Source: Candidatus Lustribacter sp. (GTDB lineage: Bacteria; Vulcanimicrobiota; Vulcanimicrobiia; Vulcanimicrobiales; Vulcanimicrobiaceae). Taken from it: a DNA stretch of 64,000 bases. Shown in pieces: positions 1-64,000 of the stretch. Location of the stretch: positions 2,176,001 through 2,240,000 of the forward strand of contig OZ255842.1 of NCBI GenBank assembly GCA_965277805.1, written 5' to 3'. The notes beneath the pieces are model-generated. The model was given only the letters and a program-made list of their open reading frames with translations, did no database searches and was not told the DNA's origin. Numbering within the stretch: the first letter of the stretch is position 1; each line of letters opens with the position of its first letter. The position numbers and the translations under genes were made by a program.

Positions 1-782
1 TTCTGGCGACCGGGTCCCGCGATGACGTCACCGGGCGGTGCCGTTCCTATAACCGCGACGCGATGCTGGTCGGCGTTGAGCGACGCGAGCAAATCGCCCG
101 CCCGCCGTGCATCGTTCGGAAGGACACGCCACCCGGCGTGCACGCCGGATGGGACTTGCAACGGCTGCGCGCCGGTAAACATCGGCGTAAACGCGGTGCG
201 ATCGCCCTGCACGGTAAAGATCGCAGTCATGTGATGACCGGTCAGCATCCAAGCCCAATCCGTTGCATCGGGTGAACCGAAGATGGATACGTAGTAGAAT
301 TGAGCGCCGAACAGCGTCTCGCCGTGCAAGTCGTGCAGCACGTCGTCGGCTCGCATGGCACCGCTCATTTTGTGATAACCCTGACTGCTCGTCGACACCG
401 CCAGGAGTTCGTGCATTCGCACCCGCTGCGCATCGGTCATATCGCCGACCGCGATTCCAGCGCGCGGGGACGCACCGGCGGGAAAGTTGCTCCATTTCGT
501 GCGCGCCGCATCGCCGAGCTGTGCATACTGACATTTGGCGCGCTGATCGCTCGTGAGTCCGGCGAGAAACGACCGTGCCGCGAGCTTCATCTGCCTGCCG
601 GAATAAAACGCCGCCGGGATTTCCCCAGCCTGCCACGGCGCGTGCGCGTTTGCTGCCGGCAACGATGCCCCCATCGCCGGAGCTCCGCCCAATGCGAGCG
701 CAGCAAGGCCGCCCGCGCCGAACAATCCGCGGCGCGTGGTCTTCACGGGCAGTGCATGCGAGTGCGCGTGATCTGAAGGCAT
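1..782 (-). CDS. DUF3500 domain protein with Tat signal, truncated at left window edge
   Basis: Own translation from ATG 782: MPSDHAHSHALPVKTTRRGLFGAGGLAALA... then KWSNFP, GYHK, YYVSIFGSP, WAWMLTGHH and TPMFTGAQP motifs typical of DUF3500; no stop before base 1, so absent from ORF track. Confidence 0.8.
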   Translation of the reverse strand, partial: MPSDHAHSHALPVKTTRRGLFGAGGLAALALGGAPAMGASLPAANAHAPWQAGEIPAAFYSGRQMKLAARSFLAGLTSDQRAKCQYAQLGDAARTKWSNFPAGASPRAGIAVGDMTDAQRVRMHELLAVSTSSQGYHKMSGAMRADDVLHDLHGETLFGAQFYYVSIFGSPDATDWAWMLTGHHMTAIFTVQGDRTAFTPMFTGAQPLQVPSGVHAGWRVLPNDARRAGDLLASLNADQHRVAVIGTAPPGDVIAGPGRQ

Positions 783-826
783 ATCGGCAGCGTACCCGGC
801 TCTTCTGAGACCACTCTGGGCAGCAA

Positions 827-2065
827 TTACCCGCGGCCGAGCGCCAACGACGCCGCCGTATGTTCGCGCGTCATATCGATGAACGCGGTGTGCAAGCGGG
901 TCGGCAGCCAGTTCGTGCGCGTCGTGATGCCAATTGCCGGCACCGGGCTGATCGCCGCGTACGGAATGGCCGTCAGCCCGGCGTCCTGATGCTGCAGCTC
1001 GAACGAGGTCATGAGCGTGAGCCGGTTGCTATTCGCGAGCAGGTGATGAATGATCGACACGGCTGAACTCGCGATCGGGGTGCTCGCACCGCGCCGTCCA
1101 CCGAACAAGCGGTCGAAGCACGCGCGCCGGCTCGAACCTTCCAAACCGATCACCCAGTCGTAGTTCATGAGATCGTCGGCCGTAACTCGCGTTCTTGCGA
1201 GCAGTGGGTGCCCGATACGCCCGACGATCGAATACGGCGTGTGCACCAGCGCCTCGGTTGAGAGGTCGCCGATCGCTTCCGCCAGCACGAGCCCGATGAC
1301 GAAGTCGACGTTGCCGGCGCGCAAACTCTTGAGCATCTCCGCCGCGTTTTCGTTCTGAACCGTGATCTCGGCCCGCGGATATCGATGCGTGAACTCTTCG
1401 AGCATCGAGGCCACGAGCGCACTTCCGCTAAGTGGCATGGCGCCCACGACGATTGGACCCGCAAGACCGCCGCGCACTTCTTCCAGCTCGCGAATGCCCC
1501 AATCGATCTCTTGCAGCGCGAGCTTCATGCGGCCGCCGAACTCGATGCCCTCAGGCGTCAGCGACATACCGGCGGCAGTTCGATAGTAGATCGGCCGCGG
1601 CAGATTGCTTTGCAAATCGCGCGCCGCGCGCTGCAACGACGCCTGCGCCAGACCCAGCGCCTGCGCGGCCTGCCCGAACGATCCGGTATCGACGGTGGCG
1701 ATCAACGCCCGCACTTGCGAGCGCAGGATGCGCGTCGTCATCGAGCGCGAGCCGCCCTTATCCGTGGCGCCGAGCCGGTCCAGCGCCTCTTCGAACTGCT
1801 CGAAAAAACGCTCGACCCGCCGGTAGAACATCTCCCCGAATTCGTTGAGGTAGCTGCCGCTGGCACGGCGCTCGACCAGCGTTGCGCCGACGAGCTGCTC
1901 GAGCTTTGCGAGGGATTGGGTTACCGCCGGTTGTGATAAGTTACAGTCCTTCGACGCGTTGCGAACGCTACGCAGCCTGGCTATGCTGTCGTACAGCCTG
2001 AGCTGCATAAAACTTATCGCTGGTCCGCGCTCGGCGGAGTCAATTTCAAGCAGAATCTTCAACAC
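827..2065 (-). CDS. LysR-family regulator with two tandem HTH domains (LigR/GalR type)
   Basis: Two HTH segments (SVRNASKDCNLSQPAVTQSLAKLE and SFGQAAQALGLAQASLQRAARDL) plus LysR substrate domain; start uncertain (GTG 2065 chosen; ORF track gives 2113). Confidence 0.88.
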   Translation of the reverse strand: MLKILLEIDSAERGPAISFMQLRLYDSIARLRSVRNASKDCNLSQPAVTQSLAKLEQLVGATLVERRASGSYLNEFGEMFYRRVERFFEQFEEALDRLGATDKGGSRSMTTRILRSQVRALIATVDTGSFGQAAQALGLAQASLQRAARDLQSNLPRPIYYRTAAGMSLTPEGIEFGGRMKLALQEIDWGIRELEEVRGGLAGPIVVGAMPLSGSALVASMLEEFTHRYPRAEITVQNENAAEMLKSLRAGNVDFVIGLVLAEAIGDLSTEALVHTPYSIVGRIGHPLLARTRVTADDLMNYDWVIGLEGSSRRACFDRLFGGRRGASTPIASSAVSIIHHLLANSNRLTLMTSFELQHQDAGLTAIPYAAISPVPAIGITTRTNWLPTRLHTAFIDMTREHTAASLALGRG

Positions 2066-2121
2066 ATCCGCGGGAGGGGTTGCCAAAAGTTTATCGCATC
2101 CTAGGTTCGGCAAACCATATA

Positions 2122-2135
2122 GAAAACATGTTTTC
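2122..2135. promoter_or_regulatory. 14-bp palindrome GAAAACATGTTTTC in the divergent LysR/operon spacer, possible regulator site
   Basis: Perfect palindrome seen in sequence upstream of the CAGGAG RBS; function inferred. Confidence 0.3.
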
Positions 2136-2156
2136 CTTTAGACAGGAGAGTTCCCG

Positions 2157-3143
2157 GTGAGTCGCAAGGTCCCGCTGAAGATAGCCATTGCGGAATTCCC
2201 GCACACCTCGGCCATCAGGAATGGTTCGATCCCGATCGAGGGGGTCGAGGCCGAGATCGTCACCGTCAACCCGCAGATCGGCGCCTTCCGCCGGATGGTC
2301 CGGGACGTCGAGTTCGACGTCTGCGAGCTCGCCCCGACGACCTACGTCATCGCCCGGGCCTACGGCGCGCCGTTCGTGGCATTACCGATCTTCGTGACGC
2401 GCCGCTTCCATCATAGCGGCTTGCTGGTGCGCCCCGACGCCGGGATCAAAACCCCGAAAGACCTCGAGGGCAAGCAAGTCGGCGTGCGCGCATACTCGGT
2501 GACCACCGGCGCCTGGACGCGTCAGGTGCTGATCGACGAGTTCGGGCTCGACTCATCCAAGGTCACGTGGGTCGTCGACGACGAGGAACACGTCACCCAA
2601 ATGAAGCTGCCGCCCAACGTCGTGCACGCGCCCGAGGGACGTTCGCTCGCCGATATGATGGCCGGCGGCGAACTCGTCGCCGGGTTCGACGCGGCGGCCG
2701 GCATCGGACGCACCGGTAATCCCACCGGCGGCTGGAAAGAAGTCGAGACGAACTATCCCGAACTCTTCCCGAACGCGACCGAACTGGAAACCGAATTCTA
2801 CCAGCGCACGCACATCTATCCGATGCACGGCACGATCGTCGTCAAAGATTCGGTGCTCGCCGAACACCCATGGGCCGCGCGTTCGCTCTTCGATGCGTTC
2901 TCGCAAGCCAAAGACGAGTGGCTCAAGCGCCTAGACGCCGGCGAGGCGACGACCGCCACCGACAAGCGCTATGATAAGCTGCGCAAGATCGTCGGGCACG
3001 ATCCGCTGCCGTACGGCATGGATGCGAACATCAAGACGATCGAAGCGCTCGAGTCGACCGCCTTCAAACAGGAACTCACGCCCCGCCGGATGAGCATCGA
3101 GGAGCTCTTCGTCGACCCCACCCACGCGCCGGCCTTCGCTTGA
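2157..3143 (+). CDS. 4,5-dihydroxyphthalate decarboxylase-like (OphC/Pht5 family, PBP2 fold), cytoplasmic
   Basis: FDVCELA, FVALPIFVTRRFHH, DLEGKQVGVRAYSVTTGAW, YPMHGTIVV motifs; no signal peptide; CAGGAG RBS. Confidence 0.75.
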   Translation: MSRKVPLKIAIAEFPHTSAIRNGSIPIEGVEAEIVTVNPQIGAFRRMVRDVEFDVCELAPTTYVIARAYGAPFVALPIFVTRRFHHSGLLVRPDAGIKTPKDLEGKQVGVRAYSVTTGAWTRQVLIDEFGLDSSKVTWVVDDEEHVTQMKLPPNVVHAPEGRSLADMMAGGELVAGFDAAAGIGRTGNPTGGWKEVETNYPELFPNATELETEFYQRTHIYPMHGTIVVKDSVLAEHPWAARSLFDAFSQAKDEWLKRLDAGEATTATDKRYDKLRKIVGHDPLPYGMDANIKTIEALESTAFKQELTPRRMSIEELFVDPTHAPAFA

Positions 3144-4168
3144 TGATCATCGACTGTCACGGTCATTTCACCAACGGCCCGCCGGAATTGCCGGCGTGGC
3201 GGAAAGCGCAGCTCAACGCGATCGACGATCCGTCGAAGATGCCGGTGAAATCCGACCTGAAGATCAGCGACGATGAGATCCGCTCCATCATCAGCGCGGG
3301 GCAACTGAAGATGCAGCAAGATCGGGGCGGCGACCTGACGCTCTTTTCGCCCATCGCGGGCCAAATGGCGCACCACCTTGGAAACGAGCAAACGAGTCTC
3401 GCCTGGGCCGAGCAGTGTAACGACCTCGTCTATCGCGCGGTCGAGTTGTTTCCGCAGAACTTCGCGCCGGTCTGCCAACTGCCGCAATCGCCGGGGAAAT
3501 CTCCGGGCAACAGCGTTCCGGAACTGCGCCGGTGCGTCGAGCAACTCGGCTTCGTCGGCTGCAACATCAGCCCCGACACGTCCGGCGGCCACTGGAACGA
3601 TCCGCCCTTCACCGATCGCTACTGGTATCCGCTTTGGGAAGCGATGTGCGAACTTGACGTGCCGGGCATGGTACATGTCAGCTCGTCGTGCAATCCGGCG
3701 GCCCACGGAACGGGCGCGCACTACATCAATGGCGACACGACCGTCTTCATGCAGTTCTTGCTCGGCGATTTGTTCACCGATTTTCCAACGCTACGTTTTG
3801 TGATCCCGCACGGCGGCGGCGCGGTGCCCTATCACTGGGGCCGCTATCGGGGCCTCTCGCTCGATATCCGCGAGCGCGACCTCGAACCGATCCTCGCCAA
3901 CGTCTTCTTCGACACGTGCGTCTACCATCAACCCGGCGTCGAGTTTCTCACCAACGTAATGCCGGTCGACAACGTGCTCTTCGGCTCAGAAATGATCGGC
4001 GCCGTGCGCGGCCGCGATCCCAAAACGAACGAGTACTTCGACGACACGAAACGCTACGTGGACGCTTGCACCAACCTCTCCGACGACGACCGCTCCAAAA
4101 TTTTCGAACGCAATGCGCGGCGCGTATACCCGCGACTCGACGCACGACTGAAGGCACAAGGACGCTGA
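3143..4168 (+). CDS. ligJ: 4-oxalomesaconate hydratase (amidohydrolase family)
   Basis: MIIDCHGH, MAHH, PVCQLPQSPG, VIPHGGGAVPYHWGR, FFDTCVYHQPG, LFGSEMIGAVRG are characteristic of LigJ; TGATG coupling. Confidence 0.88.
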   Translation: MIIDCHGHFTNGPPELPAWRKAQLNAIDDPSKMPVKSDLKISDDEIRSIISAGQLKMQQDRGGDLTLFSPIAGQMAHHLGNEQTSLAWAEQCNDLVYRAVELFPQNFAPVCQLPQSPGKSPGNSVPELRRCVEQLGFVGCNISPDTSGGHWNDPPFTDRYWYPLWEAMCELDVPGMVHVSSSCNPAAHGTGAHYINGDTTVFMQFLLGDLFTDFPTLRFVIPHGGGAVPYHWGRYRGLSLDIRERDLEPILANVFFDTCVYHQPGVEFLTNVMPVDNVLFGSEMIGAVRGRDPKTNEYFDDTKRYVDACTNLSDDDRSKIFERNARRVYPRLDARLKAQGR

Positions 4169-4171
4169 GCA

Positions 4172-5020
4172 ATGACCACCGTCGATATTCACCCGCACAT
4201 CATCTCGACCGACCAAAAACGATATCCGCCCAGTCCGCGGTTCGGCATCCAGTCGGACTGGTCGAAAGAGCGCCCGACGTCGGTCGATGAACTGATTGCG
4301 GCGATGGACGACGCCGATGTCGCCAAAGCGGCAGTGGTGCACTCCTCCACCTGTTACGGCTATGACAACAGCTACGTGATCGACTCGGTGGCCAAGCACA
4401 AGGATCGCCTTGCGGCGGTCGGCTCCGTCGACTTGCTCGCGGATGACGCCGTCGATCAAATCAATGCGCTGGTAAAAAACGGCCTAACCGGCCTGCGCAT
4501 TTTCCTCGGTGGCAGCACGGCCGATTTCGACACCAGCGCCCTTGCGGATCCGCGCTCGTTTCCGGCGTGGGAACGCGCCGCCGAACTCGGGCTCTCGATC
4601 TGCATTCAGGTCGATCCGCCTGGTCTTCCCGACGTGATCAGCATGGCCAAGCGTTTTCCGAACGTGAAGATCATTCTCGACCACCTCGGGCGTCCGGATG
4701 TCCTCGACGGACCCCCATACAAAAATGCCGAGAGCATGTTCGCGCTCGCGCCGATCCCAAATATCTACCACAAACTGACGCCGCGCATCATGGGCGACGT
4801 AAAAAAGGGGAAGGCCACTCCGGAGACCTTTTTCCCCAAGCTTGTTGACGCGTTCGGCGCAAAGCGCTTAGCCTGGGGATCCAACTTCCCCAATACTCCC
4901 GGCACGCTCGCGGAGATCCTCGCCACCGCGAAGGATCGCCTGAAATCCCTCAGCGCGGAGGATCAATCGTGGATATTCGGGCGGACGGCGCTGACGCTCT
5001 ATCCCGGACTCGCCAAATGA
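4172..5020 (+). CDS. Amidohydrolase_2/COG3618 lactonase (LigI-like PDC hydrolase family)
   Basis: VDIHPH, YGYDNSY, LDHLGRP, LAWGSNFP motifs; lig context. Confidence 0.72.
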   Translation: MTTVDIHPHIISTDQKRYPPSPRFGIQSDWSKERPTSVDELIAAMDDADVAKAAVVHSSTCYGYDNSYVIDSVAKHKDRLAAVGSVDLLADDAVDQINALVKNGLTGLRIFLGGSTADFDTSALADPRSFPAWERAAELGLSICIQVDPPGLPDVISMAKRFPNVKIILDHLGRPDVLDGPPYKNAESMFALAPIPNIYHKLTPRIMGDVKKGKATPETFFPKLVDAFGAKRLAWGSNFPNTPGTLAEILATAKDRLKSLSAEDQSWIFGRTALTLYPGLAK

Positions 5021-5817
5021 GTGCGGTCAAGCTTGCCGTGCGCGACGTGAAGAAAACCTTTCGCGTCCGCGGCCGCACCCGCGCGGAGGACACGCTGCTC
5101 AACGTTTTGGGCGGGGTGAGTTTCGATGCGCGCGACGGCGAGATCGTCTCGCTGATCGGCGAGAGCGGCTGCGGTAAGACGACCTTGCTGCGCATCATCC
5201 AAGGGCTCACCAAGATGGACGCGGGTTCGGTCGCCATCGACGGCGTTCCGGTCACGCGTCCGGGCCGCAATCGCGGGCTCGTCTTCCAACAGCCCAATCT
5301 GCTGCCGTGGCGTTCGGCTCTGGCCAACGTCGAGTTCGGTATGGAACTCATGGCCCTCCCGAACGCGGACCGGCACGAACGCGCGAAGGCGCTGCTCGAG
5401 CTCGTCGGCTTGGGGCAATCGGCCAATCAATTTCCGCACCAGCTTTCCGGCGGCATGCAGCAACGCATCGGCCTCGCGCGGGCACTCGCGATCGACCCGC
5501 AAATTCTCCTGATGGACGAACCGTTCAGCGCGCTCGACGCGCAGACGCGCGAGGTGCTGCAAGCCGAGCTCTTGCGGATCCACGACGCGACGGGCAAAAC
5601 GACGCTCTTCGTCACCCACGATCTCGACGAAGCGATCTATCTCAGCGACCGCATCGTCTGCCTCGCGGCACGCCCCGGACGCGTCAAGAAAATCATCGAC
5701 GTGCCCTTCCCGCGTCCGCGCCCGCTGTTGCCCGAACTGCGGGGCAATAGCGCGTTCCAAGAGATTCGCGCCGAGATCTGGGGCCTGATTCGAGGGTCCG
5801 AGGTCGCGGCCGCATGA
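5017..5817 (+). CDS. NitT/TauT ABC transporter ATP-binding protein
   Basis: GESGCGKT, LSGGMQQR, LLMDEPF; ATGA overlap start at 5017. Confidence 0.93.
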   Translation: MSAVKLAVRDVKKTFRVRGRTRAEDTLLNVLGGVSFDARDGEIVSLIGESGCGKTTLLRIIQGLTKMDAGSVAIDGVPVTRPGRNRGLVFQQPNLLPWRSALANVEFGMELMALPNADRHERAKALLELVGLGQSANQFPHQLSGGMQQRIGLARALAIDPQILLMDEPFSALDAQTREVLQAELLRIHDATGKTTLFVTHDLDEAIYLSDRIVCLAARPGRVKKIIDVPFPRPRPLLPELRGNSAFQEIRAEIWGLIRGSEVAAA

Positions 5818-6638
5818 CCGTCGCGACGATGCCCGCCGACGACGCAACGGTCGAGGCCCCTGAAGAGATCGTCTCGCCGGCGCGCGCCAAGAACCTCGCC
5901 TGGCTCGTTCGCCTCGCGTCGATCGTCGTGGTGTTTACGATTTGGGAGATCGGCGGACGCCAGATCAACCCGCTGTTCATGTCTTACCCCACGGCGATCA
6001 TTCAAGCCGGCATCACGATGACGCTCAGCGGCGAGCTGCTGCCCGCGCTCTTGAGCAGCTTACACACGCTGCTCCTCGGCTTTGTCATTGCGTCGGTGAT
6101 CGGCATCGTGTTTGGTCTCTTGATCGGCCGCTACCGTTACGTCGATGCCGCGACCGACTGGATCGTCAATGCGCTCTATGCGACGCCGCTGATCGCGCTG
6201 ATTCCCCTCGTCGTGCTGTGGCTAGGTCTCGGCGACGCGGCGAAGCTCCTGATCGTCACGCTGATGGCCGTCTTTCCAATTCTCATCAACACGTCGACCG
6301 GCGTGCGCAACGTTCCATCCGCGCTCATCGACGTCAGCACGGCATTCGATGCGACCGAGCGTCAGGTGTTCACGAAGATCATTCTGCCCGCATCGTTACC
6401 GTATATGATGACGGGCTTGCGCCTGGGCATCGGCCGCGCGATCATCGCGATGGTTGCGGCGGAATTCTTTACCTCGATCACCGGGCTCGGCGCGCTAATC
6501 GTAAAGTACGGCAATCAATACGCCACCGCTGCGATGTTCGTGCCGATCCTGATCCTGATGCTGCTGGGCGTCGGTCTCACCACGCTCGTGCGCTATGCCG
6601 AAGAGCGCATCGCGCCGTGGCGTGCGGTGGACGAATAG
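5814..6638 (+). CDS. NitT/TauT ABC transporter permease
   Basis: Multiple TM helices, ILPASLPYMMTGLRLG motif. Confidence 0.92.
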   Translation: MTVATMPADDATVEAPEEIVSPARAKNLAWLVRLASIVVVFTIWEIGGRQINPLFMSYPTAIIQAGITMTLSGELLPALLSSLHTLLLGFVIASVIGIVFGLLIGRYRYVDAATDWIVNALYATPLIALIPLVVLWLGLGDAAKLLIVTLMAVFPILINTSTGVRNVPSALIDVSTAFDATERQVFTKIILPASLPYMMTGLRLGIGRAIIAMVAAEFFTSITGLGALIVKYGNQYATAAMFVPILILMLLGVGLTTLVRYAEERIAPWRAVDE

Positions 6639-7618
6639 TGGCGCAGATCGTCTTCGGTATGTGCGCGCCGCACAGCGGCATGCAAGGCCAACCGCCCGAG
6701 GAGTGGCTCTCCAACGGCGCGCGCGACCGCCGCAATCCCGAGCTGTGGTACCGCAACCGTACCTGGACCTACCCCGAACTCGAAGCCGAACGTGCGGGCC
6801 AAGGCATCGACGCCTACCTCACGCCCGAAGAGCTCAGCATGCGCGCCGAGCGCTGCCGGGCGGCGATCGCCGAGATGCACGCGGCCTACGAGGCGGCGAA
6901 CGTTGACGCGGTCGTTATCCTCGGCAAGGATCAAAAAGAGATCTTCATTGATTCCTCACCGAGCATCGCGGTCTACAGCGGCGCCGACATCTACAACGGG
7001 CCGCCCCAGCGCCCGGTATTCGCACCCGATCACGCCGTCACGTATCCGGCGCATCCCAAGCTCGCGCTGCACTTGATCCGATCGCTCCAGCGCGACGGCT
7101 TCGATCTCACCGATCTCATCAGCTGGCCGCCCAACACATGGCAGCTGGGCAAACCGATCGTGCCGCACGCGTTCGGCTTCATCTACCGGCAGATCATGGG
7201 CGACCGGGTGGTTCCCAACGTGCCGATCCTGATCAACACGTTCTATCCGCCCACGCAGCCCTCGATGCCACGCGCGATCGCGTTCGGAAAATCGCTGCTT
7301 GCCGCGATCAAGGCCTGGGGCGGCGATAAACGCGTCGCGGTCATCGCCTCGGGCGGGCTCACGCACTTCGTGTGCGACGAGCCGCAGGACCAAACGTTCA
7401 TCGCCGCGCTCGGCAGCTACGATTTCGATACGCTGGCAGCGATCGACGATCGCACCTACCAATCGGGCACCTCCGAAGTGAAGCTCTACACGGCCGTCCT
7501 GGCCGCGATGCAAGACGCCGGGGCGAAGATGACGCTGGTCGATTACATTCCGTGTTACCGCACGCCGGCCGGCACGGGCGAAGGCATGGGCTACATGTAC
7601 TGGAGGACGCCACAATGA
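6638..7618 (+). CDS. desZ: DesZ-like class III extradiol dioxygenase (3-O-methylgallate 3,4-dioxygenase family)
   Basis: GTG 6638 MAQIVFGMCAPH; LGKDQKEIF, PHAFGFIYRQIM, NTFYPP, ASGGLTHFV, GTSEVK and DYIPCYRTPAGTG match the DesZ pattern as recalled. Confidence 0.75.
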   Translation: MAQIVFGMCAPHSGMQGQPPEEWLSNGARDRRNPELWYRNRTWTYPELEAERAGQGIDAYLTPEELSMRAERCRAAIAEMHAAYEAANVDAVVILGKDQKEIFIDSSPSIAVYSGADIYNGPPQRPVFAPDHAVTYPAHPKLALHLIRSLQRDGFDLTDLISWPPNTWQLGKPIVPHAFGFIYRQIMGDRVVPNVPILINTFYPPTQPSMPRAIAFGKSLLAAIKAWGGDKRVAVIASGGLTHFVCDEPQDQTFIAALGSYDFDTLAAIDDRTYQSGTSEVKLYTAVLAAMQDAGAKMTLVDYIPCYRTPAGTGEGMGYMYWRTPQ

Positions 7619-8613
7619 CCGATCGTCGCGATTTTCTTGCCGGCAGCTTGGGTCTCGCCGGCTTGACGCTCGCCGGTTGCGCCTCGAGCGGCAGCGCCGG
7701 CTCGCTCGGCGTCGTGATGACGTCGGGCACGTCGGGCCTGACGCTGCATCAGATGGCGAAAGACCAAGGCATCTATAAGAAGTACGGCGTCGACCCGCAA
7801 GTCACGCTGGTGAGCGACGGCACGAAGTGCGTCGCGGCGCTGATCAGCGGCGCGGCCGACGTCTGCGCCTGGTCGGGCTTCAACCAGCTCACGCCCGCGA
7901 TCGAGAAGGGGGCGACGATCAAGATCCTCGCCGGCTCCCTCAACCTCGCCTCGCTCTGCATGTACTCCGGCAAGCCCGAGATCAAATCGGTCAAGGACCT
8001 TGCCGGGAAAACGATCGGCATCGGCTCGCCGGGCTCCGTGCTTCAGCAAATGACGGTGCTCTTGCTCAAGAAGAGCGGCGTCGACCAATCCGCCATCACC
8101 TTTCGCAACGTCGGCAGCAACGCCGATATCTTCCGCGCGGTAGCGGCAAAAACGGTCGACGCCGGCCTCTCCGATGTCGACGTTTTCGATCAACAGGCAA
8201 AGTTCGGCGTGCACGACTTGCCCGATGGTCTGCTGTGGCAGCAGATTCCCGAATACACGAACCAAGGCACGTACGCATCGGACAAAGCCATCGCTGCAAA
8301 ACGCGACCTGATCGTGCGGGTTTTAGCCGCCTGGGCGGCCGCATACCGGTTCGTTCAAAGTCCGGACTCCAAAGCGGCTTTCGTCGCGGCGCGCGCGACG
8401 GTGGTCGGCAAAAACGAGGAGGCACACGCGGTGAGTCAGTGGACCTGGATTCAAAAGAACAAGCCCTATGCGATCGGCCTGACGCTGAGCGATCGGCAGA
8501 TCGACTACGTCCAGCAAGTCAACGTTGACTTCAAGGTGCAGAAGGCGGTCCTGCCGATCACGCAAGTGGCCGACATGGGACCGGCGCGCGATGCATTGAA
8601 GATGCTGACATGA
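7615..8613 (+). CDS. NitT/TauT ABC solute-binding lipoprotein (Tat)
   Basis: MTDRRDFL...LAGC signal; VKDLAGKTIGI motif. Confidence 0.88.
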   Translation: MTDRRDFLAGSLGLAGLTLAGCASSGSAGSLGVVMTSGTSGLTLHQMAKDQGIYKKYGVDPQVTLVSDGTKCVAALISGAADVCAWSGFNQLTPAIEKGATIKILAGSLNLASLCMYSGKPEIKSVKDLAGKTIGIGSPGSVLQQMTVLLLKKSGVDQSAITFRNVGSNADIFRAVAAKTVDAGLSDVDVFDQQAKFGVHDLPDGLLWQQIPEYTNQGTYASDKAIAAKRDLIVRVLAAWAAAYRFVQSPDSKAAFVAARATVVGKNEEAHAVSQWTWIQKNKPYAIGLTLSDRQIDYVQQVNVDFKVQKAVLPITQVADMGPARDALKMLT

Positions 8614-9470
8614 GCGACATTCCGCGCCTTAACGGCATCATCCGCGCCCTCGAATCGGGCAAGCCCGCCTTCACGAGCTTCGCCAAGCTCGACAAACAGA
8701 CGGCGATCGACATGAGCGACTCCCCGTATGACGGCATCGTCTACGAGATGGAGCACAATCCCTACGACATCAGCGCGCTGACCGACGCGCTGCAGTACAT
8801 GCTCAATCGCGGTCAAATCTTGAAGGCCGGCTCGCCCGCGCCCGCCGTCACGCCGATCGCGCGCATCCCCGCCAATGGTGCGGAGATGAATCAGTCATTC
8901 TCAAAGCAAGTGCTCGACCGCGGCGTGTACGGCGTGATCTGGCCGCACATCAACAACGTGGCACAAGCCTACAACGCGGTCGCGTCATGCCGCTACGGCC
9001 GCCCGAAGAACGCGCCGCTTTATGAGCCGCAAGGCAAACGCGGTGACGGCCCGATGTCCGCCGCGCGTTATTGGGGATTGACGCAGGCGGAATACTACAG
9101 CCGCGCCGACGTTTGGCCGCTCGCGCCGCAAGGCGAGATCTTCGTCATGCTGATGATCGAGAGCGTGGCCGGCATCGAGAACCTCGATGACATCCTCGCG
9201 AACGTTCCCGGTGTCGGCGGCGTCCTGATCGGCGAAGGCGACCTCTCGCAAGAACTCGGCTACGCTCGCCAGTACGAACATCCGATCGTGCTCGAAGCGA
9301 TGGCCAAGATCGTGGCGTCGTGCAAGAAACACAACGTCGTGGTCGGCCATCCACACGTCACCGCGGCGAACCTCGACCGGCTTCTCGAAGAGGGCTATCG
9401 CTTCCTGATGTCTGCCCCGTCGCGCAGTTTCGGCGTGGTCGGCAAGGCGCGCGAGATGGCCGGCTACTAA
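8610..9470 (+). CDS. HpcH/HpaI aldolase family protein
   Basis: EMEH, VLDRGVYGVIWPH, LMIES, IGEGDLS motifs. Confidence 0.88.
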   Translation: MSDIPRLNGIIRALESGKPAFTSFAKLDKQTAIDMSDSPYDGIVYEMEHNPYDISALTDALQYMLNRGQILKAGSPAPAVTPIARIPANGAEMNQSFSKQVLDRGVYGVIWPHINNVAQAYNAVASCRYGRPKNAPLYEPQGKRGDGPMSAARYWGLTQAEYYSRADVWPLAPQGEIFVMLMIESVAGIENLDDILANVPGVGGVLIGEGDLSQELGYARQYEHPIVLEAMAKIVASCKKHNVVVGHPHVTAANLDRLLEEGYRFLMSAPSRSFGVVGKAREMAGY

Positions 9471-9473
9471 CGT

Positions 9474-11024
9474 ATGAATGGAGCCGAAAGCCTGGTCGCG
9501 ACGCTGGTGGACAGCGGCGTCGACATCTGCTTTGCCAATCCCGGAACATCGGAGATGCATTTCCTTGCAGCACTCGAGAACCCGCGCATGCGCAGCGTGC
9601 TCGGTCTCTTCGAAGGCGTGGTCACCGGCGCAGCCGACGGCTACTACCGGATGCGCGACACCCCGGCGGCGACATTGCTCCACTTGGGCCCGGGGCTTGC
9701 GAACGGTCTCGCCAACATCCACAACGCGCGACGTGCGTCGTCGGCAATGGTGAACATCGTCGGCGATCATTCCTCCGCGCACCTCACCTACGATCCCCCG
9801 CTCGCTTCCGACATCGAAGGCATCGCGCGCCCGCTCAGTCATTGGGTGCGCCGCTCGGCAAACGCGCGCTCGGTGGCCGCCGACGCCGCTATCGCGATCG
9901 ACGTCGCCTCGCAGTATACCGGCAAAATCGCAACGTTGATTCTGCCCGGCGATGCGTCATGGCAAGATGCAGGGCCCTATGTGGCGCCGGTACACACGAA
10001 GCGCATGCACAAGGTGCCGGATCCCGCGCGCATCGACGCGATCGCACGCGCCCTGCGTTCGGGCGAGCCGACGATGCTGATCCTCGCCGGCAAAGCCGCG
10101 CGCGGCCGCGCGCTCGAACTGGCCGGCCGCATCGCAGCTAAAACGGGCTGCCGCTTGGGCACGCAGTTCTTCACCTCGCGTATCGAGCGCGGCGCCGGAC
10201 GCGTGCCGCTCGAACGCATTCCCTACGCCGTCGCGCAGGCCACCGCGTTCCTCAAAGACTTCAAGCAACTGATCACGGTAGAAACGACCGAACCGATCGC
10301 CTTCTTCAGCTATCCCAATAAGCCGAGCCAGATGAAGGCGCCGGGAACCGCGGTCCTGCCGCTGCTCGATATCGGCGAAGAAAGCGAACTCGCACTGGAA
10401 ATGCTGGCCGACGCACTCGATGCGCGCGGGACCGAGCCCGCGATTCAAGCGCGTGAACTGACGCCGCCCCCGACGGGCGCCCTCAATCCGATCAGCATCG
10501 CGTACGCGCTCTCGGCCGCCATCCCGGAGAACTGCATCGTGGTCGACGAGTCGCTCACGACCGGCCGCGAAACGATGGGATATACCATGGGCGCCGCGCC
10601 GCACGACCTGATCAACAACATGGGCGGCTCGATCGGCTACGGAACGCCGGTCGCCACCGGCGCGGCGGTTGCGTGTCCCGACCGCAAGGTCTTCTGCATG
10701 GTCGGCGACGGCAGCGCGATGTACACGATCCAATCGCTGTGGACGCAGGCGCGCGAGAGCCTCGACGTCACCACCATCATCTTCGCCAACAACACCTACA
10801 ACATTCTCAAAGCAGAATACACCAACATGGGCGCCGGCACGGGCACGCCCGGTCCGCGCGCGCTCTCGATGATCGACATCGACGGCCCGAGCATCGACTG
10901 GCGCGCCATGGCCAAAAGCATGGGCGTCCCGTCCGTATCCGTCGACACCGCCGAAGCCTTCACCACCGCCATGCAAAACTCGGCCCGCGAACGCGGCCCC
11001 AACCTAATCGAAGTAAAACTCTAA
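9474..11024 (+). CDS. ThDP-dependent enzyme, acetolactate synthase large subunit-like
   Basis: FANPGTSEMHF, LFEGVVTGAADGY, GDGSAMY...N ThDP motif. Confidence 0.9.
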   Translation: MNGAESLVATLVDSGVDICFANPGTSEMHFLAALENPRMRSVLGLFEGVVTGAADGYYRMRDTPAATLLHLGPGLANGLANIHNARRASSAMVNIVGDHSSAHLTYDPPLASDIEGIARPLSHWVRRSANARSVAADAAIAIDVASQYTGKIATLILPGDASWQDAGPYVAPVHTKRMHKVPDPARIDAIARALRSGEPTMLILAGKAARGRALELAGRIAAKTGCRLGTQFFTSRIERGAGRVPLERIPYAVAQATAFLKDFKQLITVETTEPIAFFSYPNKPSQMKAPGTAVLPLLDIGEESELALEMLADALDARGTEPAIQARELTPPPTGALNPISIAYALSAAIPENCIVVDESLTTGRETMGYTMGAAPHDLINNMGGSIGYGTPVATGAAVACPDRKVFCMVGDGSAMYTIQSLWTQARESLDVTTIIFANNTYNILKAEYTNMGAGTGTPGPRALSMIDIDGPSIDWRAMAKSMGVPSVSVDTAEAFTTAMQNSARERGPNLIEVKL

Positions 11025-11042
11025 CACCGAACACATTTTTTT

Positions 11043-11090
11043 TGTCATCCCGAGCGGAGCGCCGAATGGCGCGGAGACGAGGGACCGCCA
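11043..11090 (+). repeat. REP-like palindrome, long form
   Basis: TGTCATCCCGAGC-GGAGCGCC-GAAT-GGCGCGG-AGACGAGGGACCGCC; shares ends with six other copies. Confidence 0.85.
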
Positions 11091-11118
11091 CAATGCCGAA
11101 AGCCAGAGGAACACACGC

Positions 11119-12015
11119 ATGAACCCCACCGCAACCGAAGCCCTCGTCCTGCGCACAAACCTCGCCGACGCCCCGCAAGTCAAAGCGATGAAAGACGGCC
11201 GCGTAACATCGAGCGTGGTCAAGCTAAACTACTGTGGCCCCAAACAAGCTCACGACGGCTTCAAGGACATGATCCGCCGTAACGCCTACGACGCGGGTGA
11301 ACTCGCGCTCGTCACGTACCTCCAAGCCAAAGCATACGGCAAACCATTCGTACTGCTGCCGACGCCGATGTCCGGCCGCTTCCAACACCACTGTGCGGGC
11401 TTCAACATCGACTACGGGCACCTCGACCCGAAAGACATCGAAGGCAAGAACGTCGGCGTGCGCACGTACGCGCAGACGACGGCGCTCTGGATCCGCGGTA
11501 TCCTGCGCCACGAGTACGGCGTCGATCTCGATAAGGTCACCTGGATGACGCTCGATGAGGGACACCTCGAAGAATATACCGATCCGCCGAACTGCGTGCG
11601 CCTGCCGAAGGGTTCGTCGATCCCGCAAATGATGCTCGACGGTGAGCTCGCCGCCGCACTGCTCGGCGTCGACATGCCCGACGATCCGCGCGTGCGCACG
11701 CTCGTGCCCGAGCCGATGAAGGCCGCTAGAGCTTGGTACGAGCGCGAGGGCGTGGTGCCGATCAACCACATGTTCGCCGTCCACCAAGACATCTCGAAGA
11801 ACCGCCCCGACGTGGTGCGCGAGATCTTCCGCATGATCGTCGAGAGCCGCAACCTCACCGAAGGCGGCCTGCCCGATCCGTTCCCGCCGATCGGCCTCGA
11901 AGCGAACCGCAAAGGGTTGCAAATGGCAATCGACTGGTCGCTCGATCAAAAGATTATTCCGAAGCGCTTGAGCGTCGATGAACTCTTCGACGACGTCACG
12001 GGGAGTCTCGCTTGA
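11119..12015 (+). CDS. Second 4,5-dihydroxyphthalate decarboxylase-like (OphC family) protein
   Basis: YDAGELA, DIEGKNVGVRTYAQTTALWIRGIL, VPINHMFAV; paralog of 2157-3143. Confidence 0.75.
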   Translation: MNPTATEALVLRTNLADAPQVKAMKDGRVTSSVVKLNYCGPKQAHDGFKDMIRRNAYDAGELALVTYLQAKAYGKPFVLLPTPMSGRFQHHCAGFNIDYGHLDPKDIEGKNVGVRTYAQTTALWIRGILRHEYGVDLDKVTWMTLDEGHLEEYTDPPNCVRLPKGSSIPQMMLDGELAAALLGVDMPDDPRVRTLVPEPMKAARAWYEREGVVPINHMFAVHQDISKNRPDVVREIFRMIVESRNLTEGGLPDPFPPIGLEANRKGLQMAIDWSLDQKIIPKRLSVDELFDDVTGSLA

Positions 12016-13166
12016 TGCGGAATCTTTCGCGCCGCGAATTCTCGCTCGCCCTCAGCGCGACCGCGCTTACCGCGGCGCTGCCGATGCCGGCTTTCGCGGC
12101 CACCGGACCCGCCTCGGACTTCGTTTACATCGGCATGCACGGCACGCAAATTACGCTCGCGCGCTTCAATCCGCAGACCGGCGAGCTCTCGCTCAGCGGT
12201 CCGGCCGCGACGATGCCGAGCCCAACGTGGAGCGTGCTCCATCCGCGGATGCCGGTGATCTATTACGTGAGCGAAATCGGCAACGACGGCAAGTCGGACG
12301 GCGCCGTCTGGTCGTTCCGCGTGAACCGCGCGACCGGCGAACTGACCAAGATCAACCAATCCGACGCCGGCGGGGGCGGAACGACGTTTTTGTATCTCGA
12401 CGCGCCCTCGCTAACGCTGCTTACGACCAACTTCGGCAGCGGTTCCACCGCCAGCTTTGCGATCGGCGCCGACGGCAGCCTTTCGCCGCGAACGTCGCTC
12501 GTCACGGAGACGGGATCCGGACCGAACGTGCGCCAGAAGAGCGCGCACGCGCACAGCGTCATCGTCGATCCGACCGGCCGCTTCGCGCTCGTCGCCGACC
12601 TCGGCACCGATAAGGTGTACAGCTACGCATTCGATCGCAAGACGCGCTCGCTGAAGCAAGATCCGCACGGTGAGTACGCATTGCCGCCGGGATCCGGACC
12701 GCGCCACGTGAGTTTCCACCCCAGCGGCCGCGTCGCGTACGTCTTTTGCGAATTGACGGCCGATTTGCAAACGGCCCGCTGGGACGCCCGCGCCGGCAAA
12801 CTTTCGCTTGCGCAAACGACCTCGACCAACTCAGCGGATTTCAAAGGCAAGAGTTCGATTGCGGAGATCGCCGTGAGCCGCGACGGCCGTTTCGTGTACG
12901 TCTCCAATCGCGGTGAGAACACGCTCGTGTCCTACAGCGTCAATCCCGCCACCGGCGAACTCACATTTCTCCAGCGCTTGCCTTCGGGCGGCGACCCGTG
13001 GAGCTTCACCATTCACCCGACCGGACGCTGGATGCTCGTCGCAAACGAACATACAAACAAAGTGCAAGTCATCGCCATCGACACCGCCACGGGGAAAATG
13101 ACCGATACCGGCGCCGTCATCACCACGCCCACGCCTGTGAGCATCAGCTTCGTCGCATCCGTATGA
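12015..13166 (+). CDS. Tat-exported 7-bladed lactonase (Pgl/cycloisomerase 2 family)
   Basis: SRREF Tat motif; HAHS, ADLGTD, GSGPRH, YVSNRG motifs. Confidence 0.88.
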   Translation: MRNLSRREFSLALSATALTAALPMPAFAATGPASDFVYIGMHGTQITLARFNPQTGELSLSGPAATMPSPTWSVLHPRMPVIYYVSEIGNDGKSDGAVWSFRVNRATGELTKINQSDAGGGGTTFLYLDAPSLTLLTTNFGSGSTASFAIGADGSLSPRTSLVTETGSGPNVRQKSAHAHSVIVDPTGRFALVADLGTDKVYSYAFDRKTRSLKQDPHGEYALPPGSGPRHVSFHPSGRVAYVFCELTADLQTARWDARAGKLSLAQTTSTNSADFKGKSSIAEIAVSRDGRFVYVSNRGENTLVSYSVNPATGELTFLQRLPSGGDPWSFTIHPTGRWMLVANEHTNKVQVIAIDTATGKMTDTGAVITTPTPVSISFVASV

Positions 13167-14698
13167 TTCAAGCCGTCGATCCCGCCACGGGCCAAGCGCT
13201 GGAGCCCCCCTACGCCACCTCGAGCAGCGCCGACGTCGCCGCAGCATGCATCCGCGCAGCGGCGGCGTTCGAGGCCTACCGCGAACTGGCACCCGAAACG
13301 CGCGCAACGTTTCTGGAGACGATCGCGACCGCTCTCGAAGCGCGCGGTGACGACCTCATCGTGCGCGCGATGGCCGAGAGCGGCTTGCCGCGCGCGCGTC
13401 TCGCCGGCGAGCTCGGCCGCACCAGCGGCCAGTTTCGGTTGTTCGCGCGCGTCGTGCGCGAGGGCGCGTGGGCCGGCGTCGTGATGGACAAGCCGCTGCC
13501 CGATCGCCAGCCGCTGCCTCGTCCGGATCTACGTCAGCGCAAAATCGCGCTCGGCCCGGTTGCGGTCTTCGGTGCGTCGAACTTCCCGCTCGCGTTCTCG
13601 GCCGCCGGTGGCGATACGGCATCCGCACTCGCAGCCGGCTGCCCGGTCGTGGTCAAGGGACATCCCGCACATCCCGGTACGTCTGCACTCGCCGGCGACG
13701 CGATCCGTGAAGCCGTCGTAACGTGCAAACTTCCGGACGGCGTCTTCTCGTTGCTGCAGGGCGCATCGAACGAACTCGGCGCAGCTCTCGTCGCGGATCC
13801 GTACATCAAAGCCGTCGGCTTCACCGGCTCGCGCGCCGGCGGCCTCGCTCTCGTCGCCATCGCGCAGCACCGCCCCGAACCGATCCCCGTCTACGCCGAA
13901 ATGTCGAGCGTCAACCCGGTCATCCTGTTACCCGCCGCACTGAACGCACGCGCCGAAGCCATCGCCAAAAGCTACGTCGCCTCCCTCACCGCAGGCGCCG
14001 GCCAATTCTGCACCAACCCCGGCATCGTCTTCGCAATAACGGGCCCACACCTAGACCGCTTCATCACCGCCGCCGCCGAAGCATTAGCCGCGATCCCCCC
14101 GCAAGTAATGCTGACCGCCGCCATCCACGCCAACTACACCACCCGCATCACCAACCTAAAATCAACCCCCGGCACCACCCTCGTGGCCCCCTGTCATCCC
14201 GAGCTTGTCGAGGGACCGCAACTATCTTCATCACAAGCCACACTCGCCGGAGCCGCGCTCTTCACCACCGACGCGCAAAGCTTCCGCGCCAACCCCGAAC
14301 TCGCACACGAAGTCTTCGGCGCCTCATCCCTAATCGTACGCTGCGCAAACCTCGAAGAGATCGCCGCCTGCATCAAAGGCATGGAAGGCCAACTCACTGC
14401 CACGCTCCAGACGGACGAACCCGATTACCCCGCCGCGCGCACGCTGCTCCCGCTCCTGGAACTGAAGGTCGGCCGCATCCTCATCAACGGTTGGCCGACC
14501 GGCGTGGAAGTCTCCCGCGCCATGGTGCACGGCGGCCCCTACCCCGCAACGTCCGACTCGCGCACCACATCCGTCGGCGCCGCCGCCATCGACCGCTTCC
14601 TCCGCATGGTCTGCTACCAAGACGTCCCCGACGACCTATTACCGCCCCCGCTAAAAACCGCCAACCCCTGGAACATCCCGCAAGCAATCTTCGACTAA
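13163..14698 (+). CDS. NADP-dependent aldehyde dehydrogenase (alpha-ketoglutaric semialdehyde dehydrogenase type)
   Basis: FGASNFPLAFS, GFTGS, YAEMSSVNP, GQFCTNPG, EVFG, GWPTGVEV; ATGA start 13163. Confidence 0.92.
   Translation: MIQAVDPATGQALEPPYATSSSADVAAACIRAAAAFEAYRELAPETRATFLETIATALEARGDDLIVRAMAESGLPRARLAGELGRTSGQFRLFARVVREGAWAGVVMDKPLPDRQPLPRPDLRQRKIALGPVAVFGASNFPLAFSAAGGDTASALAAGCPVVVKGHPAHPGTSALAGDAIREAVVTCKLPDGVFSLLQGASNELGAALVADPYIKAVGFTGSRAGGLALVAIAQHRPEPIPVYAEMSSVNPVILLPAALNARAEAIAKSYVASLTAGAGQFCTNPGIVFAITGPHLDRFITAAAEALAAIPPQVMLTAAIHANYTTRITNLKSTPGTTLVAPCHPELVEGPQLSSSQATLAGAALFTTDAQSFRANPELAHEVFGASSLIVRCANLEEIAACIKGMEGQLTATLQTDEPDYPAARTLLPLLELKVGRILINGWPTGVEVSRAMVHGGPYPATSDSRTTSVGAAAIDRFLRMVCYQDVPDDLLPPPLKTANPWNIPQAIFD
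14192..14219 (+). repeat. REP-like palindrome, short form, in frame inside the aldehyde dehydrogenase
   Basis: TGTCATCCCGAGCTTGTCGAGGGACCGC, identical to the 40214 copy; encodes CHPELVEGP. Confidence 0.88.
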
Positions 14699-15297
14699 CC
14701 CTCTTCCGCAAACACCTCAGCGTACGTTTTGCCGTACGGATAAAACTTGTCTTTCTCACCGGCCTTCCAGGCCGCCGCGACGTCCGCTCGCGACAAATCC
14801 CAATCCCACCGGCACGCTTGCAAGACCGCGCGCAAATCTTGCCGCAGATCCTCCACCGTCGGGCGCCCGAAGAACCAGTACCCATTGTAGATCTTGTGCA
14901 CGACGCGATCCGGCGCGCACACGATCGTATGCGGCACCATCGGATTGTGATCCGGGTCGGTGTACTCCGGAATATCCAGATCCTTTTGCACGATCCGCCG
15001 CGGATCCGAAAGAAACGGCCACGGCGCCGCCACCGCGTTCCGGAACTCGTTCGTCTCGAGCAAATTGTCGGTACTGATCGTCACCATCTTGCAGTAACCC
15101 ACGCCGGGCATCATCTCGCGCCACAGCACCGCGAGCCCCTCGTGCTGCCGGCGATCCTTCGGGCAGTAAGAGCCGCGCGAGAGCACGACGATCATGGGGT
15201 CTTGCCCCTGGATCTCCGAGAGCTTCCGGCGCTTCCCGCTGTGATCCGATAACTCGTAGTCGGGCAGTTGCGATCCAGGGACGATATCTGCGCGCAT
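14695..15297 (-). CDS. Redoxin/AhpC-TSA family protein
   Basis: MRADIVPG..PDYELSD, RGSYCPKD, WPFLSD; GGAGG RBS before ATG 15297. Confidence 0.85.
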   Translation of the reverse strand: MRADIVPGSQLPDYELSDHSGKRRKLSEIQGQDPMIVVLSRGSYCPKDRRQHEGLAVLWREMMPGVGYCKMVTISTDNLLETNEFRNAVAAPWPFLSDPRRIVQKDLDIPEYTDPDHNPMVPHTIVCAPDRVVHKIYNGYWFFGRPTVEDLRQDLRAVLQACRWDWDLSRADVAAAWKAGEKDKFYPYGKTYAEVFAEEG

Positions 15298-15345
15298 ATG
15301 CGCCTCCAAAAGGGCTCGTACGTCGCCGCGTCGATTCGCCATAGA

Positions 15346-15699
15346 ATGATCGAATCCCAGACTCGCGCGCGGACGCTCCTCCTCGCCCTGGCCTTCACCC
15401 TGGTGACGTTCTTCGCCGGCACGACGGTCGCGCGGGCCCAAGCGAACGGCGAGCTGGCCTCGGTCGACGGCCACGTCACGCAGCTCACGATCAGCAGCAT
15501 CGGCGTCCTCAATCCACAGAGCGGCCGGGTCGTTCACTTTCACCTCGAGCCGTACTTCGAAGACTTCTTTGCGCCGAACGACAAGACCCAAATCGACCGG
15601 GACCGTTTACACGTCGGCTCCCCGGTACGGATCTACTTCAATCCGCGCTTCACGACGCGCCGGGCCGTGCGTGTCGTGATGCTCCGCGAACACCGATGA
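15346..15699 (+). CDS. Hypothetical secreted protein
   Basis: Signal-peptide-like N terminus (...ARA|Q), genome-like codon usage, ATGA coupling to next gene. Confidence 0.65.
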   Translation: MIESQTRARTLLLALAFTLVTFFAGTTVARAQANGELASVDGHVTQLTISSIGVLNPQSGRVVHFHLEPYFEDFFAPNDKTQIDRDRLHVGSPVRIYFNPRFTTRRAVRVVMLREHR

Positions 15700-16631
15700 A
15701 GCTCGCGCTGTCGCTCTTGGCAGTTGCGTTCGCACTCGTCGCGGGTGCCGGCCCGGCCGTCTCGCAGACGCAGCTAACAACGATCCGGGTCGCCTCGACG
15801 CCGATCGACGTCGGCGCGGAAGTCTATTACGCGCAGGCACTCGGCATGTTCAAGCAAGCCGGCCTCGACGTGCAGATTCAAAGCATCGACAACGGCGGCG
15901 CGATCGCGGCGGCGGTTGCGGGCGGTGCTGCCGACATCGGCCAATCGAACGTCGTCTCGATCGCGACCGCGTACCAAAAGAAAATTCCCTTTGTGGCGAT
16001 TGCGCCGGCCGGTGCCTATTCGTCAGACCGGCCCACGACCGTACTCGTCGTACTCGCGAACGCACCGTTCAAGACGGCGAAGGATCTCGAAGGCAAGACG
16101 CTCGTCACCAACGGCTTACTGAACATCGCGCAAATCGGCGGCGACGCCTGGCTCGACAAGAACGGTGCCGACTACAAACTCGTGCACTGGGTCGAGCTTC
16201 CCACGACGGCAACCGCCGAGGCGCTGATCAACCACCGTGCCGACGGTGCGATGCTCTCCGAGCCCTCGCTCAGCGCGGCGCTGGCGCTCGGTAACTTCCG
16301 CATCATGGCAACGCCGTACGACGCAATCGGCAAACACTGGCAAATCGGTGCCTGGTTCGCGACCAAAGACTGGGTTGCTGCGCATCCCGATGCGGCGCGC
16401 AAGTTCGTCGCCGTGATGCAACAAGTCGCTCGCTGGGCGAATACCCATCAAACGGAATCGCTGAAGATTCTTAGCGACGCGTCAAAGACCGACTTCCCGA
16501 AGACGATGCGCCGCGCCACCTACGGCGATCAGCTCGACGCAACGCTGTTCCAGCCGGTAATCGACAACTCAGCCAAATACGGCGCGATCTCCGCAGCCTT
16601 CCCTGCAAGCGAGCTGTTCGCTAAACCGTAG
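15696..16631 (+). CDS. NitT/TauT (SsuA/THI5-like) solute-binding protein, orphan
   Basis: Signal peptide; GMFKQAGLDV, AKDLEGKT motifs. Confidence 0.88.
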   Translation: MKLALSLLAVAFALVAGAGPAVSQTQLTTIRVASTPIDVGAEVYYAQALGMFKQAGLDVQIQSIDNGGAIAAAVAGGAADIGQSNVVSIATAYQKKIPFVAIAPAGAYSSDRPTTVLVVLANAPFKTAKDLEGKTLVTNGLLNIAQIGGDAWLDKNGADYKLVHWVELPTTATAEALINHRADGAMLSEPSLSAALALGNFRIMATPYDAIGKHWQIGAWFATKDWVAAHPDAARKFVAVMQQVARWANTHQTESLKILSDASKTDFPKTMRRATYGDQLDATLFQPVIDNSAKYGAISAAFPASELFAKP

Positions 16632-17724
16632 GCGCGTTCGGACGTATCGGTCCGACCGGTGCGTGAACCGAAATGATCGAGCGGTCTCCGATCCACAGCG
16701 CCGGCGGAATCCGCCACCAGCGCGCCATGGCATTCAGCGGCAACGCATAACTCCCGCGCAGCGCCGAAAATTCGTTCCACGCGCCCTCGATCTCGCGCAT
16801 GCGCAGCCCCTTTTCCGCCAGCCGCGTATAGACTTGATCGAACTCCGCCCGCTCGATCCCCGGCGCGCCGCTGAGGTCCTGCTCGAAGCCGTAGTAGTGC
16901 GTATAGTCGCTCACGAGGTGGCGTCCCAACCGTGAGAGCATTTTCGCCGCACCATCGTACCCGACGTCGACGGTCGTGATCACGAGCGTGGATGCATCGA
17001 GAAACGCACCGATCGTGCCGACCCACGACTGATAATCGTGCGTCGAGCGAAAGTACGCAAGCACGGGATACGCCAGGTGCGTTTCCATGATGTCCGCGAT
17101 CCACACTTCCGCGCGCGCGAACGAAGCGCCCAAATCGTCGAGCATGTTTAATTCCACGTGCCGCGCCAGAAAGTCGACTCCCGACGGCGGAGCACCTGTG
17201 CGCTCGCGCATCGTGACGATGAACGCCTCGCGCCGCTGAAATGCCGCAAAGATCGAGAACAAAAACGCCGTCACGATGGCGAACGTTCCCAGCCCGAGTG
17301 CTGCGGCAGTGAGCGACATCGCCCGCGCTAACCCGTGTCTCGCCACGATGTCGCCGTAGCCGAGCGTCAGCAGCGACGTCCCGGCATAGTAGATCGCCGT
17401 CCAGAGCGTTGCCGGCTCGGGCCGTAGTTCCCCGCGTAACGCAAAGAAGATCAGTCCGAAGCCGAAGATCAACGCCACGATCCAGAAGACCAGCAACGTC
17501 ACGAGCAAGAGCGGTGCGAAGACGGCGTAGAGCGTCTCGCGCCGCGCTTCGGAGTTCGTGCGCATGCCGATCATGCCGAAGGCCGACCACCCCGTCCGCG
17601 TGATGAGGGCGCTCGGCCGCCAGCCGTAGGTCGGTCGCGGCACGATGACGCTCATGAACACGTCGGAGGCGATGACAAGAACCACGACGACCCCGGCCAG
17701 CCCGGCGACCAGGTCTAGAAGCAC
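16621..17724 (-). CDS. Potassium channel family protein (2TM pore plus cytoplasmic tail)
   Basis: TSLLTLGYGD selectivity filter flanked by TM helices; HLAYPVLAYFRS tail motif. Confidence 0.85.
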   Translation of the reverse strand: MLLDLVAGLAGVVVVLVIASDVFMSVIVPRPTYGWRPSALITRTGWSAFGMIGMRTNSEARRETLYAVFAPLLLVTLLVFWIVALIFGFGLIFFALRGELRPEPATLWTAIYYAGTSLLTLGYGDIVARHGLARAMSLTAAALGLGTFAIVTAFLFSIFAAFQRREAFIVTMRERTGAPPSGVDFLARHVELNMLDDLGASFARAEVWIADIMETHLAYPVLAYFRSTHDYQSWVGTIGAFLDASTLVITTVDVGYDGAAKMLSRLGRHLVSDYTHYYGFEQDLSGAPGIERAEFDQVYTRLAEKGLRMREIEGAWNEFSALRGSYALPLNAMARWWRIPPALWIGDRSIISVHAPVGPIRPNAPTV

Positions 17725-17725
17725 G

Positions 17726-18901
17726 CTATTTCGTCGGCGGGTACGATGCGATCTCGATGTTCGCGAACTTGCCGTTGACCAGTTGGGTCCGCCGGATGTA
17801 CATGTTCTCGCGCACTTCGCGCGTCTGCGTATCGATCGAGATCGGACCGCGCGGGCTCTCGATGGTGACGCCGCGCAGCGCGTCGATCGTCTTGACCGGG
17901 TCGATCGCGCCCCGTTGCCCGGCGACGCCGCGGTCGATCAGGGTGAGCGCATCAAACGCTTGCACCGCGATAAACGACGGCGCATCATCGGGAATCGGGT
18001 TGGGAATCAACTGCTTGTAGAGCCGCACGTAGTCGCTGTTCAGCTTCGATTTATGATCGACGGTGTAGTTGGACGCCGTCACGACGTCGAGTGCATCCGG
18101 ACCCTCGGCAGCCATTAACTCTTCGGAAATGAGGTCGGCCGTGCCGACTAGCTTCATGTTCGCCTTCAATCCGTTGGTCGAGAACTGCTTCACGACGTTG
18201 ATCGACGACGGTCCGCCGCCCACGAACGCAAACACCGCATCGGCCTTCGAATCCTTTGCGCGCAGCAAATACGCCGAGAAGTCGGTCGTGTCCAGTGGTA
18301 CCGCCACGCTGCCGACGATCTTTCCGCCTGCATCGTTCATCGCTGAAGTCAGCGCCGCGAGCGTATCCGCGCCGCTCGAGTAGTCAGCTACGATCGCGTA
18401 CACGGACTTGATCCGGTTGCGCACGAGCCAGCGCGCCAGCGGCGGACCGAAGTCCGGCGTCAAGTACGACGTGCGGACGGCATAGGGCGCCTTCCCCATG
18501 ATCCCTGGCGAGGTCGCGTTAATGATGAAGTACGGAATCTTCGCTTGCGTCGAGACCTCGCCCATCGCCACCGCTTCCGGCGTCGACGAGCCGCCGACGA
18601 GCACGTCGATCTTCTCCTGAACGATCAGCTCTTGGGCCAGCCGTCGCGCCGTCTCGGGCGCGTGCGCGTCGTCGCGCTTGATCAGCACGACCGGCCGGCC
18701 ACCGATCATGTTGTGGTGCATCGAGAGCCAGGCGTCGAGCGACGCGTTCACCGAACGGCCGAGCGAGGCGCCCGGGCCGCTGAACGACATGATGACGCCG
18801 ATCTTCAACGGCACGGGGGCTTGCGCCGGCGCTTCGCGCGGTAACAGCGCGGCCACGAAGAGTGCGGTCAACGCCGCTACGGCATAGCGCTTAACCGACA
18901 C
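17726..18901 (-). CDS. Branched-chain (LivJ-type) ABC solute-binding protein, orphan
   Basis: LKIGVIMSFSGP, IGGRPV, ESPRGPI motifs; GTG 18901 start inferred. Confidence 0.85.
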   Translation of the reverse strand: MSVKRYAVAALTALFVAALLPREAPAQAPVPLKIGVIMSFSGPGASLGRSVNASLDAWLSMHHNMIGGRPVVLIKRDDAHAPETARRLAQELIVQEKIDVLVGGSSTPEAVAMGEVSTQAKIPYFIINATSPGIMGKAPYAVRTSYLTPDFGPPLARWLVRNRIKSVYAIVADYSSGADTLAALTSAMNDAGGKIVGSVAVPLDTTDFSAYLLRAKDSKADAVFAFVGGGPSSINVVKQFSTNGLKANMKLVGTADLISEELMAAEGPDALDVVTASNYTVDHKSKLNSDYVRLYKQLIPNPIPDDAPSFIAVQAFDALTLIDRGVAGQRGAIDPVKTIDALRGVTIESPRGPISIDTQTREVRENMYIRRTQLVNGKFANIEIASYPPTK

Positions 18902-19373
18902 GGAGCGCCAATTGCGTCTTCTTGCTGGCAATTTTCCAACCCTCAGAAGTTTTCTTGTGAATTTCAACGGTTGGAAATACTGCCACGATCCCCTTCGTCT
19001 GCCCGGGCTTGCCGTCTTTGCCGCGCGCACCCGGAATGACGCACGTCAGGGCGCGCACTTCGGCCGTATCCGCGTCGATGATGTTGACCTCGATATTGTT
19101 CACGAGATGGAACACCATGCGGTCTTCCTGCGGAATCGCCGGGTTCCCGCGTTCCGGCAACTTGTTCACGTGCGCCGCGATCTCTGCGCGCCCCGTAAAC
19201 GCCGACTCATCGCCGTCACGGTACCACATGCCGTCCTCGGCAAAGATTGCGGCGGCTTCATCACCGCGCACGCCGTCGAGCCGGTTGTAGAACCGAATCG
19301 TATTCTGCGCGCACTCCCACTCGATTGCGTGGCGCTCGGCCAGCGTCAAGCTCACGCGATCAACCGGCGGCAA
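18891..19373 (-). CDS. SnoaL/NTF2-like protein
   Basis: IFAEDGMW, GRAEI, HLVNNIEV, EGWKIAS motifs. Confidence 0.8.
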   Translation of the reverse strand: MPPVDRVSLTLAERHAIEWECAQNTIRFYNRLDGVRGDEAAAIFAEDGMWYRDGDESAFTGRAEIAAHVNKLPERGNPAIPQEDRMVFHLVNNIEVNIIDADTAEVRALTCVIPGARGKDGKPGQTKGIVAVFPTVEIHKKTSEGWKIASKKTQLALRVG

Positions 19374-20661
19374 CGGCGGCGCGCTCCGCGATCAAATGGA
19401 CGAGATCGGTGTTCGGAATCGATTCCTCAGCCAGCACATCGAACGAGCAGAGCAGCCGGTAGTCGTTCTTGTTCGGATCGCGCAGCACGCCGAGCGGCTC
19501 GCGCCCGGCCTTGACGTCCTCGATCGCCTTGAGCATCAGCTTGCGGGCCGCGAGCAGCGCCACGTCCGTCGTGGCTAGATGCTCGCGCGTCCGGTTCTGA
19601 ATCGGCCCTTGGCTTTCGGTCGCAAACGCATCGTGCGTGTTGAAGTTCGGCCCCATGCCGGTGTAGTTTTGGTTCATCGTGCTGCGGTCTTGCAGATAGC
19701 GATTGGACTTCTTGCGCGCCAAGCGAAACTCCGACTCGTATTCGTTGGAACTCCGGCTGCGCACCACGCGGCTGGTTGAATCCAGCGGCGCGTCGCGGCG
19801 CAATGCGAAGTGCCAGCGCCAATGCGTGTAGTCGTCGATCGGCACGTGCCAGATCCCGATGTGCCCGTCGCCGCCCTGCGGCCCCGCGATCACGGAGAAA
19901 TTCGGCATGCCGAAGATCGTCACGCGCACGTACTTGCGGCCGTCGCCGCCCGAGCGCAATTGGAAGATGCGCATGCCGAAATCCGTATTCTCGGTCTCGA
20001 GGCGTGGCGTTTCTTCGGGCTCGATCAGCGCCTCATCCGTCTCCGGCACGCCGACGCGATGCAAGTTCCCGAACTTCAGTCCCGGTTTGCGATCGGCTTC
20101 AAAAGAACGGTGCAAAAAACCAACGTGCCCCGGATCGTAGTTCCCTTCGTTCGCCTGCAAGTAATTGCAGTCGACGAACACTTTCGCAGCGTGCAGATGC
20201 TCGCCCGGATACGTGAAGAAATCGTAGTTGGGAAACTCGGGCGGCTCGCCCTCACCCATGTATGCGAAAAACGCGCCGGCCTTCTCCACCACCGGATACG
20301 CGCGCTGCCGAACCTTCGACTTGAACGTGCTCTCCTTCGGCTCGGCCGGCTGATCCAAACAGCAGCCCGTCACGTCATACAGCCAGCCGTGGTAAAGACA
20401 GCGCAATCCACCATCTTCAAGCCGCCCGTACGACAGATCGGTGCCGCGATGGCAGCAGTGCCGGTCGAGCAGCCCGAGCCGACCCTGGTCGTCGCGGAAG
20501 AGCACCAGCTCCTCACCCATCACGTCAACCGAAACCGGCGCCCCACCCACCGGCAACTCCGTTGATAGCGCGACCGGTTGCCAATAACTCCGCAACAGCT
20601 TCCCGCCCGGGGTCCCGGCCGAAGTCCGAGTAAGCGCATCATTCTGTTCTTGCGTCAGCAT
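19360..20661 (-). CDS. Rieske oxygenase alpha subunit (phthalate 4,5-dioxygenase/LigXa family)
   Basis: CCHRG...CLYHGW Rieske motif, EGNYDPGHVGFLH Fe site. Confidence 0.92.
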   Translation of the reverse strand: MLTQEQNDALTRTSAGTPGGKLLRSYWQPVALSTELPVGGAPVSVDVMGEELVLFRDDQGRLGLLDRHCCHRGTDLSYGRLEDGGLRCLYHGWLYDVTGCCLDQPAEPKESTFKSKVRQRAYPVVEKAGAFFAYMGEGEPPEFPNYDFFTYPGEHLHAAKVFVDCNYLQANEGNYDPGHVGFLHRSFEADRKPGLKFGNLHRVGVPETDEALIEPEETPRLETENTDFGMRIFQLRSGGDGRKYVRVTIFGMPNFSVIAGPQGGDGHIGIWHVPIDDYTHWRWHFALRRDAPLDSTSRVVRSRSSNEYESEFRLARKKSNRYLQDRSTMNQNYTGMGPNFNTHDAFATESQGPIQNRTREHLATTDVALLAARKLMLKAIEDVKAGREPLGVLRDPNKNDYRLLCSFDVLAEESIPNTDLVHLIAERAAVAAG

Positions 20662-20690
20662 CCCGCCGATTTCGATCAACCATTAATCAA

Positions 20691-20777
20691 GTCATCCCGA
20701 GCTCGTCGAGGGACCGCCACCAACCTTTTGTCACCCCGAGCAAAGCGCCGAAGGGCGCGCCGTCGAGGGGCCGCCAC
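20691..20777 (+). repeat. Tandem pair of REP-like palindromes (short 20691-20720, long 20729-20777)
   Basis: GTCATCCCGAGCTCGTCGAGGGACCGCC and TGTCACCCCGAGCAAAGCGCCGAAGGGCGCGCCGTCGAGGGGCCGCC. Confidence 0.88.
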
Positions 20778-20799
20778 CCATCTCGCCAACCACGGCAGC

Positions 20800-21741
20800 A
20801 TGAACCGCGACAAGCTGATCAAGTCAGCCCTCGCCACAGCCGTGGCCGGCGCCGTGCCGCGCATCGCCCGGGCCCAGACGCGCACCCAAATGCACGTCGC
20901 GACGCTCCCAGTGGACGCCGACGCCACCGCCTGGTTCGGCATCGACCAAGGCTTCTTCGCGCAAAACGGCCTCGACGTAACTGTAGAAGTCATCACCAGC
21001 GGAGGCGCGATCGTGGCCGGCGTCGCCGGCGGCGCGCTCGACGTCGGCGTCGCCAGCATCGGCTCGCTCTCCACCGCCCACTCGCACGGCATACCCGTCG
21101 TCGCGCTCGCCCCGGGCGGCCTCTACAACGGCGCCCTTCCCACGAGCGTCCTCGCGGTAGCGCAAAACTCGCCGCTCCGCACCGCCAAGGACCTCACCGG
21201 CAAGATCATCGCAATCCAAACCCTCGGCGAACTCGCATCATTCTCAATCTCATCCTGGATCGACCACAACGGCGGCGACGCCAAATCCGTGAAGTTCGTC
21301 GAAATCCCCACGTCGTCCATGACCGACGCCATAACGAAGGGCCGCGTCGACGCAGCCTTCATCGCCGAGCCGTTCTACTCACTCGGAAAACCCGCCATCC
21401 GTTTCTTCGCGCCGACCTACGACGGCGTGGCAAAACGCTTTCTCATTAGCGCCTGGGTCGCACGCCGCGAATGGATCGCACAAAACCCCGACATCGCCGC
21501 AAAATTCGTCGCCGCGATGCGCACCGCCGCCGTCTGGGGAAACCAAACCGCGAACCTCACGGCATCCGGCGCGATCCTCGGGAAATACACGCACATCGCG
21601 CCCGACACGATCGCCAAAATGCAACGCGCCCAATTCGCAACGCAACTCGATCCTGCGCTCATCCAACCCGTCATCGACGTCTCAGCCCAATTCGGCGTCA
21701 TCCCGAAAGCCTTTCCAGCCTCGGAGATCATCGCCAAATGA
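20800..21741 (+). CDS. NitT/TauT solute-binding protein, orphan
   Basis: MNRDKLIKSALATA signal; GFFAQNGLDV, AKDLTGK motifs. Confidence 0.88.
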   Translation: MNRDKLIKSALATAVAGAVPRIARAQTRTQMHVATLPVDADATAWFGIDQGFFAQNGLDVTVEVITSGGAIVAGVAGGALDVGVASIGSLSTAHSHGIPVVALAPGGLYNGALPTSVLAVAQNSPLRTAKDLTGKIIAIQTLGELASFSISSWIDHNGGDAKSVKFVEIPTSSMTDAITKGRVDAAFIAEPFYSLGKPAIRFFAPTYDGVAKRFLISAWVARREWIAQNPDIAAKFVAAMRTAAVWGNQTANLTASGAILGKYTHIAPDTIAKMQRAQFATQLDPALIQPVIDVSAQFGVIPKAFPASEIIAK

Positions 21742-21759
21742 ACGTGAGCCACCGGCTCC

Positions 21760-23448
21760 TTAGACACCACCGAAGCGTAGGCGGTTGAAACTGATCATCT
21801 GCACGAGCGGATCCGCACGATCGCCGCTCGCCGCGCGATCGACCAGCACGTTCACGACGGCCGTCTTCCCCCCGCGCACCGCCGCTAACGCCCGATCGAA
21901 GGCGGGGCCGACATCCGCGGGCGTCGGGGCAAACTCGCCGTCACATTCCAATCCTCGCGCAACGACGTCATACCGGCTCTGATTCATATCCACTCCGGTC
22001 GTGCCGTTGAATAACCGCAGCGTAATGTTGCGGCTCGAACCCCACGTGCCATCGTTCGCCACCATCACGAAGATAGGCAGCCTGTGGAGCGACGCGGTCG
22101 CAAGTTCGGCGAGATACTGTCCGAACGCACCGTCGCCGGTCCCGAGATACACGTGACGCGAGCTACCGTCTTCCTGAAACGCCGCCGCCGCGCCGATCGC
22201 AAACGGTAAGCCCATTCCCATCGCCCCGAACGGTTCGTGATCCAGAAATCCGGGCGACGATTGAATCCGCAGCGTCGCCTTATACCAGTTGTTGCAATTC
22301 GCGCCGTCGCCGACAAACAGCGCGTCCGGAGCCATGCGCGCGGCAAGTTCGCGCGCCATGCGCAGAGGATGCACTTGCCCCTCGTCGGATTTTCCCAAGC
22401 TCGCGATCTTCGCCACGCGCGGCGCAATGGCGGCCTTCGCCCAACTCCCGTCCCACGCAGCGGCCTTCGCTGCAACCAAATCGTCTCGCAGCGCCTCGAG
22501 CGCGAGCCGCGTGTCGCCCGCCATCGGCGCTTCAACCACGCGGTTGCGTCCGATCTCTGCCGCAGTGTTCGTAATCTGAATGTACGCCGCGTCGACTGCA
22601 AAGAACGGCGGCGCGGCAAACCCGATACCGCCCTCGAGCCGTCCGCCGGCAAAAATGACGACGTCCGCTTCGCGCGCGCAGATGCTCCCCATCGGCCAGC
22701 CGAACACGGTCTCAAAATCTTCGGGAATGAGTCCGCGGCTCGGGCCCTGCAGCAACACCGGAATGCCGAACTCGCGATTGAGCTGCGATAAAACGTCGCC
22801 CGCATGCGACCAATACGCCCCGCGTCCCGCTACGATGAGCGGTCGCTTCGCCTTCGCCAACAACGCCGATGCACGGGCCACGTCTTCCGGCGCCGGACGC
22901 GGTTCGCGCGCGCGAATCACCGGCCCGAGCGAACGCGCCGCCACGGCTTCATCCACTTCCGCCGTCGCAACGTCACGCGGAATCTCAAGCAGCACGGGGC
23001 CCGGGTCGCCGGAGAGCGCGATCCGCGCCGCCATCTCGACGTACTCGCCGAGCCGGTTCGCATCGTGCACGACTTGCGACCACTTCGTCACCGAGCGCAC
23101 CAGCCGCGCATGATCGAGCTCTTGCTGCGGGCGCGCATCGAGCATCGCAAACGGGTTCCGTCCCGCGAAGACGATCAGCGGCGTCCCGGCATCGTTGGCC
23201 GATGCGATCCCGCCGACCGCGTTCGCCAGTCCCGGCCCCGATGTTACGCACGCGACCCCAAGCGAACGCCGCGTCGTCGCGTACCCATCGGCCGCGAGCA
23301 CCACCGCGCTCTCGTGGCGCATGTGCAGCAGCCGCATGCCGCGCCGGTCGACCGCCCCGAAGAACGATTCGAGGTGTCCGGGCAAACCGAACACCGTCCG
23401 AACGCCTTGGCGCTCCACCGCCGCCGCCATCAGGTCCGCTCCAAGCAT
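21760..23448 (-). CDS. ThDP-dependent enzyme (acetolactate synthase/benzaldehyde lyase-like)
   Basis: VFGLPG, MRHE, TSGPG, GDGAFG...NDG; GAGGAG RBS before ATG 23448. Confidence 0.9.
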   Translation of the reverse strand: MLGADLMAAAVERQGVRTVFGLPGHLESFFGAVDRRGMRLLHMRHESAVVLAADGYATTRRSLGVACVTSGPGLANAVGGIASANDAGTPLIVFAGRNPFAMLDARPQQELDHARLVRSVTKWSQVVHDANRLGEYVEMAARIALSGDPGPVLLEIPRDVATAEVDEAVAARSLGPVIRAREPRPAPEDVARASALLAKAKRPLIVAGRGAYWSHAGDVLSQLNREFGIPVLLQGPSRGLIPEDFETVFGWPMGSICAREADVVIFAGGRLEGGIGFAAPPFFAVDAAYIQITNTAAEIGRNRVVEAPMAGDTRLALEALRDDLVAAKAAAWDGSWAKAAIAPRVAKIASLGKSDEGQVHPLRMARELAARMAPDALFVGDGANCNNWYKATLRIQSSPGFLDHEPFGAMGMGLPFAIGAAAAFQEDGSSRHVYLGTGDGAFGQYLAELATASLHRLPIFVMVANDGTWGSSRNITLRLFNGTTGVDMNQSRYDVVARGLECDGEFAPTPADVGPAFDRALAAVRGGKTAVVNVLVDRAASGDRADPLVQMISFNRLRFGGV

Positions 23449-23482
23449 TATTTCTCCTCGGGAAGGGCGAATGGGTCGTTCA

Positions 23483-23968
23483 ATGAGTAAACGAGCTTCC
23501 CTCGACATTCGGCAAATGCGGAACGAAGATTTTCTCAGCTACAAGATCAGCGTCCTCAGCCGCATCCTCGACCGCGGGGTCGACAAGAAGCTGCTGACCG
23601 GCCTGAACCTGCCGCTCACCTCGCTGCGCATCCTCGGCCACCTCCACGCGCACGGCGAAGGCCGCGTGCTCGCCATCGCGCGCAACATGCATCTGCTCGG
23701 TTCGCAGATCAGCCAGAGCATGACCGAGCTCGTCAACTACGGCCACGTCGCAAAGAAGCCCGACCCAACCGACAAGCGCGGCACGCTGTTCCGTCTCACC
23801 CCGAAGGGCCGCCGGCTCTACGAAGGCGTCTTGGCCCGGGCGCAAGCCAAGCAAGAAACCGTGGCCGAGGTGATCGGTCCCGCCAACTATGCCCTCGTGA
23901 GCGACTGCCTCGACGCGCTGATCGCGCACTACGGAGCCCCCGGAGCAGCCGTCCTCGAGTCCGCGTAG
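23483..23968 (+). CDS. MarR family regulator
   Basis: DPTDKRGTLFRLTPKG wing motif. Confidence 0.88.
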   Translation: MSKRASLDIRQMRNEDFLSYKISVLSRILDRGVDKKLLTGLNLPLTSLRILGHLHAHGEGRVLAIARNMHLLGSQISQSMTELVNYGHVAKKPDPTDKRGTLFRLTPKGRRLYEGVLARAQAKQETVAEVIGPANYALVSDCLDALIAHYGAPGAAVLESA

Positions 23969-23980
23969 AAGACCATCCGC

Positions 23981-25270
23981 ATGGCCCTGACCCAGACACA
24001 GCAGCAAACCCTCATTGAAACCGGCCGCGGCACGCCGATGGGCGAGCTCTTCCGCCGCTATTGGATCCCGGCGATGCTCTCGTGGGAACTCCCCGAGCCC
24101 GATTGCGACCCGGTGCAGATCCGCTTGATGGGCGAAGACTTACTCGGTTTTCGCGACACCGCCGGCAACCTCGGCCTCGTGCAAGAATTCTGCCCGCACC
24201 GCGGCGTCTCGCTCTTCTACGGACGCAACGAAGAGTGCGGCATCCGCTGCTCCTATCACGGGTGGAAGTTCGACGTGAACGGCACCTGCGTCGACATGCC
24301 GTCCGAACCCGACGAGAGCAGCTTCAAAGATAAGGTGCGACTGACGGCTTACCGGCTGATCGAACAGGGCGGCGTGCTGTGGGCGTACATGGGCCCGCCC
24401 GAACTCGAACCGCCGCTGCCGCAACTCGAGTGGTCGCTGCTGCCGCCCGCCAATCGCTACGTCTCCAAGCGCATTCAGGAGTGCAACTACCTGCAAGCGC
24501 TCGAGGGCGGGATCGACTCGAGCCACGTCTCAACGCTGCACCGCTTCAACCTCGACGACGATCCGATGCACGTAGGCGCGCACGGCAACGTCTTCCTCAA
24601 AGCCGACACGCGGCCGAAGTTCGAAGTGCAAGATTCCAAGAGCGGCTTACTCATCGGCGCGCGCCGCAATGCGGATGCGCAGAACGACTACTGGCGCATC
24701 ACGCCGTTCATCATGCCGTGGTACACGATCATCCCGCCGTTCGGCGCTAACGTAATCGGCGCGCACGCGTTCGTTCCGATGGACGACGAAAATTGCTGGA
24801 CGTGGAGCATCAACTACGATCCGGCCCGCGAACTCACCAAAGAGGAAGTCGCCGCAATGGATGCGGGCATGGGCATTCACGTCGAGTACGTTCCCGGCAC
24901 GTTCCGCCCGAAGGCCAACCGCGACAACCACTACCTCATCGACCGCAGCGCGCAGCGCGGCAAGAAATCGTTCAGCGGCGTCAAGGGCATTTCGATGCAA
25001 GACGCCTCGCTGCAAGAGAGCATGGGCCGCATCGTCGACCGCACGACCGAACGGCTCGGAACGAGCGACGCCGCGATCATCGCCGCGCGCCGCACGCTCC
25101 TGCGCGCCGCGGAAGAACTCGTGGAAGGCGGCCCGCCGCCGATCGCGACCGAGCCCGAAGCGCAGTACGTCCGTTCCGCGTCGATCCTGATTCCGAAGGG
25201 CGTTCCGTTCGCCGAAGGCGCCGCCGAAGCACTCCGCGCCGCCCCCGGCAAACCGTTCGTCAGCGTCTAG
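23981..25270 (+). CDS. Rieske oxygenase alpha subunit (LigXa/phthalate 4,5-dioxygenase family)
   Basis: CPHRG...CSYHGW, EGGIDSSHVSTLH, QDASLQESMG. Confidence 0.93.
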   Translation: MALTQTQQQTLIETGRGTPMGELFRRYWIPAMLSWELPEPDCDPVQIRLMGEDLLGFRDTAGNLGLVQEFCPHRGVSLFYGRNEECGIRCSYHGWKFDVNGTCVDMPSEPDESSFKDKVRLTAYRLIEQGGVLWAYMGPPELEPPLPQLEWSLLPPANRYVSKRIQECNYLQALEGGIDSSHVSTLHRFNLDDDPMHVGAHGNVFLKADTRPKFEVQDSKSGLLIGARRNADAQNDYWRITPFIMPWYTIIPPFGANVIGAHAFVPMDDENCWTWSINYDPARELTKEEVAAMDAGMGIHVEYVPGTFRPKANRDNHYLIDRSAQRGKKSFSGVKGISMQDASLQESMGRIVDRTTERLGTSDAAIIAARRTLLRAAEELVEGGPPPIATEPEAQYVRSASILIPKGVPFAEGAAEALRAAPGKPFVSV

Positions 25271-25707
25271 TCCCGAAATGCGTTGATCGCATGAGCGAGT
25301 TCCGTGCGCAGGGCCGTCACGTCGATTGCCAGTGCACCATCCTCGCCCACCTCGAGCGGGACGGCGAATTCGTGCTGGAGGTGCGGCTGCGCATCGAGCC
25401 GCGCGACCTCGCAATGCCCTTGCAAATGATAGCAGCACTCAGCTGAAGCATCGAAGTCGCTGCGCAAATAGAGCGTGATCTCGGCCAGCAGCGACGGCTC
25501 GACGCGCTGCGCCGAAATATGCACCGTACCGCTTTCAGTGATGCCTACTTTAACGATCGGCGCCGTGTCGACGCCGCCGTCGCCATCGAAAAACGGACCG
25601 CTGAACGCGCTGAGAGCCTGGTCGCGCACTTCGGTGAGAATGTCGCGCACGGCGCGTGGATGGGCAGTGCGCGTCTCGAGCTCCGCGCGGGCCGGCGGCT
25701 CTTTCAT
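25267..25707 (-). CDS. Hypothetical protein
   Basis: 146-aa ORF filling the gap; no family recognised. Confidence 0.5.
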   Translation of the reverse strand: MKEPPARAELETRTAHPRAVRDILTEVRDQALSAFSGPFFDGDGGVDTAPIVKVGITESGTVHISAQRVEPSLLAEITLYLRSDFDASAECCYHLQGHCEVARLDAQPHLQHEFAVPLEVGEDGALAIDVTALRTELAHAINAFRD

Positions 25708-25775
25708 AGAACTGCTATATCCGTAAGCTGCGAAAGCATGTCGGCCAGATGGCCAACAACCACAGCGCCGGCCGA

Positions 25776-26654
25776 TCAGCAGTTACATTTGATCGCGAAG
25801 GCACGCTCGTTGCCGAGTAACGACTCGCCCACGCTGGCGTGCGCCGCCATGTGCCGATCGGTAATCTTGATTCCACCGCCCCGGTAAAGTTCTTCCGTGG
25901 CGATCTCCCAGTCGCGATTTCCGTCGACGTCCCACTGAAACGGAAGCGACTTCATCGCCCAGTTGCCCGGATCGAACTCCGGGGCGAGTTCGAGCGTTCG
26001 ACGCAGAATTTCGCGCTGCTGCGCCGCTTCGTGCGGCTTTCCGGCCGGACAGCCTAAAGGGAAATCCAAGAAGCAGGTGCGAGGCGGCTTTACGGCAGCG
26101 CTCATTTCCCAGAGCACGCTCGTGCTGATCGTCGGCAATCCACGAGCCTCTAAAGCACGAGCGATGAGGCCGGTCGCTCGATGACACGCGGGGCAGAACG
26201 GGAGCATTAATACAAGGTCGACTCCCTGCGCGTCGAAGACTGCCTTAATTCGCGGCACCGTCTGTTCCATCAATTCGGTATAGCGCTCGATCGATCCGAC
26301 CATCGAGACGTTCGTGTGGGCGAGCCGCTTGAACATTCCCTCGCGTTCCAACTCTTTCATCCGGTCGATCGGGTAGGCCACGTTCAGGTCCTCCAGGGCC
26401 CACTTGCGCACGAGAGTTTGGTGCGACACCACCAGCCGATCGATCGGCGTATCCCGCGGCAGCAACCGAAACGTTATGTCTTCCGTCTCAAGGAGCGGCG
26501 GGTCTTCGGGGAGTTGCGCGCCGCAACTCACGAATATCCCGATTGTTGATTCCGCCACCGGTTTGCGCAAAGGCACAAGCGTGGGTGGATCAAACTCGGG
26601 CATCGGAATCGATCGCCCTGATTCGGCGAGAAATCGAGAGAAGCTATATGGCAT
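25776..26654 (-). CDS. GrdB/PrdB-like reductase selenoprotein B family protein, Cys-containing homologue
   Basis: DLNVAYPIDR, VDLVLMLPFCPACHRATGLIARALEARGLPT, VKPPR, FPLGCPAG motifs. Confidence 0.75.
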   Translation of the reverse strand: MPYSFSRFLAESGRSIPMPEFDPPTLVPLRKPVAESTIGIFVSCGAQLPEDPPLLETEDITFRLLPRDTPIDRLVVSHQTLVRKWALEDLNVAYPIDRMKELEREGMFKRLAHTNVSMVGSIERYTELMEQTVPRIKAVFDAQGVDLVLMLPFCPACHRATGLIARALEARGLPTISTSVLWEMSAAVKPPRTCFLDFPLGCPAGKPHEAAQQREILRRTLELAPEFDPGNWAMKSLPFQWDVDGNRDWEIATEELYRGGGIKITDRHMAAHASVGESLLGNERAFAIKCNC

Positions 26655-26663
26655 TTTTAGGTT

Positions 26664-27017
26664 TCATCCCGCCACCGGCCGAGCGTTTTGTGCTGCATAC
26701 GTGTCGTGCGATTCGCTGGAACTGTCGATGTGCCGGTCCCAACGCACGAGCGTCGCGTCTCCGAACACGCCTTTTTTGGTGAACGGATCGCCGGCGTGAA
26801 AGTCTTTGACCGCCTTCATCGACGTGGCTTCGAGGATAAAGAAACTACCAACATTCTGATCGCTCGCGTCGCTGCCGCACATCGGTCCGGCCTGGAGGAT
26901 GTGAACGTTCTCGCCCGGGGACAGAAATGGGACCAGATATGCGCGGTGTTCCGACCGCGTTGTGTCGCGTAAAGCGTCCTTCCCTGGGCTGTCAAAACAC
27001 ATTCTAAGGTAGAGCAT
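26664..27017 (-). CDS. YciI family protein
   Basis: R..HRAYL, AGP, GSFFI, DPF motifs. Confidence 0.8.
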   Translation of the reverse strand: MLYLRMCFDSPGKDALRDTTRSEHRAYLVPFLSPGENVHILQAGPMCGSDASDQNVGSFFILEATSMKAVKDFHAGDPFTKKGVFGDATLVRWDRHIDSSSESHDTYAAQNARPVAG

Positions 27018-27055
27018 ATCGCCTCACTTTCTGCAATTAATACTCGAGCGCGTCG

Positions 27056-27439
27056 CTACTGTAGGACAAATTTACCGTCTGAGAACGTAAGCCGGATGGT
27101 GAGCCCGCCTTCATTCACCATCCACGGCCGGACAACGAATGAGCGTGCTCCGCATTTGTGCATCGGATCGCTCGCGGCTAGTTCCTTGGCGTGCGTGAGT
27201 GAGCGCGCGCGAATAACGAACATTCCATCGCCCTCCCACTGCGTCTCATCATCCGTCCAATGTGGACCGGCTGCCACCATGATGCCGTCCGCCTCGATCT
27301 TGCATTGGTGTGCAAGATGCGCCTCGAGGTTTTCCATCACGGGTTCGATCCCGTTTGTGGGAGTACTGAACACGACGTAAAATTGCTTTTGCAGCATGCC
27401 CATACTGGCTTGCATAACATCGTCTTTAGTGACGGGCAT
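27056..27439 (-). CDS. YciI family protein
   Basis: AHLAHQ, AAGP, GMFVIRA, DPMH motifs. Confidence 0.82.
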   Translation of the reverse strand: MPVTKDDVMQASMGMLQKQFYVVFSTPTNGIEPVMENLEAHLAHQCKIEADGIMVAAGPHWTDDETQWEGDGMFVIRARSLTHAKELAASDPMHKCGARSFVVRPWMVNEGGLTIRLTFSDGKFVLQ

Positions 27440-28647
27440 CAGTCCGCACCGCCGCCCTTCGGCAAAAGCCCCTCGGGCCGCTCGAAGTTATGAAGTGGAC
27501 GCCCTTCGGCCAGTGCTTTGAGTTCCTGAGTATAAAGTCGCCGAATCGCGACGACCCCGACGTCCGTCGAGCCGAGATTTTCGATGCCGCGACGGCGATC
27601 GGCGATGACGCCCTGACCCACTTGCACGACTTCGTCCTGCGCGAGCGGCACGTGGTGGCATATTTCGGCGATCTTGTCGTAAGGCAGCTCGCCCCGCAAA
27701 ACCTTCTGCGCTACTTCGTGAGCCTCTGCTTCCGCGTTCGCGAAATCTTTCCAGCGCTTCTTGTACTCCTCGCTGGGCTTGCCGTTCATGAAGGTAGCGA
27801 TGCAATGGACCTGGAGGTGGGAGACATCGTCGACCGGTACCCGATAGTCGAGGAACATCTGCCACGCGGTCTCGTCCGCGTTGCGTTCTTCGCCTTGGCG
27901 TTTGATGTTGTCGGGATGCACGGCGAACATGCAGATGTTGGGCATGCCGAACTGCACGATGCGGTCGTTACCGTCTTGTTTCTTGGCGACCATGCGCAGG
28001 CCCCAAGGCGTTTTCTCGCACGACAGCTCGGGGAGATGCTTCAGATCAAGGCCTTCGAGCGCGGAGCGCTTGTGCGTGAACCAAACGTGAGCTTCGTCCT
28101 GATAGTTCTCGACGTTCTGAAACCAATTGCACGGGCGCGTATCAATCTGCGCCGAGACGAAGGGGGCGTTTTCCCATTCGGGATAGCGGGTAAATTCCGG
28201 CGGTTCGCCTTCGCCGAGATAGACCCAGATGAAGCCGAGATATTCCTGTGTCGCGTATCCACCGATGCGGATGTGGTTGGCGAACCCGGCCCGCTCCATC
28301 GGCTGGTCCACACACTGACCGGTCGGGGCATATGCCCAGCCGTGATACGGGCAGCGGATCACGTCGCCTTCGACCCACCCCGTGCTGAGCATCGCGCCGC
28401 GATGCGCGCAGCGGTTCTCGACGCAATGGACCTGGCCGTCCTGACTGCGATACAGCGCGAGCTTCTGGCTCATGATCGTCAGTGGCTTCGCGGCGCCGGG
28501 CTCAAGGTTGCGACCGCAATAGATGGGGTGCCAGAAACGCCGCAGGTACGTGCCGGCCAAGGTTCCCGGACCGGTGCGGATATAGTCGACCGTGCCGGGA
28601 TCGGTGAACTGCGCGATGTCTAACTCAACGGGTTCCTGTTCGATCAT
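27439..28647 (-). CDS. Rieske oxygenase alpha subunit (VanA/phthalate dioxygenase-like)
   Basis: CAHRG...CPYHGW, ENYQDEAHVWFTH. Confidence 0.9.
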   Translation of the reverse strand: MIEQEPVELDIAQFTDPGTVDYIRTGPGTLAGTYLRRFWHPIYCGRNLEPGAAKPLTIMSQKLALYRSQDGQVHCVENRCAHRGAMLSTGWVEGDVIRCPYHGWAYAPTGQCVDQPMERAGFANHIRIGGYATQEYLGFIWVYLGEGEPPEFTRYPEWENAPFVSAQIDTRPCNWFQNVENYQDEAHVWFTHKRSALEGLDLKHLPELSCEKTPWGLRMVAKKQDGNDRIVQFGMPNICMFAVHPDNIKRQGEERNADETAWQMFLDYRVPVDDVSHLQVHCIATFMNGKPSEEYKKRWKDFANAEAEAHEVAQKVLRGELPYDKIAEICHHVPLAQDEVVQVGQGVIADRRRGIENLGSTDVGVVAIRRLYTQELKALAEGRPLHNFERPEGLLPKGGGAD

Positions 28648-29651
28648 TGACGCTCTCCTTCAAATTGCGGTGAGACCCAATCCGCCACGCTCTGCGCAAG
28701 CTCGTGGGCCAGGTCGAGATCGTGACAGTACACACCGATTGCGCCGGCCACCGCCGTACCGACGCGGATCGGGTATCCGCCAGGCAACGCCAGCATCCGG
28801 TACGGAACCGCGTCCATCAGTCTGTCGAGGACGCCGCCGGAATAATGACGGTGAGCGGCGATGTCGCGCGAAGCCATGCCGAAATTGACTGCCGCCGTCG
28901 CAGTGGCTATCGCGATGTCGGCCCCCATTGGCGGCGCACCGTCCATTCGATCAAGCGTGACGGCATCGCCGGCCGCGTCAACGACGGCGACTGCCGCACG
29001 CGCCCCCGTTTCCGTCGCCTGGGCTATCACCCAATCGGAAACCGCCCGCGCTCGCGTCAGAACAGCCTGCCTGCTAGCCTCGGGCACCGGATCCATGGCC
29101 GTTCCCTTCATCGTCGGATCCGGCGGAGCTCCGTAGGCTTCTGTCCAGCGAGCGGCGTCATCTCCGTGCTGCGGATTGTACGACATGCCGAGGGCGTAGC
29201 TGATGATCGTGTCCTCGAGATTCGCAGGCTTGCCGTCGACCATAAGTTGGGACGGCGGGACGCCCGGCAACTTGACGAATGGCCCGATGCCGAGGCCCGT
29301 CGCAATGGCGCCGACGATCCGGCCGTCCTCTATCACCGGCATCCCACCGGCGCCTGGAAACGGCTGATCGCGAAGAACGGCCTGATAGCTGGCGAAGACG
29401 CCGGGAAACTTCGCCATTCGTTCGGCGAAGCGCGCGCTCGGCTCGCCGTTCGCGGCCGTGGCAAACGCCTTCGCACGAACGAGCGGCAAGGCGGCGGGGG
29501 CGCAGCCATCCATGCGGACCACGCTCACCGGAGCTCCCGAAGCGTCGACCACGATGAAGGTTCCGGACTGCCGAAAAGCCTCGCACTTCGACACCGCACG
29601 CGCAAGCAACGCGCGGGCTTTGGAAAGCGTGAGGGTACTGGAATCAATCAT
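28644..29651 (-). CDS. Tandem-domain GlcG/HbpS (DUF336) heme-binding protein
   Basis: Two repeats of VVDAxG...RMDG...KA/TA...GGxP...GAI. Confidence 0.8.
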   Translation of the reverse strand: MIDSSTLTLSKARALLARAVSKCEAFRQSGTFIVVDASGAPVSVVRMDGCAPAALPLVRAKAFATAANGEPSARFAERMAKFPGVFASYQAVLRDQPFPGAGGMPVIEDGRIVGAIATGLGIGPFVKLPGVPPSQLMVDGKPANLEDTIISYALGMSYNPQHGDDAARWTEAYGAPPDPTMKGTAMDPVPEASRQAVLTRARAVSDWVIAQATETGARAAVAVVDAAGDAVTLDRMDGAPPMGADIAIATATAAVNFGMASRDIAAHRHYSGGVLDRLMDAVPYRMLALPGGYPIRVGTAVAGAIGVYCHDLDLAHELAQSVADWVSPQFEGERQ

Positions 29652-29747
29652 GAGGGCGCAAACCTTTTGTCGAAGATCGCAATCGGCCTATACGCGTCTT
29701 CAGTCGAGCCGAACTGTACCAGAGGAAGGACGCGGTCATGAAGTCGA

Positions 29748-29774
29748 GTAGAACTCCTAGTACTTCTAGTACTC
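29748..29774. promoter_or_regulatory. Three 9-bp-period repeats upstream of the XRE/MmyB regulator, probable operator
   Basis: GTAGAACTC CTAGTACTT CTAGTACTC seen directly in the divergent spacer. Confidence 0.55.
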
Positions 29775-29789
29775 GTCCACGGAGCGCCC

Positions 29790-30629
29790 ATGAACTCCGC
29801 TGATCCGGCCGCGCGTCGCAAAGAGCTGGGGATGTTTTTGCGCTCGCGGCGCCAAGCGATTGCACCCGAGGCTGCCGGGCTACGGCGAGGCGCGCGCCGC
29901 ATCGCGCGTGGCTTGCGTCGCGAGGAAGTGGCCGGCCTCGCGAACATTGGGGTCGTTTGGTATACCTGGCTCGAGCAGGGGCGCCCCGTGCGACCCTCTT
30001 CCGAAACGCTCACGCGGATTGCTCGCGTGCTGCGGCTCTCCCCGGAGGAATCGGGCTATGTCTTTAGCTTGGCCGAAAGGCAAATCGTACCATGGGGCGA
30101 GCTCGTAACGGCGGTGTCAGGCGACATCAAGGCGATGCTCAATGCGTTCACCGGCAGCGCGTTCGCGGTCAACGCGCGTATGGATCATCTTGCCTGGAAC
30201 CGGCAAACGGCGGCCCTCTACGAATTCGGCGACGGCACTGATTGGAAAGCCAACAATCACATTTGGCGCATGTTCAAGGACCCGGTCCTACGCCGCATCG
30301 TGCGTAACTGGGACGAGATGTTCCACGGTCCAGTCGCAATCTTTCGCTCGTTGTATGCCCATCATGGTGCAGACGCCCGCATCGACGAACTCCTTGACGC
30401 GCTTGCCGATTCGCCCGAGTTCACGCGCGCGTGGTCTGAAAAAACGGTCGGCCGCGGGCCGGCTATTGAGCTCTGCTTCGAAACGGCCGCCGGGCCGATC
30501 GCGGTGCGGTCGATGACCTTAGAGCCGCCCGCACTTCCAGGGGTCGTGTTGTTTCTGCAAACGCCGCTCGATGACAAAAGCCACGCCGCCCTCCAGCACT
30601 TAGCCAAGCGAACCGGATTGCACTCATGA
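29790..30629 (+). CDS. XRE/MmyB family transcriptional regulator
   Basis: LGMFLRSRR, GLRREEVAGLA, WYTWLEQGR and a PAS-like ligand domain. Confidence 0.92.
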   Translation: MNSADPAARRKELGMFLRSRRQAIAPEAAGLRRGARRIARGLRREEVAGLANIGVVWYTWLEQGRPVRPSSETLTRIARVLRLSPEESGYVFSLAERQIVPWGELVTAVSGDIKAMLNAFTGSAFAVNARMDHLAWNRQTAALYEFGDGTDWKANNHIWRMFKDPVLRRIVRNWDEMFHGPVAIFRSLYAHHGADARIDELLDALADSPEFTRAWSEKTVGRGPAIELCFETAAGPIAVRSMTLEPPALPGVVLFLQTPLDDKSHAALQHLAKRTGLHS

Positions 30630-31864
30630 AGAACACGATCTCGCACGTCACCCCGAGCTTGTCGAGGGGCCGCCTCCATCATCACATTTGGTGGGTAACA
30701 GCTGCTGCGGCGACCCTTCTCACCAGCCTCAGCCAACTCGGCGGGGCGGCAATGTCCGCCACCAACGAGCCGTACCAGATCAACGTCGTTACCCCGGCGA
30801 CCGGCAGCGGTGCGTTTCTCGGCAAATCGTACAAGGAAACGTTCAGCGCACTCGAGGTCGCGGTGAATCGCTCGGGCGGTATTCAAGGACGAAAAGTTGC
30901 CTTCGTGCTTAACGATTCACAGACGTCGCCGCAAACCGGCCTGCAAATCGTCAACGGCTTGATCGCAAAACACGTGCAAGTCTTTATCGACGGCGGGCCG
31001 AGCACCGTCTGCGGCCCGAGCGTGGCAGTGGTGCAAAACACCGGCCCGGTCGACTACTGCCTCTCGCCCATCATTCATCCGCCGACCGGCAGCTACGTTT
31101 TCTCTGCCGGACTCTCGAGCGTCGATCAAGCCCGGCTCGCCGTGCGCTACTATCGCGAGCGCGGCTGGACGAAGATCGCGATGCTGAGCTCCACCGACAC
31201 GACCGGCGCCGATCTCGAACGTCAAACCGATGCGGCGCTCACTGAAAACGAAAACAAGGGCGTGCAGATCGTCACGCGCGACCACTTCAACGGCACGGAC
31301 CTCAGCGTTGCCGCGCAAATCTCCCGCATCAAGTCGAGCGATGCGCAGGCCGTACTCGTGTGGACCACCGGCACACCGTTCGGCACCGTCGTGCGCTCGA
31401 TGAAAGACGCGGGACTCAACTTGCCCGTACTCACCACGAATTCGAACATGACCTACGCGCAGATGAGCGCGTATGCCGACACGCTGCCGGAGCAGATGTA
31501 CTTTCCGGCACTCCTCGCGTTGACACCGGAAGGCACCGGCAAAGGCCCGCTGCACGATGCCCAGCAGGCCTACCTCGCGGCATTCAAGGCCGTCGGCGTG
31601 CGTCCCGACGAGGGTCACATCCTGGCGTGGGATCCGACGATGATCGTCGTCACCGCACTGCGCAGCATCGGACCGGATGCGACGGCAACGCAAATCCGTG
31701 ATTTCATCCTGCATTTGCACGGCTGGGTCGGCGTCGACGGCGTCTACGACTTCTCATCGGGCAATCAGCGCGGCGTCGCCGACAACGCTGCTGCGATCGC
31801 GCGCTGGTCCCCCGAAAAAGGGACCTGGATCCGCGTAAGCCGCCCGCAAGCCTATCTCAAATGA
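30626..31864 (+). CDS. Branched-chain-type solute-binding protein, orphan
   Basis: GGIQGRKV, DSQTSPQ motifs; ATGA overlap start. Confidence 0.87.
   Translation: MKNTISHVTPSLSRGRLHHHIWWVTAAAATLLTSLSQLGGAAMSATNEPYQINVVTPATGSGAFLGKSYKETFSALEVAVNRSGGIQGRKVAFVLNDSQTSPQTGLQIVNGLIAKHVQVFIDGGPSTVCGPSVAVVQNTGPVDYCLSPIIHPPTGSYVFSAGLSSVDQARLAVRYYRERGWTKIAMLSSTDTTGADLERQTDAALTENENKGVQIVTRDHFNGTDLSVAAQISRIKSSDAQAVLVWTTGTPFGTVVRSMKDAGLNLPVLTTNSNMTYAQMSAYADTLPEQMYFPALLALTPEGTGKGPLHDAQQAYLAAFKAVGVRPDEGHILAWDPTMIVVTALRSIGPDATATQIRDFILHLHGWVGVDGVYDFSSGNQRGVADNAAAIARWSPEKGTWIRVSRPQAYLK
30647..30674 (+). repeat. REP-like palindrome, short form, within the 5' end of the SBP ORF
   Basis: GTCACCCCGAGCTTGTCGAGGGGCCGCC. 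Confidence 0.82.
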
Positions 31865-33075
31865 GCATCTGCCTGATGAAAATGCTCTTGGGTACCATTA
31901 TGGCCAAGTGGCTTACGCGCCTCGTGGCAACGGTATTGCTGATCTCGCTTGCGCTCGTGCCGAACGTGGCGCGCGCCGAAGACCCCTACGAGATCTATGT
32001 CGTGCTCCCGCTCACCGGTTTTGCCGCGTTCCTCGGTGCGGGCGTAGCGACCACGCTGGGCGTCGTCCAGGAAATCACGAACCAGCACGGCGGGATTCAC
32101 GGCCGCCCGGTCAAGTTCGTCATCGAGGACGACCAATCGTCACCGCAGGTCACGCTTCAGCTAACGCAAGCGATTGCGGCGAAACACGTTCCGGCAATGT
32201 TAGGCTCGGCGGTATCGGCGATGTGCCAGGCTCAGCTTCCCGCGATCAAAGATGGCCCGCTGACCTGGTGCATGTCACCGGTGGTCCGGCCACCGGCCGG
32301 CAGCTTCATGTTCACGGTTCTGCAAACGACCGACGACTACATCGACGTATGCCTGCGCTACGCTGAAGCGCGTGGTTGGCACAAACTTGCCGTTATCACG
32401 ACCACGGATGCATCGGGCCAAGACTTCGACGCAACACTCGATCGCGTGATGGCGAAGCCGGAACACCGCGGCGAGTCCATCGTTTCGCGCGATCACTACA
32501 ACATCTCCGATATCAGCGTTGCAGCGCAGGTTGCACACATCAAGAGCTCGGGCGCCGACGCGATGTTCGGCTGGTCGGCCGGAACGTCGTTCAGCACGCT
32601 GTTGCATGCCGACGTCGACGCCGGTGTGGATCTGCCGATGTTTACGAGCGCGGCAAATCTGGTGACGGCACAAATGAAGACGCTCAGCTCGATCGCCCCG
32701 ACCGCACTCTACATTCCGGGCACGGCCGCCTACGCGCCGAATCTCCTGCGCGACGGCCCGCAAAAGCAGGCCGTTCTCGAATACATCAACGCGATGCGCG
32801 CCCGGAACTTGCCGATCGACCAAACCACCTTAAACGGGTGGGACGAACCAACGATCATCATCAACGCCCTGCGCAAGTTCGGCACAAACGCCACAGCCGA
32901 GCAGCTCCGCTCCTATTTGGCCGCTTACAAAGGCCCGGGCATCGTTGGAAACTATGACTTTCCGCAATACCCGCAACGCGGCTTGAACGCCTCGAGCGTG
33001 CTCGTCGTTCGGTGGGACCAAGCCCACCAAACATGGACCGGCGCGAGTCAGTTCGGCGGTACGCCGATCAAGTAG
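31861..33075 (+). CDS. Branched-chain-type solute-binding protein, orphan
   Basis: GGIHGRPV, DDQSSPQV; start may be ATG 31900. Confidence 0.87.
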   Translation: MSICLMKMLLGTIMAKWLTRLVATVLLISLALVPNVARAEDPYEIYVVLPLTGFAAFLGAGVATTLGVVQEITNQHGGIHGRPVKFVIEDDQSSPQVTLQLTQAIAAKHVPAMLGSAVSAMCQAQLPAIKDGPLTWCMSPVVRPPAGSFMFTVLQTTDDYIDVCLRYAEARGWHKLAVITTTDASGQDFDATLDRVMAKPEHRGESIVSRDHYNISDISVAAQVAHIKSSGADAMFGWSAGTSFSTLLHADVDAGVDLPMFTSAANLVTAQMKTLSSIAPTALYIPGTAAYAPNLLRDGPQKQAVLEYINAMRARNLPIDQTTLNGWDEPTIIINALRKFGTNATAEQLRSYLAAYKGPGIVGNYDFPQYPQRGLNASSVLVVRWDQAHQTWTGASQFGGTPIK

Positions 33076-34336
33076 CCGCGGCCGTGTGCAGCACGGCGCT
33101 CGGATGCTCGTCCTTCTTCAAACGGTGCGCGCGCACGGTGAGGCCGGCGACGGGATCTTCCAACGGCGTTCGCTGCGCCATCAACGGATCGCGCCCGGCA
33201 GCGACGTCGGCGATCGCCTTCAGCATCTGGCGGCGCATCACGATCACCGGTTCGTCGGTTGTGCCGAGGCGTTCCGTCGAACGATCGTAGATCGGCCCTT
33301 GCGTTTCGATCGCGAACCGGTCGTGATCCTGAAAGTTCGGTCCCATCCCGATAAACGTGCTGCTGCGCATCTCGCTGCGGTTCTGCAGATAGCGGTTCGT
33401 GGCGTTGCGGCGGCCCTCGTATTTCTCATCGACCTCACCCTTGATGGTCCGATCGCAGTATGCGTGGTCGAGCGGTCCGTTCTGTCGATGCACGATGACG
33501 TACTTGTAGTGATGCGTATCGTCGATCGGCACGTGCCAATGTGCCTGATAACCTTCGTTAGCCACCGGCTTGCGCAGCGCCGGGTCGATGAGCGGAATGC
33601 CGTCGAACATCGAACCGTTGGGCATGATGAAGTTGGATATGCGCACGTACACTTCGTCGTCGCCGGCTCGACGAGAAGCATACGCACGTAGGCCGAACGC
33701 CGTTTCTTCGACGGTCAGCTTGGGCGCAACGTCGCCGCCCATAATGATGCCGGCATCGACGAACTGTTGCGACGTGTCGTTGAAGTGGTGCAGAAATGAA
33801 AGGTGCTGCGGGTCGATATTGCCTTCGTTGCCCTGCAGGTAGTTACACGCTTGCCACAGCTTCGTCGCCCACACCTGATCCGGCGGCGCGCTCAGGAACG
33901 GAAAACGCGGCACGGGCGGCGGCTCGTCGGGCCCCATGTATGCGAAGATCAACCCGTTGCTTTCGTGCAGCGGATATGCGGTGTGCCGAACGCGGTCTTT
34001 GAACGTGCTCCCGGCCGTTTCACCCGGCTGCTCGAGACAGCGGCCGTCGCGCGCCATCACCCAGCCGTGATAGAGGCACCGCAGGCCGCCCGCCTCGATC
34101 CGCCCGTAGCTCAGGTCAACGCCGCGGTGCGGGCACTTCAAACCCAAAAGCCCCGGCAGTCCATACTCGTCGCGAAAGAGCACCAGATGTTCACTGAGGA
34201 TCTGCACGGGCTTGGGTGTCCCGGGCTGAGCTTCTTCCGATAAAGCAACTGGCTGCCAATACCGCCGCAGCATGTTGCCGCCAGGCGTACCGGGCGAGGT
34301 TTGCGTGAGCAGATCGTTTTGGGCTTTCGTCAGCAC
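33068..34336 (-). CDS. Rieske oxygenase alpha subunit (phthalate 4,5-dioxygenase family)
   Basis: CPHRG...CLYHGW, EGNIDPQHLSFLH; paralog of 19360-20661. Confidence 0.92.
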   Translation of the reverse strand: MLTKAQNDLLTQTSPGTPGGNMLRRYWQPVALSEEAQPGTPKPVQILSEHLVLFRDEYGLPGLLGLKCPHRGVDLSYGRIEAGGLRCLYHGWVMARDGRCLEQPGETAGSTFKDRVRHTAYPLHESNGLIFAYMGPDEPPPVPRFPFLSAPPDQVWATKLWQACNYLQGNEGNIDPQHLSFLHHFNDTSQQFVDAGIIMGGDVAPKLTVEETAFGLRAYASRRAGDDEVYVRISNFIMPNGSMFDGIPLIDPALRKPVANEGYQAHWHVPIDDTHHYKYVIVHRQNGPLDHAYCDRTIKGEVDEKYEGRRNATNRYLQNRSEMRSSTFIGMGPNFQDHDRFAIETQGPIYDRSTERLGTTDEPVIVMRRQMLKAIADVAAGRDPLMAQRTPLEDPVAGLTVRAHRLKKDEHPSAVLHTAAAT

Positions 34337-34396
34337 ACCACGGAATTGTCAGTGGCATTTGCCACACCCTCCAGCGATCCGGCGCGACGGGGCGGC

Positions 34397-34741
34397 CTAA
34401 CCAATAGCAGCCGTCCCCGCCATGACGCGCAGCACGTGCGTCTTCTCATGGAGGTCCGCTGGGTCGCCGCCGGCCGACCAGCCGAGCGCGCGACGATAGC
34501 TGCCCAAGTCGCCGCGTTCGGCAAGTTGTTGCTCGCTGACCTCGACGTGCCGGTGCGCCTCGGGCGAGACGAACAGCGCGTCAACCGGGCAGTAGGCTTC
34601 ACACAGGAAGCAGGTCTGACAGTCGTCCTGCCGCGTGATGACCGGTGCCGCATCATCGCGCGCATCGAACACGTTGGTCGGGCAAACCTTCACGCAGATG
34701 TTGCACGAAATGCAACGCGATGCGGAAACGAGTTCGATCAT
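34397..34741 (-). CDS. 2x[4Fe-4S] ferredoxin (AsfB-like)
   Basis: CISCNICVKVCP and CQTCFLCEAYCP. Confidence 0.9.
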   Translation of the reverse strand: MIELVSASRCISCNICVKVCPTNVFDARDDAAPVITRQDDCQTCFLCEAYCPVDALFVSPEAHRHVEVSEQQLAERGDLGSYRRALGWSAGGDPADLHEKTHVLRVMAGTAAIG

Positions 34742-36336
34742 CAGGCGCTCACGAGATCTCGGACGGCCGCTCGTGGCACCGGCTGTTCGTAGCGCAACGC
34801 GATCGTATCGACGCCCGAGAGGATCTGATGGTGTTGCTGCAGCGGATCGATCTGCGGGAAGTCGGTGCGCCTGTGCATGCCGCGGCTCTCGGTGCGCGCG
34901 AGCGCGCTCGTATACGCCCAGCGCGCCGTTGCCGCAAGTGCGGCCGCTTCACGGGAGCGCTGCACCTCGCGCGCGCCGCCAACAACTTCCGCGCTTTGCG
35001 GCATCCCTGATGCCCATAGCCCATCCAGCACCGCGAGCGACGAACGCAGTCCCGCATCGGTGCGGAACATGTTTTTCTCGAGCGGCAGCATCTCGTTCTT
35101 CACCCTGGCAATCGCTGCGTCGGACTCGGTGATTTTCCACGTACCGGCGCCGGTGAGGCGTCGCGTCTTGCGCGACGCTCCAAGGCGCAGCGCAAAGGCC
35201 GCAGCGCCTTCGCCGGCCCACGAACCCGAGGACATCGCCCACGCGGCATTGTGACTTCCGCCGCCGGTAAAACCGCCGCAGATGCGTTCGCGCGTCGCCG
35301 CATCGCCGGCTGCATACAGACCCGGTACTCGCGATGCGCAGGTTTCATCCGTGATGCGGATGCCGCCCGTGCCGCGTACCGTTCCTTCGAGTACGAGCGT
35401 CACGGGGAAGCGTTCGTTGAACGGGTCGATGCCGCTGCGGTCGAACGGCAAGAAAAAGTTCGGTTGCGCCAACCGCAGGAAAGCCTGAACCTCGGGTCGC
35501 TCCTTGGCTTTGATCAGTTGCGCGTAGACGGGACCGTTGATCAGCGTCCGGCCGATCGTGGCAGCGGAGTGATGACCGTCCTTGACCGCCTTGATGTCTT
35601 CGCCCGCTTCGTTCGTGAACACGGCCCAACTGTAATGCGCGGTTTTCGTAACGGAGCCGAACACGGTCGAGACGGCGTATTGGCTCGAGAACTCCATACC
35701 GGAAAGCTCCGCTCCCGCTTCGCCGGCGAAGAGATAACCGTCGCCGGTGTTATTGTTCGTGCCGAGCGCCTTGCTCAAGAACGCGCATCCGCCGGTCGCG
35801 ATCACCACGGCACCCGAACGCACGGTCCAGTCACGTTCTTCCTGTTGCTGCACGCCGCGCGCGCCGGCCACGTTGCCGCTGCCGTCGACCAGCAGCTCGA
35901 GTGCAGGGCTATGATCGAGAATCTTCACTCCCGCGCGTGAGATGACTTTGCGCATCAAGCGCATGTACTCCGGACCCTGCAAGTTGCGTCGCACCGTCTC
36001 GCCGTTTTCGCGCGGGAACGGATAGCCCCACGCCTCGACCAGCTCCATGTTCGACCAGGTGCGATCGAGCACGCGATCCATCCAATCGTGGTCGGCGAGA
36101 TAACCGCCGAGCGCTTCGCGTTGCGCCTTGGCCTTTTCGCGATCTTCCGTCGTCGGCGGAATCACCCACACGCCGGTACCGCTCGGCGCGGTCGCGCCGC
36201 TCGAGCCGCAATAGCCCTTATCGACGAGCACGACCGAGGCGCCGGCTTGCGCCGCGTTCCATGCAGCCCACGTTCCGGCGGGTCCGCCCCCGATCACGAG
36301 AACGTCGGCATCGAGTTCCAAGCCGTCCTTAAACAT
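34741..36336 (-). CDS. FAD-dependent oxidoreductase, SdhA/AprA superfamily (AsfA-like)
   Basis: DVLVIGGGPAG, IATGG, NTGDG, GLYAAGD, ARTESRGMHRRTDFP; GAGGT RBS before ATG 36336. Confidence 0.88.
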   Translation of the reverse strand: MFKDGLELDADVLVIGGGPAGTWAAWNAAQAGASVVLVDKGYCGSSGATAPSGTGVWVIPPTTEDREKAKAQREALGGYLADHDWMDRVLDRTWSNMELVEAWGYPFPRENGETVRRNLQGPEYMRLMRKVISRAGVKILDHSPALELLVDGSGNVAGARGVQQQEERDWTVRSGAVVIATGGCAFLSKALGTNNNTGDGYLFAGEAGAELSGMEFSSQYAVSTVFGSVTKTAHYSWAVFTNEAGEDIKAVKDGHHSAATIGRTLINGPVYAQLIKAKERPEVQAFLRLAQPNFFLPFDRSGIDPFNERFPVTLVLEGTVRGTGGIRITDETCASRVPGLYAAGDAATRERICGGFTGGGSHNAAWAMSSGSWAGEGAAAFALRLGASRKTRRLTGAGTWKITESDAAIARVKNEMLPLEKNMFRTDAGLRSSLAVLDGLWASGMPQSAEVVGGAREVQRSREAAALAATARWAYTSALARTESRGMHRRTDFPQIDPLQQHHQILSGVDTIALRYEQPVPRAAVRDLVSA

Positions 36337-36360
36337 TCTTACCTCAAAAGCACGTGTGGG

Positions 36361-36397
36361 AAAAAGAAAAAAGCCCCCCGCCGGTTGGCGGAGGGCT
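36361..36397 (-). terminator. Intrinsic terminator (attenuator) upstream of the AsfA-like gene
   Basis: Minus strand AGCCCTCCGCC-AACC-GGCGGGGGGCT followed by TTTTTCTTTTT. Confidence 0.88.
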
Positions 36398-36427
36398 CGC
36401 ATTCGCACGAACAAACGGTCGAGCGCG

Positions 36428-36493
36428 CTAAACCAGCATCACACCACTACGGCGGACGGTCTCGGCGCAACAACAACGGTTCACGAACGACAT
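36428..36493 (-). CDS. Cys-rich leader peptide MSFVNRCCCAETVRRSGVMLV
   Basis: Own translation; TGT TGT TGC run; ATG 7 nt after -10 TACAGT; terminator follows. Confidence 0.78.
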   Translation of the reverse strand: MSFVNRCCCAETVRRSGVMLV

Positions 36494-36500
36494 CGACGGC

Positions 36501-36566
36501 ACTGTAACACACCCTTCAAGACGCTGTCAAACCGGTTTGACAGCATTCTACACGGCGTGTTATGGT
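36501..36566. promoter_or_regulatory. Back-to-back sigma70-type promoters sharing a 22-bp palindrome
   Basis: GCTGTCAAACCGGTTTGACAGC (36523-36544); plus strand TTGACA 36537-42, 18 nt, TGT-TATGGT 36561-66; minus strand TTGACA 36530-25, 18 nt, TGT-TACAGT 36506-01. Confidence 0.8.
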
Positions 36567-36572
36567 GCGGCC

Positions 36573-36647
36573 ATGTCGGCTCGCCGTTTCGTCTGCACGT
36601 GTCCCTGTTGTCTTGCTGGAAACGAGCGAGCCTTGTTTGTGATGTAG
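36573..36647 (+). CDS. Cys-rich leader peptide MSARRFVCTCPCCLAGNERALFVM
   Basis: Own translation; 4 Cys in 6 codons; ATG 6 nt after -10 TATGGT; alternative hairpins and terminator follow. Confidence 0.82.
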   Translation: MSARRFVCTCPCCLAGNERALFVM

Positions 36648-36671
36648 GCGTTTCTGCCGCCGCGTCCGTGC

Positions 36672-36705
36672 AAGCCCTCGCTCGAGCGAGGGCTTTTTTA
36701 TTTTT
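36672..36705 (+). terminator. Intrinsic terminator (attenuator) upstream of the sulfonate ABC operon
   Basis: AAGCCCTCGC-TCGA-GCGAGGGC followed by TTTTTTATTTTT. Confidence 0.9.
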
Positions 36706-36740
36706 GTTGCCGTCCGCCCGAAAGGCCAGAGACCGTTCGA

Positions 36741-37802
36741 ATGAATCATCACCTTACGCGCCGCGCGAGCCTCGCTGCAATAGGCGCGCTCGTCGCAACC
36801 GGAACCCGCGCATTTGGCGCCGAGGCGACGCCGCCCGTCATCCGCCTCGGCGGGGTCGGCTACGGTTACGGCAAGCCGTTTGGAGAGCACGCCATCGCCG
36901 TCGCGCAAGCCCAACGCTTCGTCGAAGCCGAGACGAAGTTTGCCGTGCGCGTCGAGTATACGTATTTCGACCACACCGGACCGGCCATCAACGAAGCGCT
37001 TGCAGCCGGCCAGCTCGACTTCGCAAGTTATGGCGAACTGCCGCAAATCATCGGCAAGGCGAACGGGCTCCAAACGCGGATCGTCGCCAACGGCGGCATC
37101 AGCAACATCTATGTGGGCGTTCGCAACGGCGTCAAGGCGAACACGATCGCCGATCTCAAAGGACTGCGCGTCACGCTCCAGCGCGGGACCATCTTACATC
37201 AAGCCTTGGATCGGCTGCTCGCCGAAGCCGGCTTGTCCGAAAAAGACATTCAACTCTACGACCTGCCCACGGCCGACCAGTTGACGGCGCTCAGCAGCGG
37301 CCAGGCCGACGCGAGCGTGGGGACCGCATCGCTCCTCACGCTGCGCGATCAGGGCCTGGTGCGCGTCATCTACTCGACGGCAGGCAAGACCACGCCGGAC
37401 GGCATCAACGCCGTTGCCGTCACTGAAGACTTCTCGAGCAAATATCCGGGCGCGACCGGCGCCGTCGTGCGCGCGTTCGTGAAGGCGGCGAATTGGACGG
37501 CCCAGCCGCACAATCGCGACGCCGTGCTGGATATCTGGGCTAAGTCGGGCCCGCCGCGTAAGGTCATCGCCGAAGATCTGGCGGGCCCGCTCAAAGACAC
37601 GGACATTCCGCTCATCGACGAATTGTTCGTGGCCGGTCTCAAAGTCGGCATCGACTTCTCCGTTCGCAACAAGTTGATCCGGCAGGCCTTCGACGTCGAT
37701 GCTTGGATCGACCGGCGCTACGTTGATGCCGCGCTTCGCGATCTCAATCTGGTGAGCTACTGGCAACCGCGCCACGCCCCGCCGTCGCTCGCCAAAGACT
37801 AA
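36741..37802 (+). CDS. Sulfonate ABC solute-binding protein (SsuA/AsfC-like, Tat)
   Basis: LTRRASL signal; GPAINEALAAGQLDFASYGELP, ADLKG motifs. Confidence 0.88.
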   Translation: MNHHLTRRASLAAIGALVATGTRAFGAEATPPVIRLGGVGYGYGKPFGEHAIAVAQAQRFVEAETKFAVRVEYTYFDHTGPAINEALAAGQLDFASYGELPQIIGKANGLQTRIVANGGISNIYVGVRNGVKANTIADLKGLRVTLQRGTILHQALDRLLAEAGLSEKDIQLYDLPTADQLTALSSGQADASVGTASLLTLRDQGLVRVIYSTAGKTTPDGINAVAVTEDFSSKYPGATGAVVRAFVKAANWTAQPHNRDAVLDIWAKSGPPRKVIAEDLAGPLKDTDIPLIDELFVAGLKVGIDFSVRNKLIRQAFDVDAWIDRRYVDAALRDLNLVSYWQPRHAPPSLAKD

Positions 37803-37807
37803 GCCCG

Positions 37808-38647
37808 ATGATACGCGCGATCCCGTTCGTCGACATTGCGAACGCACCGGCCCTCGGACGGCCTGCGCGCGCCGCCGCGCAGCGCGGGCGAAGCCGGTGG
37901 CGCTCGGCCGCTCTCGGCGCGATCGTACCGCTTGCGATACTTGCGCTGTGGTCGCTCACGGTTGCATTGCACGCGATGCGATCGCAAATTTTGCCGAGCC
38001 CGCCGGCGGTGTTGGCCGCAGCAGCCGATTTGCTCCGCAGCGGCGATCTCGCCGCAGCACTCGGCGTGAGCCTCGGACGGGTCGCTCTCGGCCTCGCGAT
38101 CGGAAGCGCCTTCGGCCTCGTTGCGGGCGCTGCGCTTGGGCGCTCGCCGGCGCTCGACGCCTACTTCGGCCCGGCTCTGCGCGCGATCTGCCAGATTCCG
38201 ACGATCGCGTGGCTGCCGGTGTTCATGCTGATCTTCGGTATCGGCGAAGAACTCAAAGTCGCGATCATCGCGAAGGCTGCCTTCCTACCGATGCTGCTCA
38301 ATGCGTTCGCAGGCGTGCGCACCGCGCCGGCGCGCTACCACGAAGTCGCGAACGTGCTGGAATTCAGCCCGCTGCAGCGACTGCGTTTCGTGACGATTCC
38401 ATCCGCGCTGCCGATGATCGTCTCGGGTTTACGCCTGGCATTGAGCAACGCGTGGCACGTGCTCATCGTCGTTGAGATGCTTGCATCCGCATCCGGCATC
38501 GGCCATCTCATGGCGTGGAGCCGCACGCTTTTCCAACTCGACGTCGTTTTCGTCACCGTGGTCGCGATCGGTGCGACCGGGTGGCTCATGGATACCGCGA
38601 TGCGAGCGGCCGAACGCCGTTTGAGCCCCTGGAGCACGTCCGCATGA
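37808..38647 (+). CDS. Sulfonate ABC permease (SsuC-like)
   Basis: ILPSP, IPSALPMIVSGLRLA, SGIGHL motifs. Confidence 0.88.
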   Translation: MIRAIPFVDIANAPALGRPARAAAQRGRSRWRSAALGAIVPLAILALWSLTVALHAMRSQILPSPPAVLAAAADLLRSGDLAAALGVSLGRVALGLAIGSAFGLVAGAALGRSPALDAYFGPALRAICQIPTIAWLPVFMLIFGIGEELKVAIIAKAAFLPMLLNAFAGVRTAPARYHEVANVLEFSPLQRLRFVTIPSALPMIVSGLRLALSNAWHVLIVVEMLASASGIGHLMAWSRTLFQLDVVFVTVVAIGATGWLMDTAMRAAERRLSPWSTSA

Positions 38648-39429
38648 CGCGGCCGCTCGCTCGCCGTCGCATCGATCTTCGCGGCGCCGTCGTTCCTCTG
38701 GTGCTCGCAGTGGGCTGGATCGTCGCCTCGGTGTCGGGCCACTGGGATCCGCACATGCTCGTCCCGCCCGGTCAGCTCGCGCGCGGCTTTATCGCGACGG
38801 CGCAAAACGGCGAGTTTTGGACTGCGGCGGGTGCGAGTCTGCTCCGTCTCGTGACCGGTTGGCTGGCGGGATCGGTCGCCGGCGTTGCGCTCGGCCTCAT
38901 CGCCGGCTGCTCCGCGCCGGCTGAGCAAATAATCGCGCCATCACTCAACGCCGTGCGTCAAGTCGCGCTGTTCGCGTGGATTCCATTGCTCACCGCGTGG
39001 TTCGGCGACGGCAACTCGGCCGAAGTGTTCTTGATCGCGCTCGCGGCGTTTTTTCCGGCCGCACTCAACACCGAAACCGGCTGCCGCAACGCTCCGATCG
39101 CCTTACGCGAAGTGGGCCGCGTCTTGGAATTCGGCCCGCGGGAAATACTTCGCCGCATCATCATTCCGTCAGCCATGCCCTCGATCGCCTCGGGATTGCA
39201 GATCGCCCTGACGTCCGCCTGGATCGGCACGATCGGCGCCGAGTATCTCATCGACCAAGGCAACGGCCTTGGCGTGTTTCTTTCTTCTGCCCGAATGGAT
39301 AATCGCATGGACGTCGTCCTCTTCTGCATCGTTGCCTTAGGCTGCATCGGGTACGGCCTGAGCACCGCGCTCCGTCTCGCCTTTGCGTCCGCTGCGCCGG
39401 CAACGGCACTGGCAGCCCTCGATGACTGA
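38644..39429 (+). CDS. Sulfonate ABC permease (SsuC-like), second
   Basis: RQVALFAWIPLL, IIPSAMPSIASGL; ATGA start. Confidence 0.88.
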   Translation: MTRPLARRRIDLRGAVVPLVLAVGWIVASVSGHWDPHMLVPPGQLARGFIATAQNGEFWTAAGASLLRLVTGWLAGSVAGVALGLIAGCSAPAEQIIAPSLNAVRQVALFAWIPLLTAWFGDGNSAEVFLIALAAFFPAALNTETGCRNAPIALREVGRVLEFGPREILRRIIIPSAMPSIASGLQIALTSAWIGTIGAEYLIDQGNGLGVFLSSARMDNRMDVVLFCIVALGCIGYGLSTALRLAFASAAPATALAALDD

Positions 39430-40183
39430 GCGCGGCCGCCTCGACATTCTCAATGTCGACAAGTCGTTCTACGTCGATGGTGCGGAGGTACGGGCATTGG
39501 CCGGCGTTTCGCTCACGGTGAACGCCGGTGAATTCGTCACCATCGTCGGCCCGAGCGGTTGCGGCAAGTCAACGCTGCTGCGACTGGTGGCCGGTCTCGA
39601 CCGCGCCGGCAACGGCACGGTTTCGTTCGACGGTGAGCCCGTCGTCGAACCGAGCCTGCGCCGCGGCGTCGTCTTTCAAGACCACCGCCTCTTCCCATGG
39701 CTGAACGTCGAAGCCAACGTCGCCACCGGCCTGCTCAAAGCCGGCGGATTCGACGCCGAAAAACGCACAACCGCTTCGCGGCTCATCGCGCTCGTGGGCT
39801 TGAGCGGTTTCGAAAAAGCGTTTCCGCATCAGCTCTCGGGCGGCATGGCACAGCGCGCGGCGATCGCGCGCAGCCTCGCCGCGAAACCCGACATTCTGCT
39901 CCTCGACGAACCCCTCGGTGCGCTGGATTCGCTCACGCGCGGCCGCATGCAGGCCGAGCTGCTGCGCGTCTGGCAGCACGAGAAGACGACGATGCTCATG
40001 GTGACGCACGACGTGGGCGAGGCTGTCTATCTCTCCGATCGCATCGTCGTGATGGATCGCGATCCGGGCCGAATCCGCGAAATTATCGAGGTCCCGTTCC
40101 CCAAACCCCGCACCCGCCTCGACCCCGCCGTCGCCGCCTTCACCGAACGCATCATCGCCCGCCTAGAAACGGCGCCGGCATGA
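39422..40183 (+). CDS. Sulfonate ABC ATP-binding protein (SsuB-like)
   Basis: GPSGCGKS, LSGGMAQR, LLLDEPLGALD. Confidence 0.92.
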   Translation: MTERGRLDILNVDKSFYVDGAEVRALAGVSLTVNAGEFVTIVGPSGCGKSTLLRLVAGLDRAGNGTVSFDGEPVVEPSLRRGVVFQDHRLFPWLNVEANVATGLLKAGGFDAEKRTTASRLIALVGLSGFEKAFPHQLSGGMAQRAAIARSLAAKPDILLLDEPLGALDSLTRGRMQAELLRVWQHEKTTMLMVTHDVGEAVYLSDRIVVMDRDPGRIREIIEVPFPKPRTRLDPAVAAFTERIIARLETAPA

Positions 40184-40213
40184 TTGGAGCGCATGGAGCT
40201 ACCCACCCCCCGA

Positions 40214-40244
40214 TGTCATCCCGAGCTTGTCGAGGGACCGCCAC
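40214..40244 (+). repeat. REP-like palindrome, short form, between convergent genes
   Basis: TGTCATCCCGAGCTTGTCGAGGGACCGCCAC. Confidence 0.88.
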
Positions 40245-40249
40245 AATCT

Positions 40250-41845
40250 CTAGTATCCGAGCGCAATCCCATCCTTACGCGGATCGCTGCCACCAACGAG
40301 CACCCCACGCTCGCGATCGATAAAGATCGCCTGCCCACCCCCATGCGGCGGATCAACCTCAACCACATGATGCCCGCGCGCCGCTAACCCCTCGCGCGTT
40401 TTCACCGGAATGCCGCGCTCGACATACACATCGCCGAACATCGGCATCACGCGCGGGAGATCCAGCGCCGCCTGCACATCCAGCCCGTGATCGAACATGT
40501 TGGTCAACAGCAAACTCTGCCCGACCGGCTGAAAATGCCCGCCCATCACACCGAAGGGCATCACGGCTTGTCCACCGTGCGTCAGCATTCCCGGGATGAT
40601 CGTATGCATCGGCCGTTTTCCCGGCGCGAGCGCATTCGGATGCCCACGCCGAAGCTCGAACGACTGCCCGCGATTGTGTAACAGCACGCCGCTGCGCTCG
40701 GCATAAATCGTCGAGCCGAAACTCTCGAAGAGCGAGTTGATGAAACTGCATGCGTTCCCGGCTTCATCAACCACCGTGAGATACACCGTATCGCGATGCA
40801 CCGGCAGCCGCGACTCGCCCGGCTCCGGCAACTCCGCCAGCGCCCGATCGTCATCGATCAGCCCGCGCAGCGCACTGAGATACTCGCTCGACAACAGCCG
40901 GTCTACCGGGACCTCAACTGCCGTCGGATCGGCCAGAAACGCATCGCGATCGCGGAACGCCAACCGCGCAGCTTCAATATGACGATGCAGTCGCAGCGCT
41001 CCGAGCGGCCCATCCGCCTTTCCTAGCCCATCTAAGATTCCGAGAATCATCAACGCAATGAGTCCTGAACCGTTCGGCGGGCACTCCCAAACCTCAAAAC
41101 CCTTCCACGCCAACCGAATCGGATCGACAAACTCGGCACCCGTCATACCTGCTGCAAAATCGTCCTCGGTGTGCACGCCGCCGCGGGCCCGGAGCGTCCG
41201 CACGATATCCGCCGCGACCTCGCCGCGATAGAATGCCTCAGCACCGTTCGCCGCAATCGCGCGCAGCGTTTGCGCAAGCGCCGGATTGGACATGCGATCC
41301 CCCGCGCGCGGCGCCTGACCGCGCGGCAGATACGCCGCAAGTCCGGCGCTCCGAAGCCGCGCCGCGCTGAGCCGCCAATCGTAGGCCAGGCGCGGCTGCA
41401 CCACATAGCCTTCGACGGCAAACGCAATCGCCGGCCGCAGTAGCTCATCGAGCCCGCGGCTCCCGAAGCGCGCGCTCAGCGTTACCCACGCCGATATCGC
41501 ACCGGGAATCGTGACCGAGTCCGGGCCGTTCGGGTCGATGAACTGATCGCCGCGTGCTCGAATCGCGTCGAGGTCGATCGCGGCCGGCGCGCGTCCCGAC
41601 CCGTTCAACGCATACACGCGCCCACTGCCCGCCGGCGCGTAGAGACAAAACACGTCCCCGCCGATGCCGGTCGACTGCGGCTCGACTACCGCCAGCACCG
41701 CCGCCGCCGTAATCGCCGCATCCATTGCGTTTCCGCCGCATCGCAACATGTCGACCGCTGCCGACGTTGCTTGCGGCATCGAGGTCGCCGCCATGCCGTG
41801 GTCCGCGTACATCGGGCCCCGGCCGGGCGCATGAAAATCGCGCAT
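40250..41845 (-). CDS. ggt: Gamma-glutamyltransferase family protein
   Basis: GGNAMDAA, STGIGGD, DTVYLTVVD nucleophile Thr, KRPMHTIIP, GSDPRKDG. Confidence 0.9.
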   Translation of the reverse strand: MRDFHAPGRGPMYADHGMAATSMPQATSAAVDMLRCGGNAMDAAITAAAVLAVVEPQSTGIGGDVFCLYAPAGSGRVYALNGSGRAPAAIDLDAIRARGDQFIDPNGPDSVTIPGAISAWVTLSARFGSRGLDELLRPAIAFAVEGYVVQPRLAYDWRLSAARLRSAGLAAYLPRGQAPRAGDRMSNPALAQTLRAIAANGAEAFYRGEVAADIVRTLRARGGVHTEDDFAAGMTGAEFVDPIRLAWKGFEVWECPPNGSGLIALMILGILDGLGKADGPLGALRLHRHIEAARLAFRDRDAFLADPTAVEVPVDRLLSSEYLSALRGLIDDDRALAELPEPGESRLPVHRDTVYLTVVDEAGNACSFINSLFESFGSTIYAERSGVLLHNRGQSFELRRGHPNALAPGKRPMHTIIPGMLTHGGQAVMPFGVMGGHFQPVGQSLLLTNMFDHGLDVQAALDLPRVMPMFGDVYVERGIPVKTREGLAARGHHVVEVDPPHGGGQAIFIDRERGVLVGGSDPRKDGIALGY

Positions 41846-41848
41846 CGC

Positions 41849-42802
41849 TTACCTGACGAGCGCCGTCTTACTGATCATCGATCGCGCATCGATGTGACTC
41901 GAAAGCGATTTCTGCGCGGTCGCCGCATCGAGAAACGGCTGCATCATCCGTACATCGAACACGTCGCCGTACGCGGCACGCCGCATGCCGGCAACGGTGT
42001 CGAGCGGGATGCCCGCATACTGCGCGAGGATCGCGCCGGACTTCGGCCAGTTCGACTGCGTATTTGCCCACAGTGCGGCCTCGTGCATCGCGGCGACGAA
42101 CTGCGCGGCCAGTGCCGGATGATCGGCGATCCAGTCTTCGGTCGCAAACCACGCGGTGAGCTCGACCTCTTTGCCGACCGCGCTATACGGATACCCGATG
42201 ATGCGATTGTCCGCCAGCGAAGGCGTGAGGCTCGGTTCGTTGATCGTTGCCGCGGCGACCGTGCCGCGTCCGACCGCTGCCGCCATACTCGGTTGCGGCA
42301 GCTCGATGAACTTCACCGAATCCGGATCGGCCCCGTTGTCGCGCAGCCACTTGTAGGTCGCCACTTTCGCCGGCCCCGCGATCGAAGGCTCGCCGATCGT
42401 CTTGCCGTTGAGATCCTTGGCCGTTTTGATCGTCGACGACTTCGCGGCGATCAACGCAGTCGCCGGCGCGGCAGCGCGATACAGGTACGACGGCGCAATG
42501 AGGGTGAGTGGAACGCCGTGCAGCCGCGCCTCAGCGATGTCGATCACGCCGCCCTCACCGATGTCGACCGATTTCCCGGTAACCGCCGCGGCGATTGCGG
42601 GTCCGCTGCCGTGCACGGCGATGAACTTCGCCTCGATGCCGTGTTTCTTGAGGAAGCCCATGTCTTCGGCGAAGTACGCCAGGGCATTGGAATCCTGGCC
42701 GGGCGTCGCGATGTTGATGACGGTGAGCGGTGGCGGAGATTGCGCTGCGCCCACACTCATCGAACCGAGCACGGCCAGCAGTGCAAATGCTATCGCCTTC
42801 AC
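41849..42802 (-). CDS. NitT/TauT solute-binding protein, orphan
   Basis: Signal peptide; GFLKKHGI, AKDLNGKT. Confidence 0.88.
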   Translation of the reverse strand: MKAIAFALLAVLGSMSVGAAQSPPPLTVINIATPGQDSNALAYFAEDMGFLKKHGIEAKFIAVHGSGPAIAAAVTGKSVDIGEGGVIDIAEARLHGVPLTLIAPSYLYRAAAPATALIAAKSSTIKTAKDLNGKTIGEPSIAGPAKVATYKWLRDNGADPDSVKFIELPQPSMAAAVGRGTVAAATINEPSLTPSLADNRIIGYPYSAVGKEVELTAWFATEDWIADHPALAAQFVAAMHEAALWANTQSNWPKSGAILAQYAGIPLDTVAGMRRAAYGDVFDVRMMQPFLDAATAQKSLSSHIDARSMISKTALVR

Positions 42803-43875
42803 TCGACCAAGACTCCTCGGCGCAGTGCCGGAATGACGCGTTCGCCGAACAGCTTCACCGATGAGATGTACAGCTCGCGGGGCATCGCATCGAATTGGTG
42901 GTTGACGAGCAGCAGGTCGTAGCCTACGCGTTCATGCTGCGCGCGGATGGCGTCCGCAACCGTTTCCGGGCTGCCGAGGAACGCCAAGCCCTCGTCGAGC
43001 CAAAAGTCGACCGACTGCGCGGTCTCGTAGTAGATGCGCGCGAGTTCGCGCGTATCGGGCGTGATGTCACCGAGCATGTTTTTGGCCCGGTTCACGGCAT
43101 CCGGCCCTTGGATGCCGCGCAACATATATTGCTCCGCCTGCTTATGCGCTAACGCATCGGTCTCTGCAACGTGCACGTGGCGCACGAGTGCCGCGCGGCG
43201 GCGCGGACCGGGATGCGCGTACTTCGCGAGCTCCTTGCGCCAGTGGGCGAACTTTTCAGCAGCGATCGTTTCCGCTTCGAAGATCTGGCCGACGTTGAAA
43301 TTCATCTTCGCCGCGTATTCATACGAGCCGATGCTGTGCGCGCCCATCCAAACCGGGGGATGCGGTTGCTGGTAGGGATGCGGCTGCGGCGTCGCACCCG
43401 TGAACGTGTAGTATTCGCCCGCGTGATTGACGATACGATCGGTCCACGCTTTGAGCAACACGTCGATCGCCTCGTAGCCGTGCGCACGGCGATCTTTGAA
43501 GTCAACGTTCCACGGTTCGAACTCCCGGCTGCGCGTTCCGAAACCGAGCCCGACGTCGAGACGGCCCTGCGAGAGGTGATCGACGGTCGCCGTGTCCTGC
43601 GCGAGCCGGATCGGATGGTGCAGCGGCACCTGAAAGATCATCGTGCCGATGCGAATCGTCGTCGTCGCGAGCGCGAGCGCCGCGAGATACGGCGCGGGGG
43701 CGGTGATGCACGGAAATCCCGGGTTCTGATGCTCGATGAAGAAAAATGACTGATAGCCGCAGCGCTCGGCGAGTTGCGCATCATCGAGATGCTGCCGGTA
43801 AGCTGCGGCGGTCTCAACCGGCGAGGTGTCCGGGATGGCGGTCGTGTCGAAAAGGCCGAATTCAAGTTCGTTCAT
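42799..43875 (-). CDS. LLM-class flavin-dependent monooxygenase
   Basis: EFGLFD, EHQ, HPIRLAQDTATVDHLSQGR, PYQQPHPPVW. Confidence 0.9.
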   Translation of the reverse strand: MNELEFGLFDTTAIPDTSPVETAAAYRQHLDDAQLAERCGYQSFFFIEHQNPGFPCITAPAPYLAALALATTTIRIGTMIFQVPLHHPIRLAQDTATVDHLSQGRLDVGLGFGTRSREFEPWNVDFKDRRAHGYEAIDVLLKAWTDRIVNHAGEYYTFTGATPQPHPYQQPHPPVWMGAHSIGSYEYAAKMNFNVGQIFEAETIAAEKFAHWRKELAKYAHPGPRRRAALVRHVHVAETDALAHKQAEQYMLRGIQGPDAVNRAKNMLGDITPDTRELARIYYETAQSVDFWLDEGLAFLGSPETVADAIRAQHERVGYDLLLVNHQFDAMPRELYISSVKLFGERVIPALRRGVLVE

Positions 43876-43967
43876 CGTGGTAACGCCACCAGTGCGACGC
43901 CAAAACCGGAGCACCCTGGGGGTTCGGAGGCGCCTATCGTGAATAGGCTCTCACGGAGGCACCGAGC

Positions 43968-44552
43968 ATGTCTGATACACACGACACCTATCGCGAGCTT
44001 GCGGTCAATAAGTCGGCCGACGAAGTATGGTCTTGGATCTCCAACGTCAACAACGTCATGACGGCGAACCAGTTCCACGTTGGGCTCGACTGCGATGCGG
44101 CCGACGTCCGCGACCCACGTCCAGGTCTCGACGTACCGATCATCCACGAAATCTTCGGCGCGCGGCATATACGGCTGGCCAAGATCACGAAGTACGTCGA
44201 TTACGAAATCGCCTGGGGCGAACGGCTGCCCGATCCCAACGCCCATGACGGCTTCCCCCATAGCGAAGGCTGGAAGGTGGAATCCACGGGTCCAAACTCG
44301 TGCATCATGCGCAACCACCTGCGCGGCCGGCATATGTTTCCGATGGCCGACGTGTTCGGCAAGGAACTCTGGGATCTGCTGATCCCGCCGATCCTCGACA
44401 ACGACCTCCAGGACGTCGCGCACGCAATTGGGGCGATCGACCGCGTGCAGACGGTCCCGGTCCCTCGCCTCGCGAGCTTGCTGCAGCGCCTCTCGCGCGC
44501 CCGTGAGATCAACGGTGTGCCGGCCACCGACTTCTTTACCTCAACCGGTTAG
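43968..44552 (+). CDS. SRPBCC/START-like hypothetical protein
   Basis: ADEVWSWISN N-terminal pattern and C-terminal helix; GGAGG RBS. Confidence 0.6.
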   Translation: MSDTHDTYRELAVNKSADEVWSWISNVNNVMTANQFHVGLDCDAADVRDPRPGLDVPIIHEIFGARHIRLAKITKYVDYEIAWGERLPDPNAHDGFPHSEGWKVESTGPNSCIMRNHLRGRHMFPMADVFGKELWDLLIPPILDNDLQDVAHAIGAIDRVQTVPVPRLASLLQRLSRAREINGVPATDFFTSTG

Positions 44553-44654
44553 CGCGGCCGGATCGATCATCTCCGTGTAGCGGAAGCCGGCGGAGATCGT
44601 CTTGTATTTCAGGGCTGCGTCGATCATGGGCTCGTTGAGATCGGCGCCACGCAT
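44541..44654 (-). pseudogene. Remnant 3' end of a NitT/TauT solute-binding protein gene
   Basis: Own translation MRGADLNEPMIDAALKYKTISAGFRYTEMIDPAALTG* resembles the C termini of paralogs here (QPVIDNSAKYGAISAAFPASEL). Confidence 0.6.
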
Positions 44655-44664
44655 CCGCCGCCAT

Positions 44665-45198
44665 TCAAGAATGAGCGGCGACGGCCCCGCCGATCCTTTG
44701 CCCGGCTTCGTTCGCGGAAGCTTGGCGGCTCAACAACAGCCGGACGGTAATGCCGTGCGTGATCAGCAACAGCGGCACATACAAGATCGGGATCGCGTAC
44801 GTTTGGCTGAAGTTGTCGGGCAGAATCCCGAGCTTGATAACGCGGTAGATATTGTTGATCAAATCCGCCGTGCCGACGAACGTGTACAGCACCGTGAACA
44901 CCATTGCTGCACGTTCCCAGCGAAACGTCACGATCGATGCGATTGCAAGCAGCGATGTCGCGAAATCGCCGTAGGCTGCGGGAACCGCAAATGCTGCCGG
45001 CAGTCCCGCCGGCCCGAGAAACGCCGGCATCAGGAACAGCAATCCCTCAAAGCGGAATGCGTTCAACATCGCGATCTGACGCAGGGCGCGTCGCCGGTCG
45101 ATGCGGGCCAAAACCGGCCACCAAAAGATGCCGACGAAGAGCGCGCAGGCCACGAAGCCTTCGGCGAGGTGGATTCGGAAAATCTCAATCGAGGACAT
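44665..45198 (-). CDS. Hypothetical multi-pass membrane protein
   Basis: Several hydrophobic segments (FAVPAAYGD, IPILYVPLLLITH); GGAGGT RBS; divergent from TetR. Confidence 0.75.
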   Translation of the reverse strand: MSSIEIFRIHLAEGFVACALFVGIFWWPVLARIDRRRALRQIAMLNAFRFEGLLFLMPAFLGPAGLPAAFAVPAAYGDFATSLLAIASIVTFRWERAAMVFTVLYTFVGTADLINNIYRVIKLGILPDNFSQTYAIPILYVPLLLITHGITVRLLLSRQASANEAGQRIGGAVAAHS

Positions 45199-45219
45199 CA
45201 CGTTTTCGTTACCTCCCAA

Positions 45220-45277
45220 ATGGTACCAGTGGGTACCGACAGCAGGAAGTATATGGTACCGCCGGGTACCATGTCAA
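45220..45277. promoter_or_regulatory. Two GGTACC-N4-GGTACC operators overlapping a minus-strand promoter (TetR sites)
   Basis: ATGGTACCAGTGGGTACCGA 45220-39 and ATGGTACCGCCGGGTACCAT 45253-72; minus strand TTGACA 45277-72, 18 nt, TATACT 45253-48. Confidence 0.75.
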
Positions 45278-45278
45278 G

Positions 45279-45902
45279 GTGACCGCAGAGAATCCGCTCC
45301 GGCGGCGCATCCTCGACGCAGCCTTTTCCGCGTTTACGAAAGACGGCTATGCCGCGACGAGCACGCTCGCGATCGCTACGCGTGCGAAGGTCTCGAAGCG
45401 CGATCTGTACACGGTCGCAGGGAGCAAACACGAGCTCCTCATTGCCTGCATCACGGAACGCGCCGCCGCGCTCGCCGCCGTTCCCGAACTTTCGCTGATC
45501 CGGGATCGGGCATCGCTAGAGCACGCCTTGATCGAGCTTGGCGAACGGGTGCTCAGCACAGTGAGTCATCCAAAGGCCATTGCCATGTTCCGGCTCGCGA
45601 TTGCCGAAGCCGAACGCACCCCGGAGATTGCCCAGGCAATCGAATCGATCGCGCGGGAGGCGAGCCGCGCGAGTCTTCGGCAAATCCTCAACGAAGATGT
45701 GGCGCGGTCGTTGCTGGCCGGCGACGTTGCCGAAATGGCCGGGGCGTTCATGGCGCTGCTCTTCGGCAATCTGCAGCTGAGCTGGTTATTGCGTGTCGGC
45801 GATCCACCCAATCCGCGCGAGATCGAGCGCCGTGCGAAGTATGCAACGAAGGCGCTGTTCAAGCTCTACCCGCGCCTAGGGGATCAGCAGCAGCTTGCCT
45901 GA
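45279..45902 (+). CDS. TetR/AcrR family regulator
   Basis: RRRILDAAFSAFTKDGYAATSTLAIATRAKVSKRDLY HTH; GTG 45279 start. Confidence 0.9.
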   Translation: MTAENPLRRRILDAAFSAFTKDGYAATSTLAIATRAKVSKRDLYTVAGSKHELLIACITERAAALAAVPELSLIRDRASLEHALIELGERVLSTVSHPKAIAMFRLAIAEAERTPEIAQAIESIAREASRASLRQILNEDVARSLLAGDVAEMAGAFMALLFGNLQLSWLLRVGDPPNPREIERRAKYATKALFKLYPRLGDQQQLA

Positions 45903-46877
45903 CGTCTCGCGGCCTTCGAGCGCACGATGCGCGTCGGCGGCTGCCGCGAGCGGCAGCTTGCGATCGATGGTCAAACGTAACCAGCCTTTTCGGACGCCGG
46001 CAAGCACGGCAGCGGCGCGGCGTGCGACTTCCTCCGGCGTGCGGGTAAAATGCAGCAAGCCCGCGCCGCTCACCGTCACCGCCCGTCCACTATACGCGTT
46101 CGGAGAAACAGGCTCGACGGCTCCGCTGGCGGCACCGTAAACGACGATGTGACCGCGCACTTTCACCGCCGCGAGGTCGGCGGGGAACGTCGTCTTACCC
46201 ACCGCATCGAGAATCAGATCGACGCCCTCACCGTTCGTGATGCGCATGACTTCATCGGCGAAGTTCGTCTCCGTATAGAGGATCACGTCGCGCGCGCCCA
46301 TCGCCTTCGCTTTCTTCGCCTTGGCCGCGCTCGAGGTCGTTCCGATCACATGTGCGCCCAAATGCGTCGCCCACTGCGTCAGCAGCAGCCCCATCCCGCC
46401 GGCCACCGCGTGGACCAGGACCGTCGTACCGGGCCCGACCGGCGCGTACTCGTGCAGCAGATAGTGCGCGGTCATGCCTTGCAACGGCAACGCCGCCGCC
46501 TCGATGAGATCGACGTCATCCGGAATCCGGATAGCTTGCCATGCGGGCGCGAGCGCATACTCGGCATACGTACAACCGATGGCCGACGGATCTTGGGCGT
46601 AGGTCCCGAACGGCGTCGCGAACATGACGCGATCGCCCGTACGCAGTTGCGTCACGCCGTCGCCGGCAGCCTCAATCGTGCCGGACGCCTCGCCGCCCGG
46701 GATGCGCGGAAACGTGATGCCGGCGCGGCCGCCCATGCGCATGCCGACGTCCATGAAGTTCACGCCCGACGCAGCCACCCGCACGAGCACCTGACCGGCT
46801 GCGGGTGACGGCACCGGAACGTCAACGTGTTCCAATACCTCCGGCCCGCCGGCCCGCGCCGCGACGATCGCCTTCAT
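45876..46877 (-). CDS. qor: NADPH:quinone oxidoreductase (MDR family)
   Basis: GGPEVL, GVNFMD, VHAVAGGMG, GKLLL. Confidence 0.88.
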   Translation of the reverse strand: MKAIVAARAGGPEVLEHVDVPVPSPAAGQVLVRVAASGVNFMDVGMRMGGRAGITFPRIPGGEASGTIEAAGDGVTQLRTGDRVMFATPFGTYAQDPSAIGCTYAEYALAPAWQAIRIPDDVDLIEAAALPLQGMTAHYLLHEYAPVGPGTTVLVHAVAGGMGLLLTQWATHLGAHVIGTTSSAAKAKKAKAMGARDVILYTETNFADEVMRITNGEGVDLILDAVGKTTFPADLAAVKVRGHIVVYGAASGAVEPVSPNAYSGRAVTVSGAGLLHFTRTPEEVARRAAAVLAGVRKGWLRLTIDRKLPLAAAADAHRALEGRETSGKLLLIP

Positions 46878-46886
46878 CCGCAACGG

Positions 46887-47831
46887 CTATTTCGGCACTT
46901 GATAGATGAGTTCTTCAGGCTTGAACGGTGCATCGATCTGCTTGTAGCGCACCATCAGATCGATGGTCGGCTGAATCAGCGAAGGCGAGAGCGTCGCGAG
47001 GAATACCGGTCGCGCGGAAGCCTTGATCGTCGCTACGTCGGCCTTGGTATTCTTCGAGAAGATGGCAACGGCTTTGTCGGGGTTCTTATTGGCCCAGTCA
47101 GCCGTATCACGAATTGTCGCCGCAAAGCGCCGAACGAGATCGGGGTGCGCTTGCGCCCAAGCTTTGGTTGCGACAAATACGTTGACGGCCCAGATATTAC
47201 CGATGGCTGCAAACGGATCCGGCCCGATCTGGTGCGCATAGGGTTTCGACTGCGTGGTGAACGGTTCGAGGCCGATGGCTCCGTCGATGCGGCCCTCTTG
47301 CAATGTCGCCGCCGTTGCGGGAAACGGAATTTCGATATATTTCACCTTACTCGAATCGCCACCGTTCTTGTCGATCCAGAGGTCCATCGCGAGTTCGCCC
47401 ATGCTCCGCAACGGAAACGTGCCGACCGTCTTGCCCTCGAAGTCTTTCGCGGAATCGATCGGAGCGCCGTTACGCACCAGCATCGTCACGATCTTGCTCT
47501 TGGCCGAGTCGTAGCCCGACGCCGGCGCGATCGCCACGATCGCCAGTCCCTTCGCGTGCGCTTGTTCCAGATTATTGATGCCGACGGCGCCGACGTCGAT
47601 GTCCCCGCTCACCAAGGCATTGATCGTCACGGCGGCGTTCGGCTGCACTTGGATGTCGGGCGTCAAGCCGTTCTTCGCGAAAAAACCCATGTCCGCAGCG
47701 TAAAACGGTTCGGCGGAGACTTCGATGGTCGAGATCCCAATTCGCAACGTCGGATTGGTTTGGGCCAGCGTCGCCGCCGGGCCGGCCGCGATCACGAGCG
47801 CGGCAAGAATCGCTACGAGTCGTTGTTTCAC
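46887..47831 (-). CDS. NitT/TauT solute-binding protein, orphan
   Basis: Signal peptide; GFFAKNGL, AKDFEGKT. Confidence 0.88.
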   Translation of the reverse strand: MKQRLVAILAALVIAAGPAATLAQTNPTLRIGISTIEVSAEPFYAADMGFFAKNGLTPDIQVQPNAAVTINALVSGDIDVGAVGINNLEQAHAKGLAIVAIAPASGYDSAKSKIVTMLVRNGAPIDSAKDFEGKTVGTFPLRSMGELAMDLWIDKNGGDSSKVKYIEIPFPATAATLQEGRIDGAIGLEPFTTQSKPYAHQIGPDPFAAIGNIWAVNVFVATKAWAQAHPDLVRRFAATIRDTADWANKNPDKAVAIFSKNTKADVATIKASARPVFLATLSPSLIQPTIDLMVRYKQIDAPFKPEELIYQVPK

Positions 47832-48835
47832 TTGGCACCCCTAAGATACGAGCTGTCGATCAGTGCGTCGATCGGCACCTTCTTCTGCAACATGTTGAGC
47901 GAGAGCCAGAGCTGCTCTTGGCGCCGGATCGAGTCGACGTCGATCTTGCCGTCGCCGGGGTACGGCGGACCGGGAATCGCCGCGAAGACACTCCGATCCA
48001 GTCCCGACCATTTGCTTTCGCTATCGATCAGCTCCGGCGTCCATTTTCCGTTCGAAGCTGCGATGTCGCGGCACGCACGCATGAAAGCGCGCACGAACCG
48101 GACGGCGGCGTCGTGATGATCGCGCGCGAACGCCGGCCCGATCGCGAGATACGCCGTCTGGAAAGACGGGAGCACGTCCTGATAGCTGAGCCAGCGGTGC
48201 GCGACGCCCATGTTCTGGAACTCGGTCGCGAGCGGCTCGGTCACGCTCATGGCGTCGTACTGTTTGTTTCGCAGCGCGGGCAAGAAGTTCGTCGCCGAAC
48301 CCGCTATCCCGACGTTCATGATAACGTTCGACATCGTTAGCCCGGCCTTTGCCAGAATGTCGAATGCGAGAACGTCGTTGGGCGAACCGTTGGGCTTGGG
48401 TATCTTCTTCCCGCGCAGGTCGGCCGGCGTGCGAATCTTCTTCGAATCCCAAAGGTCCTGACGCACCATGAAGTAGACGGTCTCGTTCCAGCCTTTGTGC
48501 GTTTCCTCAATCGGCGCAACGATCTTGACGCCGAACCCTTCCGTGTACTGGTTGAAGAACGCCGGGCCCATCACTTGGGGGGCCACATCGATGTCACCGC
48601 GGGCAAGATACGGCGCGACCAGAACCAGCGACCCCGGAGCTTTGGAGACGCGCACGTCCAAATGTTCGTCCGTGAAATAGCCCTTGTCGATCGCCAACAT
48701 GAACGGCAATTCATCGTAGAGGCTCGGGTTGAACATCAGCCGCACGACGTCGGCGTCGGCCGCCGGCGCGGCGCTCGGCAAGAGCCCGATCGTCAACGCA
48801 ACGAGCACGATCCAGAGAATACACGTCTTGATCAT
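47828..48835 (-). CDS. NitT/TauT solute-binding protein, orphan
   Basis: MIKTCILW signal; KGYFTDEHLDV, ADLRGK; paralog of 57185-58213. Confidence 0.85.
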   Translation of the reverse strand: MIKTCILWIVLVALTIGLLPSAAPAADADVVRLMFNPSLYDELPFMLAIDKGYFTDEHLDVRVSKAPGSLVLVAPYLARGDIDVAPQVMGPAFFNQYTEGFGVKIVAPIEETHKGWNETVYFMVRQDLWDSKKIRTPADLRGKKIPKPNGSPNDVLAFDILAKAGLTMSNVIMNVGIAGSATNFLPALRNKQYDAMSVTEPLATEFQNMGVAHRWLSYQDVLPSFQTAYLAIGPAFARDHHDAAVRFVRAFMRACRDIAASNGKWTPELIDSESKWSGLDRSVFAAIPGPPYPGDGKIDVDSIRRQEQLWLSLNMLQKKVPIDALIDSSYLRGAK

Positions 48836-49866
48836 CAGGCTGCCGTCGGCGCGAGCTCGGCCAAATCGGGAAACACGTGCTCGGTCAGCAGATCGAGCGA
48901 ATGGCGCGACTGTTCGTAGGTGAGACCGCCGAAGGCGACGCGAACGGCGAGGTAGTTGATCCCGGATTCGTCGATGAAGTTCGCCAGGTAATCCCGCACG
49001 GTTTTCGGGTTGCCGCAAGCGATCAGCCCGGCCGCGCGCGCTTCGTCAAAATCGCTGAGCCACTCGCGCCGCTTCTTGATGCCGTACTGACGCGCCAGGT
49101 GCTGCGTGTGGTCGCTATACATCGCGTACGCCGCCTTGGCCAGCGACTCTGCTTCCGCATCGGAGTCGGCCACGACCGTAAACTTCGTGCTGCCGAAGAA
49201 CGGGAACTCGCTCGGATCGCGGCCCGCATTCGCCCACTCCTCGCGATAGCGGTCGCTGAGAACGCGCACGCCGGCCGGCGGCAGGTTCGACATCAGGTTC
49301 ACGCTGTGCTTCGCGGCCCACACCGCCGTCCCGGGCGAACCGATGCCGTACCAGAGGGGCGGCCGCGGTTTCTGATAGGGCCGCATGACGATCGGCACGT
49401 CGTTGAACGTGTAGTGCTCTCCCCTGAAGTTCAAGACGCCGCCCTCGAACGCGCGCAGCAGCACTTCGAGCGACTCGGCGTACATCGCATCGGCGACCTT
49501 CATGTCGGTGATGCCGAGGAAGCTCAGTTCGGTCGGGTTGACGCCGCGTCCGATGCCTAGTTCCAACCGCCCGCGGCTGAGCTGATCGAGCATGCAGATT
49601 TCTTCATAGAAGCGATATGGATGGTAGGCCGCGAGACAAAAGACCATCGCGCCGAAACGCATCGTCTTGGTGCGCTGCGCAACCGAAGCAAGAAAGACCG
49701 GCGGCGAGGGCGCCATTCCGAGCGGCGTGCCGTGATGTTCTGCCATATGATAGGCGTGAATCCATCCGCAGGCATCGTAGGCTTCCACCAGCCGCAGCCG
49801 ATCCTCGTACTGTTCACTCGTTGAAACGTCCCCGCGGTCAATATGATCGAAAGCCCCAAACTTCAT
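48835..49866 (-). CDS. LLM-class flavin-dependent monooxygenase
   Basis: MKFGAFDH, AEHH, HPYRFYEEICMLDQLSRGR, PYQKPRPPLW. Confidence 0.9.
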   Translation of the reverse strand: MKFGAFDHIDRGDVSTSEQYEDRLRLVEAYDACGWIHAYHMAEHHGTPLGMAPSPPVFLASVAQRTKTMRFGAMVFCLAAYHPYRFYEEICMLDQLSRGRLELGIGRGVNPTELSFLGITDMKVADAMYAESLEVLLRAFEGGVLNFRGEHYTFNDVPIVMRPYQKPRPPLWYGIGSPGTAVWAAKHSVNLMSNLPPAGVRVLSDRYREEWANAGRDPSEFPFFGSTKFTVVADSDAEAESLAKAAYAMYSDHTQHLARQYGIKKRREWLSDFDEARAAGLIACGNPKTVRDYLANFIDESGINYLAVRVAFGGLTYEQSRHSLDLLTEHVFPDLAELAPTAA

Positions 49867-49899
49867 CGTAACGCCGCCCGTTCGCGCGCCAACCCCCCC

Positions 49900-49948
49900 T
49901 GTCATCCCGAGCGAAGCGCCCCACAGGGCGCGCAGACGAGGGACCGCC
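49900..49948 (+). repeat. REP-like palindrome, long form
   Basis: TGTCATCCCGAGCGAAGCGCCCCACAGGGCGCGCAGACGAGGGACCGCC. Confidence 0.85.
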
Positions 49949-50000
49949 GCAACCCGCAGTCCTCAGCAGGGCAACTCCACCCAGCCAAGTACAGCCACGC

Positions 50001-51176
50001 ATGAGATTCCGCTTGCTCGCAGCGTTCGTCGCACTCATCGCGCTCGGCGCGCAAAGCCAAACCGCGCGAGCCGCGGACCCCTACGTCATCCCGGTCATCG
50101 TCGAACTGACCGGCGGCAACGCATACGCCGGCAGCACCTACCGCGACGCCCTCGTCATCTTCCAAAAGTACACGAACCAAAACGGCGGCATCAACGGCCG
50201 GCCGCTGCAATTCAACTTTCTCGACGACGAGTCGAGCCCGCAAGTCGCCGTTGCGCTCGCGACGCAAGTCCTCACCCAGCATCCCGCCGTCGTGATCGGC
50301 GGAACGCAGACCGCGACCTGCGCCGCGATCGCACCGCTGATGGTCAACGGTCCGCTCGACTTCTGCATCTCGCCGGCCTACCAGCCGCCGCTCAAGAGCT
50401 TCGTGTTCGCGACGTCTGCCTCGCTCAGCGACATCGTCCAAGCCCATCTGCGCTTCGCGCACCTGATGGGCTACCACCGCATCGCATCGATCGACACGAC
50501 CGACGCCACCGGCCAAGTCTCCGATCGCACCTATGCCGCCGCCGAAGCGCTCCCCGAGAATCGCGATCTCACATTTCTGCCGGTCGAGCACCTCAACGCC
50601 ACCGATCTCACCGCGAACGCACAAGCTACGCGCATCAAAGCCGGACATCCGGATCTCATCGTCAGCTCGTCGGCCGGTCCTGCCTTCGGGACGGTTTTGC
50701 GCAGCCTGCACGATAACGGCGTCGACGTCCCGTTCATGGCATCCGCTGCAAATCTCGACGCCCGGCTGCTCGCGCAGTACCGCACCTTTATGCCGCGCAC
50801 CATCTACTTCAACAGCGTGCTCTTCTTCGCGCGCGACCGCATCAAACGCGGCCCGCAACGCACCGCCATCGACGCCTTTTACGACGCCTTCAAAGGCAGC
50901 GAGCAGCAAATGACGCCCGGCAGCGGATTCGCGTGGGATCCCGCGCTCATCATAACGAGCGCCCTGCACAAACTCGGCCCGAACGCGACGGCCGATCAAC
51001 TCCACGACTACATCGAGAACCTGCGCTCGTTTCCCGCCGCCAGCGGAACCTACGACTTCACCCGCGGCGACCAGCACGGCCTGAGCACCGACGCCGTCAT
51101 TTTCCTCACCTACGATCAGGCCGGTAATACGTTTGTTCCCGCGACCACCGGCGGAGGCGTTCCGATCAAGCGGTGA
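50001..51176 (+). CDS. Branched-chain-type solute-binding protein, orphan
   Basis: Signal peptide; GGINGRPL, DDESSPQV. Confidence 0.88.
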   Translation: MRFRLLAAFVALIALGAQSQTARAADPYVIPVIVELTGGNAYAGSTYRDALVIFQKYTNQNGGINGRPLQFNFLDDESSPQVAVALATQVLTQHPAVVIGGTQTATCAAIAPLMVNGPLDFCISPAYQPPLKSFVFATSASLSDIVQAHLRFAHLMGYHRIASIDTTDATGQVSDRTYAAAEALPENRDLTFLPVEHLNATDLTANAQATRIKAGHPDLIVSSSAGPAFGTVLRSLHDNGVDVPFMASAANLDARLLAQYRTFMPRTIYFNSVLFFARDRIKRGPQRTAIDAFYDAFKGSEQQMTPGSGFAWDPALIITSALHKLGPNATADQLHDYIENLRSFPAASGTYDFTRGDQHGLSTDAVIFLTYDQAGNTFVPATTGGGVPIKR

Positions 51177-51250
51177 CCTCGCGAAAACCCGGTAGCCCCT
51201 TGCGTGAAAGCCGGCTGAAGCATATATTGCCGTTGGGAGTGACTGATACG

Positions 51251-52189
51251 ATGCGTCGCCGTACCTTTGCTAATCTCGCCTTGACTTCGCTGGCCGCAGG
51301 TTTCCCGCTTCGAGCCGGAGCGCAGGACGTGCCGGTATTGCGCGTCGCCTCGACCGCAAATGACTCCTACGCAGAAGCAATGTACGCAGTCGATCAAGGC
51401 TTCTTCAAGCAGGCGGGACTCAACGTCGAACTGCAAAACCTCGCCAGCGGTGCGGCCATTGTGGCGGCCGTTGCGGGTGGAGCGGTAGATGTCGGAATTA
51501 CCAATCCCGTACCGCTCATCGCGGCGATCAGCCACGGCATTCCATTTCTCTACCTCTGCTCGGGCGGGCTCATCAATCAGGCCGAGGCGGGCTTGTGCGT
51601 AACGGCCACTTCCAACATCCGGACCGGCAAGGATTTCGAGGGCAAGACCGTTGCAAGCCCTTCGATCAGCGATATCAACACCGTCGCGATTAAGGCTTGG
51701 GTCGATCAGCAGGGTGGCGATTCCTCAAAGGTCCAGTTCGTGGAAATGCCCTTTCCGACGATGGCAGCCTCGTTGCGGCGCGGCGTCATCGATGTAGCTC
51801 CGATTGCCGAGCCGGCGATGAGCGCGGCAAAGAAAGAGGGCGGCCTGCGATTTCTCCAGCCGCCGGTCTACGTTGCCTTCGGAAACAACTTTATGGTTGG
51901 CGGATGGTTTGCCAAGAGCGACTGGATCCAGACCAATCGTGATACCGCGCGGCGCTTCGTCGGCGCAATTTACGACACGGCGCGGTGGGCAAATGCACAT
52001 CCTCTCGAAAGCTCCGCAATCCTGGCAAAATACGCAAAGCTCGACCCCGACGTCGTGAAGGATATGAACCGCGCGCCCTACGGAACCTCACTTCTTCCCA
52101 GCATGATACAGCCCGTTCTCGACCTTTCGTATAAATACAAAGTCATCGACCGGACGTACAGCGCAACCAGCATCATCGCAAAGATTTAG
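51251..52189 (+). CDS. NitT/TauT solute-binding protein (Tat), orphan
   Basis: MRRRTF signal; GFFKQAGLNV, KDFEGKT. Confidence 0.88.
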   Translation: MRRRTFANLALTSLAAGFPLRAGAQDVPVLRVASTANDSYAEAMYAVDQGFFKQAGLNVELQNLASGAAIVAAVAGGAVDVGITNPVPLIAAISHGIPFLYLCSGGLINQAEAGLCVTATSNIRTGKDFEGKTVASPSISDINTVAIKAWVDQQGGDSSKVQFVEMPFPTMAASLRRGVIDVAPIAEPAMSAAKKEGGLRFLQPPVYVAFGNNFMVGGWFAKSDWIQTNRDTARRFVGAIYDTARWANAHPLESSAILAKYAKLDPDVVKDMNRAPYGTSLLPSMIQPVLDLSYKYKVIDRTYSATSIIAKI

Positions 52190-52191
52190 AA

Positions 52192-52620
52192 GTGATACAC
52201 ACTAAGGGCTTCCTACACATCACGATCGGCGTAACGGACCTCGATCGCGCCACGGCTTTCTACGAACAGGTCTTGGGCTGCACCTTGGTGCGGCGAAATC
52301 CGATCATGTCGTTTATGAAAACGGGCGAAGACTTTTTCGTTCTTACGCACACCGGGCAGCACGTCTCGCCCAACGGCGATGGACCGGTCGGGCTCCATAA
52401 TACGCTCTTCCATCACGCCATGATCATTGACGCGGAGCGCTTCGAGGGCGCCGTCGCTTGGCTAGACGAGAACGGCATCGACCATCACGATTGTACCGCC
52501 GACGGGCATACGACATTTCCGGGTCGCCGGCACATGTACGTCAAAGACCCCGATGGCAACAGCATCGAACTGGTGACGGAAATAATTCCAGACGAGCAAA
52601 GCCGGAAGTCACTAATCTGA
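52192..52620 (+). CDS. VOC/glyoxalase family protein
   Basis: LHITIGVTDLDRATAFY, HHAM, YVKDPDGNSIE. Confidence 0.9.
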   Translation: MIHTKGFLHITIGVTDLDRATAFYEQVLGCTLVRRNPIMSFMKTGEDFFVLTHTGQHVSPNGDGPVGLHNTLFHHAMIIDAERFEGAVAWLDENGIDHHDCTADGHTTFPGRRHMYVKDPDGNSIELVTEIIPDEQSRKSLI

Positions 52621-53090
52621 TGTCCGTCCCCGAGCTCGAACACGTCTTTGATGTCCGGCTCGAATTCGACCAGCGGTTGCGCTTCGGTCCGGTTCCGAGC
52701 GGCGGCAATATGGGCTTCACCGCAATCGCCGGCGGCGAGGTGTGGGGGCCGCGACTCAATGGGCGGGCCGTGCCGCATAGCGGCGGCGATTGGGCACGCA
52801 TCCGCGAGGACGGCGTGATCGTTTTCAACGCGCACTACCTGCTCGAGACCACCGACGGGACCTTGATCTACATGCGCAACGCCGGCTACGGACGCGTTGG
52901 GATGCGACCGTTAGGGCCGGGCGAGTCGTATTCCGAAGCCGAACGGCGTCAACACTACTTTCGCATTACGCCGACGTTCGAGGCGCCGTCGGGCGAACAC
53001 GATTGGCTGACGCGTACGGTCATCGTCGGCCGCGGCGAGCGGCACGATAACCCGGATCATACGCTGTTCAGCTATTTCGCGGTGCTTTAG
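52620..53090 (+). CDS. DUF3237 family protein
   Basis: IAGGEVWGPRLNG, GGDW, YLLETTDG, YFRITPTFE, HDWL. Confidence 0.88.
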   Translation: MSVPELEHVFDVRLEFDQRLRFGPVPSGGNMGFTAIAGGEVWGPRLNGRAVPHSGGDWARIREDGVIVFNAHYLLETTDGTLIYMRNAGYGRVGMRPLGPGESYSEAERRQHYFRITPTFEAPSGEHDWLTRTVIVGRGERHDNPDHTLFSYFAVL

Positions 53091-53096
53091 CAGCGC

Positions 53097-53564
53097 TTAG
53101 GTCAGCCGGTACATCCGTAACACGATGTCGTTCGGATAGCGCGCGCCGGTGCAAACGAAGATGCCCCGGTTGAGCCACTCGTACGGTCCCGGCGGCGCTT
53201 CAAAGACCGGCACGGCGCGGAAATAGTATAACGCGGGGTCGACGATTTCACCGCGGCCCAGACGCTGCATGGCGTCGGGCGGTCCGAAGCGGATGCCGCG
53301 ATTGTGCACGTGAATGCGCGCCCCGTCGTCCGTTTCGAGCACGTAGAGGGCATCGAGTTCGGCCACGCCGTCGGGACGCACGAGTTGCCAATCGGCGCCC
53401 CCCGGCAGAACGCGGCCACGCATGCGTGGTCCCTCGAACGGTCCTTCACCGATCGCGATGACGCGCCGGTGTCCACGCGGTACCGGCCCCATATCAACCG
53501 GGTCCGACAGTTTCCCGCGGGCCTCGAAGATGAATTCGAGGCTGGGATCCGGCGGGCTTTCTAT
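53097..53564 (-). CDS. DUF3237 family protein (start uncertain: ATA 53564 or ATG 53492)
   Basis: FEGPRMRGRVLPGGADW, LETDDGA, YYFRAVPVFE, YEWLN; family-like PSLEFIFE lies upstream of the first ATG. Confidence 0.82.
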   Translation of the reverse strand: MESPPDPSLEFIFEARGKLSDPVDMGPVPRGHRRVIAIGEGPFEGPRMRGRVLPGGADWQLVRPDGVAELDALYVLETDDGARIHVHNRGIRFGPPDAMQRLGRGEIVDPALYYFRAVPVFEAPPGPYEWLNRGIFVCTGARYPNDIVLRMYRLT

Positions 53565-54724
53565 GGCTTGACCGCCGGGTAGGTAGCGATCAGGGTGTTG
53601 ACGTCCTTGTCGCCCTTTCGCTCGGCCCGCACGATGTAGATGTTCTGCACGATGTCGCGCGTTGCCGGATCGACGGCAACCGGTCCGCGCGGGCTCATGA
53701 ACTTCGTGTGACTCAAGAGATCCAACGACTTCTCCGGGTTGAGGTTCCCGTGCTGCGCCGCGACGACGTTGTAGATCGCGTGGACGGCATCGAAGTACGC
53801 GATCGCGCCGAAATCGGGCGGTGACCCGGCAAGAGCCGTGATCGTGGCGATCGCTTCGCGGTTCTCGGCCGACGCGCGCTCGAGCGCATAGTCGGTCGTT
53901 GCGTACACGCCGTCGGCAAGCGGTCCGAGCGCAGGGAGTTGATTCTCGATCGTGAGTCCGGAGGACGCGAGCACTTTGACGCCGGCCTTATCCAAACCGG
54001 CATCCGAGTAGGCTTTGAGGAACGAGCGGCCGCCGCCGCCGGCCGAAACGATCGCCATGATCGCATCCGGCTTCGCGTCTTTGATCCGCTGCACGTAGGC
54101 CGAATAGTCCAAGTTCGTGAGCGGCACGCGGCTCTCGCCGACGATCGTGCCGCCTCCGGCCGTAAAGGCTTTTTCGAAAGCCGCGCCGCCGTCGATGCCC
54201 GGACCGTAGTCGAGAAAAATCGCGTAGGCGCGTTTCACGCCGTTTTTGAGCGCCCAGTTTGCAAGCGGGATAACCGTTTGCGCATCGGTATAGCTCAAGC
54301 GAATTCCGAATGGGACCTGTTGGAGCAATCCGCCCGAGGGCGAATTGATGAGGATCATCGGGACTTTCGCTTCGGCGGACACGGGCCCGATGGCCGCCGC
54401 GTTCGCCGAGTTGACGGGACCGACGATGAAATCGACGTGATCCTGCACGATCAGTTCTTGGGCCAAACGTTTGGCAACTTCGGGATTCGGACCGCCCTCA
54501 TCGCGAACGATGAACTCGACCTTTCGGCCGGCGACCGTATCTCCGTGTATCTTTTGATACGCGATCGGCGCCTCGATCGACGGTTTCATGACCCCGGCTT
54601 GCGGCCCGGAGAGCACCTGAATGATGCCGATGCGGATCGGCGGCGCGTCGTCGGCGGCGGCGCCCGGACCGATCGCACTCGCAGCGAGCGCGGCGGTGAA
54701 GAGTATCGTTATTAGAAGCTTCAT
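53561..54724 (-). CDS. Branched-chain-type solute-binding protein, orphan
   Basis: MKLLIT signal; IRIGII, VAGRKV, SPRGPV. Confidence 0.88.
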   Translation of the reverse strand: MKLLITILFTAALAASAIGPGAAADDAPPIRIGIIQVLSGPQAGVMKPSIEAPIAYQKIHGDTVAGRKVEFIVRDEGGPNPEVAKRLAQELIVQDHVDFIVGPVNSANAAAIGPVSAEAKVPMILINSPSGGLLQQVPFGIRLSYTDAQTVIPLANWALKNGVKRAYAIFLDYGPGIDGGAAFEKAFTAGGGTIVGESRVPLTNLDYSAYVQRIKDAKPDAIMAIVSAGGGGRSFLKAYSDAGLDKAGVKVLASSGLTIENQLPALGPLADGVYATTDYALERASAENREAIATITALAGSPPDFGAIAYFDAVHAIYNVVAAQHGNLNPEKSLDLLSHTKFMSPRGPVAVDPATRDIVQNIYIVRAERKGDKDVNTLIATYPAVKP

Positions 54725-55182
54725 GACGCCTTCGCTATCGCATGCTCTTCGATGAATTGCTGCAGCAGCCGAACGAGCGTCTTCGCATCGTCCCTCGCGA
54801 ACGGGCTCAGAAGCTCTTTGGCTGAGTCCGCTAGGGTGCCCATCCGCTTCTCGAGCGCAATGCCCGCGCGCGTCACGTTGAGGACCTTGCGGCGGCGATC
54901 GCTGGGATCGGTCGTGCGCGATACATAGCCGGCATCCGCCAGCGTTGCGATGACCATCGCGGCGGTCGCGTGGTCGATCGCGATCAGACGCGCAACGGCC
55001 ACCTGATCGATGCCCGGGCAGCGATGAATAGCGTGCAAGCAAATCGCCTGCGTCGGCGTGATCCCGAACCGCCCGTACGTCTCGTTGAAGCGGGCAGTCG
55101 AAACTTGCTGTGCGCGCCGGATCAGATACCCCGGGTGCGTCTCGAGTTCCGCCGCGAGTTCGCCCAATTGCTCAGGTTTCAT
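54721..55182 (-). CDS. MarR family regulator (PcaV-like)
   Basis: HPGYLIRRAQQ, DPSDRRRK. Confidence 0.9.
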   Translation of the reverse strand: MKPEQLGELAAELETHPGYLIRRAQQVSTARFNETYGRFGITPTQAICLHAIHRCPGIDQVAVARLIAIDHATAAMVIATLADAGYVSRTTDPSDRRRKVLNVTRAGIALEKRMGTLADSAKELLSPFARDDAKTLVRLLQQFIEEHAIAKAS

Positions 55183-55194
55183 GAAAAGGATAAT

Positions 55195-55212
55195 TCTTCA
55201 GACGTCTGAAGA
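55195..55212. promoter_or_regulatory. Perfect 18-bp palindrome, probable MarR operator
   Basis: TCTTCAGACGTCTGAAGA in the 40-bp divergent spacer. Confidence 0.75.
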
Positions 55213-55222
55213 TTGTCCTCCC

Positions 55223-56686
55223 ATGGCGACGACGTTTCCGGCCACGCCCACCTTCAGCGGGTTCAACGCCCCCGTCCGCACCGAAGTCGAGCTCTTCGAT
55301 CTCGAGGTAACGGAGGGCGCGATCCCGGCCGATCTCGCCGGCACGTTTTATCGCTGCGGACCCGATCCGCAATTCCCGCCCAAGCTCGGATCCGATATCT
55401 ACCTCAACGGCGACGGCATCGTGACGATGTTCCGCTTTGCGAACGGTCACGTCGATATGAAGAGCCGGTACGTCCGCACCGAGAAGTTCGAAGCCGAACG
55501 CGCCGCCCGCAAGGCGCTCTTCGGCGCATATCGCAATCCGTTTACCGACGATCCATCCGTTGCCGGCAAAAGCCGCGGCACCGCAAACACCAACGTCCTC
55601 TGGCACGGCGGCAAGCTGCTCGCGCTCAAAGAAGATAGCCCGCCGGTGCAGATCGATCCCGACACGCTCGAGACGATCGGTCCGTGGACGTTTGGCGGCG
55701 CGATGAAGAGCCTCACTGCGACCGCGCATCCGAAGATCGATCCGCAAACGGGCGAACTCTTCTTCTACGGCTTCGCCGCCAAGGGCGAGACGACGCCCGA
55801 TATCGCCTTCTATGTCGCCGACCCGAGCGGCAAGATCACACGCGAAGTCTGGCTCAAGGCGCCCTATTCGAGCATGGTCCACGACTTCGCCGTAACGCGC
55901 GACTACGTCATCTTTCCGATCATCGGTCTGACCAGCGACCTCGAACGCCTCAAGGCGGGCGGTTCGCACTACATGTGGGATTCATCGCGCGACTTCTACG
56001 TCGGCATCATGCCGCGCACCGGCGGCGCCGAAGATGTGCGCTGGTTCAAGGGTCCGACGCGTTTCGTTTCGCACATGCTCAACGCGTTCAACGTCGGCAC
56101 CACGGTGTATCTCGACTGTCCGGTTGCTGAGAGCAATATGTTTCCGTTCTTTCCGAACATCGACGGCACGCCGTTCGACCGTTCGAAAGCGATCTCGTCG
56201 CTGTGCCGGATGACGTTCGACATGGCGGCCGGCGGCGACGCGTTTGGGCAAGAAACGCGCGTACCGATCTTCTGTGAGTTCCCGATCGTCGACCCGCGCT
56301 ACGCCATGAGCGAACACCGCTACGGCTTCATGCCCTATGTCGACCGCAGCTTGCCGCCGCCGGCCGGTCTCGGCGGCGCCACCGGCCTCAACTTCAACTG
56401 CCTCGCCCGCGTCGAACCCGGAACCGGAGCCGTAACGACGCACGTCGTCGGCGAGCAGGCCACCTCGCAGGAACCGATGTTCATCCCGCGCGGGCGCGGC
56501 GGCGCGGAGGGCGACGGATACGTCATCGCCGTGCTCAACCGCTACGACGAACAGCGTTCGGATCTGATCCTGCTCGATGCGCAGCACATGGACGCACCGC
56601 CGGTAGCGCGGATGCGCATCCCGCTGCGGCTGCGCAATGCATTCCACGGCATCTGGGTTTCTCAAGAAGATCGGAAGCACGCATGA
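55223..56686 (+). CDS. Lignostilbene alpha,beta-dioxygenase-type carotenoid oxygenase family protein
   Basis: Four Fe His (TAHPK, VHDF, VSHM, FHG) plus YRNP and LKED substrate residues typical of LSD enzymes. Confidence 0.9.
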   Translation: MATTFPATPTFSGFNAPVRTEVELFDLEVTEGAIPADLAGTFYRCGPDPQFPPKLGSDIYLNGDGIVTMFRFANGHVDMKSRYVRTEKFEAERAARKALFGAYRNPFTDDPSVAGKSRGTANTNVLWHGGKLLALKEDSPPVQIDPDTLETIGPWTFGGAMKSLTATAHPKIDPQTGELFFYGFAAKGETTPDIAFYVADPSGKITREVWLKAPYSSMVHDFAVTRDYVIFPIIGLTSDLERLKAGGSHYMWDSSRDFYVGIMPRTGGAEDVRWFKGPTRFVSHMLNAFNVGTTVYLDCPVAESNMFPFFPNIDGTPFDRSKAISSLCRMTFDMAAGGDAFGQETRVPIFCEFPIVDPRYAMSEHRYGFMPYVDRSLPPPAGLGGATGLNFNCLARVEPGTGAVTTHVVGEQATSQEPMFIPRGRGGAEGDGYVIAVLNRYDEQRSDLILLDAQHMDAPPVARMRIPLRLRNAFHGIWVSQEDRKHA

Positions 56687-57171
56687 ATCCCGAACTCGGC
56701 CAGAACGGGGTCGTTCCCCAGTTCGAATTCGCTTTCGCGGTAAAGCTCGTCCTCACGCCCGCACTCTGGCCGGGCGAGATGCCGCGCGGCGGCAAGCGCG
56801 TTTTCGTCGGTATCGAGAGCGGTGAATTCGAGGGGCCGAACATCAAGGGCATCGTGGTGCCGGGGTCGGGCGGCGACTACGCCGACGCGCGGCGCGACGG
56901 CGTGCTCGACTTCGATGCGCGCTACATGCTCAAAGAAGACGACGGCACCGTCATCTACCTGCAAAACCGGGGCTTCCGCTGGGGAACGGAAGACGCGATG
57001 GCGCGTATGCGCGCACAAGAAGCGCTTCCGGCGAGCGACTACTACATGCGCGTCGCGCCCAAATTTGAAGTCGAAGCCGGCAAACACGACTGGCTCAACA
57101 AGTACGTCTTCGTCGGCGTCGCGGAAAAGATTCCGCGTGGCAACATCATCCGCTACTTCAAGGTTCTCTGA
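56683..57171 (+). CDS. DUF3237 family protein
   Basis: GEFEGPNIKG, GGDY, DARYMLKEDDG, YYMRVAPKFE, HDWLN. Confidence 0.88.
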   Translation: MNPELGQNGVVPQFEFAFAVKLVLTPALWPGEMPRGGKRVFVGIESGEFEGPNIKGIVVPGSGGDYADARRDGVLDFDARYMLKEDDGTVIYLQNRGFRWGTEDAMARMRAQEALPASDYYMRVAPKFEVEAGKHDWLNKYVFVGVAEKIPRGNIIRYFKVL

Positions 57172-57184
57172 GGAGCACTCGGCC

Positions 57185-58213
57185 ATGCTAGCCTTCGCAC
57201 GGTCCCTGGTTCTCGCTCTTGCGACGGTCGTTGCGACACTCGCACCGGCAGCCGCCCAGCCGGCACCCGATCGCATCCGGCTCTCCCTCAACCCCGGCTC
57301 GTATGCGTATCTGCCGATCTTCGTAGCGGCCGACAAGGGCTACTTTACCGAGCAGCACCTCGACGTGCAAATTTCCAAGTACACCGGTTCTTCGCTGACC
57401 CAACTGCCGTTGCTCGCGCGTGGAGATCTCGACATGGCGCCCGTCGTGGTGGGCCCGGGTTTCTTCAATCAGTTCACGCAAGGGTTCGATTTGAAGCTGC
57501 TCGGGTCGATCGACCAGTCGCAGCCGGGCTGGCACGATACCGGCTGTCTGCTGGTACGCCAAGACGTGTGGGCTTCCGGTGCGGTGCGTAAGATCGCCGA
57601 TCTCAAAGGCAAACTCGTCGACGGCGGTCTGGATGGCACGCCTCAAAATTATCTCTTGAAGCAAGCGATCCTCAAGGGCGGCCTCAAGTTCAGCGACATG
57701 ACGTACACGGATAAGTTCAAGACCGTGCCCGACGTTTTCGCGGCGTTGCGCAACCGCGCCGTGGACGTCGTCAACGGCGCCGAACCCATCTGCACCCAGA
57801 TGCAAGCCGAAGGTCTCGCGCACAAGTGGCTCACGTTTAGCGACGTGATTCCCGGTTTTCAAGCCAGCTTCGTTACCTCGTCTGATGAGTTTCTGAAAAC
57901 CCATCGCGACGCCGTCAAGCGGTTCTTCCTCGCGCTGCTCAAAGCCGAGAAAGAGATCAAAGCGGTCAACGGCAAATGGACGCCGGCGCTCATCGCAACG
58001 GTGGCCAAATGGGCGGAGATCCCCGCGGCAACCGTCGCTACGTTGCCCGGACCTCCCTATTCAGGTCAGTTCGGTACGATCGATGCAACCTCGATCCGGA
58101 CGCAGCAGGCGTTCTGGATGACGGAGGGGACCGTGAAGCAAGCCGTTATTGTGAACGACATCATCGATACATCGGTGCTGAACGACGCGCGCCACGCGAG
58201 CGGTGTTCGCTAG
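57185..58213 (+). CDS. NitT/TauT solute-binding protein, orphan
   Basis: MLAFARSL signal; KGYFTEQHLDV, ADLKGK. Confidence 0.87.
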   Translation: MLAFARSLVLALATVVATLAPAAAQPAPDRIRLSLNPGSYAYLPIFVAADKGYFTEQHLDVQISKYTGSSLTQLPLLARGDLDMAPVVVGPGFFNQFTQGFDLKLLGSIDQSQPGWHDTGCLLVRQDVWASGAVRKIADLKGKLVDGGLDGTPQNYLLKQAILKGGLKFSDMTYTDKFKTVPDVFAALRNRAVDVVNGAEPICTQMQAEGLAHKWLTFSDVIPGFQASFVTSSDEFLKTHRDAVKRFFLALLKAEKEIKAVNGKWTPALIATVAKWAEIPAATVATLPGPPYSGQFGTIDATSIRTQQAFWMTEGTVKQAVIVNDIIDTSVLNDARHASGVR

Positions 58214-58216
58214 GCG

Positions 58217-59764
58217 CTACGGCGCGCCGGAATTCGGCGTTCCCATCGCGGGGCTGCTCAACAGATACATGCCGCCGTTCGTGAAAGCCCAGATCAAGTT
58301 GCGATCCCATTCGATCGCGGTGCATTCGATCGGCGCCTTCACCGGTTCGGCAGCGTTCTTCCGGTCGGTCATCGGCGAGACGAAATAGGCCGTGATCTTC
58401 GCGTCGGCCGGATCGGTAATGTCGAAAATCTGAACGCCGCCTGTCTGGAACGGAAAGATCACCAGGTTCGGGTTCGCTTTACCGGGATGCCAGTAATATG
58501 CAGAACGCTTCGGGCCGAACTTGCCGCGCCGCAAAACGAAATCGGTGTACGGCGCTTCTTTCGGCGGCACCGGCCGCGGTAACGTCCCGATGATCGCCGG
58601 TTTGGCCGGATCCTTGACGTCGACGATGTAGACGTCCTTATAGGGCTCGTAACCGTCTTCGTTCATCGGATAGCCGTTGACCAAAACGAAGCCGCGCTCG
58701 GCGGCTCGCGTCGCGTCGATGTGATCGCCTTCGATGCCGCCAACGTTCAGCGGCAGCTCGAGACTTCCGAGCGTTTTGATATTGTTCGGATCCGCCAGGT
58801 CGAGCACGTGGAACCCGAGCCCGCCCATCACCGTGTACCCGTAGCGGCCGCCCTCTTCGAGCGGCTTGTCGACGACGATCGGCATGCGACCGCCGACCCA
58901 CGACGTGCGATTACCGTATTGCCGCCAGGCGTGATACGCATCTTCTTCGCCCAGGCGCTGGCCGGGAACCCACCAGCTGTTGACCAGCTTCGGGTTGGCC
59001 GGATCCTCGACGTCGAAGATCTGCTGTCCGGGTGAATACAGATAGCTCGGATATTCCTGATGGATGAACGTGTTGTCGGGCGCCGCACAGACGAACGCAT
59101 ACTTGCCGCCGTAATACGTCGGTGAGTCGAGCGCACCCGATCCCTCCTGCGCATGCGCGTGCGGATGCAATGGATCGGTGCTGATCTCGCCGATCTGCTT
59201 CCATTCGATCGGGCTCGTCATCTCGAAAATGCGAATTCCGCGCAGGCCGGGATTCGATTTGACCTTCGCGACTTTCACGGGATCGGTATACTTCGCGCCG
59301 CCGAGCGCCGCCGGGCCGCTACGCGGTACCTCGAAGGATTGGATCATGATCCACTTGCCGAGCTTCTTGTTGAACGCGATGGCCGCCGCGCCGAAAAACT
59401 CGGGGCCTTCCGGATACCGCTTCTCGAGAACGACCTTGAGGCTCTTCGGTTCGGTGATGTCGTACACGTTTACGCGCGCGCGGTAGTAATGATACATGTA
59501 CCGGCGGCCGTTCATGTCGATGATGTTTTGGAAGCTGACGCCGGGAATGACGAGCTCGGGCCAGCGTCCTTCGACCGTCATGTTATGGACGTATTCGGCA
59601 TCCTCGAGATAGTCGAGGCTCCCTTTAACCGGCCGCGGCCCCTGTGTGTACGGCGCCGCCGCCGGATGCTTGTAGATGCCGGTCGCGGGATCGACGCCGA
59701 ACGTCGACGGATCCGGATGGCTCGGCTCGTTTGGTCCGCGCGGCGGGGTGACGGTTTCACTCAC
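58217..59764 (-). CDS. LVIVD-repeat beta-propeller protein of unknown function
   Basis: Repeated VYDITEP, IFDVEDPANP, VLDLADP, IVDVKDPAKP, IFDITDP. Confidence 0.78.
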   Translation of the reverse strand: MSETVTPPRGPNEPSHPDPSTFGVDPATGIYKHPAAAPYTQGPRPVKGSLDYLEDAEYVHNMTVEGRWPELVIPGVSFQNIIDMNGRRYMYHYYRARVNVYDITEPKSLKVVLEKRYPEGPEFFGAAAIAFNKKLGKWIMIQSFEVPRSGPAALGGAKYTDPVKVAKVKSNPGLRGIRIFEMTSPIEWKQIGEISTDPLHPHAHAQEGSGALDSPTYYGGKYAFVCAAPDNTFIHQEYPSYLYSPGQQIFDVEDPANPKLVNSWWVPGQRLGEEDAYHAWRQYGNRTSWVGGRMPIVVDKPLEEGGRYGYTVMGGLGFHVLDLADPNNIKTLGSLELPLNVGGIEGDHIDATRAAERGFVLVNGYPMNEDGYEPYKDVYIVDVKDPAKPAIIGTLPRPVPPKEAPYTDFVLRRGKFGPKRSAYYWHPGKANPNLVIFPFQTGGVQIFDITDPADAKITAYFVSPMTDRKNAAEPVKAPIECTAIEWDRNLIWAFTNGGMYLLSSPAMGTPNSGAP

Positions 59765-59778
59765 GATTCGACGACTCC

Positions 59779-60990
59779 CTAAAGAAAGATATCGCGGTTG
59801 TCCGCTTCGCTGCCGCCGAGCATCACCCGGCCCCAGCCGCGGCCCGCCGGCTCGTACTGATTGTTCACGTGCTGCCGGCCGACGTTGATGTCGGCCAAAA
59901 ACCGGCCGAACGGGCTGCTCTCAACGTAGATGCCCGATGCACCGGCGGCCTTGAAGAGACGCGCGGCCAAGAGACTTGCGCGTTCGACCGCATAGGAGAC
60001 CTGAAACTTGTACTGCATCCGCTCCCGCAGCGGCGGCGTCTCGCCGCGCGCGGCGTAGTCCGTCAATGTGGCGATGTTGCGGTTGAACGCGAGCTTGCAC
60101 TCATCGATTGCGACCGCCGTTTCCGCACACAGCAGCTGTGCGACCGGATCTTGCTGCGTCGGGCCGATGCCGCGCGCGATGCGCTTCTGACCGTACGCGA
60201 GATAGGCATCCAGCATGCCTTGAAGTCCGCCGATCATGAGCGTCGAGACGCTCATCGCGAACACCTGACCGAACGGGATCCGATAGAGCGGCGCCGTGTT
60301 GACGGCCTGACCCGGTCCCGTGCAGAGAAAGAGATCGCTTTGCTTGATCGCGCGGTGTGCCGGAATGAACGCGTCCTCGACGACGATGTCGCGGCTGCCG
60401 GTGCCGCGCAGTCCGGCAACGTTCCACGTGTCGACGATCTGATAATCGGAACGCGGCAACAGCACGCGCCACTCCGCAGCACCGCCCGCCGCATCTTCCA
60501 CGCGGCAGCCGCCGAGAAACGTCCAGTCGGTGTGGTCGCAGCCGCTCGCAAAACGCCAGCGTCCGGTGAGGCGAAAGCCGCCCTCTACCGGGATCGCCTT
60601 GTTGCCGGGACCCCCGGCGGACGTGCCGCAAATCAGCACCGACTGATCGCTGCCCCAGACGTCTTGCGCCGTGCGGTCGTCGAACAGCGCCATCAGAAAC
60701 GGCTCGACGGCAAGCACCGCGTACACCCACGCGGTCGACATGCAGCCTTCAGCCAGAGTCATCTGGATATCATTGGCCACGTCGAGGCCTAGTTCGTAAC
60801 CGCCCCAGCGTTTTGGCTGCATGACGCGAAAAAGGCCCGCGGCTTGCATCTCGGCGATCGACTCTTTCGGCACGACGCGATCGTGCTCGGTCTGCGCGGC
60901 GCGCTGCGCGAGAACCGGAACGAGCGCGCGCGCTCGCGCGATCAGTTGGGCGCCGCCGGGAATCGTATCCGTCTTGGCAATCGTATCCAT
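59779..60990 (-). CDS. Acyl-CoA dehydrogenase-fold flavin monooxygenase (HsaA/group D type)
   Basis: QPKRWGG, GCMSTAW, WRFASGCDH, WNVAGLRGTGS; GGAGA RBS before ATG 60990. Confidence 0.88.
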   Translation of the reverse strand: MDTIAKTDTIPGGAQLIARARALVPVLAQRAAQTEHDRVVPKESIAEMQAAGLFRVMQPKRWGGYELGLDVANDIQMTLAEGCMSTAWVYAVLAVEPFLMALFDDRTAQDVWGSDQSVLICGTSAGGPGNKAIPVEGGFRLTGRWRFASGCDHTDWTFLGGCRVEDAAGGAAEWRVLLPRSDYQIVDTWNVAGLRGTGSRDIVVEDAFIPAHRAIKQSDLFLCTGPGQAVNTAPLYRIPFGQVFAMSVSTLMIGGLQGMLDAYLAYGQKRIARGIGPTQQDPVAQLLCAETAVAIDECKLAFNRNIATLTDYAARGETPPLRERMQYKFQVSYAVERASLLAARLFKAAGASGIYVESSPFGRFLADINVGRQHVNNQYEPAGRGWGRVMLGGSEADNRDIFL

Positions 60991-61004
60991 CAACGCATCT
61001 CCAT

Positions 61005-61670
61005 TCAAACGTGACCGAACTTTTGCAACGCATCTTGAAGGGTAAGTCCGCCGGCGACTTCGGCCCGGATCCGCTGCTCGACGGCGGTCAACTGTTCGGA
61101 CCGTTCCAGCACGGCGACGACGATGTCCGACGGGATGACGATCACGCCATCCTCATCGCCCAGAACGAAATCCCCCGGCTTGACCAGCACGCGTGCCGTG
61201 GTCGCTCCGCGTATGTAGACGTCTTCCTGACAACCCGTCACGCGCCAGCGGCCGATCGACTGCACCGGCGTTCGATAACGCGCGTACACGGGAAAGCCCA
61301 TCTCTCCGATCCAGCGAACGTCGCGAATTCCGCCGTCGACGACCGCGCCCACGCTGCCCCGTTCGCGCATGCCGAGCGCGATCAATTCGCCGAAGTAGCA
61401 GATGCCGTCGCCGTCACCGCTCCAGACGCTGACTTGGCCGGCGCCGATTCCGTTCGCGGCCGCCATCTTCGCCGCATCACCAGTGCCTTCGTAGGGAACC
61501 ATCTGTCCGCGCACGGTGTACGCCCAACCGGCGAGCTTGCCGGCAGAGGCGGGATACGGCGCAAACTCGGCGCTCAAGCCCTGATCGAAATGGCCGAGTT
61601 CATCGAGGATGTCGGCCACGACCGATGTGTCGATGCCGGCGAACCGCGTCCGGATATCGTCGTTGTTCAT
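61005..61670 (-). CDS. RraA/HMG aldolase family protein
   Basis: VADILD, YFGELI, VDGGIRD, PGDFVLGDEDGV. Confidence 0.88.
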   Translation of the reverse strand: MNNDDIRTRFAGIDTSVVADILDELGHFDQGLSAEFAPYPASAGKLAGWAYTVRGQMVPYEGTGDAAKMAAANGIGAGQVSVWSGDGDGICYFGELIALGMRERGSVGAVVDGGIRDVRWIGEMGFPVYARYRTPVQSIGRWRVTGCQEDVYIRGATTARVLVKPGDFVLGDEDGVIVIPSDIVVAVLERSEQLTAVEQRIRAEVAGGLTLQDALQKFGHV

Positions 61671-61677
61671 GCGTTCC

Positions 61678-62481
61678 TCAACTGCCGACGCGCAACGGCG
61701 AAACCAAACCGCGCAAGAGAGCGAGGGTGGAAAGCGCGGTGATCTTGCCGGTCTTCGGATTTTCTTCGCTCGGGACGTTTTCGATCATCATCGTGAGCCG
61801 CGCGCTGTCGGCTTCAACGACGATGCGATGGGTGTTGCGCGTCAGCGCCGGATCGGCCCAAATTTCCATCTGCGTGCGATCCGGGCCGATGCCCGCGAGA
61901 CTCAACGCGGCCGCGACGTTGACGTTGGCCGGAAAGCCGCGCGCCCCGTCGCGCGCGCTGCCCGCGAACACGAGCAGCGGCTCGGTGAGGCCGTCGACGC
62001 TGATGCCGTGCTCGAGCAGATAGGGCGCACCCGCAAGTCCGGCCGGCGGCTTCCGCGTCACCATATTCACCGACGCGACCGCACCTTCGGCCGCCGCCTT
62101 GACGGCATCGAGCCCGAGAAGTGCGCCGGTCGGCACGAGAATGCGCGCGCCGGTCGCCCGCGCCGTTTCGATGAGATCGCCTTCGTCGAGCAACGCGCCG
62201 ACGGACAGCGGAACGAAGATGCGGCCTTTCGCGATCACCGGCTCGGCAACGGACCGGAAGAGCGCGCGCGGCAACGACTCGACTACGATGTCGCACGCAT
62301 CGGCGAGCCCGTCAAAGTCCAGACTCGGAACGGCGGAGCCGAGCCGGCCGGCAACCGTCGCGGCGTTCCGGACCGCGACGGCCGTCAGTTCGAGCTCGGG
62401 GATCGCACCGGCGAGCAGCGCTCGCCCCAGGGCGGTGCCGATGGCGCCGAGACCGGCGATGCCCACCCGCAAGCGGCTCAG
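61678..62481 (-). CDS. nadX: L-aspartate dehydrogenase
   Basis: GIAGLGAIG, SVGAL, PTGALLGLD, FPANVNVAAA, ENPKTG; start CTG 62481 or TTG 62472. Confidence 0.88.
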   Translation of the reverse strand: MSRLRVGIAGLGAIGTALGRALLAGAIPELELTAVAVRNAATVAGRLGSAVPSLDFDGLADACDIVVESLPRALFRSVAEPVIAKGRIFVPLSVGALLDEGDLIETARATGARILVPTGALLGLDAVKAAAEGAVASVNMVTRKPPAGLAGAPYLLEHGISVDGLTEPLLVFAGSARDGARGFPANVNVAAALSLAGIGPDRTQMEIWADPALTRNTHRIVVEADSARLTMMIENVPSEENPKTGKITALSTLALLRGLVSPLRVGS

Positions 62482-63146
62482 GCGACCACGCCCTCGCGGT
62501 TGCGAATGATGCGCAGAACGTTGTTGCTCAGGCGTGCGTCGTGATCGCGCATCGCGATGAACGCCGCCTCCGGTTCGCCCGCGAAGATCGCGCGTGCGAT
62601 GGCCTCGTGCTCGGCGTGTGAAACTTCGAGCCGGCCTTCGACTTCGGGTTGCGTTTGGCGATAGGGCGCGAGGCGATCGCGGAGGTCGCCGAGCATCGTG
62701 ATGAGGACGCCGTTGTGCGTGCCGCGCGCGATGGCCGCGTGAAATTGATTGTTCGCATCGAGGTAGCTCGAATAGTCGCCGCTCACCGCGCGCTGCGCGC
62801 ACAGCTGATGCAACAGCTCGAGTTCTTTGCGCTCCATCGTGGTCATCAACTCGGTCGCGCGGCGCGCGCAGAGCGCCTCGATCTCGCACTGCGCTTCGAA
62901 CAGCTCCGAAAGCTGGTCGAGCGAGATCGTGGCGACGACGACGCCCCGGCGCGGCATGATCTCGACCAGCCCGCGCTCTTGCAGGCCACGCAGCGCCTCG
63001 CGGACAGGCGTCCGCGATACCTCGAAGCGCTCGGCCAGGTCGCGCTCGTCGAGGCGTTCGCCGGGCTTGATGACGCCCGTGATGATCTGCTCGGCTAGCG
63101 TCTCGTAGAGCCGCCGGCCCATCGTCGGTGATTCCATGCTGGGCAC
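62478..63146 (-). CDS. GntR family regulator (FCD domain)
   Basis: PGERLDERDLAERFEVSRTPVREAL, FHAAI, EHEAI. Confidence 0.92.
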   Translation of the reverse strand: MPSMESPTMGRRLYETLAEQIITGVIKPGERLDERDLAERFEVSRTPVREALRGLQERGLVEIMPRRGVVVATISLDQLSELFEAQCEIEALCARRATELMTTMERKELELLHQLCAQRAVSGDYSSYLDANNQFHAAIARGTHNGVLITMLGDLRDRLAPYRQTQPEVEGRLEVSHAEHEAIARAIFAGEPEAAFIAMRDHDARLSNNVLRIIRNREGVVA

Positions 63147-63148
63147 CC

Positions 63149-63197
63149 TTGACTATCTGGTATACCAATGATAGCGTTTCGTATACCAGAGCGTCAA
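63149..63197. promoter_or_regulatory. GntR/FadR-type operators with overlapping divergent promoters
   Basis: TGGTATACCA 63158-67 and TCGTATACCA 63179-88; plus strand TTGACT-17-TAGCGT; minus strand TTGACG-18-TATCAT. Confidence 0.72.
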
Positions 63198-63210
63198 CAG
63201 GGAGTACCCG

Positions 63211-63642
63211 ATGACCAAGTTGCGCCATATCGCGATTGCCGTCCGCGACCCCGAGGCCTGCGCCAAATTCTTCGAAAGCGCGTTCGGGATGACGCGCGCC
63301 GGCAACGCCATGCGCGGCGTGTATCTGACTGACGGCACGGTGAACGTCGCCCTCCTGGACTTCAAAGATGAAGTCGTCGCCGGCCATGAAGACCGGCCCG
63401 GCGTACAAGGCATCATCCACTTCGGCATGTGGGTCGACAACCTCGATGAGTCCGAGGCAGCGATCACCGCAGCCGGCGGCAAGTATCTGACCGGCCGCCA
63501 AGAGGGCGAAACCTCAAACCCCAACGTGTTCTATGAGGTGAAGTACACGACACCGGAAGGCTTCGTCTTCGACATCACGGAGACGGGCTGGCGCGGCGCG
63601 GTCAAGGACGTCATTCCGGCGCCCGATCTGGCGGCGAAATGA
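63211..63642 (+). CDS. VOC/glyoxalase family protein
   Basis: KLRHIAIAVRDP, YLTDG, IIHFG, YEVKY. Confidence 0.9.
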   Translation: MTKLRHIAIAVRDPEACAKFFESAFGMTRAGNAMRGVYLTDGTVNVALLDFKDEVVAGHEDRPGVQGIIHFGMWVDNLDESEAAITAAGGKYLTGRQEGETSNPNVFYEVKYTTPEGFVFDITETGWRGAVKDVIPAPDLAAK

Positions 63643-64000
63643 ATCGGCGCGAAATCATCGGCGGCCTGGCTGCCGGCGCTTCGATCCCGTTGCTTGGCGC
63701 CGCGCCCACACCGCCCAAACGCGGCGGCATCTTGCGCGTTGCGGCCGACTTTCAGCCGACGAACCTCGATCCGATCGCCGGATCGCAAGGCGGCGACTTC
63801 CGTTTTCTGTATCCGATCTATCAGTCGCTGGTCGATTGGGACCCGAGTACGCTGAAAGCGGTTCCGGGCCTCGCGACAAAATGGACGTTCACCGATCCGC
63901 AAACGCTCGTGCTCGAACTGCGCCAAGGCGTCAAGTTCCACGACGGAACGCGCTTCGACGCGGCGGCGGCGAAGTTCAATCTCGATCGTTCGAAAACGGA
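63639..64000 (+). CDS. Peptide/nickel ABC solute-binding protein family 5 (Tat), truncated at right edge
   Basis: Own translation MNRREIIGG...PKRGGILRV...LDP...VPGLATKW...LRQGVKFHDGTRFDA. Confidence 0.88.
   Translation, partial: MNRREIIGGLAAGASIPLLGAAPTPPKRGGILRVAADFQPTNLDPIAGSQGGDFRFLYPIYQSLVDWDPSTLKAVPGLATKWTFTDPQTLVLELRQGVKFHDGTRFDAAAAKFNLDRSKT

Follow-up and report, generated by a model that had tools for sequence, protein, structure and literature searches.

How are the two divergent operons that flank positions 36361-36705 of this DNA controlled from the short sequence between them? In the window, by which we mean the whole 64,000-nucleotide stretch that was analysed, this interval forms two divergent units, each running from a promoter through a short ORF (sORF) and an intrinsic terminator into an operon. 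Judged by its sequence elements, the cassette very probably consists of two divergent transcription attenuators that sense cysteine through the ribosome. A sequence-only reading of the window had described the same interval as a near-symmetric module of terminator, upstream ORF, promoter palindrome, upstream ORF and terminator, and all five elements are indeed present in the proposed places (Table 1).

Table 1. Coordinates of the cassette elements and of the genes on either side
Feature	Position	Strand	Remarks
SsuA-family/NMT1 substrate-binding protein (SBP)	36741-37802	+	first gene of the + operon
Permease 1	37808-38647	+	+ operon
Permease 2	about 38515-39429	+	+ operon
ATPase	39383-40183	+	+ operon, which spans 36741-40183
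Intrinsic terminator, + leader	36672-36705	+	10-bp GC-rich stem 36672-36695, T run to 36705; 35 nt from its end to the SBP start codon
Segment 2, + leader	36619-36636	+	transcript nt 47-64; partner is segment 1 or the terminator 5' arm (antiterminator)
Segment 1, + leader	36578-36590	+	transcript nt 6-18; pairs with segment 2 if ribosome-free
Leader sORF, +	36573-36647	+	24 codons and stop; Cys at codons 8, 10, 12 and 13 (12-13 consecutive)
Promoter, + leader	36537-36566	+	-35 TTGACA (36537-36542), 18-nt spacer, TG-extended -10 TATGGT (36561-36566)
Perfect 22-bp palindrome	36523-36544		no strand; encloses both -35 hexamers, 6 bp between them
Promoter, - leader	36530-36501	-	-35 TTGACA (36530-36525), 18-nt spacer, TG-extended -10 TACAGT (36506-36501)
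Leader sORF, -	36493-36428	-	21 codons and stop; three consecutive Cys, codons 7-9
Candidate antiterminator segment, - leader	36421-36445	-	transcript nt 49-73, around the sORF stop; can pair with the terminator 5' arm
Intrinsic terminator, - leader	36361-36398	-	12-bp GC-rich stem 36398-36371, T run to 36361; 24 nt from its end to the flavoprotein start codon
FAD flavoprotein, SdhA/FrdA/NadB superfamily, AsfA-like	36336-34741	-	FAD_binding_2 and Succ_DH_flav_C
4Fe-4S ferredoxin, 114 aa	34741-34397	-	Fer4; start overlaps the flavoprotein stop
Rieske/LigXa-type oxygenase	34336-33068	-	last gene of the - operon, which spans 33068-36336

The annotation of the flanking genes agrees with the earlier assignment of an AsfA/AsfB-like pair on one side and an SsuA/C/C/B-like ABC operon on the other. 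A gene for a flavoprotein reductase is followed by one for a ferredoxin and an SsuA-like binding protein is encoded across the cassette, which is an asf-type arrangement. The flavoprotein is 45-58% identical to homologues in Variovorax, Rhodococcus, Pseudomonas and other genera; that it is AsfA itself we infer from its identity to homologues in genera known for asfA rather than to a reference AsfA. In Pseudomonas and other soil bacteria, asfRABC/ssu clusters are described as being expressed under sulfate limitation by the LysR-type activator AsfR (PMC4267179, citing Vermeij et al. 1999). As far as the available text of that source goes, the locus studied here shares with them the reductase-type flavoprotein and ferredoxin beside an SsuA-like binding protein and ABC transporter, but differs in its predicted leader control and in that no LysR-type gene is seen among the annotated neighbours, which make up part of the surroundings. 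To the earlier remark that no CysB/SsuR-type regulator lies adjacent it should be added that an MmyB-type HTH regulator is encoded 6 kb away. The genome contains an Omp85/BamA homologue and no match to the WhiB family was found in it; we assign the host to a diderm, non-actinobacterial lineage.

Both promoters are close to consensus, either one matching 10 of the 12 hexamer positions, and a promoter scan returned two sites where 0.2 ± 0.4 are expected from 50 shuffles. On both strands only 6-7 nt lie between the end of the -10 hexamer and the ATG, leaving no space for a Shine-Dalgarno sequence, which suggests that the mRNAs of both leaders are probably leaderless. The promoters meet at what had been called a shared promoter palindrome. 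This sequence is perfect over its full length, but most of it is the pair of -35 hexamers placed back to back, and relatives do not conserve it: it measures 18 bp in the congener G004, its centre is non-palindromic in G006, and in G007 the two -35 hexamers are separated by 24 nt. The last two cases mean that a dedicated operator is not supported. In an Rfam scan at a permissive threshold the best match scored 23.2 bits where the gathering score is 55, so that nothing reached threshold, and all of these sub-threshold matches sit on the terminators.

Cysteine accounts for 4 of the 24 codons in the + leader and 3 of the 21 in the - leader, compared with 0.9% of codons in 4327 predicted ORFs. Five of these seven Cys codons are TGT, a codon that makes up 15.5% of Cys codons in the same set of ORFs. 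Over 22 leaders TGT provides 50 of 74 Cys codons, a count drawn from related and hence not independent sequences.

We then asked whether the leader RNAs could form the alternative structures that attenuation requires. Both leaders fold more stably than shuffled sequences (z of -4.5 for the + and -3.8 for the - leader, with 0 of 200 shuffles as stable in either case). In the + leader, folding models predict an antiterminator in which transcript nt 51-64 bind the terminator 5' arm. Its energy is well below that of shuffles (z from -3.4 to -5.5), and its partner segment lies inside the footprint of a ribosome sitting at the stop codon. The pairing is preserved in 96% of alignment cells over four relatives, without covariation. 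The nucleotide block of segment 2, which precedes the stop codon, is invariant in four relatives though the reading frame differs; G000 and G006 translate it in different frames, so it is conserved as RNA and not as peptide. In folds of the full-length + leader the antiterminator supplants the terminator when the ribosomal A site is placed at codons 4-8, while the terminator persists with the A site on Cys codons 10, 12 and 13. The + switch would thus require kinetic, co-transcriptional competition. Taken together, an antiterminator that excludes the terminator and depends on ribosome position is well supported by modelling in the + leader.

The - leader behaves differently in the same models. 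Its full-length minimum free energy folds lack an antiterminator and retain the terminator at all 22 ribosome positions. An interrupted helix of 12 pairs is possible and is kept in three relatives, yet it scores no better than shuffled spacers (z from -0.3 to -1.4), and 9-28 of 100 shuffles match its pairing with the arm bases. The antiterminator of the - leader is a weakly supported candidate, and attenuation by a ribosome-dependent structure, as originally proposed for both sides, holds up well on the + side and weakly on the - side. Covariation is nearly absent from both: double-sided changes occur in 1 of 13 pairs for the + type and in 0 of 12 for the - type, in alignments of four and three similar sequences, respectively, with the tested structure derived from one of them, and 99-500 of 500 shuffles match the covariation values.

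To see how unusual the cassette is, the genome was searched for Cys-rich sORFs, defined by at least three Cys within six codons. This yielded 925 entries, 215 of them in sequence left non-coding by a crude gene caller. Allowing at most 30% overlap with predicted coding sequence and demanding a strong terminator within 150 nt left five entries, which represent three distinct sORFs, two of them the cassette pair. The third is an unrelated 50-codon ORF 1.8 kb from the next gene. A strict scan of the whole genome for promoter, sORF and terminator gave four matches; two are again the cassette pair and another is an Ile/Leu/Val leader elsewhere in the genome. No further Cys leader with promoter and terminator was found in the genome, even at two consecutive Cys codons. 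The combination of features is unique to the cassette in this 5.5-Mb genome.

The flavoprotein gene was found in three of seven congeners, and a search of 53 further genomes from the family, order and class found none. At the orthologous loci, where the sequence-only reading had suggested a search for Cys-rich upstream ORFs with terminators, G004 and G006 carry divergent sORF pairs with 3-5 Cys codons and terminators, and G004 has an additional Cys-rich leader upstream of a paralogue. G007 retains the promoters, sORFs and terminators, but most of its Cys codons are gone, with one and two remaining. The layout is thus conserved at all three loci and Cys-richness at two. While the binding protein keeps 88% and 80% identity across loci, the leader peptides share little except the Cys positions. 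Outside the lineage, inspection of 80 loci with homologous flavoprotein genes from other phyla found no Cys-rich leader; an objective scan of them gave one formal match (L062, Nocardia), which looks like the 3' end of an ORF lying upstream and was judged spurious. The presence of the element is thus not bound to the flavoprotein gene family.

A broader comparison comes from covariance models of the two leaders, which were searched against 101 genomes of the family (E ≤ 0.01) and gave matches in 44 and 42 of them, including the unpublished genomes G072, G035 and G026. From these, 58 loci representing 56 distinct sites were retrieved. Fifteen sites have promoter-proximal sORFs with Cys or Cys and Met clusters, and 12 of the 15 lead into sulfur or Cys/Met genes, the remaining three being without a Pfam match. 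The targets comprise PAPS reductase/cysH (two sites), sulfite reductase, a cysK-type PALP enzyme, a metY-like Cys/Met PLP enzyme, homoserine dehydrogenase (two), TauE, SsuA-like binding proteins (two), a MetQ-like NlpA protein and a 1-Cys peroxiredoxin. Leaders of other composition match their pathways as well: an acetolactate-synthase-type enzyme lies downstream of Ile/Leu/Val-rich leaders at 8 of 8 sites tested (L131 in the unpublished G072 among them), a prephenate-dehydratase/DAHP-synthase fusion (pheA-like) follows aromatic-rich leaders at four sites, and a leader with a Pro run precedes P5C reductase (proC). In G088 an aromatic and a proline leader are arranged back to back, so the layout of the cassette recurs within the family.

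When a ribosome is modelled at a Cys codon before the 3' arm of the terminator has been made, the terminator 5' arm pairs around the sORF stop in all 20 leaders with a detectable terminator (22 tried). Strict -35 and -10 elements 4-11 nt before the start codon occur in 6 of 27 family matches compared with 57 of 8174 control start codons. That the rule fits no more than six reflects -10 hexamers that in many cases depart from TAnnnT, or true starts upstream of the first model position, and for this reason we do not extend leaderless starts to all family leaders.

How might the cassette work? Two strong, probably constitutive promoters would fire divergently, each transcript starting at or adjoining the AUG of its sORF and probably being leaderless. 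When charged tRNA-Cys is ample, the ribosome would reach the stop codon and cover the segment complementary to the terminator 5' arm; with this segment covered the terminator would form and transcription would end ahead of the operon. Under a shortage of cysteine, and so of sulfur, the ribosome is expected to stall on the Cys codons, mostly the rare TGT, leaving the downstream segment free to bind the terminator 5' arm, so that no terminator forms. Read-through would then allow transcription of both the transporter operon (+) and the flavoprotein/ferredoxin/oxygenase operon (-). The prediction that a shortage of Cys-tRNA opens both operons, already made in the earlier reading, is supported by the anatomy of the cassette, its conservation in congeners and the family-wide comparison.

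Other explanations were weighed against this. Both promoters could be governed at initiation by a dimeric sulfur-responsive regulator bound to the palindrome, with the leaders playing a minor role or being ordinary 5' UTRs. The perfect symmetry takes in 10 bp in addition to the two hexamers and is kept over 18 bp in G004, and in Pseudomonas sulfonate genes are described as being under a LysR activator (PMC4267179). However, the cassette is retained despite the non-palindromic centre in G006 and the wide hexamer gap in G007, near-consensus promoters with an extended -10 are those expected of activator-independent promoters, the annotated neighbours, which cover part of the surroundings, include no LysR-type gene, and Cys codons and terminators would be left unexplained. 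We consider such initiation control unlikely. Translational attenuation of the mycobacterial type, the sole mechanism that the available text of 10.1101/834739 reports as experimentally shown for polycysteine leaderless sORFs, is very unlikely here, as each hairpin is followed by a run of 9-10 T. Moreover, 24 and 35 nt separate the hairpins from the start codons, which places the GAGG preceding the flavoprotein gene outside the hairpin.

The sORFs might instead encode functional Cys-rich micropeptides, or the leaders might act as small RNAs or a novel riboswitch, the Cys codons being incidental to regulation. The folds are stable, the terminated transcripts would be short, and there is a weak sub-threshold Rfam likeness to sRNAs, all of it driven by the terminators; the gathering score is reached by no Rfam family. 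Against a function of this kind, the peptides diverge save for the Cys positions while the binding protein stays 80-88% identical, a stretch of the + leader stays conserved although its frame changes, and leader composition matches the pathway across the family as attenuators predict, which makes this reading extremely unlikely. Hairpins and short ORFs are common in GC-rich DNA, as the 215 non-coding Cys-rich sORF entries illustrate, yet a chance arrangement of promoter-, ORF- and hairpin-like sequence has a negligible probability given a combination unique in the genome, a layout kept at 3 of 3 orthologous loci and Cys-richness at 2 of 3.

Paired transcription attenuators are thus the preferred reading, and their relation to known systems can be judged from the available text of the sources cited. 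Classical leader-peptide attenuators are described for trp, his, leu, thr, ilv and phe in Proteobacteria and for trp and ilvB in Actinobacteria (PMC1262725, PMC2965389). The cassette has in common with them an sORF rich in the sensed codon, an intrinsic terminator upstream of the structural genes and, near the stop codon, a segment able to pair with the terminator 5' arm. In contrast to them it would sense cysteine, its sORFs probably lie at the mRNA 5' end without a Shine-Dalgarno sequence, its targets serve scavenging (transporter and redox enzymes) and not biosynthesis, two units stand back to back, and the host is diderm and non-actinobacterial. The closest parallel in the sensed amino acid is the mycobacterial "Cys ribulon", in which polycysteine leaderless sORFs act by a translational mechanism, a duplex hiding the ribosome-binding site (Canestrari et al., 10.1101/834739); mycobacterial Cys leaders are described as lacking terminators (PMC1262725). 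Common to both are sORFs with consecutive Cys, leaderless in mycobacteria and probably so in the cassette, ahead of sulfur or cysteine operons, and several independent loci answering one signal through the ribosome, which for the cassette is a prediction. The cassette differs in its strong terminators, a ribosome-binding site outside the hairpins, the lack of sequence homology and the taxon.

The uORFC-8-2 motif of Rhodobacterales is, like the cassette, predicted to attenuate through the ribosome, and it too combines tandem Cys codons with an intrinsic terminator (PMC8632094). In the available text of that source it occurs only before cysS, as a single unit whose two Cys codons, at positions 14-15, lie within a stem, and is not described as leaderless, whereas the cassette precedes genes for a flavoprotein and a binding protein. 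Published examples of Cys leader ORFs exist both with terminators and without them (10.1101/834739, PMC1262725, PMC8632094), and the degree of novelty claimed by the sequence-only reading has to be reduced. In the literature searched, mainly the main texts of open-access papers, we found no report of Cys leader peptides before sulfonate/asf genes or of paired divergent attenuators. The predicted mechanism is of a known kind; what is new is the pairing of two units and the choice of target genes.

According to the same sources, experimental tests of Cys-sensing leader ORFs are confined to mycobacteria, where the action is translational; a version with a terminator is known only as a prediction, upstream of cysS. 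The cassette would show the Cys-leader logic working by classical transcription attenuation with leaderless mRNAs, in a diderm lineage that is not among the phyla known from textbooks for leader peptides, and recruited to organosulfur scavenging, which is run by LysR activators in model bacteria. The pair would be a compact natural design, with a single 210-bp region predicted to co-regulate two operons by one metabolic signal.

Whether this extends further is an even call: leaderless leader-peptide attenuators may be the general sensing system of the lineage for at least Cys, Met, Ile/Leu/Val, aromatic amino acids, Pro and Thr that spread from biosynthetic to nutrient-scavenging operons, with divergent pairs as a recurrent module. 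On this reading, one compact promoter core would place two operons under ribosome control without a transcription factor, and the asf/ssu-type sulfur-starvation response would be a regulon run by the ribosome and not by CysB/LysR. The family-wide leaders offer many independent natural variants for probing leaderless attenuators, and annotation would gain from them, since such sORFs and premature terminators are overlooked by gene callers. The lineage itself consists of soil bacteria that are little studied and mostly uncultured.

The 404-bp gap between the two divergent operons contains a nearly symmetric set of signals, and our scans located in it all parts of the near-symmetric module that the sequence-only reading had proposed, i.e. 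terminators, Cys-rich upstream ORFs and promoters. The consensus scan found two promoters of this quality compared to 0.2 ± 0.4 in shuffles. Both leaders also fold more stably than their shuffled counterparts (z of -4.5 and -3.8), with none of 200 shuffles equally stable in either case. The start codons of the two short ORFs (sORFs) are 80 nt apart, and the ATG lies 6 nt (+ strand) or 7 nt (- strand) past the -10 hexamer. As this geometry leaves no space for a Shine-Dalgarno sequence, we predict leaderless or almost leaderless transcripts. The cassette (36361-36705) is a real, well-defined feature, and we consider it most likely to consist of two transcription attenuators that sense cysteine through the ribosome, on mRNAs that are probably leaderless.

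Features of the cassette and of the adjacent genes (window positions)
Feature	Position	Strand	Remarks
Flavoprotein start codon	36336	-	
Binding-protein start codon	36741	+	
+ promoter TTGACA-18-TATGGT	36537-36566	+	sigma-70-type consensus scan; 10/12 match; TG extension
promoter TTGACA-18-TACAGT	36530-36501	-	sigma-70-type consensus scan; 10/12 match; TG extension
Perfect 22-bp palindrome	36523-36544		encloses both -35 hexamers, spaced 6 bp
+ leader sORF	36573-36647	+	24 codons; Cys at codons 8, 10, 12, 13
leader sORF	36493-36428	-	21 codons; Cys at codons 7-9
+ intrinsic terminator	stem 36672-36695	+	strong; T run; ends 35 nt before first structural gene
intrinsic terminator	stem 36398-36371	-	strong; T run; ends 24 nt before first structural gene
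+ operon		+	SsuA-family/NMT1 binding protein, 2 permeases, ATPase
operon		-	FAD flavoprotein (SdhA/FrdA/NadB superfamily), 114-aa 4Fe-4S ferredoxin, Rieske/LigXa-type oxygenase
Second sulfur-type cluster	40250-43914	-	luciferase-like (SsuD-type) monooxygenase, NMT1/SsuA-like binding protein, gamma-glutamyltransferase

Chance occurrence was assessed over the whole 5.53-Mb genome, with probable genes called by third-position GC. Short ORFs with at least three Cys in six codons account for 925 entries, of which 215 fall in stretches that the gene calling left as non-coding. Limiting overlap with predicted coding sequence to at most 30% and demanding a strong terminator within 150 nt leaves five entries representing three distinct ORFs: the cassette pair and an unrelated 50-codon ORF distant from any gene. 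The strict pattern (-35, -10, start codon 5-9 nt on, short ORF, terminator) has four matches genome-wide, namely the cassette pair, an Ile/Leu/Val-rich leader at C1:476753 and one other. Loosening the criterion to two consecutive Cys codons across the genome yields no extra candidate with a promoter, and an Rfam search of the cassette returns no family at its threshold. The Ile/Leu/Val-rich leader, outside the window (C1:476753-476830), has 25 codons, a GTG start, a TTGAC..TAnnnT promoter and a terminator, and probably represents an attenuator for branched-chain amino acids built like those of the cassette.

The flavoprotein was found in three of seven congeners and in none of the other 53 genomes searched (family, order, class). 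At the three orthologous loci the layout is always kept, Cys-richness twice and the palindrome once (18 bp, in G004). The divergent pair carries 5 and 3 Cys codons in G004 and 4 and 3 in G006, and a third such leader in G004, with 5 Cys, stands ahead of a paralogue. The downstream binding protein is 88% and 80% identical to that of the window, and the leader peptides are alike in little beyond the Cys positions. Within the + leader type, a nucleotide block just 5' of the stop codon is invariant in all four sequences even though the window's genome and G006 translate it in different frames, and is thus conserved as RNA; this same block can pair with the terminator 5' arm. The expectation that Cys-rich upstream ORFs with terminators recur at related loci holds for G004 and G006 but fails in G007. 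Here (L093, 1250-1700) the order binding protein-terminator-sORF-promoter / promoter-sORF-terminator-flavoprotein is retained, but Cys codons number just 1 and 2 in the sORFs, and the leader on the flavoprotein side is rich in Ser (7 of 25 codons). The G007 cassette is either a decaying sensor or a sensor of altered specificity. A separate regulatory role of the palindrome, which had been proposed as a shared site, is not supported: its centre is not palindromic in G006, and in G007 24 nt separate the two -35 hexamers. AsfA-like flavoproteins occur as three paralogues each in G006 (L009/L010) and G004 (L005/L011). In both genomes an additional copy lies between leader and orthologue, and G006 has yet another behind the binding protein, under the other leader of the pair.

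The classical attenuation picture fits the + leader as modelled by folding. Segment 1 (nt 6-18) is base-paired to segment 2 (nt 47-60) in the free RNA. When a ribosome occupies codons 4-8, the minimum-energy fold of the full-length leader swaps the terminator for pairing of segment 2 with the 5' arm, and before the 3' arm is present this antiterminator forms for ribosomes at all four Cys codons (z of -3.4 to -5.5 relative to shuffled spacers). Once at the stop codon, the ribosome occupies most of segment 2, its footprint beginning at nt 58. Such a ribosome would mask segment 2 and permit the terminator, while one held upstream would let segment 2 pair with the 5' arm and displace it. The - leader has a conserved block around its stop codon that could pair with the 5' arm in an interrupted helix of 12 pairs, preserved in 94% of cells across three sequences. 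The antiterminator energy is not better than that of shuffles (z of -0.3 to -1.4), and full-length folds retain the terminator at every ribosome position, so the view that the - leader may switch likewise is drawn by analogy from its partner. Among 22 Cys leaders tried, 20 have a detected terminator, and each of these 20 is predicted to pair its 5' arm with a segment surrounding the sORF stop codon. Shuffles often reach an equal number of paired bases, as GC-rich RNA would lead one to expect. The small leader alignments show essentially no covariation. Of the Cys codons in 4327 predicted ORFs, TGT accounts for 15.5%, compared to 5/7 in the two leaders and 50/74 in the 22 leaders, whose sequences are related and whose non-coding composition may contribute; this preference adds support to the attenuator reading.

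Covariance models of the two leader types match 44 and 42 of 101 family genomes (E ≤ 0.01), counts that take in the window's own genome and the unpublished G072, G035 and G026. The 58 loci fetched represent 56 distinct sites. The matches, which are not all Cys leaders, form a general class in which a strong promoter leads into a short ORF located at the transcript start or close to it, with a terminator behind. Fifteen sites are Cys or Cys+Met leaders, three of them without a Pfam hit downstream. The other 12 precede genes for PAPS reductase (2), sulfite reductase, a cysK-type enzyme, a Cys/Met PLP enzyme, homoserine dehydrogenase (2), TauE, SsuA-like binding proteins (2), a MetQ-like lipoprotein and a 1-Cys peroxiredoxin. 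Ile/Leu/Val-rich leaders are followed by an acetolactate-synthase-type enzyme at all eight sites tested (L131 being from unpublished G072), and aromatic-rich leaders by a prephenate-dehydratase/DAHP-synthase fusion at four. In G007 a Cys-cluster leader (L152) and a Thr/Ile/Met-rich leader (L153) precede genes that, judged by eye from the sequence, look like the PAPS-reductase gene cysH and homoserine dehydrogenase, respectively. In G005, of the same genus, an aromatic leader precedes a gene read as prephenate dehydratase from its N-terminal sequence only (L154). The fused enzyme occupies a frame of ~500 aa in several family genera (L141, L146, L149/L117, L150). Met-rich leaders with the promoter and terminator design of the cassette occur in G100 (L111, 7 Met codons) and G024 (L102, 4), the latter with a Cys/Met PLP enzyme downstream.

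The literature searched (few subscription journals, no supplements) holds no report of Cys leaders before sulfonate or asf genes or of paired divergent attenuators. To this extent the suggestion that back-to-back attenuators lack precedent stands; within the family it does not. In G088 (L141, 1500-1870) an aromatic leader and a Pro-run leader diverge with start codons 83 nt apart, preceding the prephenate-dehydratase/DAHP-synthase fusion and P5C reductase, respectively. The paired divergent layout is thus a recurrent module in the family. The G088 leaders serve two different amino acids; particular to the window's cassette is that both halves read one and the same amino acid. Cysteine-sensing leader ORFs as such are already known. 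In mycobacteria, leaderless sORFs with polycysteine runs have been proven to sense cysteine, there by unmasking a ribosome-binding site (10.1101/834739); the mycobacterial Cys leaders are noted to lack terminators (PMC1262725), whereas each leader of the cassette has one. For Rhodobacterales, a Cys upstream ORF plus terminator is predicted ahead of cysS (PMC8632094). The new points are a terminator-based leaderless form within this lineage, its deployment on operons for organosulfur scavenging, and the arrangement as a divergent pair. The host genome encodes no WhiB and has an Omp85 protein, a gene content indicating a diderm and not an actinobacterium.

Annotation bears out the proposed flanking AsfA/AsfB-like pair and SsuA/C/C/B-like operon, and the ferredoxin start overlaps the flavoprotein stop. 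The asf cluster supplements ssu in arylsulfonate use, and its reductase/ferredoxin/binding-protein content, as given in PMC4267179, is matched by the genes flanking the cassette. Flavoprotein homologues with 45-58% identity occur in Variovorax, Rhodococcus, Pseudomonas, Paraburkholderia and others. We call the protein AsfA-like on the basis of gene content and this identity. Leader scans found no Cys leader before the second sulfur-type cluster, whose genes make the neighbourhood a sulfur-scavenging island. At 29790-30629 (+), genes for an MmyB-like HTH regulator and, after it, two Peripla_BP_6 binding proteins run convergently towards the Rieske oxygenase gene.

Follow-up and report, generated by a model that had tools for sequence, protein, structure and literature searches.

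The window, as we call the whole stretch of 64,000 nucleotides that was analysed, comes from a little-studied soil bacterium of the Vulcanimicrobiota (Eremiobacterota), and the attenuator candidate described here lies on its plus strand, in the intergenic region 36337-36740. The features of the element and of the genes around it are collected in the table. The operon downstream encodes an ABC importer, which presumably serves an organosulfur compound, and the closest relatives of its binding protein, 89% and 80% identical, come from MAGs that carry the label Vulcanimicrobiota. A gamma-glutamyltransferase gene (40250-41845, minus strand) converges on the end of this operon, a neighbour that may provide a link to glutathione-derived sulfur. 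The gene upstream of the element is divergent, and as such the terminator at 36672-36695 does not end a plus-strand gene.

Table. Features of the candidate attenuator, the operon that it would control and the twin unit on the opposite strand (window coordinates).
Feature	Position	Strand	Details or basis
Promoter	36537..36566	+	-35 TTGACA 36537-36542, 18-nt spacer, TG 36558-36559, -10 TATGGT 36561-36566
Leader ORF	36573..36647	+	ATG 36573, 24 codons, TAG 36645-36647; translation predicted
Regulatory Cys codons	36594..36611	+	at 36594, 36600, 36606 and 36609; TGT in three of four
Segment 1 (5' arm of the 1:2 anti-antiterminator)	36578..36590	+	folding; shuffles; pairing in homologues
Segment 2	36619..36636	+	36619-36632 pairs with segment 1; 36623-36630 and 36632-36636 pair with segment 3
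Middle hairpin, containing the stop codon	36641..36666	+	RNAalifold consensus
Segment 3	36670..36684	+	terminator 5' arm 36672-36681, one flanking bp, three loop bases
Segment 4 and T-run	36686..36708	+	terminator 3' arm 36686-36695; T-run 36696-36708 (terminator scan)
Controlled operon (putative)	36741..40183	+	SsuA-family binding protein, two SsuC/TauC-like permeases, ATPase (NCBIfam, Pfam)
SsuA-family periplasmic binding protein gene	36741-37802	+	first gene after the leader
SsuC/TauC-like permeases	37808-38647 and ORF 38515-39429	+	
ABC ATPase	ORF 39383-40183	+	
Twin unit	36371..36530	-	-35 36530-36525; -10 36506-36501; ORF 36493-36428; terminator 36398-36371

The -10 box of the plus-strand promoter is of the extended type and ends 6 nt before the ATG at 36573. 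In a consensus scan of 36200-36900 two promoter-like sites were found, against 0.1 in shuffled sequence, and among the aligned homologues described below neither the -35 box nor the TGnTAnnnT -10 box varies. A layout like that of the window promoter also stands upstream of all 19 of the leaders listed in this study, with 5-10 nt between the end of the -10 box and the start codon. Such proximity of the -10 box to the ATG leaves no space for a Shine-Dalgarno sequence, and a leaderless mRNA is therefore predicted, with transcription probably starting at or next to the A of the ATG, a feature on which the original prediction was silent. Within the leader ORF cysteine is encoded by codons 8, 10, 12 and 13, that is by four of six consecutive codons, the last two of them adjacent. 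The original prediction for this DNA had placed these Cys codons, at 36594-36611, between segments 1 and 2 of an attenuator, and this position agrees with the window.

On the minus strand the same intergenic region holds a twin unit, a second and likewise probably leaderless Cys leader, whose ORF of 21 codons includes three consecutive Cys codons and begins 7 nt after its -10 box. Its strong terminator is followed by a Shine-Dalgarno sequence and an operon (36336-33068, minus strand) for a FAD flavoprotein (36336-34744), a 4Fe-4S ferredoxin and a Rieske/LigXa-type oxygenase, which is probably a sulfur-starvation oxygenase system. The plus- and minus-strand units meet in a 16-bp palindrome (36527-36542) formed by their two back-to-back -35 boxes. 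A palindrome of this length could be the site of a regulatory protein, in which case the short ORF would be no sensor, but would either encode a functional cysteine-rich peptide or go untranslated, and the hairpin behind it would be an ordinary terminator or insulator. We give this reading very little weight, even though translation of the ORF is a prediction and the homologues are without covariation. The palindrome consists of two -35 boxes, and both of these are intact in the homologue L002, where the palindrome centre differs; the terminator, moreover, precedes genes of the same strand and does not mark the end of any gene. The comparative data given below argue against it further.

A complete set of 1:2, 2:3 and 3:4 pairings had been proposed for the plus-strand leader, with segment 1 (36578-36590) pairing to 36619-36632 of segment 2, and 36623-36635 alternatively pairing to the 5' arm of the terminator at 36671-36684. 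Each of these strings occurs in the window exactly where it had been placed, and energies were computed for all three pairings. The 1:2 hairpin has 13 bp with one bulge, a predicted energy of -24.3 kcal/mol, and encloses the Cys codons. The 2:3 structure, at -32.3 kcal/mol, is built from 8 bp (36623-36630 with 36677-36684) and 5 bp (36632-36636 with 36670-36674) around an inner hairpin at 36641-36666, and engages 8 of the 10 bases of the terminator 5' arm plus three loop bases. The terminator hairpin itself (36672-36695) is a GC-rich stem of 10 bp with a loop of 4 nt, at -18.8 kcal/mol, and is followed directly by the T-run. A permissive Rfam search of 35500-37500 gave 19 weak matches, none of them near its gathering score, and no leader family of this kind; the best match, Leu_leader, reached 17.8 bits against a gathering score of 50 and covered the terminator alone.

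The anatomy of the leader is better than chance. Its overall fold has a z-score of -3.26, matched by 0 of 200 shuffles, and the 1:2 duplex was reached by none of 1000 dinucleotide shuffles, while 34 of 1000 reached the observed value for the 2:3 duplex. The significance of the 2:3 complementarity depends on how the terminator arm is defined, since 9 of 500 shuffles reach the observed value when the loop is included in the arm and 55 of 300 when the arm is cut strictly at the end of the stem. That the ORF and hairpins are a functionless arrangement produced by chance seems to us hardly credible. GC-rich sequence does pair easily, and a shuffled upstream sequence sequesters the terminator arm with a mean probability of 0.56; but none of 2000 shuffles had a segment able to form both pairings at the observed strength, the element is conserved in six homologues from different genomes and metagenomes, and its design recurs before cysH-type genes of the family, as set out below.

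Footprint-constrained folding had been named as a check on the original prediction. In our model the RNA 3' of the ribosome was folded alone, with the footprint taken to end 12 or 15 nt downstream of the first base of the P site; a masking model that let pairs span the ribosome was dropped as physically unrealistic and replaced by this folding of 3' RNA only. Free RNA is predicted to fold into the 1:2 hairpin, the middle hairpin and the terminator, with a terminator probability of 0.90. With the A site on Cys codon 8, 10, 12 or 13 the 2:3 antiterminator becomes the minimum-energy structure in five of eight settings, the probabilities across these settings ranging over 0.06-0.67 for the 2:3 pairing and 0.30-0.84 for the terminator, whereas from codon 15 through the stop codon the terminator prevails (0.89-0.97). 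Codon 13, which is the final Cys codon, is also the last A-site position at which the 8-bp core of segment 2 lies outside the footprint, so that in the footprint model a ribosome at the regulatory codons would free segment 2 and one at the stop codon would block it. This is in agreement with the original proposal that stalling frees segment 2 and full translation leads to termination, as in trp and his leaders, a proposal supported by both the folding model and the comparative data. The further suggestion that a ribosome stalled on cysteine masks segment 1 holds in part. The footprint would cover segment 1 for a stall at Cys8 or Cys10 but not at Cys12 or Cys13; at these two codons the ribosome would sit inside the loop of the 1:2 hairpin and block its formation sterically.

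In the model the antiterminator at equilibrium never clearly beats the terminator, and with so small an equilibrium advantage the switch would have to be kinetic and depend on segment 3 being synthesised ahead of segment 4. In nascent RNA cut after the terminator 5' arm, this arm is 0.7-0.8 paired with the ribosome at the Cys codons and 0.1-0.4 paired with the ribosome at codon 17 to the stop. Sequestration of the arm in nascent RNA, at 0.81, is however a weak statistic, being reached by 20 of 200 shuffled upstream sequences. Of the 19 leaders, 10, among them the close homologue L002+, kept the terminator at equilibrium wherever the ribosome was placed, and in two others its probability dipped just to about 0.7. 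In the closest homologue (L001, 2830-2965), a changed base in the 3' arm weakens the terminator, and its free RNA is predicted to favour the antiterminated form (terminator probability 0.13).

The persistence of the terminator at equilibrium in many leaders could also be read to mean that the leader does sense cysteine, but controls the first gene at the level of translation, as is the case in mycobacteria, or works by way of Rho, with the T-run hairpin setting a constant basal level. The fold of the read-through RNA is compatible with such an output, in that the 20 nt before the transporter ATG at 36741 pair with the central part of the leader and have a probability of just 0.40 of being unpaired. 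We give little credence to this reading, because a strong terminator follows every leader of this design, because segment 2 complements the terminator arm more than expected by chance, both in the window and in 12 of 22 leaders, and because the positions of the last Cys codon and of the stop fit a terminator switch.

Genomes and one metagenome scan yielded six distinct versions of the leader (window, L001, L002, L014, L066 and L058), the metagenome scan contributing two new distinct sequences among 15 stretches; a matching scan of a genome collection gave no new distinct version, and its three pattern matches outside the Vulcanimicrobiota failed the covariance model. The gene for the binding protein follows the leader in five of the six, and a FAD flavoprotein gene follows L014. 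Invariant or nearly so are the -35 and -10 boxes, the ATG, the cores of segments 1 and 2, an 8-nt stop motif and the terminator, and the start codon with its flanks does not vary at all. Each version keeps 3-5 Cys codons while the other residues of the peptide differ. The 12-nt core of segment 2 (36624-36635) is invariant in all six, although three of the versions read it in one frame and three in another. An 8-mer that does not vary either (36640-36647) provides a TGA at 36640 and, in a different frame, a TAG at 36645; the TGA ends the ORF in two versions and the TAG in four, so that the ribosome would stop at the same position in every version. A segment 2 core read in two frames, together with a constant stop site, argues that selection acts on the RNA and on the position of the stop rather than on the peptide.

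Pairing is likewise maintained in these six homologues. The outer 7 bp of the segment 1 helix are paired in 97.6% of cells of the alignment, the middle hairpin in 92.6%, with one-sided changes, and the terminator helix in 100%; taken as whole structures, the terminated form has 96.8% and the antiterminated form 92.1% of cells paired, against 22-64% for slid controls. Two-sided changes are essentially absent among the six very similar homologues, and the 2:3 core and most pairs of the 1:2 hairpin and the terminator are invariant. As the observed covariation values are reached by 500 of 500 and 93 of 500 shuffles, these controls are uninformative, and with homologues this similar covariation neither supports nor refutes the structure.

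The strongest support for an attenuator is the comparative evidence from leaders of like design in the same family. A covariance model of the window element, R1, was searched across 151 genomes of the family and matched in 62 of them at E <= 0.01; in the window's own genome the window element itself was the only match with a strong score. R1 matches the minus-strand twin at 24 bits, and it matches the counterparts of the twin in L001 and L002. Fifteen of the 26 published R1 loci inspected were ends of genes or tRNAs with terminators. The remaining 11 contained 12 promoter-proximal short ORFs, seven with a Cys run, three with a Met run, one with four Pro codons and one ambiguous, and their promoters have a -35 box of the TTGACx type (one deviates) and a TAnnnT -10 box that ends 5-10 nt before the start codon. 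The genes after the seven Cys-run leaders encode a PAPS reductase, a NIR_SIR sulfite reductase, a TauE/SafE permease, two PF12974 binding proteins, a homoserine dehydrogenase and one protein without a Pfam family, while the three Met-run leaders all stand upstream of Cys/Met PLP enzymes.

The leader upstream of the homoserine dehydrogenase gene (L034:1484-1625) mixes Cys and Met codons. The Met-rich leaderless leaders, each with a terminator, come from three other genera of the family (L033, 1645-1501, minus strand; L040, 1501-1639; L047, 1468-1610), and we know of no classical leader-peptide attenuator for methionine. At L050:1501-1645 four consecutive Pro codons and a terminator precede a gene for P5C reductase (proC), a single example. 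Three leaders lie within about 2 kb in one genome (L047 and L098; G102:C2, ~173300-175700), where a minus-strand Cys leader precedes a sulfite reductase gene, a Met leader a Cys/Met PLP enzyme gene and a Cys leader a cysH-type gene. In the window's genome, at position 476753 (+; L021 ~1491-1630), an Ile/Leu/Val leader in which seven of seven consecutive codons specify these amino acids, with a promoter and a terminator, precedes ilvC and a gene for an ilvB-like TPP enzyme.

An unbiased test was made on cysH-type genes, for which the 28 published loci among the best 30 of the family were scanned for a same-strand promoter, an ORF of 10-40 codons and a terminator, a leader counting as Cys-rich with at least 3 Cys in 7 codons. 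A Cys-rich leader unit precedes the cysH-type gene in 12 of the 28 loci, one of which duplicates a locus found with R1, and in two more the leader has 2 Cys. A cysH-type gene was found in 1 of 32 genomes of a sister family. Scanning both strands of the whole 5.53-Mb genome of the window gave seven hits, three of them Cys-rich and all three before sulfur-related operons: the two in the window and one before a cysH-type gene at position 335402, which a stricter scan missed and a looser one recovered. Another of the seven is the ilv leader. The cysH leader (335402, plus strand; L085:1234) is Cys-rich, has 26 codons, a promoter and a terminator, and stands before a gene for a cysH-type PAPS/APS reductase. 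The genome of the window has at least three predicted Cys leaders, and across the family the predicted Cys-run leaders of the window design go with sulfur-assimilation genes. The counted leaders are in part related to each other, and as such the counts overstate their independence.

Two further properties of these leaders bear on how they might work. In 12 of 22 Cys leaders the sequence downstream of the final Cys codon shows more complementarity to the terminator arm and loop than 95% of shuffles do, and when the arm stops strictly where the stem ends 5 of 22 lie at or below 5% of shuffles. In 26 leaders TGT accounts for 83 of 115 Cys codons (72%), compared with 15% in 2974 long ORFs, a baseline taken from the window genome alone; neutral intergenic composition would by our own estimate give about 40-45% TGT, still below 72%. 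A bias towards this rare codon fits a device for stalling, and speaks against a short ORF that senses nothing. So does the finding that the peptides share Cys runs alone across loci, and that the amino acid of the run tracks the downstream pathway, whether Cys, Met, Pro or Ile/Leu/Val.

We consider it very likely that the window element is a cysteine-responsive, ribosome-mediated transcription attenuator. A sigma-70-type promoter would start the mRNA at or next to the ATG, placing the 24-codon leader on a leaderless transcript. When Cys-tRNA is plentiful, the ribosome would reach the stop at 36645 and cover segment 2, so that the terminator at 36672-36695 could form and, with the T-run, stop transcription before the transporter genes. 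With the leader untranslated, segments 1 and 2 would pair and the terminator would form too. When Cys-tRNA is scarce, a ribosome stalled at codons 8-13 would prevent the 1:2 pairing and leave segment 2 free to take the 5' arm of the terminator once this is transcribed, and RNA polymerase would read on into the operon for the SsuA-type ABC importer.

On balance we also favour the wider proposition that the Vulcanimicrobiota possess a family-wide network of leaderless leader peptides with terminator/antiterminator switches that control several pathways, the window element being one node of it and some units being arranged as back-to-back twins with overlapping -35 boxes. Such a network, if true, would include Cys leaders before cysH-type genes, sulfite reductase, TauE, SsuA-type importers and the FAD/ferredoxin/Rieske operon, Met leaders before genes of methionine synthesis, a Pro leader before proC and Ile/Leu/Val leaders before ilv genes. 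The control of cysteine synthesis and sulfur assimilation is in the textbooks ascribed to proteins such as CysB, to riboswitches or to T-boxes. To our knowledge ribosome-read sensing of cysteine has been shown experimentally in mycobacteria alone, where it acts on translation. The window element would apply the full classical design of transcription attenuation to cysteine, on an mRNA that is probably leaderless, and would do so in a phylum for which a single cultured species is named among the papers listed. A Cys leader could further serve as a tool for annotation, marking genes that are otherwise unassignable as sulfur-starvation genes; those so marked here are the SsuA-like importer and the FAD/ferredoxin/Rieske oxygenase operon. 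The divergent twin arrangement would also be a compact model for leaderless translation coupled to termination.

Among described systems with Cys codons, the mycobacterial leaderless polycysteine sORFs of the 'Cys ribulon' attenuate translation via RNA structures that hide the ribosome-binding site, and the parts of that report available to us leave transcriptional action at other loci open (Canestrari et al. 2020, 10.1101/834739). As far as that account goes, these sORFs and the window leader are alike in that operons for cysteine or sulfur metabolism open with a leaderless short cistron containing consecutive Cys codons, the leaderless start being a prediction in the window, and in both cases several loci per genome would form a ribosome-read regulon, with at least three leaders in the window genome. 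The two differ in that the single mycobacterial case dissected in the portion seen frees a ribosome-binding site and has no intrinsic terminator, whereas the Vulcanimicrobiota leaders each have a strong hairpin, a T-run and an overlapping antiterminator, are unrelated in sequence and belong to another phylum.

A predicted ribosome-mediated attenuator with two Cys codons and an intrinsic terminator, uORFC-8-2, has been reported upstream of cysS in Rhodobacterales (Brewer et al. 2021, PMC8632094). From the extract consulted, it resembles the window element in that the first stem contains tandem Cys codons and the terminal stem is followed by a U-run, a likeness of architecture alone. Its target is an alpha-proteobacterial cysteinyl-tRNA synthetase, its two Cys codons are at positions 14-15 and the extract describes no leaderless start, whereas the window element has four Cys codons, a target in sulfur uptake or assimilation and an unrelated sequence. 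On the same extract, membership of the window element in this cysS motif was considered and rejected, the gene downstream being of the SsuA family and the relatives Vulcanimicrobiota. For Actinobacteria, short ORFs with Cys runs have been noted upstream of cys and cbs operons, with no terminator that could be recognised and with Rho suggested by the authors, in the sections of that work at hand (Seliverstov et al. 2005, PMC1262725). On those sections, the runs of Cys codons in a short ORF are common to both, while the window differs in having a full set of terminator and antiterminator.

Our literature search covered sources other than subscription journals and supplements; within it, the Eremiobacterota were not linked with the term 'leader peptide', terminator-based Cys attenuation of sulfur assimilation genes was not described, and phrases for Cys leaders led to nothing outside the mycobacterial line. 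Among the top 12 of 187 records listed for the phylum, one paper names the Eremiobacterota and uses the word 'leaderless' once.

The classical transcription attenuators with leader peptides are those of the enterobacterial trp, his, leu, thr, ilv and pheA operons. The window element shares with them a short leader ORF in which codons for the sensed amino acid are clustered, 1:2, 2:3 and 3:4 hairpins that exclude one another, and an intrinsic terminator before the operon, and its predicted logic is the same, in that stalling would lead to the antiterminator, and full translation or none to termination. It differs in that cysteine would be sensed and that genes for a sulfonate-type ABC importer take the place of a biosynthetic operon as the target, in the position of the Cys codons, which lie in the loop between segments 1 and 2 and not within segment 1, and in having an apparently leaderless mRNA, a host among the Vulcanimicrobiota and no match to a leader family in Rfam. 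With these differences, the window element has the sequence-level features of a classical attenuator, and is predicted to work like one.
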